DNA of 45,480 nucleotides, taken from the IMG/VR virus record IMGVR_UViG_3300044259_000241, positions 1 to 45,480 of that record; one strand, written 5' to 3'. Made by a program: the position numbers and the translations under genes. The notes under the pieces are model-generated. The model was given only the letters and a program-made list of their open reading frames with translations. It was not told where the DNA came from and made no database searches. This stretch comes from a virus (Duplodnaviria > Caudoviricetes). This document shows positions 1-45,480 of this stretch, in pieces (position 1 is the stretch's first letter; every line of letters begins with the position of its first letter).

Positions 1-170
1 AGCATCCCCTCAGTTTATTCCGTGGTTGGGTAGGTTTAACGTCCAGCTTTTAATAGTAGCCAGATAAGAGCCCATCTCAACTAATCTTTTGTTAATCATA
101 ATTTTATATGTAATCCAACAGATTAGCTTCTTCTGTAACGGAGAATATCAGAGAATAACGGAAATCACCT

Positions 171-220
171 TGCCCCTTTCTATGCCCCCGCGCCACTTTT
201 TGCCCCCAAATTTGCCCCCA
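171..220 (+). repeat. TGCCCC(C) direct repeats, probable integrase arm-type sites near the prophage left end
   Basis: TGCCCC at 171, 183, 201 and 213; TTTGCCCCCA at 199-208 and 211-220 (12-bp period); at the end opposite the integrase. Confidence 0.55.
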
Positions 221-376
221 TTTTGCGTAACTGCTTCCAGTTCCTCGACACCCACCTTTACCCGGATACTCAATCCCATCATCATACCTGCACTCTAAAA
301 ATCATAACTTTTCCGGTACGCACCTCATTTTCTCCCTGCCCTATACTTTCAGTCTGACATCCGGCTGGAGGTTCCT

Positions 377-1045
377 ATGTGCGGACGTTTTTCACAATCA
401 ATGACCCGCGAACAGTACCTGGCTATCCTGGCTGACGAAGCCGAGCAGGACATACCCTACGACCCAGAACCGATTGGCCGTTACAATGTTGCGCCCGGCA
501 CCAAAGTTCTGCTGCTGAGCGAACGCGACGAACAGCTGCATCTTGACCCGGTATTCTGGGGCTATGCACCCGGGTGGTGGGATAAGCCACCGCTGATAAA
601 CGCACGTGTCGAAACTGCGGCCACCAGCCGGATGTTTAAGCCCCTCTGGCAGCATGGCCGGGCGATCTGCTTTGCCGATGGCTGGTTTGAGTGGAAAAAG
701 GAAGGCGACAAGAAGCAGCCATATTTCATCCACCGCGCCGATGGCCAACCAATATTTATGGTGGCGATCGGCAGTACACCATTCGAACGCGGAGACGAAG
801 CTGAAGGGTTTCTGATAGTGACAGCTGCGGCAGACAAAGGCCTGGTCGATATACATGACCGTCGACCGGTTGTTTTAACACCGGAAGCAGCCCGTGAATG
901 GATGCGGCAGGATATTGGTGGTAAGGAGGCAGAAGAGATTGTTGTCGACGGTTCTGTACCGGCTGACAAGTTCACCTGGCACGCAGTAACGCGCGCCGTG
1001 GGTAATGTGAAGAACCAGGGACCAGAATTGATAGCCAGGATTTGA
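377..1045 (+). CDS. yedK: SOS response-associated peptidase (SRAP/HMCES family abasic-site protein)
   Basis: N-terminal MCGRF (Cys2), RYNVAP, INARVET, ADGWFEW, IHDRRPVVL; RBS GGAGG. Confidence 0.93.
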   Translation: MCGRFSQSMTREQYLAILADEAEQDIPYDPEPIGRYNVAPGTKVLLLSERDEQLHLDPVFWGYAPGWWDKPPLINARVETAATSRMFKPLWQHGRAICFADGWFEWKKEGDKKQPYFIHRADGQPIFMVAIGSTPFERGDEAEGFLIVTAAADKGLVDIHDRRPVVLTPEAAREWMRQDIGGKEAEEIVVDGSVPADKFTWHAVTRAVGNVKNQGPELIARI

Positions 1046-1363
1046 TCACACGATTTCCCTGTCATCACTTGCCCGGTTCAGTGTGTGCGTCAGAACGCCG
1101 TGCACTGTCACATCATCCAGCGCATCACCTTCTATAGCTTCACCCTCTTCCGTAATCAGCGCCTGGCCATACAGTTTCACAAACTGATTTCTGCCATCCA
1201 CGGTTACCAGCAGCGTATCGCCGTTACCCGCTCTTAAGGCTACGTTAATAACGGCCCACCCGCATGACGTTTCTATCACACGACAGTTTCCGTCGATGCC
1301 ACACAGAGAATCAATGGTCAGTCGCTGTTCAACATAGTCAGTAGCTGGCGAAACAAACCCCAT
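1046..1363 (-). CDS. Degenerate UmuD-like protein
   Basis: Starts GFVSPATDYVEQRL, like the UmuD' N-terminus (GFPSPAADYVEQRI); no recognisable GDSM catalytic-Ser motif; TGATG-coupled to the upstream ORF. Confidence 0.65.
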   Translation of the reverse strand: MGFVSPATDYVEQRLTIDSLCGIDGNCRVIETSCGWAVINVALRAGNGDTLLVTVDGRNQFVKLYGQALITEEGEAIEGDALDDVTVHGVLTHTLNRASDDREIV

Positions 1364-1602
1364 CAGAATACCCTCCCCATGTTGCGCAGGATCCAGTGGC
1401 GGTTTTCGCTATCGTCGGTTGTCTTGTCAGCGAAGTCCGGCTGGTAACGTTCAATCCACTGGTTTGCATCAGCCAGGCTAAAGTGCCAATTCTTATCTCG
1501 CAGCTTATCGATGAAGTCGTTCGTGCTGAGATAGCGATAGCCCTTTGGGTTTAGCTGAATAGCCTCAACGAATGCAGCCTGTATCTCATACTGTCTCGGC
1601 AT
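1363..1602 (-). CDS. Small hypothetical protein, first gene of a LexA-regulated operon
   Basis: ATG at 1602 with RBS GGGGGTG; SOS box just upstream. Confidence 0.75.
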   Translation of the reverse strand: MPRQYEIQAAFVEAIQLNPKGYRYLSTNDFIDKLRDKNWHFSLADANQWIERYQPDFADKTTDDSENRHWILRNMGRVF

Positions 1603-1616
1603 AATCACCCCCTAAC

Positions 1617-1636
1617 AACTGTATATTAATACAGTA
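1617..1636. promoter_or_regulatory. LexA (SOS) box
   Basis: AACTGTATATTAATACAGTA; CTG-N10-CAG at 1619-1634, close to the consensus TACTGTATATATATACAGTA. Confidence 0.9.
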
Positions 1637-1725
1637 TAATTATCAGAGAGAATAGGTCAAGCAAGTCGATCTTGTTCAAGGTTAATGCTAAACTTTTAAC
1701 CCACAATAATAACTAGGTCATACAT

Positions 1726-2112
1726 ATGCTTAAGAATTTTCTCTTCCCGAGCGATGAGCTTAAAATGGCCAGGCGCATTGCCGATGCATACATCGAGCGC
1801 TCTGGATTAGATCCGGCAGGAATCGAGGACATGAAGGATGGCGGGGACTGGCTAGGTATGGGTGACAGGATAAAAATTGCAGATGTGAAAGATTTCGAAA
1901 GAGATACTGGCAACTTCTTGCTTAAGTTTGTCACTATCAATGCTGATAATGAGTTTGCTGTTAAATCATCACAAATGAGAATTGAATCCATCAATGATGC
2001 GTATCAGATATCATGCGGAGATAGATTTGTACGCGTGGTTAACTGTGATGAGCTATCTGTTTTGTACCCAGCAGTTGACTTAGCTATCAATAACTCAGTT
2101 TTAGTAAATTAA
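1726..2112 (+). CDS. Hypothetical moron protein (AT-rich)
   Basis: 128-aa ORF convergent with the tail spike and followed by a hairpin. Confidence 0.75.
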   Translation: MLKNFLFPSDELKMARRIADAYIERSGLDPAGIEDMKDGGDWLGMGDRIKIADVKDFERDTGNFLLKFVTINADNEFAVKSSQMRIESINDAYQISCGDRFVRVVNCDELSVLYPAVDLAINNSVLVN

Positions 2113-2139
2113 ACAGCCGTCCCTGGCTGTTAGTTTTTT
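2111..2139 (+). terminator. Intrinsic terminator between convergent genes
   Basis: AACAGCC-GTCCCT-GGCTGTT followed by AG and a T-run. Confidence 0.7.
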
Positions 2140-4165
2140 ATGCTGAATAGCTTCTGACAAAGTTGACAATGGTTGTCAGGTATGGAGTCACGTCAAATGA
2201 GTGCCCACCGCTTATTCCGTCTACTTTTGATATCTTCCTGGTAGAAATAGCAGATAACTTCATCATGATATCTCGGTTCTCAGTAGGCAGAACTATGGTG
2301 TCATCACTCGCAGTAAGCCATAACTGGGGGATGCCAAGAAGCTCATCTGGTCTTTTAAGAACCGGGTCAAAACCAGACGTTTTGGCATCGTAATCGCTGC
2401 CATCGCTGGCGATGTTATAAGCCTCTTTAATATCAGCTGTTAAAACCGAGCTGTTGTAGCATGACTTGAGGTTGGCCGTTGGTGATGTCCCGACAAGGCA
2501 ACATGGAACGCCGATATTTTCGCTTATGAGCGTATTGAAAAATTCAATCCCACCCATTGAATTTACGAAAGCACTAAATGCACTGACATTATAATTTAAG
2601 AAGAGATAGCGATAAGCCGAATAATACGCAGCCTGCGCCAGTGTATTCCCCCAGGTATTATAATCTCCGCTAACAGCCGCGCTAATAACAATAAACCCGC
2701 CAGCAACAAAGGCCTTGCTTATCTTGTCATAGTTGGCATTCGTGGCCCATGATCGTTCGTTTGTGCCATTGCCATGGAATAGCATTACAGCTGGTCTTGG
2801 TTTACGGCTGTCATAACCAATAGGTGTAACAATACGGAAATCATTTGTGCCATCACCTGTCCAGACAATCGACGGGTAGTTACCCTCGAAGTTACTCTTG
2901 ATCGTGGCATTGGAACCTACGCCATAGCAAAGAGACTGGAAGCTGGAACCTGTTAACTGGCGAGCATCAGAGTTGAAGATGACAAAGTTATTACATGATT
3001 TAGATGCACGAGTAACGCGTCCGACATACTCATACCCCAGCGCCTCCCCGGTGTGGTGTGCAGCAAAGGAAATGAAGTTATCATCAGCAACAATTGTTAC
3101 TTCATACAAGCCTGCAATAGGCACCGTGGCATTAGGAATGCTGGTAACCGAACCGTTAACCAAGAGCTTGACAGAGTTATAGCTAAAGTAAATGCCAGCA
3201 CCATTGGACAGGCCGGAAGATGGAGCCGCGCCAGGAGCATCACTACTAACACCAATGAATGTGCCACCACTATAAGTGCTTACACCATCGTTAACATAGT
3301 TAACCAGGCAGCGAAGACGGAACTTACCGGTAGTACCTGCATTAAGTGCGCGGGACATACCAGACAGACCGGCAGCACCATTACCATATACTTTATTGGC
3401 GGAAACCTGCATTACAGTAGTTGTTGAGCCTGTCCAGCCAGATAAACTTGTGAAGGTATCTTCATAGATAACCTGGTCTGCCCAGCGTGCATACTCCCTG
3501 GTTCCTCCCTGCCCAAGCATAGCAAGGTGGCGCATCAGCATTCCCATCTTATTATATTTTAATCCGAATGCATCGGTATCAGCCCAAAGTGTTTGCCCAT
3601 TAACGTTATAAGCGTGCCCCATTATAGAACTGCTTGCTGCCGGCAAATCAGAAACGGAAATTCCTTTTGCAATTAAATTTTTAAGATTTGAACCAACCGT
3701 CCCTGAGGCATACGCTACGTTATAATCAAAACCAATAAGCCCGGCACCCGCCAGCGCGGCAAGCGCAGCGCGTAATGATGCGTCACCCACCCCGATCCAT
3801 GCCCCTGGCCCAATACCGCCAGTACCCGCCGGTGTCGAGCTCGCAGGAACCACTTTAGGGCCTGATGCGAATGACCCAGTCCATTTGTAGTATTCGCCGT
3901 CCGCGGTATTGAGCAGGACTTCATTCGGGTTATTGATGGTCGCGCCAGTGGTGAACGTTTTCCCGGTAAGGATCACGTAACCGAAGGCGTTCATGGCCTG
4001 CTGCGCGAGGTAATTGATGCCCTCGATGGTGTAATGCTTCACACCAAAGCGATCGGTATAGGTCCAGCCCATAGAGGTGACGAACTCGTCAATTTTACCC
4101 GCGTTAAACTTGAGGTCGCGTGGGGATTCGCTCGGAACTGCGTCTTGAGTCGGTTGCGTGGTCAT
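2138..4165 (-). CDS. Tail fibre/spike with a C-terminal alpha/beta-hydrolase-like domain
   Basis: Virion-anchoring-type N-terminus (TQPTQDAVPSESPRDLKFNAGKIDEFVTS); follows the central tail gene; C-terminal FHGNG, NSMGG, SDDTIV, GGHSF. Confidence 0.85.
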   Translation of the reverse strand: MTTQPTQDAVPSESPRDLKFNAGKIDEFVTSMGWTYTDRFGVKHYTIEGINYLAQQAMNAFGYVILTGKTFTTGATINNPNEVLLNTADGEYYKWTGSFASGPKVVPASSTPAGTGGIGPGAWIGVGDASLRAALAALAGAGLIGFDYNVAYASGTVGSNLKNLIAKGISVSDLPAASSSIMGHAYNVNGQTLWADTDAFGLKYNKMGMLMRHLAMLGQGGTREYARWADQVIYEDTFTSLSGWTGSTTTVMQVSANKVYGNGAAGLSGMSRALNAGTTGKFRLRCLVNYVNDGVSTYSGGTFIGVSSDAPGAAPSSGLSNGAGIYFSYNSVKLLVNGSVTSIPNATVPIAGLYEVTIVADDNFISFAAHHTGEALGYEYVGRVTRASKSCNNFVIFNSDARQLTGSSFQSLCYGVGSNATIKSNFEGNYPSIVWTGDGTNDFRIVTPIGYDSRKPRPAVMLFHGNGTNERSWATNANYDKISKAFVAGGFIVISAAVSGDYNTWGNTLAQAAYYSAYRYLFLNYNVSAFSAFVNSMGGIEFFNTLISENIGVPCCLVGTSPTANLKSCYNSSVLTADIKEAYNIASDGSDYDAKTSGFDPVLKRPDELLGIPQLWLTASDDTIVLPTENRDIMMKLSAISTRKISKVDGISGGHSFDVTPYLTTIVNFVRSYSA

Positions 4166-4175
4166 ATATATTCCA

Positions 4176-4203
4176 TAAAAAAACCCGGCACAGTGGCCGG
4201 GTT
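4176..4203 (-). terminator. Intrinsic terminator between central tail gene and spike
   Basis: Minus strand AACCCGGC-CACTGT-GCCGGGTTTTTTT. Confidence 0.75.
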
Positions 4204-4223
4204 GAGATGGGCGGTAGAGGGTC

Positions 4224-6701
4224 TTACTGGTAGATAGCGTCGCTGTACTCTGCGACCGTCAATGAGACGGTATTATCGGTATTTGGCTTGATGCTGTTGA
4301 CCTTCCATAGCTGGCTATCCAGCTCTTCCACTGTCGCAATAAGGTAGCGAGAAGGTAGCTGGACCGTATCGCCATTCCAGATGTTGAGTTGGATGCTGGG
4401 TATTGCTGCGGTAAATCCGTACTTCGTGTCGCTGCGTGCGGTTGCCGGATAGCGTAACGTCGGGTTACCCAGGCTATCGGTCACCAGAACATACATCGAA
4501 CCGGTAAACGTGATCGACTCGCTGGTATCAAAGTTATTCCCGGAGCGCCCCGTGATGTAACCCTGCTGCTGGTTGCTGTCGTAGATGTCAGGCATCTGAA
4601 TGACGCTTCCAACCTGGATAATGCCGTCCTCGAACACTTTGGCGTTCATTTTCACCCGCGAGTAAATCAGACGCTTCGTTTCGCGCAGCGCGCGCTCGCG
4701 TGCCTGGTACTCGTTGCGGAAGCCAACAATTTCCAGTTTGTTCGGGTTCTCAGCCTCCTGCTCGACGATGGCGCCATTCAGTACGCGGTAGTTGATGTAG
4801 GTCTTGTTGTTCGTGGTCGGGTGGACATAAGAGACCTGCACACCGTCGTAACCGCCTGGCAGCGTGGCTTCGTACGTTAATTTGTACTCGTCAGTCTTCA
4901 TGTTGGCCCGGTTGAATACAGCCGCCGGGTAATCAACTTTCTGATCCCGGGTGAAGGTCAGAACGCCATCGTCCCAGTACGCGACCACTGATGCTGCGTT
5001 GCAGATTGCCTGCACCCTGTCGCCGAGCGAGTCATTCTCGTCATCAAAGGTGTAATCGAAATATCCCAGGCGGTCGTCAGGAAGGCTCTCTGCAATTGAG
5101 TAAAGCCCGTACAGGTCAATGCTGCTGACCAGTTGTTCCCCCATAATCAGCCAGGTATGCGCCACCGCATCAGCGAAAGAGCGCGACGGACGCAGGGTGT
5201 AATCTACTGACTGAGTTGATAGGTTGTAGCTGATGGTGTGGCGTGTGACCAGGGCGTTATATTTTCGGTCACGGCTGCCCAGGGCATTCTCTGTTGCCCT
5301 TACCTTTACGCGCACCAGCGTGTCAGTAGGGTGAACAACGTTAGTGCGGATGTTTACCGCGTGGATCTCTTCCAGCTTGAGGATTGATGAGTCACCGGAG
5401 TTATCCGTGCGTTGCAGGTTGATGGCGTACTTCCCGAAACCACCAATCGGGGTGATTTTATCCGTACGGTAGAACGTCTCACTATCCTGCTTATGCCACG
5501 TTGTCTGCTGGAACGTCAGTGTTTGCTGCGTGCCAGGCACCATGTTGTAGTCATCGTCGATTTTCCACAGCACTACTTTCCAGTTTGTCTGCTTTTTCGG
5601 GCCAAGACTGCTCTGGGTGTGGATCCACAACTGAGTCGATTCTACCGGTGAGAAGAACGGGCCAACGACAAGCGCCTCGTTGTCGTTCAACACAAACTTA
5701 GTCGTGTTGATGGTGGCGTTCGCCGGTATATCTGGCGGGCCATCAAGATCCCCCATCGTGAACGTGTACCAGCGCACCGGATTAATCACTGCGCCATCAT
5801 TCGTCTCTACCGCTGACACCAGCGTCCCGGAGAATGTAGCATCTGTGGTTACAGACCCCGATGCAGTGGCGTAGGTAACGTTGATATCAAAGGTCACGGC
5901 ATGAGGTAACACCAGCCCCATGAAGTAATCGAAGGATGCCTGCTTCACGATTTTCATCGCTATCTGGCCGCCAGAATATGTGCCGGAGACCACAGTGGTT
6001 GCGGTTGCAGTCTCTACCGGGAAAGAATCACCCTGGTTTGCCCCGGGCACTTCCTGCCCGTCAACATCATCGAAGCTGTAACCCTCGTTAATCGTCGGAA
6101 TGACCTCACCAGGCTGAATAAACTGATATTCAGCACCAGCCATGCTCCCCAGGCTCGATTCAGAGTAGCGGACAGACTCGTAATCGTATTTGCCGAACCC
6201 TATGCTCATCCACTCCGTGACATACTTTTTCCCGCCGTCTTTGGTGCCGGTGCTGATGTACTCGAAAAGCGATTCCTGTATCAGGTCAGGGAAAGACCGA
6301 ATCTGTCCGTAGATGTCCGGTTTGGGTTTATAAACGCGCGCAGTGTTGGTCTGTCCGGTCAGGCTGTTGTTCGGAGAATCGACGGTGTTGCCGCCAGTGT
6401 TGGCGATGGCCGGCTTTGGGGCGAGAAACGAAAAGACAGTACCCACGACCTTGAATATCGGGCTCAGGATATCGCTGACGATGCCTTTTGGCTGGTCGAA
6501 AATCTGGACGGTGTCCAGTTCTCCCAGCTCGAACGCCAGTTCATCGTCATCGGTAAGCTTCACGCCATTGCGAACGATCAGCAGGTCGCGATGGAAGTTT
6601 GCGTCATTGGCTGCCAGCCAGTCATAAAAAAGGGTGCCGTTTGGCACCCTGCAACGCATCTTTGGCGTTCCTGGAAAATTCGAAATCTCAACCAGCGCCA
6701 T
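4224..6701 (-). CDS. Central tail fibre / host-specificity protein (J-like)
   Basis: Likely start MALVEISNFPG at 6701; PDIYGQIRSFPDL motif; tail-tip position. Confidence 0.85.
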   Translation of the reverse strand: MALVEISNFPGTPKMRCRVPNGTLFYDWLAANDANFHRDLLIVRNGVKLTDDDELAFELGELDTVQIFDQPKGIVSDILSPIFKVVGTVFSFLAPKPAIANTGGNTVDSPNNSLTGQTNTARVYKPKPDIYGQIRSFPDLIQESLFEYISTGTKDGGKKYVTEWMSIGFGKYDYESVRYSESSLGSMAGAEYQFIQPGEVIPTINEGYSFDDVDGQEVPGANQGDSFPVETATATTVVSGTYSGGQIAMKIVKQASFDYFMGLVLPHAVTFDINVTYATASGSVTTDATFSGTLVSAVETNDGAVINPVRWYTFTMGDLDGPPDIPANATINTTKFVLNDNEALVVGPFFSPVESTQLWIHTQSSLGPKKQTNWKVVLWKIDDDYNMVPGTQQTLTFQQTTWHKQDSETFYRTDKITPIGGFGKYAINLQRTDNSGDSSILKLEEIHAVNIRTNVVHPTDTLVRVKVRATENALGSRDRKYNALVTRHTISYNLSTQSVDYTLRPSRSFADAVAHTWLIMGEQLVSSIDLYGLYSIAESLPDDRLGYFDYTFDDENDSLGDRVQAICNAASVVAYWDDGVLTFTRDQKVDYPAAVFNRANMKTDEYKLTYEATLPGGYDGVQVSYVHPTTNNKTYINYRVLNGAIVEQEAENPNKLEIVGFRNEYQARERALRETKRLIYSRVKMNAKVFEDGIIQVGSVIQMPDIYDSNQQQGYITGRSGNNFDTSESITFTGSMYVLVTDSLGNPTLRYPATARSDTKYGFTAAIPSIQLNIWNGDTVQLPSRYLIATVEELDSQLWKVNSIKPNTDNTVSLTVAEYSDAIYQ

Positions 6702-7104
6702 ATTCGAAATACTCCACTTTGGTGAATGCCCGTTGAATGACCAGCAGTGAGTCCATGCGCACGCTTCCGTTCTCGCCGCGCGAATGTAACGCCTGGCGGT
6801 TAAGTACCAGGCCAACGTGTGCTGGTTGCGCGCCACGATAACCGACGAAGATCCCGCCTTCGACCGGCTTTTCAACCTGGCGCCAGAAAACGACGTCGCC
6901 CTGATAGCAGGTGAAGAAGTCCTCCCCGGCTTCGTAGTCCGGTGTCTGGTGCAGTTCGACGCCGAGAACGTGGCGGTAATAAAGCACCACCAACCCCCAA
7001 CAGTCGACTTTCTCGAATGAGCAGGCTCGGTTAGCCCACGGCACACCTATGACCTTCCTGATGAAATCAGAGGTACTGCAAACCTGTATATTCGACTGGG
7101 TCAT
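6688..7104 (-). CDS. NlpC/P60 tail-tip protein (start uncertain)
   Basis: IGVPW...VDCWGLV, AHVGL, ALHS (Cys-His-His). Confidence 0.85.
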   Translation of the reverse strand: MTQSNIQVCSTSDFIRKVIGVPWANRACSFEKVDCWGLVVLYYRHVLGVELHQTPDYEAGEDFFTCYQGDVVFWRQVEKPVEGGIFVGYRGAQPAHVGLVLNRQALHSRGENGSVRMDSLLVIQRAFTKVEYFEYGAG

Positions 7105-7537
7105 AAAGGCGGCTTATGTTGTTGTTGAGAGGATTGGTGACAGACAGGGTTACCGATGCTGAATCCGCGTCGATATCGACCGTCTTGACGTATAACTGCC
7201 ATGACTTAATCGGTACCGAAACATCGCCGCTGTCGAAGATCTGCCGCGTGGCCGTGATGGACGTTAGCCTTGCCGTCCCCTTCCACTGCTTCATCAGCGC
7301 TTTGATATCCGACGACAATCGCCCTAACTTCACTGTCGCGTCGATCACCGGCGTACCGCTCTGCTGGCTCTCTTCGATTTCAAAGCGCGCTGGCGTGTAG
7401 GCCTGGCCGCCGAGCGTCTTCGGAAAGAATTGCTTGTCGACCAGGCGAACATAACCAAAAGATGGATGGTAGAACGTGATGGTGTCGTACAGCCCGCGCG
7501 TCGGGCGCTGCTGCTTATATTGTCGGAATGATGGCAT
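7067..7537 (-). CDS. Minor tail protein
   Basis: Synteny between distal tail and NlpC genes; coupled start. Confidence 0.75.
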   Translation of the reverse strand: MPSFRQYKQQRPTRGLYDTITFYHPSFGYVRLVDKQFFPKTLGGQAYTPARFEIEESQQSGTPVIDATVKLGRLSSDIKALMKQWKGTARLTSITATRQIFDSGDVSVPIKSWQLYVKTVDIDADSASVTLSVTNPLNNNISRLYDPVEYTGLQYL

Positions 7538-8034
7538 CAGGGGACCCTCGGAAGACTTTCCGGGTCACGCCCGTCAGGATAACCAGTCACCACAATATCA
7601 AGCCACGAATCCCACGGCGGCGGCAGCTCAACAATGATGTCGTCGAACTCGTCGTCAGCGTTATAGAGGTGGTTCGCAATAACGGTTCCCGTCCAGGTCA
7701 CCACCCCGCCAGAGATATTCGTCTGCACCGGCATCTGCGTGAAGTGAAGCTCTTGCAGTTGTAGACCACTGCCGCCCAGATTCACCTTCATGCGGAACCA
7801 GTTCAGCCCGCGATTGAGATAGTTAGGACTTCGTAGCCACTGCTTAAATGCGCGCTCCTGGTCCAGCGTAAAGATCCACGTAAGTGACCAGGTAACTTTC
7901 AGGTCATCGGTGAGGTTTTCGAAAATAGCCGGGCCGACCGCTGGCTGGTCAGTCTGAAACCCGGTATCGAGCGTCATGTTTTTGCTGGACTTCTGGGTCA
8001 GAGGCAACCAGTCAGGGTAATCAATGATCGGCAT
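7537..8034 (-). CDS. Distal/minor tail protein
   Basis: Immediately after the tape measure gene; YPDWLPL motif. Confidence 0.75.
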   Translation of the reverse strand: MPIIDYPDWLPLTQKSSKNMTLDTGFQTDQPAVGPAIFENLTDDLKVTWSLTWIFTLDQERAFKQWLRSPNYLNRGLNWFRMKVNLGGSGLQLQELHFTQMPVQTNISGGVVTWTGTVIANHLYNADDEFDDIIVELPPPWDSWLDIVVTGYPDGRDPESLPRVP

Positions 8035-11000
8035 TAATTTTGCCCCCTTGGCGTGCGTTTAACGTTCATATTGCTGGTTATGGCGTTGCTTATTGGCCCA
8101 CCGTTGTTCAGGTCTGCGACAACCACATCAACGGTCAGTCCTCCATTACCGTCGGTACCGGCCTGAGCATCGACCGAGGATGACGTGTAGTTCTGGATGT
8201 TAATTACCACCCCGCCACCCCCGGCGCCCTGCATGTCCTTGTTGCTGATCACCTTGCCGTTGTCGCCCGGTATCATGTACTGCTTACCGGTGCTAGCCTG
8301 GTAAATTTCCGGCATCCCGCCTTCGCCAACCTGATACATCCCACCAGCAGAAACAGGACCACCGTTTTTACGCTTACCGAGCAGGTTCGCACCAATAACG
8401 CCCGCTACCGCGCCGAGACCGATAGCCGCCGCCGTACCCATTGAGGCAATGGAGGACAGGATAGCCGCCGGAGTCCACGCCGCAGCGGTTGTCGCTGCCG
8501 CTGCTGTGCTGGTTGCCGTCTGTGTGGCCACTGCTGCCGTCTGCACAGCCGTAACCGTGCCGATCGCCGCAGTTTGAGCAGCCTGCCCCATAATTGCGGA
8601 CTTGACCCACTCAACACCCATCTGAACAAATGAGTTAATCAGGCTATTCAGGACAGTATTACCTATCGAGCGCATAGCATCAGATGCCGACATGCTGCCC
8701 GTGATGATGCCGGTCAGAGCATTGGAGGCATTACCAGCCAGCGCATCGAAAGATGCCGCCAATGCAGCGTTTCCTGCGCTCTGATTGCGGAAAATCTCCC
8801 ACTGCGCAGCGATACGAGCCTGCTCATACTCTTTATCTGCGTTTGCACGCAGCATAAGAGCATTCTGGTGAGTGATAAGTCCCTGCTGCTCGAATGCCTG
8901 AATAAGCGCGAGCTTGCGGGCGTTCTCGTTAGCCAGTTGCTGCACAGGGTCAACCCCGCCAACAGCATCCTGCTGCGGAGTTACTGCCTGCTGAGACTGG
9001 ATTTTTGCGAGGTTAGCCTGATGTGTTGCAGCCAGCCGCTCGGATGTCTGGTTGAACTGCTCCTGACTGATTTTCTTAGCAGCCAGAGCAGTATTCAGAT
9101 CCTCAACATCCTGTTTGTAACTGGCGTTCTCACGCGCTTCGGGAAGCAGTTTCTCTGCTGCTGCCTGGGCTTTAATGGCGTTAGCAGTATCCCATTTTGT
9201 CGCGGCATACTGCCCGGCTAAAGCCACCTGCTCTTTTGTCGCGCCTTTACCGAGTGACTGCTGGGCATTAAGGATCGCCTGTTCGCGGCTCAGCTTGTTC
9301 GTTGAGTCTGCTGCCAGTTCTGATTGCTGCTTGAGATTAGCCAGTTTCTGAGCGATAGAGTCAGCCTGTGAAGCACCTTTCTTCTGCTCTGACTGGAGCG
9401 TCTTCTGCGCCTGCGTGTTTTTATACGTAGCGGCAGCGTCATCCTCCATCTGTTTGGCGTGCGGGTCATCCTTAGCAAACCCGGCATCTTCGGCAGCGTA
9501 TTGAGCCTGCAACCGTGCGCGTGCTTCGCCCTGCAATTTCGACAACGCGAGGTTACGCTCTGACTGCTTAATCAGGTTTTTCTGGCCTGATGTAAGGTTA
9601 TCGGTTTCCTCTTTCAGTGCCGCAACGTTACCTTTGGCAATGACAGCTTCACGAGATAGCTCTACCAGCTTACCAACGAATGCGGTGAGAGCAGTCTGCC
9701 CCTTCTCAGTGGAGCTTTGCGTATTTTGCAGCTCGGTCGCCAGACGCTGAAGCGCCTCAGGAGATGGATTCTTGGCAATATCAGAAAGTTGTTTGCTGAG
9801 TTCGAAAGCTTTCTGCTCGGTAATACCGAACTTGTCCGCCACAGCGCCGACTGTGTTACCGATGCTATTAGCTGTGGACTGAAACGCCTGCCCGGCGCCG
9901 TAAGCCTGTTTAACCGCTTCGGCATAGTTATCGGTGGTGATTTCGAGCGTAGCGAGACGATCGTTAAAACCATCGACTGATGCGTAACCGCCAGAAAAAG
10001 CAGACAGAGCCTTGTCACCAAATGACAACAGTGAGCCTGACGCATCGCTGATAGCTTTTGGTATTTTGTTGATCGCCTCGTTATATTCCAGTAGGGCCTG
10101 GTTACGCATCAGCGTGGCGACTTCAGCATTGGTCTTCGCCAGGTACGCATATTTGTCTGACAGCGCGGCCACACCATTGATAGAGACGTTGATGACCTTA
10201 TCCATCGCTTCGGCCGCGTCTTTCAGTGCGTCCATGGCGTTTTTTCCGCCATTAAGCGAAGTGATCAGCGTGCCAGCGATGATTGAACCAAGGGCAATGA
10301 TGGCACCAATCACCGCGCCACTAGGACCGAATGCCCCGGCAAGTTGGGAACCTTGCTGAGAAAAGGCAACCAGCGCTGACTGACCGCCCTGCACCTGCAC
10401 GATGAAATCCTGAACCTGATAGCCAGCCTGTTGCATACTGGATTTCCAGTTTCCGTGGCTTTTTGTTCCAGTGTCCACGCTGGTTTTCATGTCGTACAAC
10501 TGCCCGGTTAACTGGGCTATTTTCTGCTTATCCGCATCTGTTGCACTTGCGCCAGCGCGCAACTGCGCTGACAAAATCGCAGCACTTCTGGCACCATTGG
10601 TTTGTTGTTCGCTAAGAATGGCTATCTGTTGAGACAGGTCCGATGTAATGCCACTGATACGATTAGCTTCATTGGCCTGCTGGGCGAGTTGCTTAGCGGC
10701 TTCCGCCGAGGCGGCAGAAGCGGACTTTTGAGCGTCCCTCATATCAAAAAGAGAACCCGCAAGCTCTGCAATTTTTGCCTTTTGCGCATCAGACGCTCCT
10801 TCGCCAGCACTTAACTGCGCGGCAAGGATAGCGGCACTTCGAGAGCCTGCTTGCATCTCAGTATTCAGGATGGAGACTTCTTTCTCCAGACCTGAAATTG
10901 ATGACTCTGCACGCTGGGTTGCAGCAGCAATAGATGATGCTGATTTGGCAGCTTCATCGGAGGAGGCTTTCAGATCATAAAATGCACCCGCGAGATCGGC

Positions 11001-11453
11001 AATAGTGCGTTTTTCCTCTTCGGTCGCATTTGATCCCGCCCGAAGCTGAGATGCGAAAACAGCCGCACTCCTGGCCCCGTTTTGCTGTGCCTCTTCAAGA
11101 ATTGCAACCTGATTACCAAGTGCTTCGATTACCGCATTAGCACGGTTAAGTTCGCTCGTCGTGCTACCAGTGCCTGTGCGAGCTTCCTCCATCGCGCGTG
11201 CAATACCGCTGACGCTAGTATTCAATTTGCGAAGCTGGTTATCCATGGAGTTGGCGTAACCAGCCAGTTCAGTAAATGCGGATCCGGTTTGCGACGTGCT
11301 CTGGTCAAGATTGTCCATCCCTTTACCGGACTGTGCCGCCGCAGCGTCCAGCTTATCCAGCGCATCAATGGCCTGTTTCCCGCCCTGCAACAGCGGCTCA
11401 ACGTCGGCGCTGATTTCATACACGATGCTACCGGCGTTTTTCTCACCTGCCAT
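8034..11453 (-). CDS. Tail tape measure protein
   Basis: 1139 aa, Ala/Gln-rich, predicted helical; QQAGYQVQDFIVQVQGGQ motif; C-terminal GGPVSAGGMYQVGEGG. Confidence 0.93.
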   Translation of the reverse strand: MAGEKNAGSIVYEISADVEPLLQGGKQAIDALDKLDAAAAQSGKGMDNLDQSTSQTGSAFTELAGYANSMDNQLRKLNTSVSGIARAMEEARTGTGSTTSELNRANAVIEALGNQVAILEEAQQNGARSAAVFASQLRAGSNATEEEKRTIADLAGAFYDLKASSDEAAKSASSIAAATQRAESSISGLEKEVSILNTEMQAGSRSAAILAAQLSAGEGASDAQKAKIAELAGSLFDMRDAQKSASAASAEAAKQLAQQANEANRISGITSDLSQQIAILSEQQTNGARSAAILSAQLRAGASATDADKQKIAQLTGQLYDMKTSVDTGTKSHGNWKSSMQQAGYQVQDFIVQVQGGQSALVAFSQQGSQLAGAFGPSGAVIGAIIALGSIIAGTLITSLNGGKNAMDALKDAAEAMDKVINVSINGVAALSDKYAYLAKTNAEVATLMRNQALLEYNEAINKIPKAISDASGSLLSFGDKALSAFSGGYASVDGFNDRLATLEITTDNYAEAVKQAYGAGQAFQSTANSIGNTVGAVADKFGITEQKAFELSKQLSDIAKNPSPEALQRLATELQNTQSSTEKGQTALTAFVGKLVELSREAVIAKGNVAALKEETDNLTSGQKNLIKQSERNLALSKLQGEARARLQAQYAAEDAGFAKDDPHAKQMEDDAAATYKNTQAQKTLQSEQKKGASQADSIAQKLANLKQQSELAADSTNKLSREQAILNAQQSLGKGATKEQVALAGQYAATKWDTANAIKAQAAAEKLLPEARENASYKQDVEDLNTALAAKKISQEQFNQTSERLAATHQANLAKIQSQQAVTPQQDAVGGVDPVQQLANENARKLALIQAFEQQGLITHQNALMLRANADKEYEQARIAAQWEIFRNQSAGNAALAASFDALAGNASNALTGIITGSMSASDAMRSIGNTVLNSLINSFVQMGVEWVKSAIMGQAAQTAAIGTVTAVQTAAVATQTATSTAAAATTAAAWTPAAILSSIASMGTAAAIGLGAVAGVIGANLLGKRKNGGPVSAGGMYQVGEGGMPEIYQASTGKQYMIPGDNGKVISNKDMQGAGGGGVVINIQNYTSSSVDAQAGTDGNGGLTVDVVVADLNNGGPISNAITSNMNVKRTPRGQN

Positions 11454-11465
11454 GTCGTTCTCCGG

Positions 11466-12137
11466 TTATTGCTTTGCTTTTGCCCTGCGCGCGGCCTGTT
11501 TAGCCAGGTATTCGTCGGCGATGCTGTCGTACTCTTCTCGGGTGAAGCCCTTCTGATCAGGGTATTTCGCAGCCAGCAGCATCTGGAACTCGGTCATCGT
11601 TAACTGCGAAGCTTCTGCGCGGTTCATGTCAAAGTGACTCCGCGCAGCGCTGATGTAGTCAAATGCTTTGAATTCTGTCGTGCGCTCGCCTGTCTCATGA
11701 CGCTGCAACTGGCGCACTTTGGCTTTGCCAACAACACCGTGTTGAATAAGGTGCTGGGCAAGCACAATAATGTCGTTTTTCGGCATCTGACCTGGGCGAT
11801 AGACAACGCAATGCCGCCAGCCTTTCCACTCGCCTATCATCGGCGTCAGATCACTCTCGCAGCACGCCTGTAAAACATGCATACACGTTGATAAAAGCTT
11901 TTCAGCGGCGCGGTTGAATGATGGTTCCATCCACTCAGGAAAACGCCCCAACGTGCCAGCGCATACCTCGATGAGCTGAGCGACATCATTGCCATGGATG
12001 GTGGCATAGGCCCGCACAATTTCTTCCGGAGTGCCGATCCTGGTCATCGCCTCGAATGATGGCCGGAGCAGGTAGTCTTTCCCGCCGGTGCGGCTGTCGC
12101 TGATAGAGAGTTCGCCAATATCGGTTAAAGCGGTCAT
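11466..12137 (-). CDS. Probable tail assembly chaperone
   Basis: Lies between major tail and tape measure genes. Confidence 0.65.
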   Translation of the reverse strand: MTALTDIGELSISDSRTGGKDYLLRPSFEAMTRIGTPEEIVRAYATIHGNDVAQLIEVCAGTLGRFPEWMEPSFNRAAEKLLSTCMHVLQACCESDLTPMIGEWKGWRHCVVYRPGQMPKNDIIVLAQHLIQHGVVGKAKVRQLQRHETGERTTEFKAFDYISAARSHFDMNRAEASQLTMTEFQMLLAAKYPDQKGFTREEYDSIADEYLAKQAARRAKAKQ

Positions 12138-12194
12138 AGGCCTTCCAGTAAACGGTCATTATCAAGGGCAGCACGCCGCCCTTTGGAATGTCCG

Positions 12195-12938
12195 TTAGGT
12201 AACGGTAACCGTATGCACGGCCACAAAGTTGCCGTCTTCGGTGTTGATGATGATCTGTGCGCTGCCGCTGGCGACACGCGTCACGGTAACGGTATTTCCG
12301 GACGCGGTTGCAGTGGCTTTGGTTGGATCGGTTGATGCGACCGTGAAGTCTTTGTTGGTTGCGCCGGTCGGTGCGATATTCACCGTAAAGGTGCTGGTAC
12401 CGCCCGCCGCGCCAGTGCTGGTTGCCGGACTTACCGTTACGCCGGTAACAGGCACAGCAGTGATTTCGTTCACTTCAATGGTGCTCGCATCGCCAACTTT
12501 GAACTCGGTGGAGAAAGTGACGATGTCATTGGTACCACCATCAGAGCTCAACGCCGTGATGTTCATGTAACCGATGAATTCAACCGGGCCGTAGTCCATG
12601 CGCACCCAGATGCCTGGCTGACGCTTGGCCTTTAGTTCATCAGCGAAATACTTGATGAACCTGCCGACACCGTACTGATCCAGTTTGTCCTTCTTGCGTA
12701 CCTCACCTTCAAAACTCAGGGTGAAGTCACTGTTGGTGACGATGGTTTCGACATAGCCGCCGCCGTCATCCGCATCAGAGGTAACCGAGTTCGGGTTGAA
12801 GTCGAAGCCCTTCGACGTACCGGCAGCCAGCGCCTTCCACTCTGCTTCAAGCGGCTTGACGTCCGGGCAACCATCGGCAACTTCCAGCACGACTGCGCCA
12901 CCGAAAAGGCGTTCGTTCGAGTTCTGGCAATCATCCAT
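12195..12938 (-). CDS. Major tail tube protein with C-terminal Ig-like domain
   Basis: Tail-tube-type N-terminal domain; C-terminal VPVTGVTVSP...PTGATNKDFTVASTDPTKAT Ig-like pattern. Confidence 0.88.
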   Translation of the reverse strand: MDDCQNSNERLFGGAVVLEVADGCPDVKPLEAEWKALAAGTSKGFDFNPNSVTSDADDGGGYVETIVTNSDFTLSFEGEVRKKDKLDQYGVGRFIKYFADELKAKRQPGIWVRMDYGPVEFIGYMNITALSSDGGTNDIVTFSTEFKVGDASTIEVNEITAVPVTGVTVSPATSTGAAGGTSTFTVNIAPTGATNKDFTVASTDPTKATATASGNTVTVTRVASGSAQIIINTEDGNFVAVHTVTVT

Positions 12939-12966
12939 GTGAAACTCCTCTTTGACGTATAAAAGA

Positions 12967-12986
12967 AAACCCGCTGGAGCGGGTTA
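12967..12986 (-). terminator. Terminator-like hairpin upstream of the major tail gene
   Basis: Minus strand AACCCGCT-CC-AGCGGGTTTTCTTTT. Confidence 0.55.
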
Positions 12987-13000
12987 TTTGGTTGGGATGG

Positions 13001-13384
13001 CTATTCGCCGTAAGTGCAGGCGAACTGGAGTCGGAAGACTATTCGCCCTTCTTCTGTGAGCACCGGCGCGGGGATTGCGCCCATGTTCTGGATGTAGCCT
13101 ACGCACTCGTCAGCCATTGGGTTGGCCTGAACGTAATCGACGATGCGCTGCACGGCATTGAGCGCGTCTTTGCGCTTGTCCTTCGCGCCTACTACGTCGA
13201 CCAGGACGTGATACTCAGAGCCGAGGTCAGTACGGATATTCGAGCCGCCGTTTGGCCTGAACACGATTATGGCTTTAGCCAAGTCCTTCGGATCGTCGTA
13301 CATCAGCTGCTGCACCGTGAAACCAGCTGTTAGCCCGGCGTCGACGAACATGTTGCGCACCCGCTCGTGCATCATGGGTGTCAT
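13001..13384 (-). CDS. Tail terminator/completion protein
   Basis: Synteny; ATGA overlap with the preceding gene. Confidence 0.7.
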   Translation of the reverse strand: MTPMMHERVRNMFVDAGLTAGFTVQQLMYDDPKDLAKAIIVFRPNGGSNIRTDLGSEYHVLVDVVGAKDKRKDALNAVQRIVDYVQANPMADECVGYIQNMGAIPAPVLTEEGRIVFRLQFACTYGE

Positions 13385-13845
13385 AACGAAAGCTCCTTGC
13401 GCATTACTGCATCTACGCTATCGCGCTCATCGTTCGCGCCTTTGGTCAGGAATTGCGGTTCACCATGCGGATCCCAGTAGTTCCCCGTTCCTGTCCCGCC
13501 TCCGAACTCTTTCGGTTTCTGCGGGCCGAACTCAGAGCGGTTACTGGTCACGCCGAAGTGTGCGCGAGGCTGACCTTTCAATTTGCCGGACATTTCGTGA
13601 ACGTAGGCAGCATAATTAGCCGAATAGCCGATACGCCCGGTAATGAGTACGCCACCAGTATCGATTTCCCTAAACTGGCTGTTAATCAGCGTGGAAGTGT
13701 CGATCGGGGTGTAATAGGCCGCCCGGGCACCGATAAGAATCATCGCCGACTGCAACGCACGAATAACCTTACGCCCTTTGACGTCATTAATAACATCGTT
13801 CAGGTGCTTCTTTGCCTGGCTGATGCCTTTCACTTTGATGCCCAT
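13381..13845 (-). CDS. Neck/tail completion protein (HK97 gp10-like)
   Basis: TPIDTSTLINS, YAAYVHE, PQFL motifs. Confidence 0.75.
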   Translation of the reverse strand: MGIKVKGISQAKKHLNDVINDVKGRKVIRALQSAMILIGARAAYYTPIDTSTLINSQFREIDTGGVLITGRIGYSANYAAYVHEMSGKLKGQPRAHFGVTSNRSEFGPQKPKEFGGGTGTGNYWDPHGEPQFLTKGANDERDSVDAVMRKELSL

Positions 13846-13847
13846 GG

Positions 13848-14198
13848 CTACACTCCCGTCAGGATGGCGTAATCATCCGTCAGACGATCAAATGTGTCGC
13901 CGTAGCGGATAACCTGCCGCACCTCGTCGGCACCGGCCACAACCGGGTCGGCCTCGGTCGAAGCGCCAATCAGCAGGTAATCACCAGCGGACGCCAGCGC
14001 AAACTCCGTCCAGACGGTGTTCTTAACGACGATTTCGGCTCCCAGGCTGGCTAACTTCTTGCTGAGTCCGCCCTCGTAATCACAGAGGATTTGCTCAGGC
14101 TCGGCATAACCCATCGGGTCGCCAATCTCATCATTTCCGCCGACCTTGCGCCAGATGGTCGCAGTGGCTGTGTATGACCAGTTCGCTACCGATGACAT
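13848..14198 (-). CDS. Head closure/head-tail joining protein
   Basis: Start MSSVANWSY at 14198 with RBS GGAGG; synteny. Confidence 0.7.
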   Translation of the reverse strand: MSSVANWSYTATATIWRKVGGNDEIGDPMGYAEPEQILCDYEGGLSKKLASLGAEIVVKNTVWTEFALASAGDYLLIGASTEADPVVAGADEVRQVIRYGDTFDRLTDDYAILTGV

Positions 14199-14371
14199 CA
14201 GCCCTCCTTCCAGCGCAGCACCTTCGCGCCAGTCGCCCGGATGCGCGGGCAGTTGATGAACCACTCGCCGTCCGATTTCACGAAGCCGGTAGTCTCCCGC
14301 CCCGTGTCGGTCATCACCCAGACGCGGGTGAACGAGCGCGGCAGGCCGTGCTTAACTGATTTGTACGTCAT
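14198..14371 (-). CDS. Small protein, 57 aa (MTYKSVKHGLPRSFTRVWVMTDTG...), absent from the ORF track
   Basis: Translated by hand; TGATG-coupled at both ends. Confidence 0.75.
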   Translation of the reverse strand: MTYKSVKHGLPRSFTRVWVMTDTGRETTGFVKSDGEWFINCPRIRATGAKVLRWKEG

Positions 14372-14751
14372 CAGCAGCCCCCGACCACTAGGAACAGACC
14401 AACGCTATTACCGGCGCTGATTGGCAACTCACTGGTGCATCCGCTGGTATCGAGTTTCGCCAGCGAGTCGCGCAGCCAGGTGATGCTGTCAGCATCGTAA
14501 TCGAACGAACGGGACGCGCCGGACGGCGCACCCTGCGATTTGATTCGGCGAGCCCCGGACGACGTGGCCATCAACGCTGCGGCGTACATCATGATCAGCT
14601 TTGAGGTGCAGTCGTCATATCCTGCGCCATCGAGGCACGGAATAATCTTGTTCACCGCACAGAGGATCGGATCCAGCAACGCGCCCGGGATGGAATAACC
14701 CAATTCACCGAGATACTGTTGCACATCTGCTGCTGTGATTGGGTCAGCCAT
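14371..14751 (-). CDS. Head-tail connector protein
   Basis: Position after the capsid genes; IKSQGAPSGASRSF motif. Confidence 0.7.
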   Translation of the reverse strand: MADPITAADVQQYLGELGYSIPGALLDPILCAVNKIIPCLDGAGYDDCTSKLIMMYAAALMATSSGARRIKSQGAPSGASRSFDYDADSITWLRDSLAKLDTSGCTSELPISAGNSVGLFLVVGGC

Positions 14752-14753
14752 GG

Positions 14754-15041
14754 TTATTTCGCCTTTTTCTTCAGCTCATCGATTTGTTTCTGAGCCTCGT
14801 CGAGGTCAGTCTGGAGCTTTGCGTTTCCCGCCGTCAGCGCCTCAACTTTGCCAGTAGCCTCGTCGAGGTCAGTCTGGAGCTTTTGAACGTCGGCGGGGGT
14901 TGCTACCTCCAGCACCTGATCGCTTACCGGGATCGCTTTGCCTACCAGCCACAGGGGAAGGCTCTCGCCTTTGTAGACTTCACCCTTTTTCAGTTCGTGG
15001 CTGTCGTGGGTGAGCAACCATTTTTGTTCTTTACCAGCCAT
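14754..15041 (-). CDS. Coiled-coil virion accessory protein
   Basis: Start MAGKEQKW with RBS GGAGG; duplicated KLQTDLDEA. Confidence 0.7.
   Translation of the reverse strand: MAGKEQKWLLTHDSHELKKGEVYKGESLPLWLVGKAIPVSDQVLEVATPADVQKLQTDLDEATGKVEALTAGNAKLQTDLDEAQKQIDELKKKAK
14793..14883. repeat. 28-bp perfect direct repeat, 63-bp period
   Basis: AGCCTCGTCGAGGTCAGTCTGGAGCTTT at 14793-14820 and 14856-14883. Confidence 0.9.
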
Positions 15042-15052
15042 ACGGCCTCCGT

Positions 15053-15078
15053 AAAAAAGATGGGGCCGAAGCCCCATT
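15053..15078 (-). terminator. Terminator after the major capsid gene
   Basis: Minus strand ATGGGGC-TTCG-GCCCCAT then CTTTTTT. Confidence 0.75.
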
Positions 15079-15080
15079 AA

Positions 15081-16112
15081 TTATGCTTTGGTCAGCTGGA
15101 CGTAACCGGCCTGGCCATTAGCGTCGTGTTTGAACTGCGGAGCCGCAGCAGCCAGCACAGAGAAGACATAGTCATCTTCCGGGTTCTGACGCGCTTTAGG
15201 GCGCATGGTCATCGGCATACCATTGAGGATCTGCACGACGTCAGGGCGCTTAACCACACCCAGCAGCTCATCGGTCGGAACCTTCGAAGCCGGAACCAGC
15301 GCCGCAACACCAGGGATTTCCATGATGCGGGCCAGAATGGTCTTCGGATAGTTCGCCGCGTAGTCGTTCACGGATGCGTAGAACCAGTCTTTGTAGTTCA
15401 GGTAAATGGTCACCGGCGCATAGAAGTTTTCGGTATGCAGCAGGTTAATCAGGTTGGAGATAGCTGCAACCCACTGCGCACCTGTAGCGCCATTCAGGGT
15501 CAGGCCGTGGGTGCCGGTACCGCGATTTGGTGCGGTGCGCAGACCGTAAATAGTCGCGCCTCCGACGTTGATGTTTGGATCGCCGTTCAGCACCATGTCT
15601 TCCAGCTTCTCAGCCACTTTGCGCTGATGGTTGGAGATGGCGTCGCTATCCAGAGAGTAGCCTTCAGTCTGGGCTGCCAGCATCTGGCGCCAGCCGAAAG
15701 TCAGCTCGCTATCGATGATCGGCAGCGGCGTGCCTTCGTAATCCATGACAGGCTGATCGCCCTTCGCCTTGCCGCGGCCATCCAGGCTGATGTTTACATC
15801 GCCTGAATCGGACAGAGTCATGAAGTAGTGCACGATTTTACCGAGTGCCATCGGGCGTGACACGCTGGCTGCCAGGTCATTGAACACTGACAGCACATCG
15901 CGCTGCACGGTAATCGCCGAGCGGTCCCATTCGCCCCAGACATCTTTCGGCAGCACTGAGGCGTTACCGACGAGCTCATCAAACGCGATGAACTGGCCAC
16001 TGGCATCGTTAACCGCAAAACCATGCTGCGCAGCCATATTGCGCTGCATCATGTCCCAGCGACGACGGGCGTTGATAATCAGCGCCTGCTGTTGTGGAGT
16101 AAACTTTAACAT
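15081..16112 (-). CDS. Major capsid protein
   Basis: 343 aa, follows the decoration gene; IYGLRTAPN motif typical of HK97-fold capsids. Confidence 0.88.
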
Positions 16113-16123
16113 TCGTTTTTTCC

Positions 16124-16561
16124 TTATGCCTTGGCGTACGGAGTGGAGAGGATCACCACGTCGGCGAAACCTTCCGCCGCCAGAGTGCGCCCTGCTTTTT
16201 CGTCAAACGTTGCGACGACCTGGTTGCCGGTTGCAGCAGCTTTGAACACACCACCAGCACCGACCGTCAGTTCCTGGCCTACTGTGTAAGCAGCTGCCGC
16301 CAGGCGAACGTTATATTCCTGCTCGCCTTCAACGCGGTAAGCGACGCCGGTTTCGTTGGCTGCGTAAGCAGTGGTGATGGCCTGTCCGATGAAGCGACGG
16401 TTGCCGAGGATGAGCCAGCGGCCAGTTGTATCAGTTGCTACAGCCAGCTTCCCGGAAGAAACTTTCACCGCAACGCCTGGCGTGAGTGCTGCCGCAACTG
16501 GCAGGTTGATGGTTTCCGGCTCGCGTTCGACCGGGCCACGATAGATAACGTTAGCGACCAT
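16124..16561 (-). CDS. Head decoration protein
   Basis: Start [14 protein letters not shown]-coupled; between scaffold and capsid genes. Confidence 0.75.
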
Positions 16562-17955
16562 TATTTTTTCTCCTGATCCATGCCAGCGTTGAGGTCGTAG
16601 TCTTTCCACTGGTCGTTTTCAGCATTGACCTGCTGGAAAGATGGATTCAGACCGGTGCTGGTCTGGCACTGCGAGTACATGTCGTTCAGCGCTTCGCCAG
16701 TCAGCGAGTTGATCGCCGCTTCGGTCATGAACGAGAATTTCGCTTTGACCGCATCACGCTTGGTTTTCAGATCGCTTTCTGCGTTAGCCTGCAACTGAGA
16801 TTTCAGCGTGCCGATCTCGTCGGTAAGCGGCTTAATTGCCAGGTTCACTGCCGCGGTAATCGCGTCAGAGTTAATCTGCGCCTGACCAGGGTCGCCACCA
16901 CCGGCTTTCTTTTGCATCTGCTGGTTGTAGGCATCCCAGACCTGATCGTCGGTCAGCCCATCGGTTGTTACGCCTGCGGCATTGAGCGCGGCGATCATCT
17001 TCTCTTTCATCGGGTTTTCTTCTCCGTTGGTTTTGACTTCGTACTCAGTTGGTTTGCGCACGACTTCTACTGGATCGCCGACAAGCGTTACGACCTTGTC
17101 AGAGATGAGGTACTTCTGGTCGAAGAGCTTTGGCTTGGCGTTCTCGCCATCCTCTTCGTAAACGAAATGGTCAGGCCAGACGCTGACGACGTACCGCCAC
17201 TTTTTGTCGTCCTGTTTGATGGACATGCGCAGCGCCTGGTAGATGTCGTCGAAAGACATCTCTGAAGCATTGCTGATGTAGAACTTCACTTTGTTCCACC
17301 AGCCGTCTTTCATGCTGTTAGCGGCATCAATGAGGCTCGTCGATTCAACATCAGCCTCTTGCCCGTCAGCGTTGACGAACATGCCGACGCCTTCATCCGG
17401 GGTTCCGGCACCTGGCTCATCTAGCAGGATCGCGATGTGGTCAAACTGCATGTTGTGAGCGACCCAGGAGTATTTTTTCTGTTTCGACTCGCCAGTTTTT
17501 TGCTCTTTGTTCAGTAGCAGGCCGGTGGAGACATGAATCGGATCGGCGTTATTGCCGGTAATCATGTCGTCCAGGCGCTGAATGAGGCGTTTGCCGTCGG
17601 GCTTTGTCTCTGCCACAGCCTTATTGACGTAAACGTCCATCACGACTTTGTCGTTGGCCTTGCTGACGTTCTGAGCCCATGCCCCGGCGTAATAATCGTT
17701 AACCGCCTGCGGGTCGTTGGCGCTGACGTATTTGCCGTTCACCATCGGGTGACCCAGCGGCATCAACTTGCGCTCCATCGTCAGGTAGCTGTTGTTAATC
17801 TCCTCCGCCGGGTACAGACCACCATTCATCACGATGTCATCGACGATCGGAACCGCGCCACGAATGACGTAGTGTTCCTGGCCGTTGATGGTGGTCGTTG
17901 AGATGTTGGAGGCGTTGATGGCGAGGGATTTAACGTGGATGCTGGATAGCTTCAC
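16561..17955 (-). CDS. Prohead protease/scaffold (DUF2213-like)
   Basis: [23 protein letters not shown] motifs; helical C-terminus. Confidence 0.8.
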
Positions 17956-17985
17956 GTTGCGTCCTCATTGGTGTATTTAAGGCAA

Positions 17986-18012
17986 TAAAAAACCCAGCGC
18001 TTTGGCTGGGTT
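17986..18012 (-). terminator. Terminator of the head-region moron
   Basis: Minus strand AACCCAGC-CAAAGC-GCTGGGTTTTTT. Confidence 0.75.
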
Positions 18013-18038
18013 GATTCTTCGTCGGAGAATTTAACAAG

Positions 18039-18236
18039 TTAGACTTTGTTAAAGGCTATTATATGTACTTGCGAGACACCGTTAACTTTGGAAATTCCTT
18101 CGCTTATCTCTTTGTGAACGTCTTCAGGAGGCATGTCAGACGGAAACTCCACTACCTCTGATCCGGCAAGGTATACCGTGCTGCCACCCGCTTCATTGCT
18201 GACATAAGCATTCCATGAATAAAACCATTTTTGCAT
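18039..18236 (-). CDS. Small AT-rich moron protein (MQKWFYSW...)
   Basis: RBS GGAG before ATG 18236; inserted among head genes with its own terminator. Confidence 0.65.
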   Translation of the reverse strand: MQKWFYSWNAYVSNEAGGSTVYLAGSEVVEFPSDMPPEDVHKEISEGISKVNGVSQVHIIAFNKV

Positions 18237-18276
18237 ATCAAATCTCCAAGTGATGGATTTGCATATTTGCATGGTT

Positions 18277-19260
18277 TTAATTTTTTTCCCACCTCTTACG
18301 CTCTTCCGCCAACTTATCCGCCAGCCCTTCGTTGAATATGCTGCCGTCGTCGTTGAGCAGCACCGGAATCTGGCTGCAATAGCAGTTGTACCGGTTGCCG
18401 TTCTCAGCGTAGAAGTCCCGCACCTCTTCGGTGGTGTAAACCAGGCCGTGACGACTGGCGTGCCAGGTGCGCGTCGTTGGCTTAAGCGCTGACAACCACA
18501 TCAGGCCGGTATTCAGCCCCAGCCTGTCAGCAGCCCAGTCCGTTTCATTCCATTGCGCCTGCCGCAGTGCGCCAACCTGCTCAGTCTGAGCGATAGTCTT
18601 TGCCTTCGACATCGACACATCGAGGCGCTTGCTGATGACGCTGGCCGTTTCGCGTGGATTCACGCCACGCGCTACCGCATCGGTGATGATGTTGGTCAGA
18701 TCGCCGCGAGCGGTGTCGCTGATGACCTTCCAGTCGCTGAACGTTGTCAGCCTGGCCGCCGCCACCTGATTAAGATGACCTGGGCTATTTAAAAGCTGCT
18801 GTAACGTTGTCTGGCTGGCGTACACCTGCGACTGCTGTGAGAGGTTATTGAAGGCCTCCAGCGTGCCGCGCTGCGCTTCTGCGACGACGTAATCCATTGC
18901 CCAGAGATTTTGCTCGCCACCTTCCAGCAGATAATCGTCGAGAATCGACTGCACCGCTTCGAGGAGGTCTGCCAGTTCCTGCGGCGTCATGTCATAGATG
19001 AACTTGCCGGCGTTGACCTGGTAGAGCCGCATATCTTCGCCGTGGTCGTGGCAAAGGAAGTGCCAGTTATGGCTGTTAACCTCACGCTCCCGCCCGGTCA
19101 GTCGCTGGTCGAACAGCACTTTCAGCGCGCGCTTGATGCCGAGATACCGGTCTTCGATATCCCGGAACATCGCGGTGACCTGCTTTGCCGATCGGGTCGG
19201 GTCAACCTTGCTGCGCGGAACTATCGGCAGTCCCACCTTTGCCGGCTGCCCAGGTGTCAT
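18277..19260 (-). CDS. Head morphogenesis protein (SPP1 gp7/Mu gpF-like)
   Basis: AKTIAQTE, TRTWHASRHG, RYNCYC motifs; follows the portal gene. Confidence 0.85.
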   Translation of the reverse strand: MTPGQPAKVGLPIVPRSKVDPTRSAKQVTAMFRDIEDRYLGIKRALKVLFDQRLTGREREVNSHNWHFLCHDHGEDMRLYQVNAGKFIYDMTPQELADLLEAVQSILDDYLLEGGEQNLWAMDYVVAEAQRGTLEAFNNLSQQSQVYASQTTLQQLLNSPGHLNQVAAARLTTFSDWKVISDTARGDLTNIITDAVARGVNPRETASVISKRLDVSMSKAKTIAQTEQVGALRQAQWNETDWAADRLGLNTGLMWLSALKPTTRTWHASRHGLVYTTEEVRDFYAENGNRYNCYCSQIPVLLNDDGSIFNEGLADKLAEERKRWEKN

Positions 19261-20671
19261 CGGCCAGTGGATCATCGGTTGTCACCTTCTCTTCCGGTTT
19301 CGGTGGTTCTTTTGGCTCTGGCTGCGGGTCGCTCCCCGCAACCTCGCGCAGCTCATTGGCAGAAAACGGTGGTTCACCGCCGTAGAAGCCAGTGGTTTTC
19401 TGCACGATATCGGCCAGTTTCGAAGCGTTTTCAATCTTCTCTTTCTCGCCTGGCGCCAGCAGGTCGCTCCACGAGATAGTGACCTCGCCTTTTGTCGGCG
19501 GATCAATGATGCCAAGCGTCCAGAAGCGCTCCAATAACGCGGTGATGCGGTCAGTCATGAAGCCATTACGGCGCGTGTTGCGGCGGATAGCCCAGTCCGT
19601 TTTATCCTCGTCGCTCGCCAGTCGTCCGGTCTGCTGACCGAACAGGATGGTGAACGGGATCTGCACGGAGGCGGCCAGTTCGTTGGCGGTTACTTCCCAG
19701 GTCGGCCCCGGGTCACCAGGCGTCACGCTGAGAACGTGCATTTGTCCGGCCTGCATGACGGCCGCCGCGTCAGTACCACGGTTCAGCTTGCTGACCTTGT
19801 CGCCCATCGCCTCGCCGAGATCGGCATAACCAGCCTTTTTGGCCTGTTCGGCCAGCGTGTTCATGTCCGTTTCTTTGCTGAACTCCACCGCGATTTGGCG
19901 GCTGGCATTCTTCAGGAAGCCCTCAGCGCCGCCACCAGATACTTTCTCAAGATCGAGACCTTTGTTGTAGCCAGCCTCAAGCAATGGGATGCCTGACAGG
20001 ACGTTGTCGTCTTCAGAGCCTTCGCAGAAGAGGATAACGCGGCTCGGGTGCACCGGTTCGCCGCGCAGCGGGCCGACGAATTGCTCATCGCCAACAGGCT
20101 GCTCGTTGAAGTTGAACATCAGTGGTTGGGCGAAGGTCTGGGATAGGCGATCGTTATCCCATTCAGCGACCGTTAATTGCGGCTCCCATACAGGGATAAG
20201 CTTCACAAGGGCAGACTCACCCAGAGTTTTTACCAGTTTGATATCAACCGGTTCACTCCATGGCTTACTGTCCTTGATCTGCAATATCAGGGCTGAGTAT
20301 CGGCCAACCATGTTTCGGCGGTCGGCATCCTTCACCTTCGGCCACAACTTCTTCATGAACTTGGTGACTTTCTTTTCCCAGGCGTTTGTTTTCTCAGCCT
20401 CCTGCGCTTCATCACCGTCAACTATTACCGGATAGTCCTGCCAGCAACCATCCAGCAGACGATGCACCACAGCGAAGCCAGCGGCGTTGCGGCGGTACAT
20501 GTTGTAGAAGTCGTTGAAGGTAATCTCGCGCGGGTAGCCAAATTCCTGATAAAGCGTCGGGCGCTTCGTGTTGCCACCACCGATACCGATGGCATTCAGG
20601 TAATTCGCTCGCCGCATTTCAGTGGCGAGGTTGTTCACAGCCATCTGAAGGCCGTTATCTTGTTCGCTCAC
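19202..20671 (-). CDS. Portal protein (DUF1073-like)
   Basis: Follows the terminase; IPFTILFGQQTGRLAS motif. Confidence 0.88.
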   Translation of the reverse strand: MSEQDNGLQMAVNNLATEMRRANYLNAIGIGGGNTKRPTLYQEFGYPREITFNDFYNMYRRNAAGFAVVHRLLDGCWQDYPVIVDGDEAQEAEKTNAWEKKVTKFMKKLWPKVKDADRRNMVGRYSALILQIKDSKPWSEPVDIKLVKTLGESALVKLIPVWEPQLTVAEWDNDRLSQTFAQPLMFNFNEQPVGDEQFVGPLRGEPVHPSRVILFCEGSEDDNVLSGIPLLEAGYNKGLDLEKVSGGGAEGFLKNASRQIAVEFSKETDMNTLAEQAKKAGYADLGEAMGDKVSKLNRGTDAAAVMQAGQMHVLSVTPGDPGPTWEVTANELAASVQIPFTILFGQQTGRLASDEDKTDWAIRRNTRRNGFMTDRITALLERFWTLGIIDPPTKGEVTISWSDLLAPGEKEKIENASKLADIVQKTTGFYGGEPPFSANELREVAGSDPQPEPKEPPKPEEKVTTDDPLADDTWAAGKGGTADSSAQQG

Positions 20672-20683
20672 TGGCGATGCTCC

Positions 20684-22156
20684 TTAGAAGAATACTGTGC
20701 CGACCTGCTTGCGGTTGTTCTTCGTCACAGCGAGGTAACGGAAGCTGTCAGCACCGTGCGAGGTGGCGTCATGGAGAGGTTTGTCTTTCCAGCAGCCGCG
20801 CTTGTCGTCCCACTCCTTCCGGTAGCCCTCAAGGTGAGAGATACCTTCTGAGCATTTCTCCTCATCAAATACGCATTTCGGGAGGATTTCACGCGCCGAC
20901 TCAATGCCGGTATCGATGCCAGCTTTTGGCACCACTTTGAAATTCAGTGAGTACATCTGACCATCGATTTCGTAACCTTCACGCGCAAGCTCTTTGCGTG
21001 ACTTAGCATCAGCGGCAAACTCACGGTTTTCGATGTCGTGCGGCCCCCAGTGCTCGCCGTACTCATAGCCCCGGTCTTTCAGCACCTTCATGTAGTGCCT
21101 CAGCCCCTCGCCGGAGTTTTCGTAGTAGTCGATGATGTGGAACTCTTCGCCGACCTCACGAACGAACCATATCGCCGTGGAGTCACCCACACCGATATCC
21201 CAGAACGTGTGCACCGGGAGGTGTGAGTTATCCGGGATTTGGCCGATCCGCTTATTGGTGTAGAGCCAGCGGAACTGCTTGGCGTAGTACGCGCCCTCGA
21301 CCGACTGCTGGAACGCCTCGGCCGGAATGGTCGGGTATTCGCGCTTCATGTCATCGCCGAGCGTTTTCTCTTTGGCGTAGTACCAGGCTTTCTGGCGGTC
21401 GTTAATGACCACGCCGTGCTTCGCTTCCATCTCAGCGAAGTATTCAATCAGGCGCACCGGCAGTGCTTCGACAGGGTCGATTGCGTACTGCGGATTCTTC
21501 CACCAGGAGAAGAAGAAGAACTTCCAGTCCAGCGCGGATAAGGGCTTTCCCTGCAGCAACGCTTTCTCTGCCGTCTGGCAGTAATCGAAGAAGTAACCCG
21601 CCCGGCCCTCTGCCGTGCTCTCGATAGTAGCGAAGCATCCTGTCGATACTGCCTCAAACGCACCAGTGACGATTTCACGGGCTTTGTCTGGATACTTGGC
21701 GCATATCTTCCCGAACTCGGAAACGTGCAGGTAACGCAGCGTACCGCCACGAAATGACGTGCTTACGTAGAGCGATCCGCCCTTCTTAAAGACGAGCTCA
21801 CCAGAAGAGTCATTGCTGGCCGGGTTGGCCGCCTTTATCTCTGCAGGCAACTTGTCGTATGCGTACTTCACCTTTTCACGGAACAGGCGCTTTGCGTCAT
21901 TTAGCGTGTGGGCAATCAGGGCGCACTTCGCCGACTCGAACAAAGCCGCGTCAAGCTGGATGATGCACACCTCAGTGGTGAATCCGAGCTGGCGAGCTTT
22001 CAGGATGATGTTGCGGGTGTGGATCCCCTCAAAGTATTCCCGCTGTTCAGGCGTCATCCTGAAGCGCGTTGGCTTACCCTCTTTGTCGGTGATCCAGTAA
22101 AGGTTATTCAGCCGCCAGTCTTTATCGGACAGCAGCTTGATGTGCTCAGGTTTCAT
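20684..22156 (-). CDS. Terminase large subunit
   Basis: ILKARQLGFTT (Walker A), LHVSE (Walker B), WDIGVGD and HGADSFRY nuclease motifs. Confidence 0.95.
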   Translation of the reverse strand: MKPEHIKLLSDKDWRLNNLYWITDKEGKPTRFRMTPEQREYFEGIHTRNIILKARQLGFTTEVCIIQLDAALFESAKCALIAHTLNDAKRLFREKVKYAYDKLPAEIKAANPASNDSSGELVFKKGGSLYVSTSFRGGTLRYLHVSEFGKICAKYPDKAREIVTGAFEAVSTGCFATIESTAEGRAGYFFDYCQTAEKALLQGKPLSALDWKFFFFSWWKNPQYAIDPVEALPVRLIEYFAEMEAKHGVVINDRQKAWYYAKEKTLGDDMKREYPTIPAEAFQQSVEGAYYAKQFRWLYTNKRIGQIPDNSHLPVHTFWDIGVGDSTAIWFVREVGEEFHIIDYYENSGEGLRHYMKVLKDRGYEYGEHWGPHDIENREFAADAKSRKELAREGYEIDGQMYSLNFKVVPKAGIDTGIESAREILPKCVFDEEKCSEGISHLEGYRKEWDDKRGCWKDKPLHDATSHGADSFRYLAVTKNNRKQVGTVFF

Positions 22157-22671
22157 TACACCCCCTGAGACAGTGAATCCATCAGGTTAGACAGGTCATC
22201 AACCGTCTTATTGCCTTCCTCGGTGTCGAGGTTATACGCCTTGCGCTCAGCGTTTATAACTTTGATTTGAGCATCGACACCGGCCGTGATCGAACGAGAC
22301 ATTGAGGCATGATTTTCTTCCGTGATATCCGCATCTTCGAGGAAGTCGCGCAGCTTATTGGTGATGCCTCGCCATGCCGCCAAACTTTCCCGATGAGCCA
22401 TGACTACAGCAGCCGCCTCATCGGAGGCCTGGTCAATAATCTGCTCATCAGTAACCACTGGTGACTGGTTACCGTCTTTGGTTACCGACTTGGTTACCTT
22501 GGCTTTGGTTGCCGCCCTGACCTTTTCTGTCAGGTCGCGCTGCCATCCTTCTTTGTTCGCTCTCTTCAGGATGGTGGCGTGGTTAACGCCATGCTTTTCA
22601 CCGATTGCCCTTACTGACAATGAACCAGCCCGGTAAGCCGATTCAATGGCCTCCCAATCTGGTTTGCTCAT
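22156..22671 (-). CDS. Terminase small subunit
   Basis: N-terminal HTH (PDWEAIESAYRAG...KRANKEGW); coupled to the large subunit. Confidence 0.85.
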   Translation of the reverse strand: MSKPDWEAIESAYRAGSLSVRAIGEKHGVNHATILKRANKEGWQRDLTEKVRAATKAKVTKSVTKDGNQSPVVTDEQIIDQASDEAAAVVMAHRESLAAWRGITNKLRDFLEDADITEENHASMSRSITAGVDAQIKVINAERKAYNLDTEEGNKTVDDLSNLMDSLSQGV

Positions 22672-22674
22672 TGG

Positions 22675-22881
22675 TTACTCCGTCGTTTGTTCGGTCTGCT
22701 GTTCCGGTACTGGCGTGAACTGCACGCGCTTCACGTCGCCAGGAGCGAAGTAAAGCCACTCGCCCGTTTCAGTCGCAAGCGGCACAAAGCCGTTAACCAG
22801 CTCAGGCTGACGTCGTGACATCTTGCCCGTGAAGGTTTCGCCTGTTTGGGTGGTTAGCGTGATTTGGTAGATGTCGGACAT
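22675..22881 (-). CDS. Hypothetical protein
   Basis: 68-aa ORF directly upstream of terS. Confidence 0.7.
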   Translation of the reverse strand: MSDIYQITLTTQTGETFTGKMSRRQPELVNGFVPLATETGEWLYFAPGDVKRVQFTPVPEQQTEQTTE

Positions 22882-22890
22882 TGAGGGCCT

Positions 22891-22940
22891 CTTTATCCGC
22901 TTGAAGGGATATTCAGTGCTTTATCCCTTGTAGGGGATAT
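22891..22940. repeat. Tandem imperfect 22-bp palindromic repeats
   Basis: CTTTATCCGCTTGAAGGGATAT (22891-22912) and CTTTATCCCTTGTAGGGGATAT (22919-22940). Confidence 0.7.
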
Positions 22941-22979
22941 CCATTATCGAAGCCCCTCAGTGAAGAGCTTCTTTAATGG

Positions 22980-23252
22980 CTACAGCAGTGGGCTGCATAG
23001 CGCGCCGGTATTGCGAGGGTGGCGGCCAAAGACGTTAATCTTCTCTCGAACGCTTTCGCTGCACATTCTCTCTACGATTCGCCAATCAGCTTTTTCAGGC
23101 GTGGTTTTCACAGCGACTGCTGAAATGACACGCTCTAACACTCGGCGCAGTGTGCATACCGTACGGCTGATACTGAAACTGGTTAGCGAAAGTGAAGCGA
23201 CAAGCGCCCAGCACCCAGTTAGGAAAGTGAAGATGCGCGGGTAATTAGCCAT
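22980..23252 (-). CDS. Hypothetical protein with a hydrophobic N-terminus
   Basis: RBS AGGAG; lies downstream of Rz. Confidence 0.65.
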   Translation of the reverse strand: MANYPRIFTFLTGCWALVASLSLTSFSISRTVCTLRRVLERVISAVAVKTTPEKADWRIVERMCSESVREKINVFGRHPRNTGALCSPLL

Positions 23253-23286
23253 GTATTACTCCTGTTTGTTGGTTATCAGCACCCGT

Positions 23287-23757
23287 TTATTTGAGGCACT
23301 GCTCTTTGATGTAAACCTGCAAATAGCCGACCTGCTTCGTCACTGTGACGATTCGCTCTCTGAGGGTGAAATAATCCCGTTCAGCGGAGTCAGTAAGTCG
23401 GGGGCCGGTAGCATCGCCCATGCCGCCGGGGACGGTCGTTCCGTTGGCAGGGCATTTTGCGTTGACGTGCAGCCCACACTTGCCAGAGCTAACGCAACGC
23501 TGCAAATCATCAAGCTGCTTTTTCGCATCAGCTAAGTCCTTCGTGTATTTGGCATCCAGTGCAGCGACATCACGCTGACGCACCTGCATATCTTTGATGG
23601 TGTCGTTAGCCAGGCTGAGATTCTTGGTGGCTTTATCACGCTGGTCTTTATAGGTGATGGCGTTGTCGCGGTATTTGTTAACGAGGAACGCCAGCACACC
23701 GATTAACGCCAGCACCAGCAGCTGCAACCAATAACGCTTTGCCAGTGCCGCTATCAC
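23287..23757 (-). CDS. Rz: i-spanin
   Basis: N-terminal TM segment; [18 protein letters not shown] and [12 protein letters not shown] as in lambda Rz. Confidence 0.92.
23340..23528 (-). CDS. Rz1: o-spanin lipoprotein nested in Rz
   Basis: Lipobox-like SVGC; Pro-rich mature part; shifted frame inside Rz. Confidence 0.85.
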
Positions 23758-24194
23758 GACAGGAACAGAGCACGCTCCGCCTCACGCCGACGTGTCAGCC
23801 CATTCAGTACTTTGCCACCAGCCTTATTCCAGCGCAGGAACTCGTCGGCAGCACCAGCGTAATCACCGGAGTTGAGTTTCCGCAGGAGAGTCGATGTCGA
23901 CAAGGACCGGGCGCCGAGGTTATACGTGAACGACACCAGGGCATCGAACTGGCCCTGATTCAGCCCCACTTTAACCAGGCGGGACACGTCGCTTTCGTAA
24001 CTGACCAGCCCGGTCTTCAGCAGGCGCTCTGCCGTCTCCTGCTTAATCGTCATTCCGGCGCGGATTGGTTTCCCATCTACAGGCTGAGTCCAGCCATAGC
24101 CGATCGTCCAGACGCCTACGCTGTCCTGGTAGGCTGTGAGTTTGCAACCTTCGAACTCTTTAATCAGGGCAATGCCTTTATCACTGGTTCGCAT
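23754..24194 (-). CDS. Endolysin, GH24 lysozyme
   Basis: [21 protein letters not shown] (E-D-T triad); GLTRRREAE. Confidence 0.95.
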
Positions 24195-24522
24195 CACCAC
24201 CTCCGAATCGAGAACTAAACACCCTGCCAGCTACAGCTTTAACCTGTTCAACACCAACAAAGCCCAGCGCTCCACCTATAGCAATTGACAGTGACTGCGG
24301 AAGGTTAAAGTAATCAAGAGCTGAGACAGCTGTAAGAGTTAGCGCTCCGCAAATAGAGCCCTCCAGAATCATTTTCTTCCAGCCACCACCGCCGTAGGCG
24401 ATCCTCATGGCAGCCATGACCACCGACAGCAATACGGCACCCATCGGCGTTTCACCGCGCCACCAGCTGTGGAGCAGTTCGATAAACTCCGTCCAGGAGT
24501 GGGGATCGTTATGCATTTTCAT
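24181..24522 (-). CDS. Lambda S-family holin with dual-start motif
   Basis: Met-Lys-Met start; three hydrophobic segments; precedes the lysozyme. Confidence 0.88.
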   Translation of the reverse strand: MKMHNDPHSWTEFIELLHSWWRGETPMGAVLLSVVMAAMRIAYGGGGWKKMILEGSICGALTLTAVSALDYFNLPQSLSIAIGGALGFVGVEQVKAVAGRVFSSRFGGGDANQ

Positions 24523-24563
24523 CGTCTCTCACCTCGCTATGTGCGGGTGCTGTGCGTAAAAAT

Positions 24564-24589
24564 AAAAAAGGCCGCCAAAAGGCAGCCTT
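24564..24589 (-). terminator. Terminator upstream of the holin
   Basis: Minus strand AAGGCTGCC-TTTT-GGCGGCCTTTTTT. Confidence 0.7.
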
Positions 24590-24606
24590 AGTATTAGTTA
24601 GTGTAA

Positions 24607-24795
24607 TTATTCGGGCGGCGAAAGAGGCCCCTGTAAAACTTCGGCTTCGCCGTTGTCGCAGATGTCATCGCCCTGCGTCAAATGCCAGACCCCTGTTATG
24701 GATCGGCCTGTTTCCAGGTCTTCAGTTACACCGTGGGTATAGTAAGCGACCTGCCTGATGCCGTTGTGCTGTATCCAATAAAAACCCTCTTCCAT
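24607..24795 (-). CDS. Small acidic moron protein
   Basis: RBS GGAGGGG; TATAAT at 24822-24827 on the minus strand; flanked by terminators. Confidence 0.75.
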   Translation of the reverse strand: MEEGFYWIQHNGIRQVAYYTHGVTEDLETGRSITGVWHLTQGDDICDNGEAEVLQGPLSPPE

Positions 24796-24876
24796 ATCCC
24801 CTCCCGAAAGTTGATGAGGAAATTATAAGAGGCTACAGATTTGATGGTTTTAGAAATTCTTAAATCGTTATTAAGC

Positions 24877-24905
24877 AAAAAACCCCGCGGTGTTAACCGC
24901 AGGGC
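24877..24905 (-). terminator. tR'-like terminator
   Basis: Minus strand CCCTGCGG-TTAACA-CCGCGGGGTTTTTT. Confidence 0.8.
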
Positions 24906-24920
24906 TTTAAACGAAGGCAG

Positions 24921-24966
24921 TAACCCATCGTTGGAGAGAAATTAACACAGATTCGGGAAAAGTAAA
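24921..24966 (-). promoter_or_regulatory. Late promoter pR' with sigma-dependent pause element
   Basis: TTTACT...TGTTAATTT then AACGATGGGTTA, matching the start of the lambda pR' transcript; directly after Q. Confidence 0.8.
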
Positions 24967-25003
24967 TAGCTCGCTATAAAATTCAACACGATTATATAGG
25001 CCA

Positions 25004-25819
25004 TTACCGAGTTATTGCTCTCAGCTGTGATTCCGCCCACGCTTCTTCCATGTCGAATTTGATGATCAACTGGTCGTAGAACGGCTTCACTGACTTTTTC
25101 CAGGTATCCAGAGTGATGGCATCTGTTATCTGGCAAACAGCCGCATAGGCTTCTGTTGATGGAATGCGTTCATACCCGCGACCACTGCAGCGCTTGCAAT
25201 CGGACAGAACCGGTACACCCTGCTTCTCAGTGAGTTCCTGGTTCACCGCTTTCCCGCGCCCGTGACAGTCATTGCAGGCACAGCTGACCACCTTCTTACC
25301 CTTACAGGCTGAGCACAGTATTCGAGCCACCTCTTTCACCTGCCGTTTGACCTCGAAATCGCCCGGCGATTGCTTAAGGTCTTTTGCCCACTGCGGGAGC
25401 TTCATGGTGTAGTGCGATTTCATTGTGAACACATCAGCCTCAATGAACCCCTCACCATCGCAACAATCACACTTTTTCGTGCTGGCGGCGCTGCGCGAGT
25501 AATCTTCAAAAGCGAAGGTAGCCAACTGGTATATCACCAGCGGCTTAACAGCGGTATCCAGTTTGCGGAGCGCTGCCACCTTATCGCATTTTGTCAGGGC
25601 ATACTGGGCCAGCAACTCAATCGCCCTCTCCCGGTCATTGTTGCTGATACCCATCTTCCCGAGAAAGGCGCTGTAACCCAAAGCTGCCAGTTCCTGCGTC
25701 ATGCCCATAGCGGCCATGATGTCTGTACCGGTTAATGAGTCTGACGCAGTAGCGCGCGGAGAGTCGCTAATCAGCGTGGATTTAGCGAAGTGGTATTTCA
25801 CTGTATTTTCGAGATTCAT
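25004..25819 (-). CDS. Q: Late antiterminator, lambda Q type
   Basis: SDSPRATASDSLTGTDIMAAMGM and ATFAFEDYSRSAA resemble lambda Q; several CxxC motifs. Confidence 0.92.
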   Translation of the reverse strand: MNLENTVKYHFAKSTLISDSPRATASDSLTGTDIMAAMGMTQELAALGYSAFLGKMGISNNDRERAIELLAQYALTKCDKVAALRKLDTAVKPLVIYQLATFAFEDYSRSAASTKKCDCCDGEGFIEADVFTMKSHYTMKLPQWAKDLKQSPGDFEVKRQVKEVARILCSACKGKKVVSCACNDCHGRGKAVNQELTEKQGVPVLSDCKRCSGRGYERIPSTEAYAAVCQITDAITLDTWKKSVKPFYDQLIIKFDMEEAWAESQLRAITR

Positions 25820-25935
25820 GCTGCTGCCCTCTCTGGCTGTTTGGTCTGCTTGTTCTGCCCGTGTTTTGCAATCGGCGGCATATTTGCGCGCTTAACGCTT
25901 TCTGCCTGGTACTTTTCGAAATCAGCTCTGGTCAT
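25816..25935 (-). CDS. Small protein, 39 aa (MTRADFEKYQAESVKRANMPP...)
   Basis: Translated by hand; ATGA overlap with Q. Confidence 0.6.
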   Translation of the reverse strand: MTRADFEKYQAESVKRANMPPIAKHGQNKQTKQPERAAA

Positions 25936-26122
25936 GATTCCACCACTCCCGTGCTGACTTTCTGTATTCAGGGTTTTCTGTCTGACAGATAATTTCCGCT
26001 CGATCGCCGCTTATCAGTTCGCGAGCTTTCGCATACAGCCTTTCTCTTTTCGAAAGCTGTGTCGTTTCATACCAGGTGCTGGCAACGAACTTTCTCGCTT
26101 CAACTGGAGTGAATGCCTTCAT
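25922..26122 (-). CDS. Hypothetical nin-region protein
   Basis: ATGA overlap with ninG. Confidence 0.7.
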   Translation of the reverse strand: MKAFTPVEARKFVASTWYETTQLSKRERLYAKARELISGDRAEIICQTENPEYRKSAREWWNHDQS

Positions 26123-26760
26123 GCGGCCTCCCGCTGTTTCAGTGCTTTGAGCTTGGCGCGGTACTCATCGCGGATCCGGATGAAGTCTTCCCGGCGGTAG
26201 TTGGTCATTTCGTGGGGGCCATTGAGCCAGTCGACGTATTCCCGCCCGTAACGAGCTACCAGGCCAGCTTCGTATTGCTGCGCGACTGTCGCCTCTTTGG
26301 CGGTGTACTTGCCAGCTCCGGCATTACATGATTTGCACTGCTTATGGGCGTTTCGCTCTTCAAAGCGCAGTTCAGGATTAGCGCCGACCGTTTTGAAGTG
26401 CCCGCAGTCCCATTGTCCGCCATGCAGATCGGGTGGGTTGGTCTCACCGCAGCTGATGCATGGCAAATCAGCATCACGCGCGCGGATGTATGCGTTGAAA
26501 GCCTGCTGAGCCTGAGCTTTGTAGTAACCGGCAGGACGTAGCTCTGCCAGTCGCTCCTTGCGGCGTTTGCGCCCTGCTTTCTCGGCCTCTTTCTGCTCCT
26601 TAATGCGTTTAGCTGCGGCTTTCACCTTCTCCTTTTCGCGTTCTTCCATCGCGAGGATTGTGCCGTGCTCCGGACAGCACCAGCGGATCCGGATGTCGTG
26701 GAATTTCGGCACGAAGTATTCACCGCATACTTTGCACTTACGGCGGGATGGTTTACGCAT
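26119..26760 (-). CDS. ninG: NinG/Rap recombination endonuclease
   Basis: RRKCKVC, AQQAFNAYIRARD, PCISCG, WDCGH, HKQCKSCN. Confidence 0.92.
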   Translation of the reverse strand: MRKPSRRKCKVCGEYFVPKFHDIRIRWCCPEHGTILAMEEREKEKVKAAAKRIKEQKEAEKAGRKRRKERLAELRPAGYYKAQAQQAFNAYIRARDADLPCISCGETNPPDLHGGQWDCGHFKTVGANPELRFEERNAHKQCKSCNAGAGKYTAKEATVAQQYEAGLVARYGREYVDWLNGPHEMTNYRREDFIRIRDEYRAKLKALKQREAA

Positions 26761-26923
26761 GACCCCTCCGTGCCGCGAGACGCAGCCATTTCTGATCCAC
26801 CAGGCGGGCGGTGTAGTCCTTCAGTGTCGGGATGTCGGACGGCTTAACCACTGGCTTACGCTTGCGGTGAGCCGGAACGCGGAAGATTTCGTTGGCGATG
26901 ACGCGGGAAAGTGGAGTAGACAT
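26753..26923 (-). CDS. ninE: NinE family protein, 56 aa
   Basis: Translated by hand: MSTPLSRVIANEIFRVP...KPSDIPTLKDYTARLVDQKWLRLAARR. Confidence 0.75.
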   Translation of the reverse strand: MSTPLSRVIANEIFRVPAHRKRKPVVKPSDIPTLKDYTARLVDQKWLRLAARRGHA

Positions 26924-27504
26924 CAGGCCTCCTGCTTATCGCGCAGCTGCTGGTACTCGCAACTGGATGTAGCAGAGCAATAACTCCACTTCATCCCCCT
27001 GTGCTCACCCTGTTTTCCATTGATCGACGCGTGCACTAACGCTGGGTTGCATCCGTACTTCTTAGTGGACTGCATCGATGGAAACCAGTACCCGAACCCA
27101 TCCCGCTCTGCGATTACAGGTGTTTTATTCCTGTTAGACAGACCGGTTTCATTAGCGTGCTTCATGTTCATGGCATGGGTGCACCACTCAAGATTCTCTG
27201 GCAGATTGTTGTGCTTATTTCCATCGATGTGGTTAACGTGTGGGTAGTTATTAGGATTTGGCACAAACGCGAGCGCCACGAACCGATGTAGCATTTCGTG
27301 TTTATTAGAAAGTGATACCCTGATGTATTGGGATGATGTGCATCCCTTTAGAATCCGCCCAGCAATAGTCCTGGTAGTCCAGGTCTTTTTGTCTGGTCCG
27401 CACGTAGTTACTTTGCGTGCCAAGCTACGTACGCGAGCAAGAGAGCTAACTTCAAACCGATCTTCATACCCCGGCACCGGCTTCCAAATTTCATTCTCAA
27501 ACAT
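26923..27504 (-). CDS. NUMOD4-HNH homing endonuclease
   Basis: EIWKPVPGYEDRFEVSSLARVRS (NUMOD4); HRFVALAF...VNHIDGNKHNNLPENLEWCT (HNH). Confidence 0.92.
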   Translation of the reverse strand: MFENEIWKPVPGYEDRFEVSSLARVRSLARKVTTCGPDKKTWTTRTIAGRILKGCTSSQYIRVSLSNKHEMLHRFVALAFVPNPNNYPHVNHIDGNKHNNLPENLEWCTHAMNMKHANETGLSNRNKTPVIAERDGFGYWFPSMQSTKKYGCNPALVHASINGKQGEHRGMKWSYCSATSSCEYQQLRDKQEA

Positions 27505-27928
27505 GATCGTGTCCTTTTTCGTGATATTCGGAGTTGGCAGGGATCCGCAATTTGATACCGCGCTCGGCGCACCAGACTTCAATGCGGCGCAGGTAGAAGG
27601 TCATCTCTTCGGTGTTGAGTAGCTTGGTTGACTTCACCATCTTGGTTTCACCAAGAACGGTTACAGGCTTGGCCGGGCAGAACATATCCTTCAGAAACTC
27701 ATGAAGGTCTTCCTCGGTTAACTTGTTTTCGGAGTGGTGGTTGACGGCAGATGCAACGTCGCCATTCCACATCCAGAGAAGGGCATTTTGGGAAAGGCTA
27801 CGCTTGTCCTTCCATGGCTTGATGATGAGGCGATAGCAGTCGCCAGATTCCAGCATTGGCTGTATCTGCTGCCCGATGGCGGAAAAATTGGATTTGTGCA
27901 GACGGATGCCGTCTTTGTTCATGTTCAT
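27497..27928 (-). CDS. ybcN: NinB/YbcN family protein
   Basis: DGIRLHKSNFSAIGQQIQP, KRSLSQNALLWMW. Confidence 0.85.
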   Translation of the reverse strand: MNMNKDGIRLHKSNFSAIGQQIQPMLESGDCYRLIIKPWKDKRSLSQNALLWMWNGDVASAVNHHSENKLTEEDLHEFLKDMFCPAKPVTVLGETKMVKSTKLLNTEEMTFYLRRIEVWCAERGIKLRIPANSEYHEKGHDHV

Positions 27929-27949
27929 ACGGCCTCCTTAACGGAAACC

Positions 27950-27987
27950 GCAGAATGCAGAAAATCGCAGGTGCATTTCTGCATCTG
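27950..27987 (-). promoter_or_regulatory. Stem-loop upstream of ybcN
   Basis: ATGCAGAAA...TTTCTGCAT inverted repeat. Confidence 0.45.
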
Positions 27988-28124
27988 TGACAAGGTGATA
28001 CGTTCAGATTGTGGTCGCATTTAATGTCCCCATCAAATGCGAAGAAGTCACCGCCGGGTGTTCAGTCCGACAGTATGAACAGTATGGCTTAGTGATTTCT
28101 AATAATCAATGCGGGGGAAAAACG

Positions 28125-28144
28125 AAAAAACCACCTTTCGGTGG
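28125..28144 (-). terminator. Intrinsic terminator
   Basis: Minus strand CCACC-GAAA-GGTGG-TTTTTT. Confidence 0.85.
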
Positions 28145-28410
28145 CTTCTCGTTAGGCGACTGGCAGGCCAAGGTAATGCTAATTCCTCCGAGTTGCGGTT
28201 GGTCATCCAGGGAATGGACGTATCCAGCCATCGGACTCCGCAAAACGGAATTATGTCCGGCTCCAAGGCTTTTCGCGAGTTAACCCCTACCCACAACAGT
28301 AGAGGCTAGAGCTGAACAACCCTCCGGGCTGAACTGCAAAGTTCGACTCTGTCGAAGCTTACACCCTATGCTCGCTATCCAATCTTACTTTCTATCCCCT
28401 AACCGGACAC
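28125..28410 (-). ncRNA. Putative structured non-coding RNA
   Basis: No credible ORF; nested long-range helices and several hairpins with G-U pairs on the minus strand; ends at a terminator. Confidence 0.5.
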
Positions 28411-28602
28411 TGAGATGTTGTGCTCTTCAGGAGCATGTGGGGGAATCCAAAAACTGGGTCAAAATAACCTCCATTCTTTTCATCTCCTACGGGGGAAGAA
28501 TCTATTAAACCTTTGTTTGCATGAAGTTTCAACTGCGAAAATTATAGTTTTTAACTTCTTTATGCATTGGTGATCAGCACGAACATTACTGCGTCGAATG
28601 GG

Positions 28603-28851
28603 TTAGGCATGGCGCACCTCGAATGCAGCTTCAGGAACGGTATCTGCAATCCAGCCGGAGCATTTCCTGCATCGAAAAACGGTTACACCATCCTGCGAAT
28701 AAACAAACTGGCCTATCACCTCAGGCTCTACGTTTTCGTCAGGATAGAACGGACGCTTTCTGTCGGTGCGTCCGCATGACTTTGGATCGACGTTCAACTC
28801 GATGCTGATTGGCTCACCGCAGCTGCATTTCCCCTGGATGATTTCCATCAT
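28603..28851 (-). CDS. Small Cys-rich, possibly Zn-binding protein
   Basis: CSCG...CRKC; coupled to the upstream ORF. Confidence 0.7.
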   Translation of the reverse strand: MMEIIQGKCSCGEPISIELNVDPKSCGRTDRKRPFYPDENVEPEVIGQFVYSQDGVTVFRCRKCSGWIADTVPEAAFEVRHA

Positions 28852-29027
28852 TTAACCTCCTGCTGCGGTGCTGCTTCGACTGGTGGCCTTGATTCAACCG
28901 CCTTGCAAACCAAAAATATTCCCAGCAATCCAATAACTATGACCAGTATGTCTTTGTCTTTTTTGTGGGCCCATGCAACACAGCCAACACAAGCGATCGC
29001 TCCGACCCAAAGCAGCGAGGTAATCAT
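28848..29027 (-). CDS. Small membrane protein, 59 aa (MITSLLWVGAIACVGCVAW...), absent from the ORF track
   Basis: Translated by hand; ATGA overlaps at both ends; two hydrophobic segments. Confidence 0.7.
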   Translation of the reverse strand: MITSLLWVGAIACVGCVAWAHKKDKDILVIVIGLLGIFLVCKAVESRPPVEAAPQQEVK

Positions 29028-29686
29028 TTTGCCTCCTGCTTTGGTGCTGCTGGATATGCGCTACCTTCCTGACCTGGCTCATTGCTTCCTGTGCAGGCGT
29101 TACGGTGGTCATTGGCGTGCGGGCAGCGTTTGTTGCCACAAACAGGGCACACCACAAAGCGCATGTCGGAAATTGTCACCGGGCGGCAGGTTCGGCACCA
29201 GCAATCTGGAGTATTTAGAGCGTCACGCTCTGCAAGGATTTTCTCGCCATCGATTGCTATGCCAGAGTTGCGAATGGTTTCCACCGCATCGCGCAGCTTG
29301 TAAGCCTTCGTTACACGTTCGGCACCCTGAAGCATGGCGTCGCGGCACTGATTGAATCCGTGCGCCCATGCCAATGCAATCTCCATATCGTCTTCGGTGA
29401 TTTCATCTGGAACATCTTCCCAGCTAACTTCATCAGGCACAGATGCCGGCGCTGGCGGGGCGGTGTCACAGCCGACATAAAGCTCATGAAGATTTTCAGC
29501 CAATACCTTCTCAAATTCGCCGCCCAGCGATACTTGAGACGAGACAAAGTTGCTTAATTTATCCTCCGCTTCGAGCGATGCCAGCTTGAAGCGCGCCAGT
29601 GCAGAAGCCTCACCGCATTGAACGTGATCAGTTTCGATAATTTGCTGTAATTGCTCTTTGGTGAATCCCTTGGTAATTGCGCTCAT
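29024..29686 (-). CDS. Mosaic accessory (Eaa-like) protein
   Basis: APPAP linker; Cys-rich C-terminus CWCRTC...CPVCGNKRCPHA. Confidence 0.7.
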   Translation of the reverse strand: MSAITKGFTKEQLQQIIETDHVQCGEASALARFKLASLEAEDKLSNFVSSQVSLGGEFEKVLAENLHELYVGCDTAPPAPASVPDEVSWEDVPDEITEDDMEIALAWAHGFNQCRDAMLQGAERVTKAYKLRDAVETIRNSGIAIDGEKILAERDALNTPDCWCRTCRPVTISDMRFVVCPVCGNKRCPHANDHRNACTGSNEPGQEGSAYPAAPKQEAK

Positions 29687-29913
29687 GGGTTCACCTCGAT
29701 ATCAATTTTTAACTCACACGGAACGGTGACGCTGATGATGTCGTTTTTGTTGAAGTATGAGAGAGGCTCACCCTCTTCCTGTAAGAATATTGTCGTTCTG
29801 TCGCCATGGTAGTTAAGCTTCCTTACCCGGTAATAAACTCCGAATATTTCCATCACCGTGTTTGGTCCGATTTCATCTGCGCGTACCGATTTCAATAGTC
29901 TGACCATGATCAC
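29683..29913 (-). CDS. Hypothetical protein
   Basis: Overlap-coupled at both ends. Confidence 0.65.
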   Translation of the reverse strand: MIMVRLLKSVRADEIGPNTVMEIFGVYYRVRKLNYHGDRTTIFLQEEGEPLSYFNKNDIISVTVPCELKIDIEVNP

Positions 29914-30413
29914 TCTCCTTTACCGGCTGCGGCTGTGCTAAGTTTGGTATTCACATCGCCTTCAAAAATAGGCAGTACACCTACGGCAGCCGCCCAATTT
30001 TTAGCGAGTACTGGGTCTGCGGTTTCATCGGTGTAATCGGCCATCCTCCAGCCGATTAAGCGTTTCTGCCCAGGGTGCTTAGCAATCCGCTTCTCTGCTG
30101 CCTCAGCGCGAGCTTCCTGTTCATGCGCCTCCTTCCATCCAGCGTTGGAGTGCGCCGCTGTTGCTTCAAGATCGAGGATCTCCTTGTCTTTGGCTTCCAG
30201 CTCATCCAGCAGCGCCCGAATTACATCAGCTGCTTTCTGGCACTGGTCAACAATGCTCACGTCACAACCGGTATCGAAACCGCCCTCGGTTTCAAAGCGG
30301 AGCTCTACAGAGTCACCGTCGATATCTGAAGGTTCGAATCCGGCAATGTTTTCCAGAATGCCGATTGTGCTTTCTGCGCTATCACGTAATGCGCGTTTGT
30401 CGATACTGATCAT
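29910..30413 (-). CDS. Ead/Ea22-like protein
   Basis: IDKRALR...ALLDELEAKDK coiled-coil pattern. Confidence 0.7.
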   Translation of the reverse strand: MISIDKRALRDSAESTIGILENIAGFEPSDIDGDSVELRFETEGGFDTGCDVSIVDQCQKAADVIRALLDELEAKDKEILDLEATAAHSNAGWKEAHEQEARAEAAEKRIAKHPGQKRLIGWRMADYTDETADPVLAKNWAAAVGVLPIFEGDVNTKLSTAAAGKGE

Positions 30414-30706
30414 TGGGCGGCTCCTTGGTATTCGGTGATTATTTCAAGGCCTATTTTCCGGGCCAGCGCATGTTCAGCAACTGCACCCTCTGAGCTCTCC
30501 CAGCCTTTAAGCATGAAAATAGCGTCTGCACAGCGAATCATTGCGCAGCAGATATCCATGTATTCGCGTTGCTCCAGACCGTCAGGTAACACGGCAGGGT
30601 TGAGAACAACATTCCCATCCAGACTTAACTTCAGCGCAAATGCCTTAAATGCAGGTCGGTTAAAATCTTTGCAGCCAGTCATTGGCCCTGCGATGTAAAT
30701 TTTCAT
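30410..30706 (-). CDS. DUF4406 family protein
   Basis: KIYIAGPMTG, VLNPA, LKGWESSEGAVAEHALA. Confidence 0.85.
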   Translation of the reverse strand: MKIYIAGPMTGCKDFNRPAFKAFALKLSLDGNVVLNPAVLPDGLEQREYMDICCAMIRCADAIFMLKGWESSEGAVAEHALARKIGLEIITEYQGAAQ

Positions 30707-31278
30707 ACCCCTACTCTCCCCCAAACCATCAAAACTCGCTTCATAGCCGGACTGTTACGGCACTCCTGGCAGATCACGTTTACCGACTCAGAGCGGCGTC
30801 CGGTTTTCTTTTTCGGATTCGCGAGCGAATAAACGCGATGACCTTTTTGTCCTTCAAACTTCAGCTCGCCAGCGTTAACCATCACCGAAATAACGCTGGA
30901 TATGCTCCTATAGGTGGCACCCATGGCCTCTGCGATTTGGGAGGCCCCCAACTTACTGCCATCACTCAAGACGGACATGATGCGCGCCGGGTAGCTATTC
31001 TCGCTTTGTCTGCGAGCCTCTACGCTGCGGTAGCCGCCTTTGATAGCCCGGTCCTTCAGGTAATTTGCGCCAGCACCCTGAATCCATTCCTGATAAGACG
31101 CTTTACTGGTGAAGTAGCCGAAGCCCGCCATGCTGAAAATCATCTCCAGACCACGCAGTGCTGCGATTTCCCGATCCAACCCCTTACCACTAATGCCAAT
31201 CACCACGATAAGGTCAGCGCGCTTAACAGGCTGGTTAGCGGCCACGTAATCAACGATGCGTTGCTTTAAGCTGTCCAT
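30703..31278 (-). CDS. Putative winged-helix DNA-binding protein
   Basis: Start MDSLKQ; two wHTH-like segments; C-terminal ICQECRNSPAMKRVL. Confidence 0.65.
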   Translation of the reverse strand: MDSLKQRIVDYVAANQPVKRADLIVVIGISGKGLDREIAALRGLEMIFSMAGFGYFTSKASYQEWIQGAGANYLKDRAIKGGYRSVEARRQSENSYPARIMSVLSDGSKLGASQIAEAMGATYRSISSVISVMVNAGELKFEGQKGHRVYSLANPKKKTGRRSESVNVICQECRNSPAMKRVLMVWGRVGV

Positions 31279-31279
31279 C

Positions 31280-31969
31280 TCACACCATCCCGTTCGACTT
31301 ATTGCGGTTGTACTTCGCCAGTAGCAGCTGGATCGGCGTAGGACCGTGCTCGGCAGCCGGTGCTGCAATTGCGCGACGCACAGGTGGCACTGGCTTACCC
31401 TCGGTGACGCGCTTCTCCCACATGTCCAGCAGATCGCCCGCCTCGCGGGTCAACTCACCATGAGTCAACTGGCGCTCTGTGCTGCGGTGACGCAGTTCGA
31501 CGCAGATGTGGTACATGACCGGCTGCGACCAGGGGAATTGCTCGCTGGAGGTGAACTCAAACGATCTGTTACGCCAGTCCCAGTATTCGGCGATCACCTG
31601 GTCAACGGTAATTCCCAGCGCCCCACCGCTCTGTTTGCACCAGGCGACGAACTGGCCCGGCGACGGCAGGAATGGGCGCTCCTGGCGGCGGGCAATGCGC
31701 ATACCGGCATCTACTTGCGCCATTGAGTGGATCCCGTTCTCCTGAAACGCCAGCAGCCACTGACGGCGGAATTCGTTCAGGTCTTCCTGGGTACGGAAGT
31801 TCGCCATGCTTGCCGGGAACGCGGCGCGCAGTTGGTTGAACAAAACGTTGAATACCTGCGCTACCTGCTCAACCGGTGCGCGTTCCTGGTACTGTTCTGG
31901 CAGGTTATGGGCCATGCGGCTCATCTGCTCGCGGTCGTGGTTACGCATTTGCTCTGCAAGAGATTTCAT
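31280..31969 (-). CDS. P: Replication protein P (helicase loader)
   Basis: FNQLRAAFPA, EFRRQWLLAF, RPFLPSPGQFVAWC as in lambda P. Confidence 0.9.
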   Translation of the reverse strand: MKSLAEQMRNHDREQMSRMAHNLPEQYQERAPVEQVAQVFNVLFNQLRAAFPASMANFRTQEDLNEFRRQWLLAFQENGIHSMAQVDAGMRIARRQERPFLPSPGQFVAWCKQSGGALGITVDQVIAEYWDWRNRSFEFTSSEQFPWSQPVMYHICVELRHRSTERQLTHGELTREAGDLLDMWEKRVTEGKPVPPVRRAIAAPAAEHGPTPIQLLLAKYNRNKSNGMV

Positions 31970-32958
31970 CGCATCACCCCATACGCCCAGTCAGTGTTGT
32001 TGAAGTCCAGATCCTGCTTACCGGTGCGCTGCTCGCTACCAGCATTGCGTTGCATCGTCAGCGTGTCCCACTGCTTACGGAGGCTCTCAGGGCTCAGGAC
32101 GTTTGTATGCCAGAAGTGGTGCTTGCTGGCCCAGTCGTAAAGCGCGCAGATGTCCTGGTGCGACCGGTTGTCTATCTGGCGCATCAGGCGAACGGTGTTA
32201 GACCATGAGGTCATGTCATGGGCTTTGCAGGTTGGGTTGATCACCTTCACCCTGGAAGAAATCCATTGAGCAATTTTGAGGTCTTCAGCAGATCCCCACT
32301 TCGCACCGGATGGTGTGTAAACCACAGCATCAGGATGAGCTGATAAGAATTTTTTCAGACGTGCGTCAGAGGATTCGTCAGAATTCTCGGACGAATAGTT
32401 ATTTATATTCTTGTTATTACCTTCTTGTTCATGATGTGCGGGGAATTGTGCGGCTTTATGTGCGGCATACTCATCCGAACCCGCGCTATTGCTGGCTTCG
32501 TCATGTGCGCTCATATGTGCGGCTTTATGTGCGGGTAAATCGTCCATTTTTTGAGCATATTCGACATAGTTTGTGATGGTGATCACCCTGCCTTTTCGCT
32601 TCTCACCTTCGATGGTGATCATCCCTTCCCGAACAAAAACAGACAGCATTCTCTCGACAGCATCGCGGCTGGTTGGGTTGCCCTGGCGGTCACACAATTG
32701 AAGCCCAAGATCCGCAGCAGTGACGACCAGTTGACCGGGTTGCAGAGGCCATTGTTTGCCCTTGAAGAATGCCGTGTATGGCTGTCTGGCCGCGTCAATT
32801 AGCAGGTTTTCCCACAGTGCGCGCAGGAACACATCTTTAGCCCAGGACTTCTTCTTGATGCTCCGGTACAACGGGACGTAACCAGACTTCTGGTTCTCCA
32901 TCCTGTTGCTCCTTGCGGCTGAGTGCGCCGCGAAATTAGCGTAAGCGACGTTCGACAC
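31966..32958 (-). CDS. O: Replication initiator, O-like
   Basis: C-terminal FWHTNVLSPESLRKQWD like lambda O; internal iterons. Confidence 0.88.
   Translation of the reverse strand: MSNVAYANFAAHSAARSNRMENQKSGYVPLYRSIKKKSWAKDVFLRALWENLLIDAARQPYTAFFKGKQWPLQPGQLVVTAADLGLQLCDRQGNPTSRDAVERMLSVFVREGMITIEGEKRKGRVITITNYVEYAQKMDDLPAHKAAHMSAHDEASNSAGSDEYAAHKAAQFPAHHEQEGNNKNINNYSSENSDESSDARLKKFLSAHPDAVVYTPSGAKWGSAEDLKIAQWISSRVKVINPTCKAHDMTSWSNTVRLMRQIDNRSHQDICALYDWASKHHFWHTNVLSPESLRKQWDTLTMQRNAGSEQRTGKQDLDFNNTDWAYGVMR
32375..32535. repeat. Replication origin: iterons and AT-rich tract
   Basis: TGTGCG cores at 32435/32447/32459 and 32504/32516/32528 (12-bp period); AT-rich tract ~32395-32420. Confidence 0.8.
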
Positions 32959-33037
32959 AGTTAAACCTCCTGCGCCTGGCGTTTTGGATTAGCGTTTGTC
33001 ATAATGACCTCGCAATTGACTGACGTTTGTTGTACCA

Positions 33038-33070
33038 GAAAGTCGGTTCTGTTCGCGCAGACCGGCTTTC
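33038..33070. promoter_or_regulatory. Hairpin in the cII-O interval (oop position)
   Basis: GAAAGTCGGT...ACCGGCTTTC inverted repeat. Confidence 0.4.
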
Positions 33071-33086
33071 GCCATTTCTGTAGTTC

Positions 33087-33629
33087 TCACATAACCCCCA
33101 GCATCGAAGTGACCATCGTCATCAGCGGCCCTACCTGCTCCGGCATGAGGCGGAACAGCGACGCAATACCCTCGCTTACCTCTTTCAGCTTCTGATGCTC
33201 TGGAGCGTCCAGCAGCACGGCCTGTTTAGCTTCGGCGCACTCCTTCATCGCAGAAGCGATCAGAGACATAGTGTCGTTCTGTGGCGCCAGGCGCGTGCGG
33301 TATTCAAGCGGCAGGACGGACATGATTGCCGGCGTCAGCTGGCGCACGTTCTCGCGGTACTGCTCAGAGTCGAAACGGTTATCCAGGAAGCGAAAAAGCT
33401 TCTGGCGCGCCCGACTGATGTCGCTCGGGAAGCTAATGGCCTTACCGCCCTGTTCCCGGTACTCGTTGATGATCAGCGCCGAGACAACATCCTGGTTATC
33501 CAGAGACGACGACCAGGCGCGGACGGCATCGCGGATCTTTTCGTGGTCTGGCGCCGCCTTAAATTGAGCGCGGTTTATCACCGCTCCGGGGTGTATTCCG
33601 GTATTGTGTTGATACGCAAGTGAATGCAT
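33087..33629 (-). CDS. CII-like / YdaT-family regulator
   Basis: Lies between cro and O; IRDAVRAW, RQKLFRFLD, KEVSEGIASL. Confidence 0.8.
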   Translation of the reverse strand: MHSLAYQHNTGIHPGAVINRAQFKAAPDHEKIRDAVRAWSSSLDNQDVVSALIINEYREQGGKAISFPSDISRARQKLFRFLDNRFDSEQYRENVRQLTPAIMSVLPLEYRTRLAPQNDTMSLIASAMKECAEAKQAVLLDAPEHQKLKEVSEGIASLFRLMPEQVGPLMTMVTSMLGVM

Positions 33630-33658
33630 TGCTTTCCCTTTCGTGGTTAGGGCCGCCG

Positions 33659-33892
33659 TTAAGCGGCGTTGTTGTCGGCCGGTGACGGGAACAGCGTCGG
33701 CAAGTCGGGGCGAATCTGGTAAGCCTGAATCTCGCCACCTGTTGCTTTAACGATGCTGTTCACATGCTCCGGAGAAACCTTTGCTTTGTTGTGTAGCCAC
33801 TTGTAAACCGCCTGCTGCGACACTGCGCACGCTTCACCAAGGGCTTTTTGAGAGCCGACGATGGTAATAGCGGTTTTAATGGTTGGGTTCAT
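33659..33892 (-). CDS. cro: Cro-like repressor (YdaS family)
   Basis: GSQKALGEACAVSQQAVYKW HTH; IRPDL; divergent from cI. Confidence 0.9.
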   Translation of the reverse strand: MNPTIKTAITIVGSQKALGEACAVSQQAVYKWLHNKAKVSPEHVNSIVKATGGEIQAYQIRPDLPTLFPSPADNNAA

Positions 33893-33919
33893 AACAACCT
33901 CCGTAGTGAATATGAATGA

Positions 33920-33990
33920 AGAATAAAACTATGGTTGTATTTAGTCAACAACCATTTTCGTTTGATGGAATAAAACCATGGTTGTACATT
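33920..33990. promoter_or_regulatory. oR region with pR, pRM and three 14-bp operators
   Basis: AAAACTATGGTTGT (33925), ACAACCATTTTCGT (33948), AAAACCATGGTTGT (33972); pR TTGACT-17-TATTCT on minus; pRM TTGATG-17-TACATT on plus. Confidence 0.85.
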
Positions 33991-33996
33991 GCGCGT

Positions 33997-34701
33997 ATGA
34001 AAACGACACTCGCTGAAAGACTGAAGGAAGCCAGGACATTACGAGGACTTACACAAAAGGCTCTCGGAGATCTGGTCGGGGTGAGCCAAGCGGCCATCCA
34101 AAAAATAGAAACAGGAAAAGCCAACCAGACAACGAAGCTGGTTGAGCTGGCTAATGCGTTAAAGGTAAAGCCTGAATGGTTGAGTTCCGGGGAAGGCGCT
34201 ATGCTTCTCACTGGGCAGGATGAAGCCATCCCACCGTCTGATCAGTGGGGTACCGTTGAGCCTTGGGATAATTCAACCCCATTACCTGACGACGAGGTAG
34301 AAGTGCCATTTCTAAAGGATATTGAGCTGGCCTGCGGCGATGGGACATTCCCACGCGAAGACTATAACGGCTACAAACTACGCTTTTCTAAAGCGACATT
34401 GCGTCGTGTTAATGCACACAGAGAAAGCGTCCTGTGCTTCCCTGCCCACGGGAACAGCATGGAGCCAGTCATCCCTGAAGGGACCACGGTAGCTATTAAC
34501 ATCAACGACAAAAAGATCGTGGACGGTAAGGTCTATGCCATTAGTCAGGATGGATGGAACCGCTTAAAAATTCTTTATCGAGTTGGCCCGAACAGGCTGA
34601 GCATTCGTAGCTTCAATCACATCGAGCATCCAGACGAAGAGGCGGATCTTGATAGCGTTCAGGTCATCGGAAGAATGTTTTGGACATCAACAATCTGGTA
34701 G
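33997..34701 (+). CDS. cI: CI repressor (HTH plus S24 peptidase)
   Basis: LTQKALGDLVGVSQAAIQKIETG HTH; ACG cleavage-site region; GNSMEP catalytic Ser; RLK. Confidence 0.95.
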   Translation: MKTTLAERLKEARTLRGLTQKALGDLVGVSQAAIQKIETGKANQTTKLVELANALKVKPEWLSSGEGAMLLTGQDEAIPPSDQWGTVEPWDNSTPLPDDEVEVPFLKDIELACGDGTFPREDYNGYKLRFSKATLRRVNAHRESVLCFPAHGNSMEPVIPEGTTVAININDKKIVDGKVYAISQDGWNRLKILYRVGPNRLSIRSFNHIEHPDEEADLDSVQVIGRMFWTSTIW

Positions 34702-34711
34702 GGAACCACTT

Positions 34712-35008
34712 ATGAAGAAATTATTATGGGCAATGTTACTTCTGGCCCCTCTGGCAGCCAGTGCTGAAGGGTCAGCTCTTGATCAGTTAAAGCAATCGCC
34801 TTCTGCAATCTGTAAAGACCACGCGCAGCCAGATCAGTGCAAAGTAGCAGTCCAAGCTACGATGTTGGCGGTTTACAATATCACTTCACTTGATGCCGGT
34901 TGCGAGAGCAGCTCTGACGAAGTTAAAGCAAAAATGAACAATGAGCTGAAAGCGCAGTGTGCAGCAGCCAAGGAAATATCCGACTACCTGAAAAGTCAGA
35001 ATCGATAA
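34712..35008 (+). CDS. Exported protein downstream of cI
   Basis: Signal peptide MKKLLWAMLLLAPLAASA; four Cys residues. Confidence 0.8.
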   Translation: MKKLLWAMLLLAPLAASAEGSALDQLKQSPSAICKDHAQPDQCKVAVQATMLAVYNITSLDAGCESSSDEVKAKMNNELKAQCAAAKEISDYLKSQNR

Positions 35009-35023
35009 ATACCGCTCCACCAT

Positions 35024-35050
35024 AAAAACCTCGCTCCGGCGGGGTTTTTT
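35024..35050 (+). terminator. Immunity-operon terminator
   Basis: AAAAACCTCGC-TCCG-GCGGGGTTTTTT. Confidence 0.85.
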
Positions 35051-35099
35051 ATTGTCCAAACCCGGCCACCAAACATTTCTTAAAAATAAATTCCTTTCA

Positions 35100-35175
35100 A
35101 ATACAACCAAATAAAACCAATACAACCATTAATACAACTATTGTTGTTGACGATAAAACAACTATGGTTTTTAAT
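35100..35175 (+). promoter_or_regulatory. oL/pL
   Basis: Operators ACAACTATTGTTGT (35134) and ACAACTATGGTTTT (35158); TTGACG(35147)-17-TTTAAT(35170). Confidence 0.85.
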
Positions 35176-35239
35176 AAGTCCATCGAAACGAAACATCGAC
35201 AGCTGAGCGAAGTTAGCCAGCGGCGGACAGCAAGTCGCC

Positions 35240-35253
35240 TGCTTCTTTAACAA
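35240..35253 (+). promoter_or_regulatory. boxA-like antitermination element
   Basis: TGCTTCTTTAACAA versus boxA TGCTCTTTAACA, preceded by two hairpins. Confidence 0.6.
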
Positions 35254-35727
35254 ATCAGACTGAGTGACAGGCAAGCCGTAGCGCTCCTGGCAAATAGAAA
35301 TAGCACCCGATTGGATCGAGGTAGTCACTGATTCCGTATGCGTACGGTAGGTGTAGAGGGCCACGCCGCGATGAGCTGATAAGTCACTCAATTTGAGACG
35401 CCTCGATGATGAGGCGCTGAATCAACTTAGAGGAATGATTCCAATGAAGCACTAAAGCGGATAGACCGCGGCAAGTTGTACCAACTGTTCCTGGCTAGCC
35501 GCTGCCACCCTTTTCGACGCGGCGTACGGAATCGGGGGATTTATGTAACAGGTAACGGTGAATGCCGAAAACTCAAGCCATGCCCTTCTTTCCGAAGGGC
35601 TGGAGAGCATCAGCCCTGAGTGCCGTAGCAATTCATTGGGCTTAAAAGTAAAGGCGGCAGATTCGCCGGGCATCACCCGGCAACTACTGGTGAGTGATGT
35701 GCACTGCCAGTGCAGGGAATGATTTGG

Positions 35728-35835
35728 GGTGTGGTGAGTGGTTCTGTATGCGGGTTCAATTCCCGACGGCGAGAGCTGGCCCGAGGTGGGCATAGTCTTA
35801 GCGATGAAGGTTCGACTCCTTCCGCCACACCACCA
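35728..35835 (+). ncRNA. tRNA-like RNA (not a canonical tRNA)
   Basis: GGTGTGGTG/CGCCACACC stem followed by ACCA; T-arm GAAGG-TTCGACT-CCTTC; second T-loop hairpin CGGG-TTCAATT-CCCG. Confidence 0.55.
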
Positions 35836-35911
35836 AAGCATTTCTCCCGCATCAGCGAGTAACGACAGAGGGTAAGAGGATGAAATCGGAACTGACCTTC
35901 CAAGAACATAG

Positions 35912-35933
35912 GCCGCCTAACCAGCGGCTTTTT
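35912..35933 (+). terminator. tL-like terminator
   Basis: GCCGC-CTAACCA-GCGGC-TTTTT. Confidence 0.65.
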
Positions 35934-36054
35934 CATACCTCAGTCGCTTCACCGAGGCGGCTTAGTTATGACAACCGGCGGCCATCCACCGCCCTTAAGC
36001 GAAGAAGTCTTGTATTAACCGTTCCGTTCGCCGCGATAAGGCCAAGAGGAAATC

Positions 36055-36183
36055 ATGGTAAACCAGCAGCAGATCAGAGAGGCCCAGCGGCTCGCGTCGT
36101 TCGCGGTACTCCATCGCAATGCTCCGGCGTGGGAAGAGGCAAAACGCCTTTACGCCGTCGCCATCGGGAGGACTCTTCACTGA
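36055..36183 (+). CDS. Small protein, 42 aa (MVNQQQIREAQRLA...)
   Basis: RBS GAGG; translated by hand; TGATG-coupled to the next gene. Confidence 0.7.
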   Translation: MVNQQQIREAQRLASFAVLHRNAPAWEEAKRLYAVAIGRTLH

Positions 36184-36380
36184 TGGGCACCTTATTCGCA
36201 TTGGTCCTGACCGTGGCAATGACCAACGGTGATTATCAGGATGTCATTCTCGGTGTTTACGACAGCCAGCAGGAATGCAGCCAGGCAGCTACAGAGCAGA
36301 AAGTAACAGCTGAGTGCTGGCCAGTAGAAAGCATCCTCCGCAACGGCGAGTTCCCGGCGAAATCCATCGCGCAGCAGTAA
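36183..36380 (+). CDS. DUF1482/YebW-like protein
   Basis: MGTLFALVLTV...LGVYDSQQEC...ECWPVE. Confidence 0.75.
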   Translation: MGTLFALVLTVAMTNGDYQDVILGVYDSQQECSQAATEQKVTAECWPVESILRNGEFPAKSIAQQ

Positions 36381-36450
36381 CCCCCCTATTCAACCAACCA
36401 GGCTGGCTTCACGCAGCCGGGCTTCGTACACACTATTTTCAGGAGTTCCT

Positions 36451-36846
36451 ATGCAACCTTATGAACGTTTGACAGCTGATCGTCTGGCCAGTCTGCCGGC
36501 CGGATCCCGTCTTAAGCTCGGTGGTCAAATTATCAAGCTGACTGGCAGAGGGTCGTTCACTAATGGCGCCGGACGTACTTTAAACATGATTGAGTACGTG
36601 GACTCTCGCGGCGTTCCAGGCAGCTTTGAAGAAAGCATCATCCTCGACTCAGCTACAGAACACCTCAACTCAGTAATGTGCGCTTACTGCGGTGCCCGCA
36701 GGCACGTTAAGGACTGCATTGTCCGCGCGGTTTCCACTTACATGACCACCAGCCAGTCCCACTTCTGCGAAGACAAGGGGTGTGCAGAACGCTATTTTCG
36801 CATGAACCCTGGCCGTTCGAAAATGGCAAGGAGAAACAAATGGTAA
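36451..36846 (+). CDS. Hypothetical protein with Cys motifs
   Basis: RBS AGGAG; CAYC...FCEDKGC. Confidence 0.8.
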   Translation: MQPYERLTADRLASLPAGSRLKLGGQIIKLTGRGSFTNGAGRTLNMIEYVDSRGVPGSFEESIILDSATEHLNSVMCAYCGARRHVKDCIVRAVSTYMTTSQSHFCEDKGCAERYFRMNPGRSKMARRNKW

Positions 36847-37001
36847 GCCACCAGGACGGGGTCCTGATGGTTGCGGTTATTTGCCTGCTTTATGGCCTCC
36901 AGCCAGAAGACCTTGAATCCATTGCCCGCCAGCTCGCGGAATTTGACGCAGTTAACGACCACCACACGGAGAAACAGCATGTTACGCGTAATCGATACTG
37001 A
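36840..37001 (+). CDS. Small hypothetical protein
   Basis: Start MVSHQDG with RBS AGGAG; overlaps both neighbours. Confidence 0.55.
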   Translation: MVSHQDGVLMVAVICLLYGLQPEDLESIARQLAEFDAVNDHHTEKQHVTRNRY

Positions 37002-37635
37002 GACAACCAGCCTGGAAGGCAGCGTGCTGGAGATAGCCAGCGTTGATATCGTCGATGGCGTTATCTGCAACCCCATGAGCGACTTTGTGAAGCCCACTGA
37101 GGCGATCAGTTTCGAGGCTATGGCTATCCACCACATCACCGAAGACATGGTCGCTGATGCCCCGCTGATTGGCGAGGTTATCGGTCGTTACCTTGGTGCT
37201 CAGGCTTACGTTGCTCACAATGCCAAGTTCGACAAATCGAAGCTGCCACAAATCGATGCGCCGTGGATCTGCACCGCTAAGCTGGCCCGCGCTCTTCTCC
37301 CTGATCACCCAAGTCACAGCAACCAGTACCTGCGCTACAGCCTGGGCCTCAAACCTGAGTTGCCAGAAGGGCTGTATGCGCACCGTGCGCTGTATGACTG
37401 CTACGTCACAGCCGAACTGCTTCTGTACATGGGCCGCCTGGCAAAATGGACGATGGGCGAAATGCGCGCCATTTCCAACAGCCCGTCTCTGATGAAGGCG
37501 ATCCGGTTCGGCAAGCACAAGGGTCTGACGTTCGAAGAGATTGCCAAGGTCGACCCGGGCTATCTCCGCTGGCTTTCCGGCAACAGCGATGACGAAGACA
37601 TCCTCTTCACCATCAAACACTGGCTTAAGGGGTGA
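36979..37635 (+). CDS. DEDDh 3'-5' exonuclease (ExoX-like)
   Basis: IDTETT, AHNAKFD, AHRALYD; C-terminal FGKHKG...GYLRW. Confidence 0.9.
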   Translation: MLRVIDTETTSLEGSVLEIASVDIVDGVICNPMSDFVKPTEAISFEAMAIHHITEDMVADAPLIGEVIGRYLGAQAYVAHNAKFDKSKLPQIDAPWICTAKLARALLPDHPSHSNQYLRYSLGLKPELPEGLYAHRALYDCYVTAELLLYMGRLAKWTMGEMRAISNSPSLMKAIRFGKHKGLTFEEIAKVDPGYLRWLSGNSDDEDILFTIKHWLKG

Positions 37636-37638
37636 TTT

Positions 37639-38304
37639 ATGGCGGTAATGACTCTCATCCTTGCCGACTCCGGGTATGGCAAGACTTACAGCATCCGCAA
37701 CGTTAACCCGGAAAATGCCATTCTCGCCCGCTGCATTCGTAAGGCCCTGCCTTTCCGCAATACTGGCTGGAAACTCCACGGTAAACGCCTGCCGGACAAT
37801 ACGGTGCAACGCGGTAACGTCGTGGATATCCGCAATGGCCTGCATCTTCTTGGCGTAATCCGTAACGCTGAGATGAGTGGACGAAAGATCCTGATTATTG
37901 ATGATTTTCAGGCTGTCATGCAGCACGAGAACATGGACCGGGCCTACGAGACTGGCTACACCAAGTTTACCGAAATGGCGGAGCACGCCTGGCGAATCAT
38001 CGAAGCTGCAACCCAGCTACCTGACGACTTCCGCGTTTACTTCCTCGCTCACACCGAAGAAAGCGAAGGAAAAATCAGGATGAAGACCGTCGGCAAGATG
38101 CTTAACGAAAAGCTCACGCCTGAAGGTTACTTCCCCATCGTTCTGCGCATCATCAAGCGCGACGGCAAACACCTTTTCCTGTTGAAGGGCGACGACAACG
38201 ACACCGTGAAGTGTCCTCCTGACCTGTTTGGGCCGGAAGTGACTGACATGGATAACGACCTGGCGGCGTTTGACAACGCAATTTCTGAATTCACTGACTT
38301 ATAA
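37639..38304 (+). CDS. Sak4-like ATPase/recombinase
   Basis: ADSGYGKT (Walker A), IIDD (Walker B), GYTKFTEMA, FLAH. Confidence 0.8.
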   Translation: MAVMTLILADSGYGKTYSIRNVNPENAILARCIRKALPFRNTGWKLHGKRLPDNTVQRGNVVDIRNGLHLLGVIRNAEMSGRKILIIDDFQAVMQHENMDRAYETGYTKFTEMAEHAWRIIEAATQLPDDFRVYFLAHTEESEGKIRMKTVGKMLNEKLTPEGYFPIVLRIIKRDGKHLFLLKGDDNDTVKCPPDLFGPEVTDMDNDLAAFDNAISEFTDL

Positions 38305-38315
38305 GAGAGATAACG

Positions 38316-39029
38316 ATGAACCAACCAATCAGCTTTACATGGGACCAGCAGTCGGCAGCAGCAGCATTAAAGGCAGGGTCTGCCGCAGGAATCTCAGAAA
38401 CCGGTGCTTACGAGGGGGATATCACCTCGGCTGTATATGAGTTCGGTAAAGACGGCTCACAGTCTCAGGCGCTGGTGCTTTCTCTGGACGCCGACGGCCA
38501 GAAAGCAAACTTCCTGCGTATCAATTTCCTCGGTCGCGACGGCAGCCAGACATTCGGTATGGGCCTGATTGCCGCCATTATGTGGGTTGCTCAGGTTAAA
38601 AATGCTCAGGCACAACAGCGTCAGGGGCAAAATGGCCCTGAATGGTGCCTCCCGGCGCTGGAAGGTAAGCGTGTGGGCCTGTTCCTACAGAAAATTCTCA
38701 CTACTAAAACGACTGATGGCAGTGACAGCTACAAATTCGAAGTGCGCCACGTTTTCCAGCCTGGCTCTCGCCTGACCTACAAAGAGTTCACTGAAAAAAC
38801 GCCAGCCGAAGCGATCGCCGCTCTTGAGCGCACCATGAAAGACAAAGATGACCGCAAGCCTCACGATTCATCACGCGGCGGCTGGGGTGCAACTTCGAAT
38901 AATAACGGCGGGTGGGGGAACAATCAGACCGATCCAAACTCGGTACCGGATTCCCGTCTGCAACAGGCAAATCGTCAGGTGTCGCATAACAACCAGAACC
39001 CTCCGTTCGACGACGACATTCCATTCTAG
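38316..39029 (+). CDS. Single-stranded DNA-binding protein
   Basis: Acidic tail FDDDIPF after a G/N/Q-rich linker; follows the Sak4-like gene. Confidence 0.8.
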   Translation: MNQPISFTWDQQSAAAALKAGSAAGISETGAYEGDITSAVYEFGKDGSQSQALVLSLDADGQKANFLRINFLGRDGSQTFGMGLIAAIMWVAQVKNAQAQQRQGQNGPEWCLPALEGKRVGLFLQKILTTKTTDGSDSYKFEVRHVFQPGSRLTYKEFTEKTPAEAIAALERTMKDKDDRKPHDSSRGGWGATSNNNGGWGNNQTDPNSVPDSRLQQANRQVSHNNQNPPFDDDIPF

Positions 39030-39040
39030 GACACCTCGTT

Positions 39041-39193
39041 ATGACTCACGCTCACGACGACATCAGGGTTGGCACACTGTGCCTTCCCTTCATTGGTAAC
39101 GGCTGGCTAATGCCTTGGGGTGAAGTGGTCAGCAATCCCTTAAAGGCGCAGCGGCTCGCTGAGGAATATCGGGAAAGGCAGGAGGCGGCATGA
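39041..39193 (+). CDS. DUF1317 family protein, 50 aa
   Basis: Translated by hand: MTHAHDDIRVG...NPLKAQRLAEE. Confidence 0.75.
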   Translation: MTHAHDDIRVGTLCLPFIGNGWLMPWGEVVSNPLKAQRLAEEYRERQEAA

Positions 39194-39672
39194 CAGATTC
39201 AACAATATTGGACATGTGCTGCGGTTCTCGCATGTTCTGGTTCGATAAGCAGGATGATCGCGCTGTTTTCAGTGATATCCGCGCCGAGCAGCATGAACTT
39301 TGCGACGGCCGCCAGTTAATCATAAGCCCGGACCTTATAGCTGATTTCCGTGCCCTTCCCTTTGCCGACAACACTTTCCCTGTAGTCGTGTTCGATCCGC
39401 CACACCTTGAGCGCGTCGGAGATAACGCGTGGATGGGGAAAAAGTACGGCCGGCTGAACAAAGAAACGTGGCGCGATGATCTGCGTGCCGGCTTCGCAGA
39501 AGCATTTCGGGTGTTGTGGCCACACGGCGTGCTCATCTTCAAATGGAACGAAACGCAGATCCCGGTAAGCAATATTTTGGCGCTGACTGACGAGAAGCCG
39601 GCCATATGGCAACGAACAGGAAAAGCCGACAAAACCCACTGGGTTATTTTTGTGAAAGGCGGCGCGAAATGA
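39190..39672 (+). CDS. SAM-dependent methyltransferase
   Basis: ILDMCCGSRMFW and VFDPPH. Confidence 0.85.
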   Translation: MTDSTILDMCCGSRMFWFDKQDDRAVFSDIRAEQHELCDGRQLIISPDLIADFRALPFADNTFPVVVFDPPHLERVGDNAWMGKKYGRLNKETWRDDLRAGFAEAFRVLWPHGVLIFKWNETQIPVSNILALTDEKPAIWQRTGKADKTHWVIFVKGGAK

Positions 39673-40520
39673 CAGGAAAATACTCTCTTATCTACGCTGA
39701 TCCACCTTGGTTTTACGGTAACACCATCAGTAACGGGGCCGCCGCCGACCACTACTCAACCATGAAGTTAATCGACATCAAGCGCCTGCCGGTGTGGGAG
39801 CTTGCCGCAGAAAACGCGGTGCTGGCGATGTGGTATACCGGCACGCATAACCAGGAGGCTATCGAACTGGCTGAGGCCTGGGGTTTTACCGTTCGCACGA
39901 TGAAAGGATTTACCTGGGTGAAGCTTAACCAGAACGCCGAACTGCGCATCAACAAGGCGCTAGCCGAGGGTGAAGTCAACGACTTTTACGACTTCCTCGA
40001 TCTGCTTAACGCCGAGACGCGCATGAACGGCGGCAACCACACCCGGGCCAATACCGAAGACCTGTTGATTGCCACCCGCGGCGCCGGGCTGGAACGAAAG
40101 CACGCCGGGATTAAGCAGGTGGTATACAGCCCCCTCGGCGCGCACAGCGAAAAGCCGTGGGAAGTACGCCACCGGCTGGAGTTGCTTTACGGCGATGTGC
40201 CGCGCATTGAGCTGTTCAGCCGTAGCGCAGCGCCAGGCTGGCACCACTGGGGAAACGAATGTTCCTCCAGTATAACCCTCACCCCAGGAATGGTTGGTAC
40301 ATCAGAACCGACACCGGAGGGTTATGAAACAGATTGCGTAATTTGGCCGGCAGAGGTCGAGATGGTTTTCAGTGCCGTTGAACATGACGGCGCCATTACT
40401 GAAAAAAATAAGCGCAAGCTCAAATTTCACATCAACCGCATGTGGTTAGAGAAAACACCCATTCCTCAAATAGTAGTGTCCGCGCGGTCGTTAATCGCAA
40501 CAATGGAGAGAAGCTCGTGA
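39669..40520 (+). CDS. MT-A70 family adenine methyltransferase
   Basis: IYADPPW, AWGF, FTWVK, HSEKP, RIELFSR. Confidence 0.9.
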   Translation: MTGKYSLIYADPPWFYGNTISNGAAADHYSTMKLIDIKRLPVWELAAENAVLAMWYTGTHNQEAIELAEAWGFTVRTMKGFTWVKLNQNAELRINKALAEGEVNDFYDFLDLLNAETRMNGGNHTRANTEDLLIATRGAGLERKHAGIKQVVYSPLGAHSEKPWEVRHRLELLYGDVPRIELFSRSAAPGWHHWGNECSSSITLTPGMVGTSEPTPEGYETDCVIWPAEVEMVFSAVEHDGAITEKNKRKLKFHINRMWLEKTPIPQIVVSARSLIATMERSS

Positions 40521-42391
40521 AAGAAATCATCGTTGACAATTTTGCCGGTGGAGGCGGGGCAAGTACGGGTATTGAATTGGCGATTGGCCGCAGCGTGGAC
40601 ATTGCGATTAACCACGACCTGAATGCCGTTGCTATGCACACTACTAATCACCCGGACACTCTGCACTACTGCGAAAGTGTGTTTGATGTTGACCCAGCAA
40701 CAGCGACCGCAAGTAAACCGGTTGGCCTAGCCTGGTTCAGCCCTGACTGCCGACACTTCTCAAAAGCGAAAGGCTCAAAACCGGTTGAGAAAGAGATTCG
40801 CGGATTGGCATGGATCGTCATTCGTTGGGCTCTGTCCGTTCGTCCGCGGGTGATGATGCTGGAGAACGTGGAGGAGTTCAAAACCTGGGGACCGCTGCTG
40901 GCCGAGGAAATGCGCCCTGACCCGGCTCGCGCCGGCGAAACATTCGAAGCTTTCTGCGGAATGCTCTCCTGTGGCATTCCGGCATATCATCCGGCGCTGG
41001 CCGAGTGCTGCGAGTTCTTGGACATTCTGCCGGATAGCCAGCAAGCTCAGCAGTTGATTAATGGTCTGGGCTACAACGTCGATTACCGTGAGATGCGGGC
41101 GTGTGACTATGGCGCGCCGACCATTCGTAAGCGATTCTTCATGATCATGCGCTGCGATGGCGTGCCAGTGAGGTGGCCGGCGGCTACGCACGGAGACCCG
41201 AAGTCGCCAGCGGTACAGGCGGGAAGCCTGTCGCCGTGGCGCACAGCTGCGGAGTGTATCGACTGGTCAATTAGCGCCCCGTCAATCTTTGGTCGGAAGA
41301 AAAAGTTAGCTGAGAACACCCTAAAGCGCATCGCCAGAGGCATCCAACGCTTCGTTCTGGACAATCCGACGCCTTTCATCGTGAAGTGCAACCACACCAC
41401 CACGAAGGGCAAATATGACTGTTTCCGTGGACAATCGCTGGCTGATCCGCTTCAGACCATCACCAAAACTCACGGATACGCGCTCGCCGTTCCGCACCTA
41501 ACAAAGTTCCGAACCGGCGCTACCGGGCAGGAGGTTACCGAACCGTTACCGACGATCACCGCCGGCACGTCGAAACGACCTGGCGGCAATGGGCATGCAT
41601 TGGGTATGGTCGAAGCTGCACTTACACCGTTTATTGCCAGACAGTTCGGCGCCAGCGTCGGTCATACGGTTGACGAGCCGAGCGCTACGGTAACCGCTGG
41701 GGGCGGAGGAAAATCGCAGCTGGTGACGCCGACGCTGATCCAGATGGGATATGGCGAACGCCCAGGCCAGGCGCCGCGGGTTCTGCAACTGGAAAAACCG
41801 CTGGGGACGATTACCGCCGGAGGCGGAAAGTTCGCAATGGTCGCGGCGAATATGGTGAAACACTTCGGCGGGAATTACACCGGGGCTGGCGTTGCGCTGG
41901 ACGAGCCCATTCACACCGTGACCACTACCGATCACCATGCTCTGGTCACCTCCAGCATTATCAAAATGCGCGGTACCAATACCGGCCAGCCGACTGACAC
42001 TCCACTACAAACCGTGACCGCTGGCGGTCAGCATTTTGGTGAAGTTAAAACCACGCTGGCAAATGAGGGATACGACGAACACCGCGCACAGCTTACGGCT
42101 GATTTCCTACGGGAATATTGTGGGGAGGATTGCACCGGCCTTGTTACTGTCGATGGCATCACTTACCGCATCGTAGATATCGGCATGCGAATGCTTCAGC
42201 CCCATGAGTTATATCGGGCGCAGGGTTTCCCTGAGTGGTACATCATCGATAGGGATTACCGCGGCGTGAAGTATGCGAAGGATAAGCAGGTGGCACGCTG
42301 CGGTAATGCTGTTCCGCCTCCGTTCGCTGAAGCTCTGGTAAGGGCAAATTTGCCAGAAATGTGCGTAACAAGAGGATCGGAGGCAGCATGA
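40517..42391 (+). CDS. C5 cytosine DNA methyltransferase
   Basis: DNFAGGGG, SPDC, ENVEEF, PTIRKR, CGNAV; GTGA-coupled start. Confidence 0.92.
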   Translation: MKEIIVDNFAGGGGASTGIELAIGRSVDIAINHDLNAVAMHTTNHPDTLHYCESVFDVDPATATASKPVGLAWFSPDCRHFSKAKGSKPVEKEIRGLAWIVIRWALSVRPRVMMLENVEEFKTWGPLLAEEMRPDPARAGETFEAFCGMLSCGIPAYHPALAECCEFLDILPDSQQAQQLINGLGYNVDYREMRACDYGAPTIRKRFFMIMRCDGVPVRWPAATHGDPKSPAVQAGSLSPWRTAAECIDWSISAPSIFGRKKKLAENTLKRIARGIQRFVLDNPTPFIVKCNHTTTKGKYDCFRGQSLADPLQTITKTHGYALAVPHLTKFRTGATGQEVTEPLPTITAGTSKRPGGNGHALGMVEAALTPFIARQFGASVGHTVDEPSATVTAGGGGKSQLVTPTLIQMGYGERPGQAPRVLQLEKPLGTITAGGGKFAMVAANMVKHFGGNYTGAGVALDEPIHTVTTTDHHALVTSSIIKMRGTNTGQPTDTPLQTVTAGGQHFGEVKTTLANEGYDEHRAQLTADFLREYCGEDCTGLVTVDGITYRIVDIGMRMLQPHELYRAQGFPEWYIIDRDYRGVKYAKDKQVARCGNAVPPPFAEALVRANLPEMCVTRGSEAA

Positions 42392-42406
42392 AATCGTTAA
42401 TCACCA

Positions 42407-42428
42407 GGTCGCTCGGGCGGCCTTTTTT
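42407..42428 (+). terminator. Intrinsic terminator
   Basis: AGGTCGC-TCGG-GCGGCCT-TTTTT. Confidence 0.65.
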
Positions 42429-42482
42429 ATTGCTGGCATTCATCTACAACCGAATTAACCGACAGTTCCGGGAGCATTGACC

Positions 42483-42701
42483 ATGGCCGATTTAATCGAC
42501 ACCGCTTCAGAGATTGAAGAGCTTCAGCGTAACGCTGCCCTTTCCGCTCACCGGCTCAACCGCAATGCCGTATCAGCTGAGCATTGTGCGGAATGCGGGG
42601 AAGACATCCCAGCGCCGAGGCGCGCTGCCGTTCCCGGCTGCCAGACGTGTTCCAGTTGCCAGGAAGAGATCGAACTGAGGAATAAGCAGCGAGGTGCGTA
42701 A
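42483..42701 (+). CDS. TraR/DksA C4 zinc-finger protein
   Basis: ADLIDTASE; CAECGEDIPAPRRAAVPGCQTCSSC. Confidence 0.9.
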   Translation: MADLIDTASEIEELQRNAALSAHRLNRNAVSAEHCAECGEDIPAPRRAAVPGCQTCSSCQEEIELRNKQRGA

Positions 42702-42940
42702 TGTTTGCACTCATTCAAAGGGGTCAGATTTACGCTGACCAGCACGGTTGGCCCGTCATCATCCACAGCTGCACTTCTGAAATAGTCCGCTACTGGCGAC
42801 AAGGCCGGATCAACACCGCTTCAATCCACCGATTCAACAATGACTTTGAGCACCTCGATCACCGTGAGGCGGCACAGATACGCGCCGAACTGGAGACGAG
42901 TGAGCACATTAAATCGCTGCGCGCCCAGCGTGCGGCATGA
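42701..42940 (+). CDS. Hypothetical protein (DUF4222-like)
   Basis: TAATG-coupled; GQIYADQHGWPV. Confidence 0.7.
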   Translation: MFALIQRGQIYADQHGWPVIIHSCTSEIVRYWRQGRINTASIHRFNNDFEHLDHREAAQIRAELETSEHIKSLRAQRAA

Positions 42941-42949
42941 GGAAATATT

Positions 42950-43480
42950 ATGGGATTAGATATCACTGCGTACAGCAACATTAAGCGCCTGGATGCACAT
43001 CTGAAAGATGATGGAGAGGCTGTCTATAACAACACAGGAGAAGAGGTAAAAGAACACTATTTCCACGTATGGAAGAACCCGAGTTTCCCGGGACGCGCAG
43101 ATGAGTTGGCCGATGGGGGTGTTTACGCATATGAAGACTGCATAGGTCACGGCGTAGGTTATGGCGGCTATTACTGGTGGCGTAACGAGCTCGCAGAAAT
43201 GGCAGGCTATCCGGTTGGTGAATATGAGATGGGCCACGGGAAAGAAGCTAACCATTTCGGCGGCGCTCTAAATTCCGACGGCGGCCCATTCTACGAGCTG
43301 ATCAACTTCAGCGATTGCGAAGGTGTTATTGGAACAGCTGTAGCGACGAAATTACTGGCTGATTTTAAAGCCTTCCATGACAAGGCTAAAGATATCGGCA
43401 GCCTCTTCTTCGAGCAATACAAGCACTGGCATTCAGCCATGGAAATGGCCTCAAACAATGGCTGCATTAGCTTCCACTGA
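42950..43480 (+). CDS. Hypothetical phage protein (MGLDI...)
   Basis: RBS GAGG; 176 aa; LINFSDCEG. Confidence 0.8.
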   Translation: MGLDITAYSNIKRLDAHLKDDGEAVYNNTGEEVKEHYFHVWKNPSFPGRADELADGGVYAYEDCIGHGVGYGGYYWWRNELAEMAGYPVGEYEMGHGKEANHFGGALNSDGGPFYELINFSDCEGVIGTAVATKLLADFKAFHDKAKDIGSLFFEQYKHWHSAMEMASNNGCISFH

Positions 43481-43544
43481 CGCAACTGATAGCCAGTTAT
43501 GAGCTGGCTATTGGGTGCGAAAGCACTGCTCCGTTATCCCTTTT

Positions 43545-43571
43545 GCCCGGCCCCGCGCCGGGCTTCTTTTT
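43545..43571 (+). terminator. Intrinsic terminator
   Basis: GCCCGGC-CCCGC-GCCGGGC-TTCTTTTT. Confidence 0.75.
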
Positions 43572-43583
43572 ACAGGTGACAAG

Positions 43584-43829
43584 ATGAAAAAAGGTTTACT
43601 GCTACTGGCTGTTCTGGCGCTTTCGGCGTGCACCGATCCGGATAACGCGACCAGGGTACTAACTGATAATGGATTCACGAATATCAAAATTGGCGGGTAC
43701 TCATGGACGGGCTGCGGTCGTGAGGATAATTACGCCACCGAATTCTCAGCGACCGCACCAACAGGAAAGCAGGTAAATGGTGTTGTCTGTGCAGGAATCT
43801 GGAAAGGGTCGACCATTCGTTTCGAATAA
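43584..43829 (+). CDS. Lipoprotein
   Basis: MKKGLLLLAVLALSAC with lipobox LSAC. Confidence 0.8.
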   Translation: MKKGLLLLAVLALSACTDPDNATRVLTDNGFTNIKIGGYSWTGCGREDNYATEFSATAPTGKQVNGVVCAGIWKGSTIRFE

Positions 43830-43850
43830 GGCTTTTCGAAGAGGTTCACC

Positions 43851-43967
43851 ATGCAATCAAATCCCATGAACTGGCTCATCGCGGCTCTTATAGCGCTGGG
43901 CGCTCTCATCTCATTTCTTCACGAACCGGAAGGTGTGCAATGGCTGCTTTTAATGTGGGCGCATTGA
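43851..43967 (+). CDS. Small membrane peptide, 38 aa
   Basis: RBS GAGG; translated by hand MQSNPMNWLIAALIALGALISFL... Confidence 0.55.
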   Translation: MQSNPMNWLIAALIALGALISFLHEPEGVQWLLLMWAH

Positions 43968-44044
43968 TTAACCTTCCTGATTTCGAATAATCAACACGAC
44001 GCAACAGACGTGGGTATACTCACGCCAGTTGCCAGGAGTCATCT

Positions 44045-44260
44045 ATGGCACAGGTCATTTTCAATGAAGAGTGGGTAGTTGAGGCCAGACTCACCGAAAG
44101 AACCGGTCTATCCAGTGGCCAAATTAAAAGCTACAGGCTCAAATCCTGGATTAACGGCATTCACTTTAAATATGTTACAGCCGATGGCAGAACAGAGTCT
44201 GAGAAAGGCCTTGCCTGGTACAACTACCCCAAAATAAACCATTTCATTAAGGATGCGTAA
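44045..44260 (+). CDS. xis: Excisionase
   Basis: EEWVVEARLTERTGLS...WINGIHFK...WYN; coupled to int. Confidence 0.85.
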   Translation: MAQVIFNEEWVVEARLTERTGLSSGQIKSYRLKSWINGIHFKYVTADGRTESEKGLAWYNYPKINHFIKDA

Positions 44261-45480
44261 TGGCAGGCTTTCCAACCGGCGTTGAAATTCACAACGGTAA
44301 ATTGAGGATATCGTTCAAATTCAAGAATATTCGCTGCCGGGAAGTTTTACAGGGGTGGGCGGTTAATAATTCCAACATCAAGAAAGCTGGAAATCTTAGA
44401 GCATTAATATGCGCTGAAATTCAGCTGGGAACATTCAAATACGAAGAACGCTTTCCTGAGAGTAAAGCACTCAAGAAGTTTTCGACGCCCAGTAAAAGTG
44501 TCCTAACCTTTCAGGAACTGTGCGATGCATATCATGCAGTGAAAGAGGTGGAAATTAGCCCGGCGACAATGATGATTACGCGATCTGTCAGTACTCTATT
44601 CACGAAGATTATCGGAGGGGACACTTCTCTTGAGGAAATACAGCTGAACGATATGTTGTTATACCGAAAGAAATTGCTTGAAGGGGAATTTAAGGCAAGG
44701 GGTGATGGACAACGTACAGTCAGGACTGTTAACGCATTTATGGGGCAATTATGCCGGATGCTCAGCTTCGCACACCAGAGCAACTACATCCAGCACAAGC
44801 CTTTCGAGAATATTAAAAGTCTGAAGACATCTGAACTGGATCCGGATCCATTGCTGAAAGAAGAATTTCAGGAATTATCAAAGCACTGGGAAGGTCAGCA
44901 TTTAAACCTCTGGACGTTTGCCGTCTATTCCGGTTTACGCCATGGCGAATTGGCAGGTATAGCCTGGGAGGATGTCGATTTAACGACTGGTGAGGTTCAC
45001 GTTAAGCGTACCATGACGCTCACGAAGAAATTTGGTCCGCCAAAGACAAAGGCGGGGATCAGGACGGTGAAGTTGCTAAATCCAGCGCTTGAAGCGTTAA
45101 CAAGGCAATACGAGCTTACAGGTAACAAGGAACCCACAGAGATCGACTTTTACCACCGAGAGCGAGGAAAGGTTGAAAAGCAAAGCCTCAGATTCTGCTT
45201 TGTTCCTAACTATGAAGAAGGGAATGTGAGCAGACATTATTCTCAGAGCACGATTAATCAGACATGGCCAGGGGCTATGCGAAAGTCAGGAGTAAGGTAT
45301 AGAACTCCCTATCACACACGCCATACTTATGCCTGCTGGTTGCTATCGGCTGGAGCAAACCCATCGTTCATTGCAAGTCAGCTGGGGCATAAAAATGCGC
45401 GTATGGTTTACACCGTATATTCAAAATGGATCGTAAAGATGAACGATGACCAAATAGGCATGTTAAACGAGAAAATTTAG
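44260..45480 (+). CDS. int: Tyrosine integrase
   Basis: SGLRHGEL, KT, YHTRHT, LGH...VY catalytic residues; N-terminal arm-binding domain. Confidence 0.95.
   Translation: MAGFPTGVEIHNGKLRISFKFKNIRCREVLQGWAVNNSNIKKAGNLRALICAEIQLGTFKYEERFPESKALKKFSTPSKSVLTFQELCDAYHAVKEVEISPATMMITRSVSTLFTKIIGGDTSLEEIQLNDMLLYRKKLLEGEFKARGDGQRTVRTVNAFMGQLCRMLSFAHQSNYIQHKPFENIKSLKTSELDPDPLLKEEFQELSKHWEGQHLNLWTFAVYSGLRHGELAGIAWEDVDLTTGEVHVKRTMTLTKKFGPPKTKAGIRTVKLLNPALEALTRQYELTGNKEPTEIDFYHRERGKVEKQSLRFCFVPNYEEGNVSRHYSQSTINQTWPGAMRKSGVRYRTPYHTRHTYACWLLSAGANPSFIASQLGHKNARMVYTVYSKWIVKMNDDQIGMLNEKI

What the first reader, a model, noticed from the sequence alone, without database searches (positions are those of the whole stretch)
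28125..28546. Candidate novel structured ncRNA moron upstream of ybcN
Seen, pairing on the minus strand: outer helices 28398-28403/28151-28156 and 28379-28384/28158-28163; domain closure 28371-28375/28275-28279; hairpins at 28342-28356 (extendable), 28317-28331, 28281-28308 (10 bp) and 28226-28270; then a GAAA-loop terminator. Several pairs are G-U on minus but would be A-C on plus, which favours a minus-strand RNA. A TATAAT lies at 28541-28546 with no clear -35, and there is no credible long ORF. Inference: a stand-alone ~280-400-nt RNA gene in a slot where protein morons usually sit; possible decoy, antitoxin/anti-defence RNA or ribozyme. I do not recognise the family.
Basis: partly seen in the sequence, partly recalled or inferred. 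Interest (0 to 1): 0.8.

Follow-up and report, generated by a model that had tools for sequence, protein, structure and literature searches.

The report
Knotted orphan RNA in lambdoid prophages
This lambda-like prophage carries a 340-base stretch whose knotted RNA fold is kept by matching mutations in relatives from E. coli, Klebsiella and Enterobacter phages and matches no catalogued RNA family; it is likely a stand-alone RNA gene that would work by binding and neutralising a host protein, and it could be studied in laboratory E. coli.

Summary
The structured RNA is real and lies on the minus strand, about 28497 to 28158, followed by a terminator at 28150-28125. Homologues occur in 74+ IMG/VR loci, 159 of 5426 E. 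coli genomes and four cultured phages, mostly just upstream of ninB/ybcN. In 28 aligned copies (57-99.7% identical), 95% of cells of an 84-pair model pair, and 35 pairs show double changes (0 of 500 shuffles match this). G-U cells outnumber A-C cells 244 to 5. Its outer helix, its 28226-28270 hairpin and its TATAAT are not conserved; a conserved -35/-10 pair lies at 28532-28504. Rfam has no match. There is no fixed partner gene, reverse transcriptase or AvcI likeness. RNA-seq contigs over the E. coli copy are 10-160-fold deeper than flanking contigs in one study and flat in another. Function is not shown; the best guess is a trans-acting protein-binding decoy (about 0.4). Many copies, but not this one, have a single NrdR-like box. 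Earlier scan notes already reported the family from E. coli copies; this is a divergent clade.

The parts
28158..28497 (-). Conserved structured RNA core, about 340 nt; 5' end inferred from the promoter, 3' end is the last conserved helix
   Evidence: alignment A3, pair counts, promoter spacing
28527..28532 (-). Predicted -35 hexamer TTGAAA
   Evidence: sequence; like hexamer in 24 of 25 representatives
28504..28509 (-). Predicted -10 hexamer TTTAAT, 17 nt after the -35; lacks the usual A at position 2, so the consensus scan did not list it
   Evidence: TTTAAT in 17 of 24, TTAAAT 4, TTATAT 2, TATTAA 1; 0 promoters listed by the scan
28535..28550 (-).
28394..28497 (-). 5' domain closed by helix A (28497-28492 with 28399-28394); holds a hairpin at about 28481-28448 and the strands that pair into the 3' domain
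   Evidence: helix A 94.6% paired, one double change; hairpin from consensus folding
28292..28422 (-). Kissing-loop pseudoknot E: 28422-28417 pairs with the 6-nt loop 28297-28292
   Evidence: 98.8% paired, 3 of 6 pairs with double changes; 10 double changes against 2 other events on the tree
28254..28409 (-). Pseudoknot helix D: 28409-28401 with 28262-28254
   Evidence: 98.8% paired, 4 of 9 pairs with double changes
28275..28375 (-). Three-way junction domain: G (28375-28371/28279-28275), H (28368-28363/28312-28307) carrying hairpins 28362-28335 and 28331-28316, and K (28306-28283)
28158..28384 (-). 3' domain closed by helix F (28384-28379/28163-28158); inside it helix C (28269-28264/28172-28167; two U-U mismatches in this copy) and a variable 3' subdomain at about 28249-28188
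   Evidence: F 100% paired but no double changes; C 92.9% paired with 3 double changes
28176..28447 (-). Possible further long-range helices N (28447-28441/28187-28181) and M (28436-28433/28179-28176); weakly supported
   Evidence: N: 1 of 5 pairs with a double change; M: 4 invariant pairs, which say nothing either way
28125..28150 (-). Intrinsic terminator, GAAA loop, U tail
   Evidence: a like terminator follows 22 of 74 IMG/VR copies by a simple pattern
28603..28851 (-). Upstream neighbour, 82-aa gene of unknown function (phrog_19024); not a fixed partner
27497..27928 (-). Downstream neighbour ninB/ybcN-type gene, which marks the slot
   Evidence: phrog_72, Pfam NinB

Best explanation
The stretch is a conserved, multiply pseudoknotted RNA of about 340 nt that is likely transcribed as a stand-alone accessory gene from its own predicted promoter, and that would act in trans through its folded shape by binding and neutralising a host protein, most likely an RNA- or nucleotide-sensing defence or RNA-processing factor. 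Shown: conservation of the fold, the strand, the knotted topology, and independence from flanking genes. Inferred: start site, promoter use, and expression in the lysogen (indirect, from the E. coli homologue). Untested: the protein partner and the decoy role. Layered odds: real structured RNA about 0.95; stand-alone and trans-acting about 0.75; protein-binding decoy about 0.4.
For: Covariation: 95.2% of 2350 cells paired, 35 of 84 pairs with double changes, 0 of 500 shuffles as high, slid controls 31-41%. On a tree, 62 double and 72 single pair-keeping changes against 46 breaks. G-U 244 vs A-C 5. Promoter hexamers in 24 of 25 representatives; terminator. What follows the RNA differs: no gene in the window's clade, or one of at least five different ORFs, and a cargo gene occurs without the RNA in 2 of 5 loci. 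No reverse transcriptase in 30 of 30 carrier records. Three complete carrier phages share only ordinary lambdoid genes and no common base-pairing target, which argues against an antisense sRNA and for action by shape. The RNA is retained in an E. coli DLP12-locus defective prophage and on chromosomes in 158 of 159 E. coli hits. RNA-seq contigs spanning the E. coli copy have mean depth 247-568 against 3.5-25 for flanking nin-region contigs in study P1. That morons in this slot often serve defence or counter-defence is recalled, not tested here.
Against: No partner protein or target was identified, so the decoy step has no direct support. Expression evidence is from contigs, which show no strand, ends or local depth; it concerns a homologue 60% identical to this copy; the high contigs also include the downstream ORF and upstream sequence; run X5 is flat (3.9-4.8); three raw-read runs lacked the element. 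The -10 lacks the usual A at position 2. Folding z-scores are not significant. The 84-pair model was drawn from these same sequences, which favours it over the controls. This copy breaks 12 of 84 pairs, the most of the 28 (7 of 71 outside the variable subdomain; others 0-9). An earlier scan note on the family is marked 'part of it fell', and I could not see which part.
Confidence: 0.4

Rival explanations
1. An RNA-only particle like ROOL or GOLLD: the long-range helices and a self-complementary hexamer would form between copies to build a dimer or cage, with no protein needed.
For: Prophage location, several pseudoknots and no partner gene match the description of ROOL and GOLLD (PMC12286853, passages). 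A palindromic GCATGC at alignment columns 63-68 occurs in 26 of 28 copies. Covariation cannot tell intramolecular from intermolecular pairs.
Against: About half the size of ROOL (659 nt in the cited structure). No tRNA gene in the window. The window is one of the 2 copies with ACATGC; the motif was also part of my search patterns, so its constancy is partly by construction. No Rfam match.
Confidence: 0.2
2. A cis-acting leader (riboswitch- or attenuator-like) that would control read-through into the cargo gene or the nin genes behind it.
For: Promoter, RNA, terminator, then a gene in several lineages; in 51 of 74 IMG/VR copies (mostly near-identical E. coli ones) no terminator pattern follows and an ORF starts about 30 nt later.
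Against: At least five different downstream ORFs and none in the window's clade. I saw no conserved strand able to disrupt the terminator (inspection sequences). 340 nt with 53 invariant columns outside the model's pairs (some lie in the 5' hairpin) is more than such a switch usually needs (recalled).
Confidence: 0.12
3. A ribozyme of a new class. The order of strands around helices C and D and the 3' subdomain, and the stacked H-K junction with an invariant G-U pair, recall the P7/P3/P8 and P4/P6 core of group I introns (recalled resemblance).
For: Dense knotted core; 117 of 351 columns invariant; K opens with three invariant pairs including G-U.
Against: The outer pair of helix C is G-C in only 17 of 28, so there is no conserved guanosine site. 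The RNA does not interrupt a gene and has its own promoter and terminator. Rfam's intron and ribozyme models give nothing at E up to 10 or 5.
Confidence: 0.1
4. The RNA antitoxin of a type III toxin-antitoxin pair (AvcI- or ToxI-like), with the ORF behind it as toxin; copies without an ORF would be orphan antitoxins.
For: Size near AvcI (about 280 nt; PMC10511110, passages). One cargo family (176 aa) has an RxxxxH motif and a weak HEPN lead (atlas score 0.78).
Against: Cargo genes are unrelated to one another. A 90%-identical copy of the HEPN-like gene has no RNA upstream (L341; RNA in 3 of 5 loci). No match of the profile or the covariance model in 11 avcD loci. No repeats in the RNA were noticed. 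No PADLOC hit for the 4 cargo proteins scanned.
Confidence: 0.08
5. The orphaned RNA of a ribonucleoprotein from a mobile element or defence system (DRT/retron ncRNA, omega-RNA) whose protein has been lost or is borrowed from the host.
For: Size and pseudoknots resemble such RNAs (recalled).
Against: No RT in 30 of 30 carrier records. No Rfam HEARO or RT-motif hit. No distant relative beside any protein in 150 Enterobacterales genomes. Direct comparison with DRT2 RNAs could not be made because no DRT2 locus was found in 301 genomes.
Confidence: 0.07
6. Not a functional RNA: a decayed gene, or DNA conserved for another reason.
For: Folding z-scores at chance level. GenBank annotates tiny ORFs over the copy in phage IdasGreatGrand.
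Against: Covariation and G-U bias. No frame open across the family, and indels of 1, 2 and 10 nt.
Confidence: 0.03

Closest known systems
ROOL and GOLLD large ornate RNAs of phages and prophages (PMC12286853, passages read)
   Same: Stand-alone, prophage-borne, several pseudoknots supported by covariation, no known protein partner, function unknown.
   Different: About 340 nt against 659 nt (ROOL env-120) and over 800 nt (many GOLLD); enterobacterial lambdoid phages; nin-region slot, no tRNA island; no Rfam match; oligomer state untested.
AvcI RNA antitoxin of the AvcID dCTP-deaminase system (PMC10511110, passages read)
   Same: About 280-340-nt noncoding RNA in gammaproteobacteria; the proposed mode (binding and inhibiting a protein) would be alike.
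   Different: No avcD beside it; no similarity to the DNA around 11 avcD genes, whose upstream regions looked AT-rich and unrelated.
Group I intron catalytic core (recalled)
   Same: Similar order of strands for a P3/P7-like pseudoknot and a stacked P4/P6-like pair of helices.
   Different: No conserved guanosine-binding pair, no exons, own promoter and terminator, extra helices F, G and E; no Rfam hit.
NrdR-repressed promoter of E. coli nrdHIEF (PMC13584703 parts 1-2 of 4; PMC12176259 passages)
   Same: In 13 of 24 homologues a 16-mer with all six key NrdR positions ends 2 nt before the -35 hexamer, the same register as at nrdH.
   Different: The second box required for binding has at most 4 of 6 key positions in all 24; the window's first box is degenerate.

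Membership tests
Any Rfam 15 family (ROOL, GOLLD, OLE, raiA, HEARO, introns, ribozymes, tmRNA) | Match to the family covariance model | tested here: not met
   None over the RNA at gathering, at E<=10 on the window copy or at E<=5 on five homologous loci; ARAGORN 0 genes
ROOL/GOLLD-like kind (descriptive) | Large, covarying, multiply pseudoknotted, prophage-borne RNA without partner gene | tested here: met
ROOL/GOLLD-like kind (descriptive) | RNA-only homo-oligomer or cage | not testable with these tools
   needs cryo-EM or mass photometry
AvcI / type III antitoxin | Fixed toxin gene directly downstream | tested here: not met
   no gene or one of at least five different ORFs; cargo without RNA
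AvcI / type III antitoxin | Sequence or structure similarity to RNA upstream of avcD | tested here: not met
   0 of 11 avcD loci; the covariance model covers only the central 157 positions
DRT or retron ncRNA | Reverse transcriptase gene in the same element | tested here: not met
   0 of 30 carrier records, control rang in 3 of 14 genomes
DRT2 ncRNA | Similarity to DRT2 RNAs | tested here: inconclusive
   no DRT2 locus found to compare
Group I intron | Conserved guanosine-binding G-C pair in P7, splice sites within a host gene | tested here: not met
   G-C in 17 of 28 at the matching place; intergenic with own signals; the feature list is recalled
Self-cleaving ribozyme | Self-cleavage in vitro | not testable with these tools
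   bench assay
NrdR regulon | One box with C4, A6, A8, T9, T11, G13 at the promoter | tested here: inconclusive
   met in 13 of 24 homologues (background 28 of 284,020 positions), not met in the window (4 of 6)
NrdR regulon | Second box 15-16 bp away (both boxes needed, PMC13584703) | tested here: not met
   at most 4 of 6 key positions in 24 of 24; pair scores up to 10.1 against 20.7-27.3 for left-out E. coli sites
Phage packaging RNA (pRNA-like) | Tied to one head/terminase module | tested here: not met
   the window shares head proteins with Kp4856-1 but not with IdasGreatGrand, and all three carry the RNA

The most novel reading that the evidence does not exclude
A new class of compact, ribozyme-scale knotted RNA that lambdoid prophages use as an RNA-only counter-defence factor, switched on in most lineages through an NrdR-type operator when DNA precursors run low, and binding a host nucleotide-depleting or RNA-sensing defence protein.
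Probability: 0.12. Interest if true: 0.93.

Novelty: new variant of a known kind. Interest (0 to 1): 0.68.

Why it matters
Large knotted phage RNAs (ROOL, GOLLD) have structures but no known function. This unrelated, smaller class sits in E. coli and Klebsiella lambdoid phages, four of them cultured (IdasGreatGrand, Turner, Kp4856-1, Kp4862-1), and in about 3% of complete E. coli genomes. Deletion, pull-down and cryo-EM are therefore feasible in the best-equipped host. The window's copy belongs to a clade only about 60% identical to the E. coli copies, which supplies much of the covariation. Within this scan the family is not new: earlier notes described it from E. coli copies.

Tried and rejected
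Single-sequence folding: not informative. Alternative helix 43-50/330-337 (alignment columns): no double change in 8 pairs and broken where helix C covaries; the U-run fits a 5' hairpin instead. Alternative partner 55-60 for the GGGGAT strand: broken in 3 copies where helix A holds. Distant relatives: none in plasmids; 1 of 401 Enterobacteriaceae genomes by BLAST, the centre genome itself; in 150 Enterobacterales genomes the covariance model found only that genome plus one E=0.08 fragment, not followed up; none significant in 5 jumbo phages, best E 0.17. Extra pattern scans added three full-length divergent copies and one 5'-truncated copy, and the other new pattern hits were chance. 28 of 64 metagenome hits were family members, all close to known types. 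One pattern scan returned 0 even for known members, so its spacing was probably wrong. A full-length covariance model could not be calibrated, so only the central 157 positions were modelled. Base-pairing targets in three carrier phages: none shared; host mRNA targets were not searched. Cargo proteins: no Pfam, PADLOC or PDB assignment, only PHROGs of unknown function; atlas leads under 0.9 or unnamed. Raw-read runs X14, X16 and X18 do not hold the element, so they are no test. DRT2 loci were not found. Literature: nine searches listed no description of this RNA. The supplements of PMC10690425 gave no motif or contig hit in the four files that could be searched, but its alignment archives and PDFs could not be read.

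Full report
Setting. The window is a complete lambdoid provirus record. On the minus strand the order is O, P, ren, accessory genes, an 82-aa unknown gene (28603-28851), the flagged gap, a ninB/ybcN-type gene (27497-27928), an HNH gene, ninG and Q. The three ORFs of 65-90 codons that overlap the gap match no PHROG.

Observation. The case therefore rests on homologues. BLAST with the window found partial 71-73% matches in two Klebsiella phages and one E. coli genome. A motif scan gave 74 IMG/VR loci. Two independent motifs returned largely the same contigs plus three new full-length copies and one truncated copy. The E. coli type is in 159 of 5426 complete genomes. Four records of the phage collection carry it. 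One GTDB genome, Enterobacter pasteurii, matched, and 28 of 64 metagenome pattern hits were members. I aligned 28 sequences chosen by hand as representatives of the distinct types; the many near-identical E. coli copies were left out except two. Pairwise identity is 57-99.7%. The window groups with five others at 77-81% and is about 60% identical to the rest.

Structure. An 84-pair model built from helix scans has 95.2% of 2350 cells paired and 35 pairs with changes on both sides. No shuffle of 500 reached these values, and sliding partners by 1-3 columns drops pairing to 31-41%. The model came from these sequences, so the controls flatter it. As a check on relatedness, parsimony on a tree gave 62 double and 72 single pair-keeping changes, against 46 breaks, 10 restorations and 4 others. 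G-U cells number 244 and A-C cells 5, which fixes the minus strand. A 5' domain is closed by helix A (28497-28492/28399-28394) and a 3' domain by helix F (28384-28379/28163-28158). Strands from the 5' domain reach into the 3' domain: E (28422-28417) kisses the 6-nt loop of hairpin K (10 double changes, 2 other events on the tree), and D (28409-28401) pairs with 28262-28254. Two more crossings, N and M, are possible but weak. F has only one-sided changes and A only one double change. No frame stays open across the family. The window's copy breaks 12 of 84 pairs, the most in the set; 5 of these lie in the variable 3' subdomain, where its clade folds differently.

Signals. In 24 of 25 representatives a -35-like hexamer is followed 17 nt later by TTTAAT (17), TTAAAT (4), TTATAT (2) or TATTAA (1), and helix A begins about 7 nt further on. 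This predicts a start at 28497. The -10 lacks the usual A at position 2, so the consensus scan missed it and promoter strength is uncertain. A terminator follows at 28150-28125. Just upstream of the -35, 13 of 24 homologues have a 16-mer with all six key NrdR-box positions, in the same register as at E. coli nrdH; background is 28 of 284,020 positions. These copies share descent, so they are not 13 independent events. NrdR needs two boxes, and loss of G13 abolished binding at a native site (PMC13584703, parts 1-2 of 4 read). The second box has at most 4 of 6 key positions in all 24, and the window's first box is degenerate. NrdR control is a lead only.

Context. In the loci visible (its output was cut in the middle) the RNA usually lies before a ninB/ybcN-type gene. 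It is followed by nothing (the window's clade) or by one of at least five different ORFs, with or without a terminator (22 with, 51 without, 1 truncated of 74 by a simple pattern). A 176-aa HEPN-like cargo has the RNA in 3 of 5 loci; a 178-aa cargo has it in 8 of 10, the two distant relatives lacking it. No carrier record of 30 has a reverse transcriptase. Three complete carriers share only ordinary lambdoid genes and have different head modules, and four conserved segments show no common base-pairing target.

Expression. Only the E. coli type could be tested. In study P1, contigs spanning it have mean depths of 568 (1585 nt), 480 (1415 nt), 247 (3849 nt), and 568 plus 394 where a contig breaks inside the RNA. 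Flanking nin-region contigs have 3.5-25. Depth times length is similar across runs (0.7-1.2 million, my arithmetic, not normalised for library size), as expected of a concentrated source. This fits an abundant transcript at this place but does not give strand or ends, or separate the RNA from the ORF behind it. A 2014 run is flat at 3.9-4.8. Three raw-read runs lack the element.

Mechanism. With no fixed neighbour, no shared antisense target found and a core conserved in shape, action in trans by the folded molecule is the most economical reading (inference). I commit to a protein-binding decoy or inhibitor of a host factor at about 0.4, ahead of an RNA-only oligomer (0.2), a cis leader (0.12), a ribozyme (0.1), an antitoxin (0.08), an orphaned RNP RNA (0.07) and no function (0.03). 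None of these was tested directly.

Comparison with what is known. Rfam gives nothing over the RNA. In kind it resembles ROOL and GOLLD, prophage RNAs with many pseudoknots, no known partner and unknown function (PMC12286853, passages), but it is not a member. AvcI (about 280 nt; PMC10511110, passages) was tested and not matched. The group I intron likeness is recalled and fails at the guanosine site. PMC12176259 was read in passages for the NrdR sites. Nine library searches listed no description; the other papers were seen as listings and abstract starts only. The library lacks most subscription papers, and the alignment files of the viral structured-RNA catalogue PMC10690425 could not be read, so a fragment may already be catalogued there. 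The scan's own notes describe the same family from E. coli copies (8 shown, 30 look-alike windows), one marked 'part of it fell'; a search with the window's own sequence found none. These notes are not independent support.

Verdict. A real, uncatalogued, heavily knotted RNA family; the window holds a divergent member. Structure is well supported, expression is indirectly supported, and function is open. Interest 0.68.

Noticed in passing
window 24603-24699 (-): Rfam isrI match (51.1 bits, gathering 45) overlapping a 62-aa ORF (phrog_1856) between Q and the holin.
   Followed up: no
window 26923-27582 (-): NUMOD4-HNH endonuclease whose longest frame overlaps the end of ninB; not seen at this place in the other carrier loci visible, so not a partner.
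   Followed up: partly
   Followed up: no
window 28109-28119: Just after the terminator an 11-base stretch repeats the family's conserved C-rich 5' motif; chance not assessed.
   Followed up: no
window 39190-42391 (+): Three DNA methyltransferase genes in a row; also a UmuD-like gene at 1046-1363 and a DksA-like zinc finger at 42477-42701.
   Followed up: no
L049 2622-2828 and 1356-1586; L061 2194-2400 and 3429-3575: The ninB-leader-like sequence occurs on both sides of the RNA-plus-cargo cassette, as if the cassette came in with a duplication.
   Followed up: no
L069 and L095: Broken E. coli-type copies: L069 loses the 3' end to what looks like an insertion sequence, and L095 lacks the 5' third, so the RNA is dispensable in some strains.
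   Followed up: no
L006 3320-3517 (-): C4 antisense RNA, isrK and a Bro-N/P22AR antirepressor lie just upstream of the E. coli-type RNA.
   Followed up: no
L004 1635-2165 (-); L049 1650-2183 (-): Cargo proteins with an RxxxxH motif (weak HEPN lead) and a PIN-like start (by eye); both unannotated and possibly ribonucleases.
   Followed up: partly
L336 2967-3267: GenBank calls two tiny hypothetical ORFs over the RNA in phage IdasGreatGrand; they are probably spurious.
   Followed up: partly

Follow-up and report, generated by a model that had tools for sequence, protein, structure and literature searches.

A predicted tRNA-like RNA in an exchangeable slot of a lambdoid early leader, and its likely release by RNase III

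Why does the early leader of a lambdoid phage contain what resembles a tRNA's upper half, and is this a separate RNA or a part of the mRNA that carries it? We addressed this in a stretch of 45,480 nucleotides (the window), a complete virus record with lambdoid gene order. The minus strand carries cI (33916-34701), cro, cII, O, P, Q and the lysis genes, and the plus strand the recombination genes and the integrase. From its sequence we class the phage as phi80/HK639-like, that is, lambda-like. The element sits within a leader of about 700 nt, 3' of a phi80-like pL and before the first early-left gene, which agrees with the original prediction of a place in the early transcript. Positions 35145-35253 are 90% identical to the pL/nutL boxA region of phi80, and a promoter consensus scan gave no call at the pL itself. 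The features of the leader are as follows.

35147-35175, plus strand: pL-type early promoter (-35 at 35147-35152, -10 at 35170-35175, 17-nt spacer), aligned with the annotated phi80 pL
35180-35253, plus strand: conserved, phi80-like 5' leader module with a boxA-like motif at its end (35241-35253)
35715-35727, plus strand: outer stem, 5' arm (fold); predicted RNase III cut C1 between 35727 and 35728, matching the in vivo C1 at Qin 1649454
35728-35736, plus strand: acceptor-like stem, 5' strand, 9 bp (fold); matches lambda from +89 onward
35740-35777, plus strand: predicted long arm with the internal T-arm (35751-35765) (fold)
35779-35791, plus strand: GCCC/GGGC hairpin with a 5-nt loop (probability 1.0)
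35806-35822, plus strand: canonical 5-bp T-arm on the acceptor-like stem (9/5, 14 bp) (fold); 16 of 17 letters identical to the E. coli tyrU T-arm
35823-35835, plus strand: 3' acceptor strand, bulged discriminator A35832 and CCA (fold); predicted cut C2 between 35834 and 35835, matching C2 as mapped in vivo at Qin 1649584 and at Rac 1418258
35833-35848, plus strand: outer stem, 3' arm (fold); the anchor for locating the slot in other phages
35849-35882, plus strand: conserved junction with the ribosome-binding site and ATG (35880) of a variable first-gene slot, matching phi80, CobraSix and HK639
35911-35933, plus strand: tL1-like terminator hairpin, homologous to phi80 tL1A

The cargo gene of the first-gene slot is essentially missing here, as only about 30 nt separate the ATG from the terminator, and no candidate N gene was found in the window. 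Between the 5' module and the element, 35254-35714 is a mosaic of further hairpin modules that are shared piecewise with other phages and have no Rfam match. Within it, a strong ribosome-binding site followed by an immediate start-stop (ATG TAA, 35533-35548) has counterparts in epsilon15 and in one other locus (L043). Elsewhere in the genome, the late leader before the holin gene (24603-24699, minus strand) matches Rfam isrI at 51.1 bits against a cut-off of 45, and three consecutive DNA methyltransferase genes (39190-42391) lie 3' of an exonuclease-Sak4-SSB module.

Most of the anatomy originally proposed was recovered in the predicted fold, with probabilities of 0.9-1.0. The acceptor-like stem (35728-35736/35823-35831) has 9 bp, one of them G-U (pair probability 0.97-1.0), and ACCA follows directly at 35832-35835. 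The T-arm at 35806-35822 stacks on this stem without a gap (0.9), the second, internal T-arm has 4 bp (0.99-1.0), and the GCCC/GGGC hairpin also lies where it had been placed. The flanks, too, were predicted to extend the stem as proposed, through pairs 35723-35727/35833-35837 and 35715-35721/35839-35848, and both the CC and the A of the encoded CCA are base-paired within the outer stem in this precursor. The exception was a GNRA hairpin, CGGC-GAGA-GCTG (35767-35778), which has a probability of only 0.02. A long arm (35740-35747/35769-35777, about 0.87) with the internal T-loop at its tip is favoured over it, at -43.6 versus -40.9 kcal/mol. The fold z-score of the element is -2.86.

A pattern scan for T-arms, defined as GTTCRANNC closed by at least 4 bp, found only these two on both strands of the window. 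As 200 dinucleotide shuffles gave 0.65 T-arms per window, and in none of the 400 shuffled strands did two lie within 100 nt of each other, the pair is not a chance occurrence.

The element does not correspond to a standard RNA class. ARAGORN called no tRNA over it and Rfam gave nothing at the gathering score, as the original prediction expected; the only, weak, matches were to tRNA-Sec (21.4 bits) and tmRNA (13.3 bits). We rejected a canonical tRNA (no ARAGORN call, a 9/5 instead of a 7/5 branch, no anticodon arm), a tRNA-Sec or allo-tRNA (21.4 bits against a cut-off of 47, and a branch of 14 bp, not 12-13), and a tmRNA (no tag reading frame, no G3-U70 pair, an altered GGAC connector). A C4/CI antisense RNA fits poorly as well: it gave no Rfam match, and complementarity of the interior to its own genome is below chance, with one 10-mer against 5.2 expected and none of 11 or 12 nt. 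Similarity to the HK639 putL-like RNA reached a best local score of 22, against a shuffled maximum of 28, which discards a likeness to put antiterminator RNA, and PreS maps elsewhere, between ea10 and ral. A coding explanation was discarded as well, the overlapping open reading frames (35452-35841 on the minus strand and the read-through frame 35880-36380) having no family match over the element.

The arms of the outer stem are homologous, by sequence comparison, in lambda, phi80, P22 and the E. coli Qin prophage. In the lambda N leader they span +84 to +97 and +187 to +202 and enclose a different interior of 109 nt; they consist of five bases and then the G-rich strand from +89, with its complement, a bulged A and CCAAAGC on the opposite side. 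We take this G-rich strand to be the motif boxC, and the lambda cuts to lie at +88/+89 and +197/+198, in agreement with the register predicted here. RNase III cutting in the lambda N leader processes the pL mRNA and controls the translation and stability of N. In Qin the homologous stem is located between dicF and dicB, and this stem region (L338, 1132-1341) scores 34.4 bits against Rfam STnc100 (cut-off 47), a family that may be a relative of the DicF-type slot.

In vivo, rnc-dependent 5' ends have been mapped at Qin 1649454 and 1649584 and at Rac 1418258 (Altuvia et al., PMC6212723). Placed on the sequence, the Qin cuts fall just 5' of the G-rich strand and just 5' of AAA, which corresponds to the junctions 35727 to 35728 and 35834 to 35835 in the window; the single cut mapped in the Rac stem aligns with C2. 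Both the Qin and the Rac stem end in AC, without a CCA-type end. The in vivo rules of that study include a preference for G-C pairs between the cuts and tolerance of a bulge, which gives a 3-nt overhang on one product (PMC6212723). Compared by eye, the window duplex agrees with these rules, having two G-C pairs between the cuts, a 2-nt stagger and a bulge. On position, sequence and geometry, we assign the element's stem to the lambda N-leader-type RNase III sites. Because the Qin positions match, RNase III, rather than RNase P, is the likely source of a 107-nt RNA (35728-35834) ending in ACC. Carried over from the Qin map, the cuts probably fall at C1 and C2 and would give a 5'-phosphate G and a 3' ACC overhang.

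The interior of the stem is hypervariable. Anchor scans of IMG/VR and GTDB returned at least 151 distinct inserts of 58-219 nt, in at least 46 clusters, all within the same stem; lambda's insert falls among the 46 clusters and P22 has its own. Each of three IMG/VR scans gave at least 120 loci (estimated total 240-390), counted as contigs that were partly fetched twice and are not independent. The extraction missed the window's allele and the HK639 type, and adding both gave 48 insert types. For a census of ends, CC was left out of the anchor. Among the phi80-type loci listed (118 usable), a closing stem was called in 92, of which 90 ended in RCC; the remainder comprised 14 that ended in ACCAC, 7 that showed no slot and 5 that ended in CC without a stem call. 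A stem was found in 104 of the 114 usable lambda-type loci listed, of which 63 ended in ACC and 41 otherwise (36 CTC, 4 CCA, 1 TTC). An RCC end is thus common, not required, and partly explained by outer-stem pairing: as the CC belongs to the outer-stem pairs, there is a second reason for it to be conserved, and the CCA is no independent proof of mimicry.

The RNA slot adjoins a highly variable early-gene slot, and the two reassort, such that one insert family precedes 17 different N-terminal sequences, lambda-type N included. Two prophages, of Citrobacter and Pseudocitrobacter (L303, L305), carry two cassettes in tandem within one leader. In the late leader of lambda (about 44857-44953, L586) there is a 9-bp stem-closed module where PDP110P1 (L585, 601-726) has a 9/5 T-arm RNA, which suggests a second slot in the late leader.

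How far do the inserts resemble tRNAs? Of the 48 insert types, 8 carry a canonical 3' T-arm that stacks on their closing stem, and 40 do not. Branch geometry is 9/5 in three of the eight, the window included, and 8/4, 6/5, about 11/5 and 13/4 in others; the HK639 type is the only one that can be drawn as 7/5. The window's allele is the only insert type with two T-arms. The covariation check that the original prediction called for came out positive for the 9/5 frame: in 18 related sequences (the window, one cloverleaf and 16 of the 18 variants of one family, which dominates the set), 99.7% of cells were paired and 5 of 19 pairs had changed on both sides, three of them in the T-stem, a level reached in 0 of 500 shuffles, with the structure drawn from these same sequences. 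The T-stems vary by compensating pairs while the T-loop stays constant.

Two insert types are full cloverleafs, and one of them, the L201 type, has the exact 9-bp stem of the window. Its anticodon position reads CCC, position 33 is a G, and A73 is present; in Hafnia phage Pocitis76 this type is annotated as tRNA-Gly, directly before N. Inside the slot or close to it, full cloverleafs whose acceptor stems have 9 or 6 bp were seen at L201 649-722, L582 708-787, L583 701-775 and L521 370-450. Members of a 134-nt 9/5 sibling family are also found free of the outer stem: next to tRNA-Ile in phage Skate, and within non-coding sequence in PdC23 and PDP110P1. These stem-free copies have a compensated acceptor pair but no encoded NCCA, and they suggest a portable RNA gene, beyond the mere inner half of a cleavage site.

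Copying is not restricted to tRNA. Two insert types copy 16S rRNA 243-282, which we take to be helix 11, with 35/40 and 35/37 identities to E. coli (E = 7e-10 and 2e-12; a reversed control gave 0 matches). They are L057 and its relatives (cluster K0, the commonest phi80-type insert among the matches listed) and L027 1347-1393 (K21). Thirteen insert types (L017, L073, L113 and others) have a D-arm-like loop following the stem, with 5-6 nt complementary to the 3'-arm loop, possibly forming a kissing-loop elbow.

The window's allele is rare. A run index placed it, whole, in three other DNA runs from three studies and in one more sediment run. IMG/VR scans for double T-loops and for T-arms gave no further full copies, the four double-T-loop matches being unrelated tRNA-type loci. 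The allele was not found in GenBank phages, 5426 E. coli genomes, plasmids or a GTDB anchor scan; 401 Enterobacteriaceae-family genomes gave 6 partial matches and no full copy, a metagenome scan gave only 9 chance matches, and the contigs of RNA runs X15 and X16 carried other leader modules and not this allele. Natural changes within it are 35758 A to G, which falls on purine 57 of the internal T-loop and is present in all three runs, 35763 C to T (giving G-U), and 35782 C to T (C-G to U-G in the GCCC/GGGC hairpin, run X3). All three keep pairing or the T-loop consensus (chance p = 0.32), and the change in run X4 lowers the modelled probability of the internal T-arm to 0.13. With 1-2 changes per 108 nt, against 11-19 per about 700 nt in the upstream leader, the allele is not measurably more conserved than its surroundings. 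The T-loops are kept in the three other runs of the allele; across the slot, some alleles lack the CCA. In relatives that share this RNA allele, the ATG is followed by other cargo of 515, 784 or 179 letters, as against about 30 in the window phage.

The outer T-arm closely resembles that of tyrU, and the internal one points to another source. Positions 35736-35770 share 21-27 of 35 identities with the 3' ends of 29 proteobacterial tmRNAs (31 loci examined, 2 not parsed), as against a maximum of 22 and a median of 15 of 35 for 32 of 42 tRNAs. A contig of run X2 with tmRNA-type flanks matches at 31/35, and outside the T-arm 10 of 18 positions equal the tmRNA consensus (p = 0.005, post hoc). Three positions invariant in the 29 tmRNAs are changed in the element, two of them in the GGAC connector. 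In view of these changes, 35736-35770 may plausibly derive from a captured tmRNA end, and it is uncertain that the element would bind SmpB.

Does such a slot yield an RNA? In cells infected with P22, a small RNA upstream of gene 24, P22B, has 96 nt and 642 reads per million (PMC13397905, Table 2). It covers 84 nt of the P22 insert and 12 nt past the predicted C2. RNA from the slot accumulates in P22 infection, and the called ends of P22B do not confirm the predicted cuts.

Several parts of the picture are established: the position after pL, a stem homologous to those of lambda, phi80, P22 and Qin, the dozens of unrelated inserts and the covarying 9/5 frame. With about even confidence, we propose that the N-leader-type stem houses an exchangeable RNA cassette, of which the element is one allele, and that RNase III would excise from this stem a 107-nt mimic of the tRNA top half that would act in trans as a decoy. 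Transcription from pL would produce the early-left leader with the stem and its insert. A double cut by RNase III, by analogy with Qin, would then free 35728-35834 with a 5' G and a 3' ACC, and the same cut would process the pL mRNA, as in lambda N. The encoded last A would depart with the downstream fragment and could be restored by the CCA-adding enzyme. That this enzyme supplies the last A and that the closed ends stabilise the RNA is, on balance, slightly favoured. The 3' end at 35835, where the original prediction would map it, would come about when an ACC end at 35834 is repaired to CCA.

Having a branch of 14 bp and lacking an anticodon arm, the RNA would not decode. As the window's allele has no anticodon arm, anticodon nucleases, originally named as a possible target of the decoy, are an unlikely one. 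Tentatively, the RNA may bind host proteins that read the elbow or the 3' end of tRNA or tmRNA, such as defence enzymes that attack tRNA ends. A broader and somewhat more doubtful proposal is that in the lambdoid slot, lambda's included, RNase III would give a tRNA-type end to any insert, and that the inserts make up a collection of RNAs imitating those of host translation (tRNA bodies, the tmRNA end, 16S helix 11) and serving as decoys against host defences, the window's allele being a tRNA/tmRNA double-elbow decoy.

The main competing explanation is purely cis-acting: the stem would be an RNase III site that controls the first early gene, and the interior a tolerated compact filler, captured from tRNA, tmRNA or rRNA and degraded after cutting. 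It would account for an outer stem that is conserved around a freely varying interior, for RNase III cutting of the Qin and Rac stems without a CCA, and for an allele with no measurable excess of conservation over the leader upstream of it; RNase III binding is also reported to affect regulation of the lambda N mRNA (PMC8708148). Compensating T-stem changes around a constant T-loop, a sibling RNA that retains the 9/5 fold outside the stem, and the retention of the RNA by the window phage although the following gene is essentially gone all speak against it, and we hold it to be a serious but rather unlikely account. Processing by RNase P, the original prediction, is less likely than this, given a CCA that is base-paired in the precursor and a branch of 14 bp. 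Here RNase P would make the 5' end at 35728, and exonucleases would take the 3' end back to the encoded CCA (35835), the route of the P1 C4 and P4 CI RNAs. The G+1, T-arm and RCCA that such a route would use are all present, the Skate sibling adjoins a tRNA gene without an outer stem, and RNase P cuts phage RNAs that include the phi80 M3 RNA and C4 RNA (PMC11143913). The flanks, however, form an N-leader-type stem in which G-1 and G-2 pair with the CC at a probability of 1.0, the branch exceeds the 12 bp of canonical tRNA and the 13 of tRNA-Sec (PMC5389517), and the matching Qin cut at G+1 is RNase III-dependent (PMC6212723), so that we regard this route as improbable. Of the processed tRNA-like RNA first envisaged, a tRNA-top-half mimic that is probably processed out remains, given the covarying 9/5 frame and the sibling cloverleafs, and the RNase P route is not supported.

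Two further readings concern what the RNA does. It could be a tRNA-framed antisense regulator like C4 and CI, whose loops pair with phage mRNAs. A general likeness to these RNAs and the report that DicF, an sRNA acting by base pairing, is processed out of a homologous leader (bioRxiv 10.1101/2023.04.14.536235) are set against the below-chance complementarity to its own genome and the absence of any C4 or isrK match in Rfam, which leaves little room for this reading. Least probable of all, and quite remote, is an interlock of the two T-loops that binds the tRNA elbow, a pairing that the original prediction had brought up. Both T-loops are present and kept in the three other runs, and the change shared by these runs is A to G at purine-57. 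In the known motif, two pentanucleotide T-loops interlock head to tail (PMC4919913), whereas in the predicted secondary structure the element's T-loops lie on separate arms, each apparently a tRNA-type 7-nt loop capping its own hairpin; in addition, the internal T-loop resembles a captured tmRNA end and no other of the 48 insert types has two T-arms.

For a long time the lambda N-leader hairpin has been seen as a site of processing in cis. Should its interior prove to be an exchangeable RNA gene released with tRNA-type ends, each of lambda, P22, phi80 and HK639 would make an early RNA that has been overlooked, and there would be a route to tRNA-like ends through RNase III instead of RNase P. 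A slot that lies beside a variable early-gene slot and takes inserts copying host tRNA, tmRNA and rRNA is a candidate reservoir of RNA anti-defence factors. In the largely open-access literature searched, we found no description of the slot as a tRNA-like RNA cassette.

Among known systems, the lambda pL/N leader hairpin and the Qin dicF-dicB stem are closest to the element, in their position before the first early gene, their homologous arms and the predicted register of the cuts. They are known as cis processing sites, whereas the interior of the element is unrelated to lambda's and has two T-arms, and its product, unlike that of Qin, would carry a CCA-type end. P22B comes from a homologous slot and is seen during infection; its interior is different and has no T-loop, its called ends are off the predicted cuts, and the available part of its source describes it without tRNA likeness or a processing route (PMC13397905). 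Like the element, the P1/P7 C4 and P4 CI RNAs are phage RNAs with a closing stem that are processed by host nucleases. They act by antisense pairing, and CI is also a substrate of RNase P. C4 is an RNase P substrate too (PMC11143913), and the element differs from both in having neither a C4/CI Rfam match nor a complementary target in its own genome. A lengthened acceptor stem is shared with tRNA-Sec and the allo-tRNAs, whose branches are 8/5, 9/4, 8/4 and 9/3 (PMC5389517); the element differs in its 14-bp 9/5 branch and in having no D-arm, anticodon arm or long variable arm. It gave no Rfam match to the tLRNA families RF02924, RF02926 and RF03030. T4 species I and II are phage tRNA-like RNAs which, like the element, combine an acceptor stem with a T-arm and have no usable anticodon arm. 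What sets the element apart from phage tRNA-like RNAs is its apparent place in an RNase III stem of an mRNA leader, as one of dozens of exchangeable alleles.
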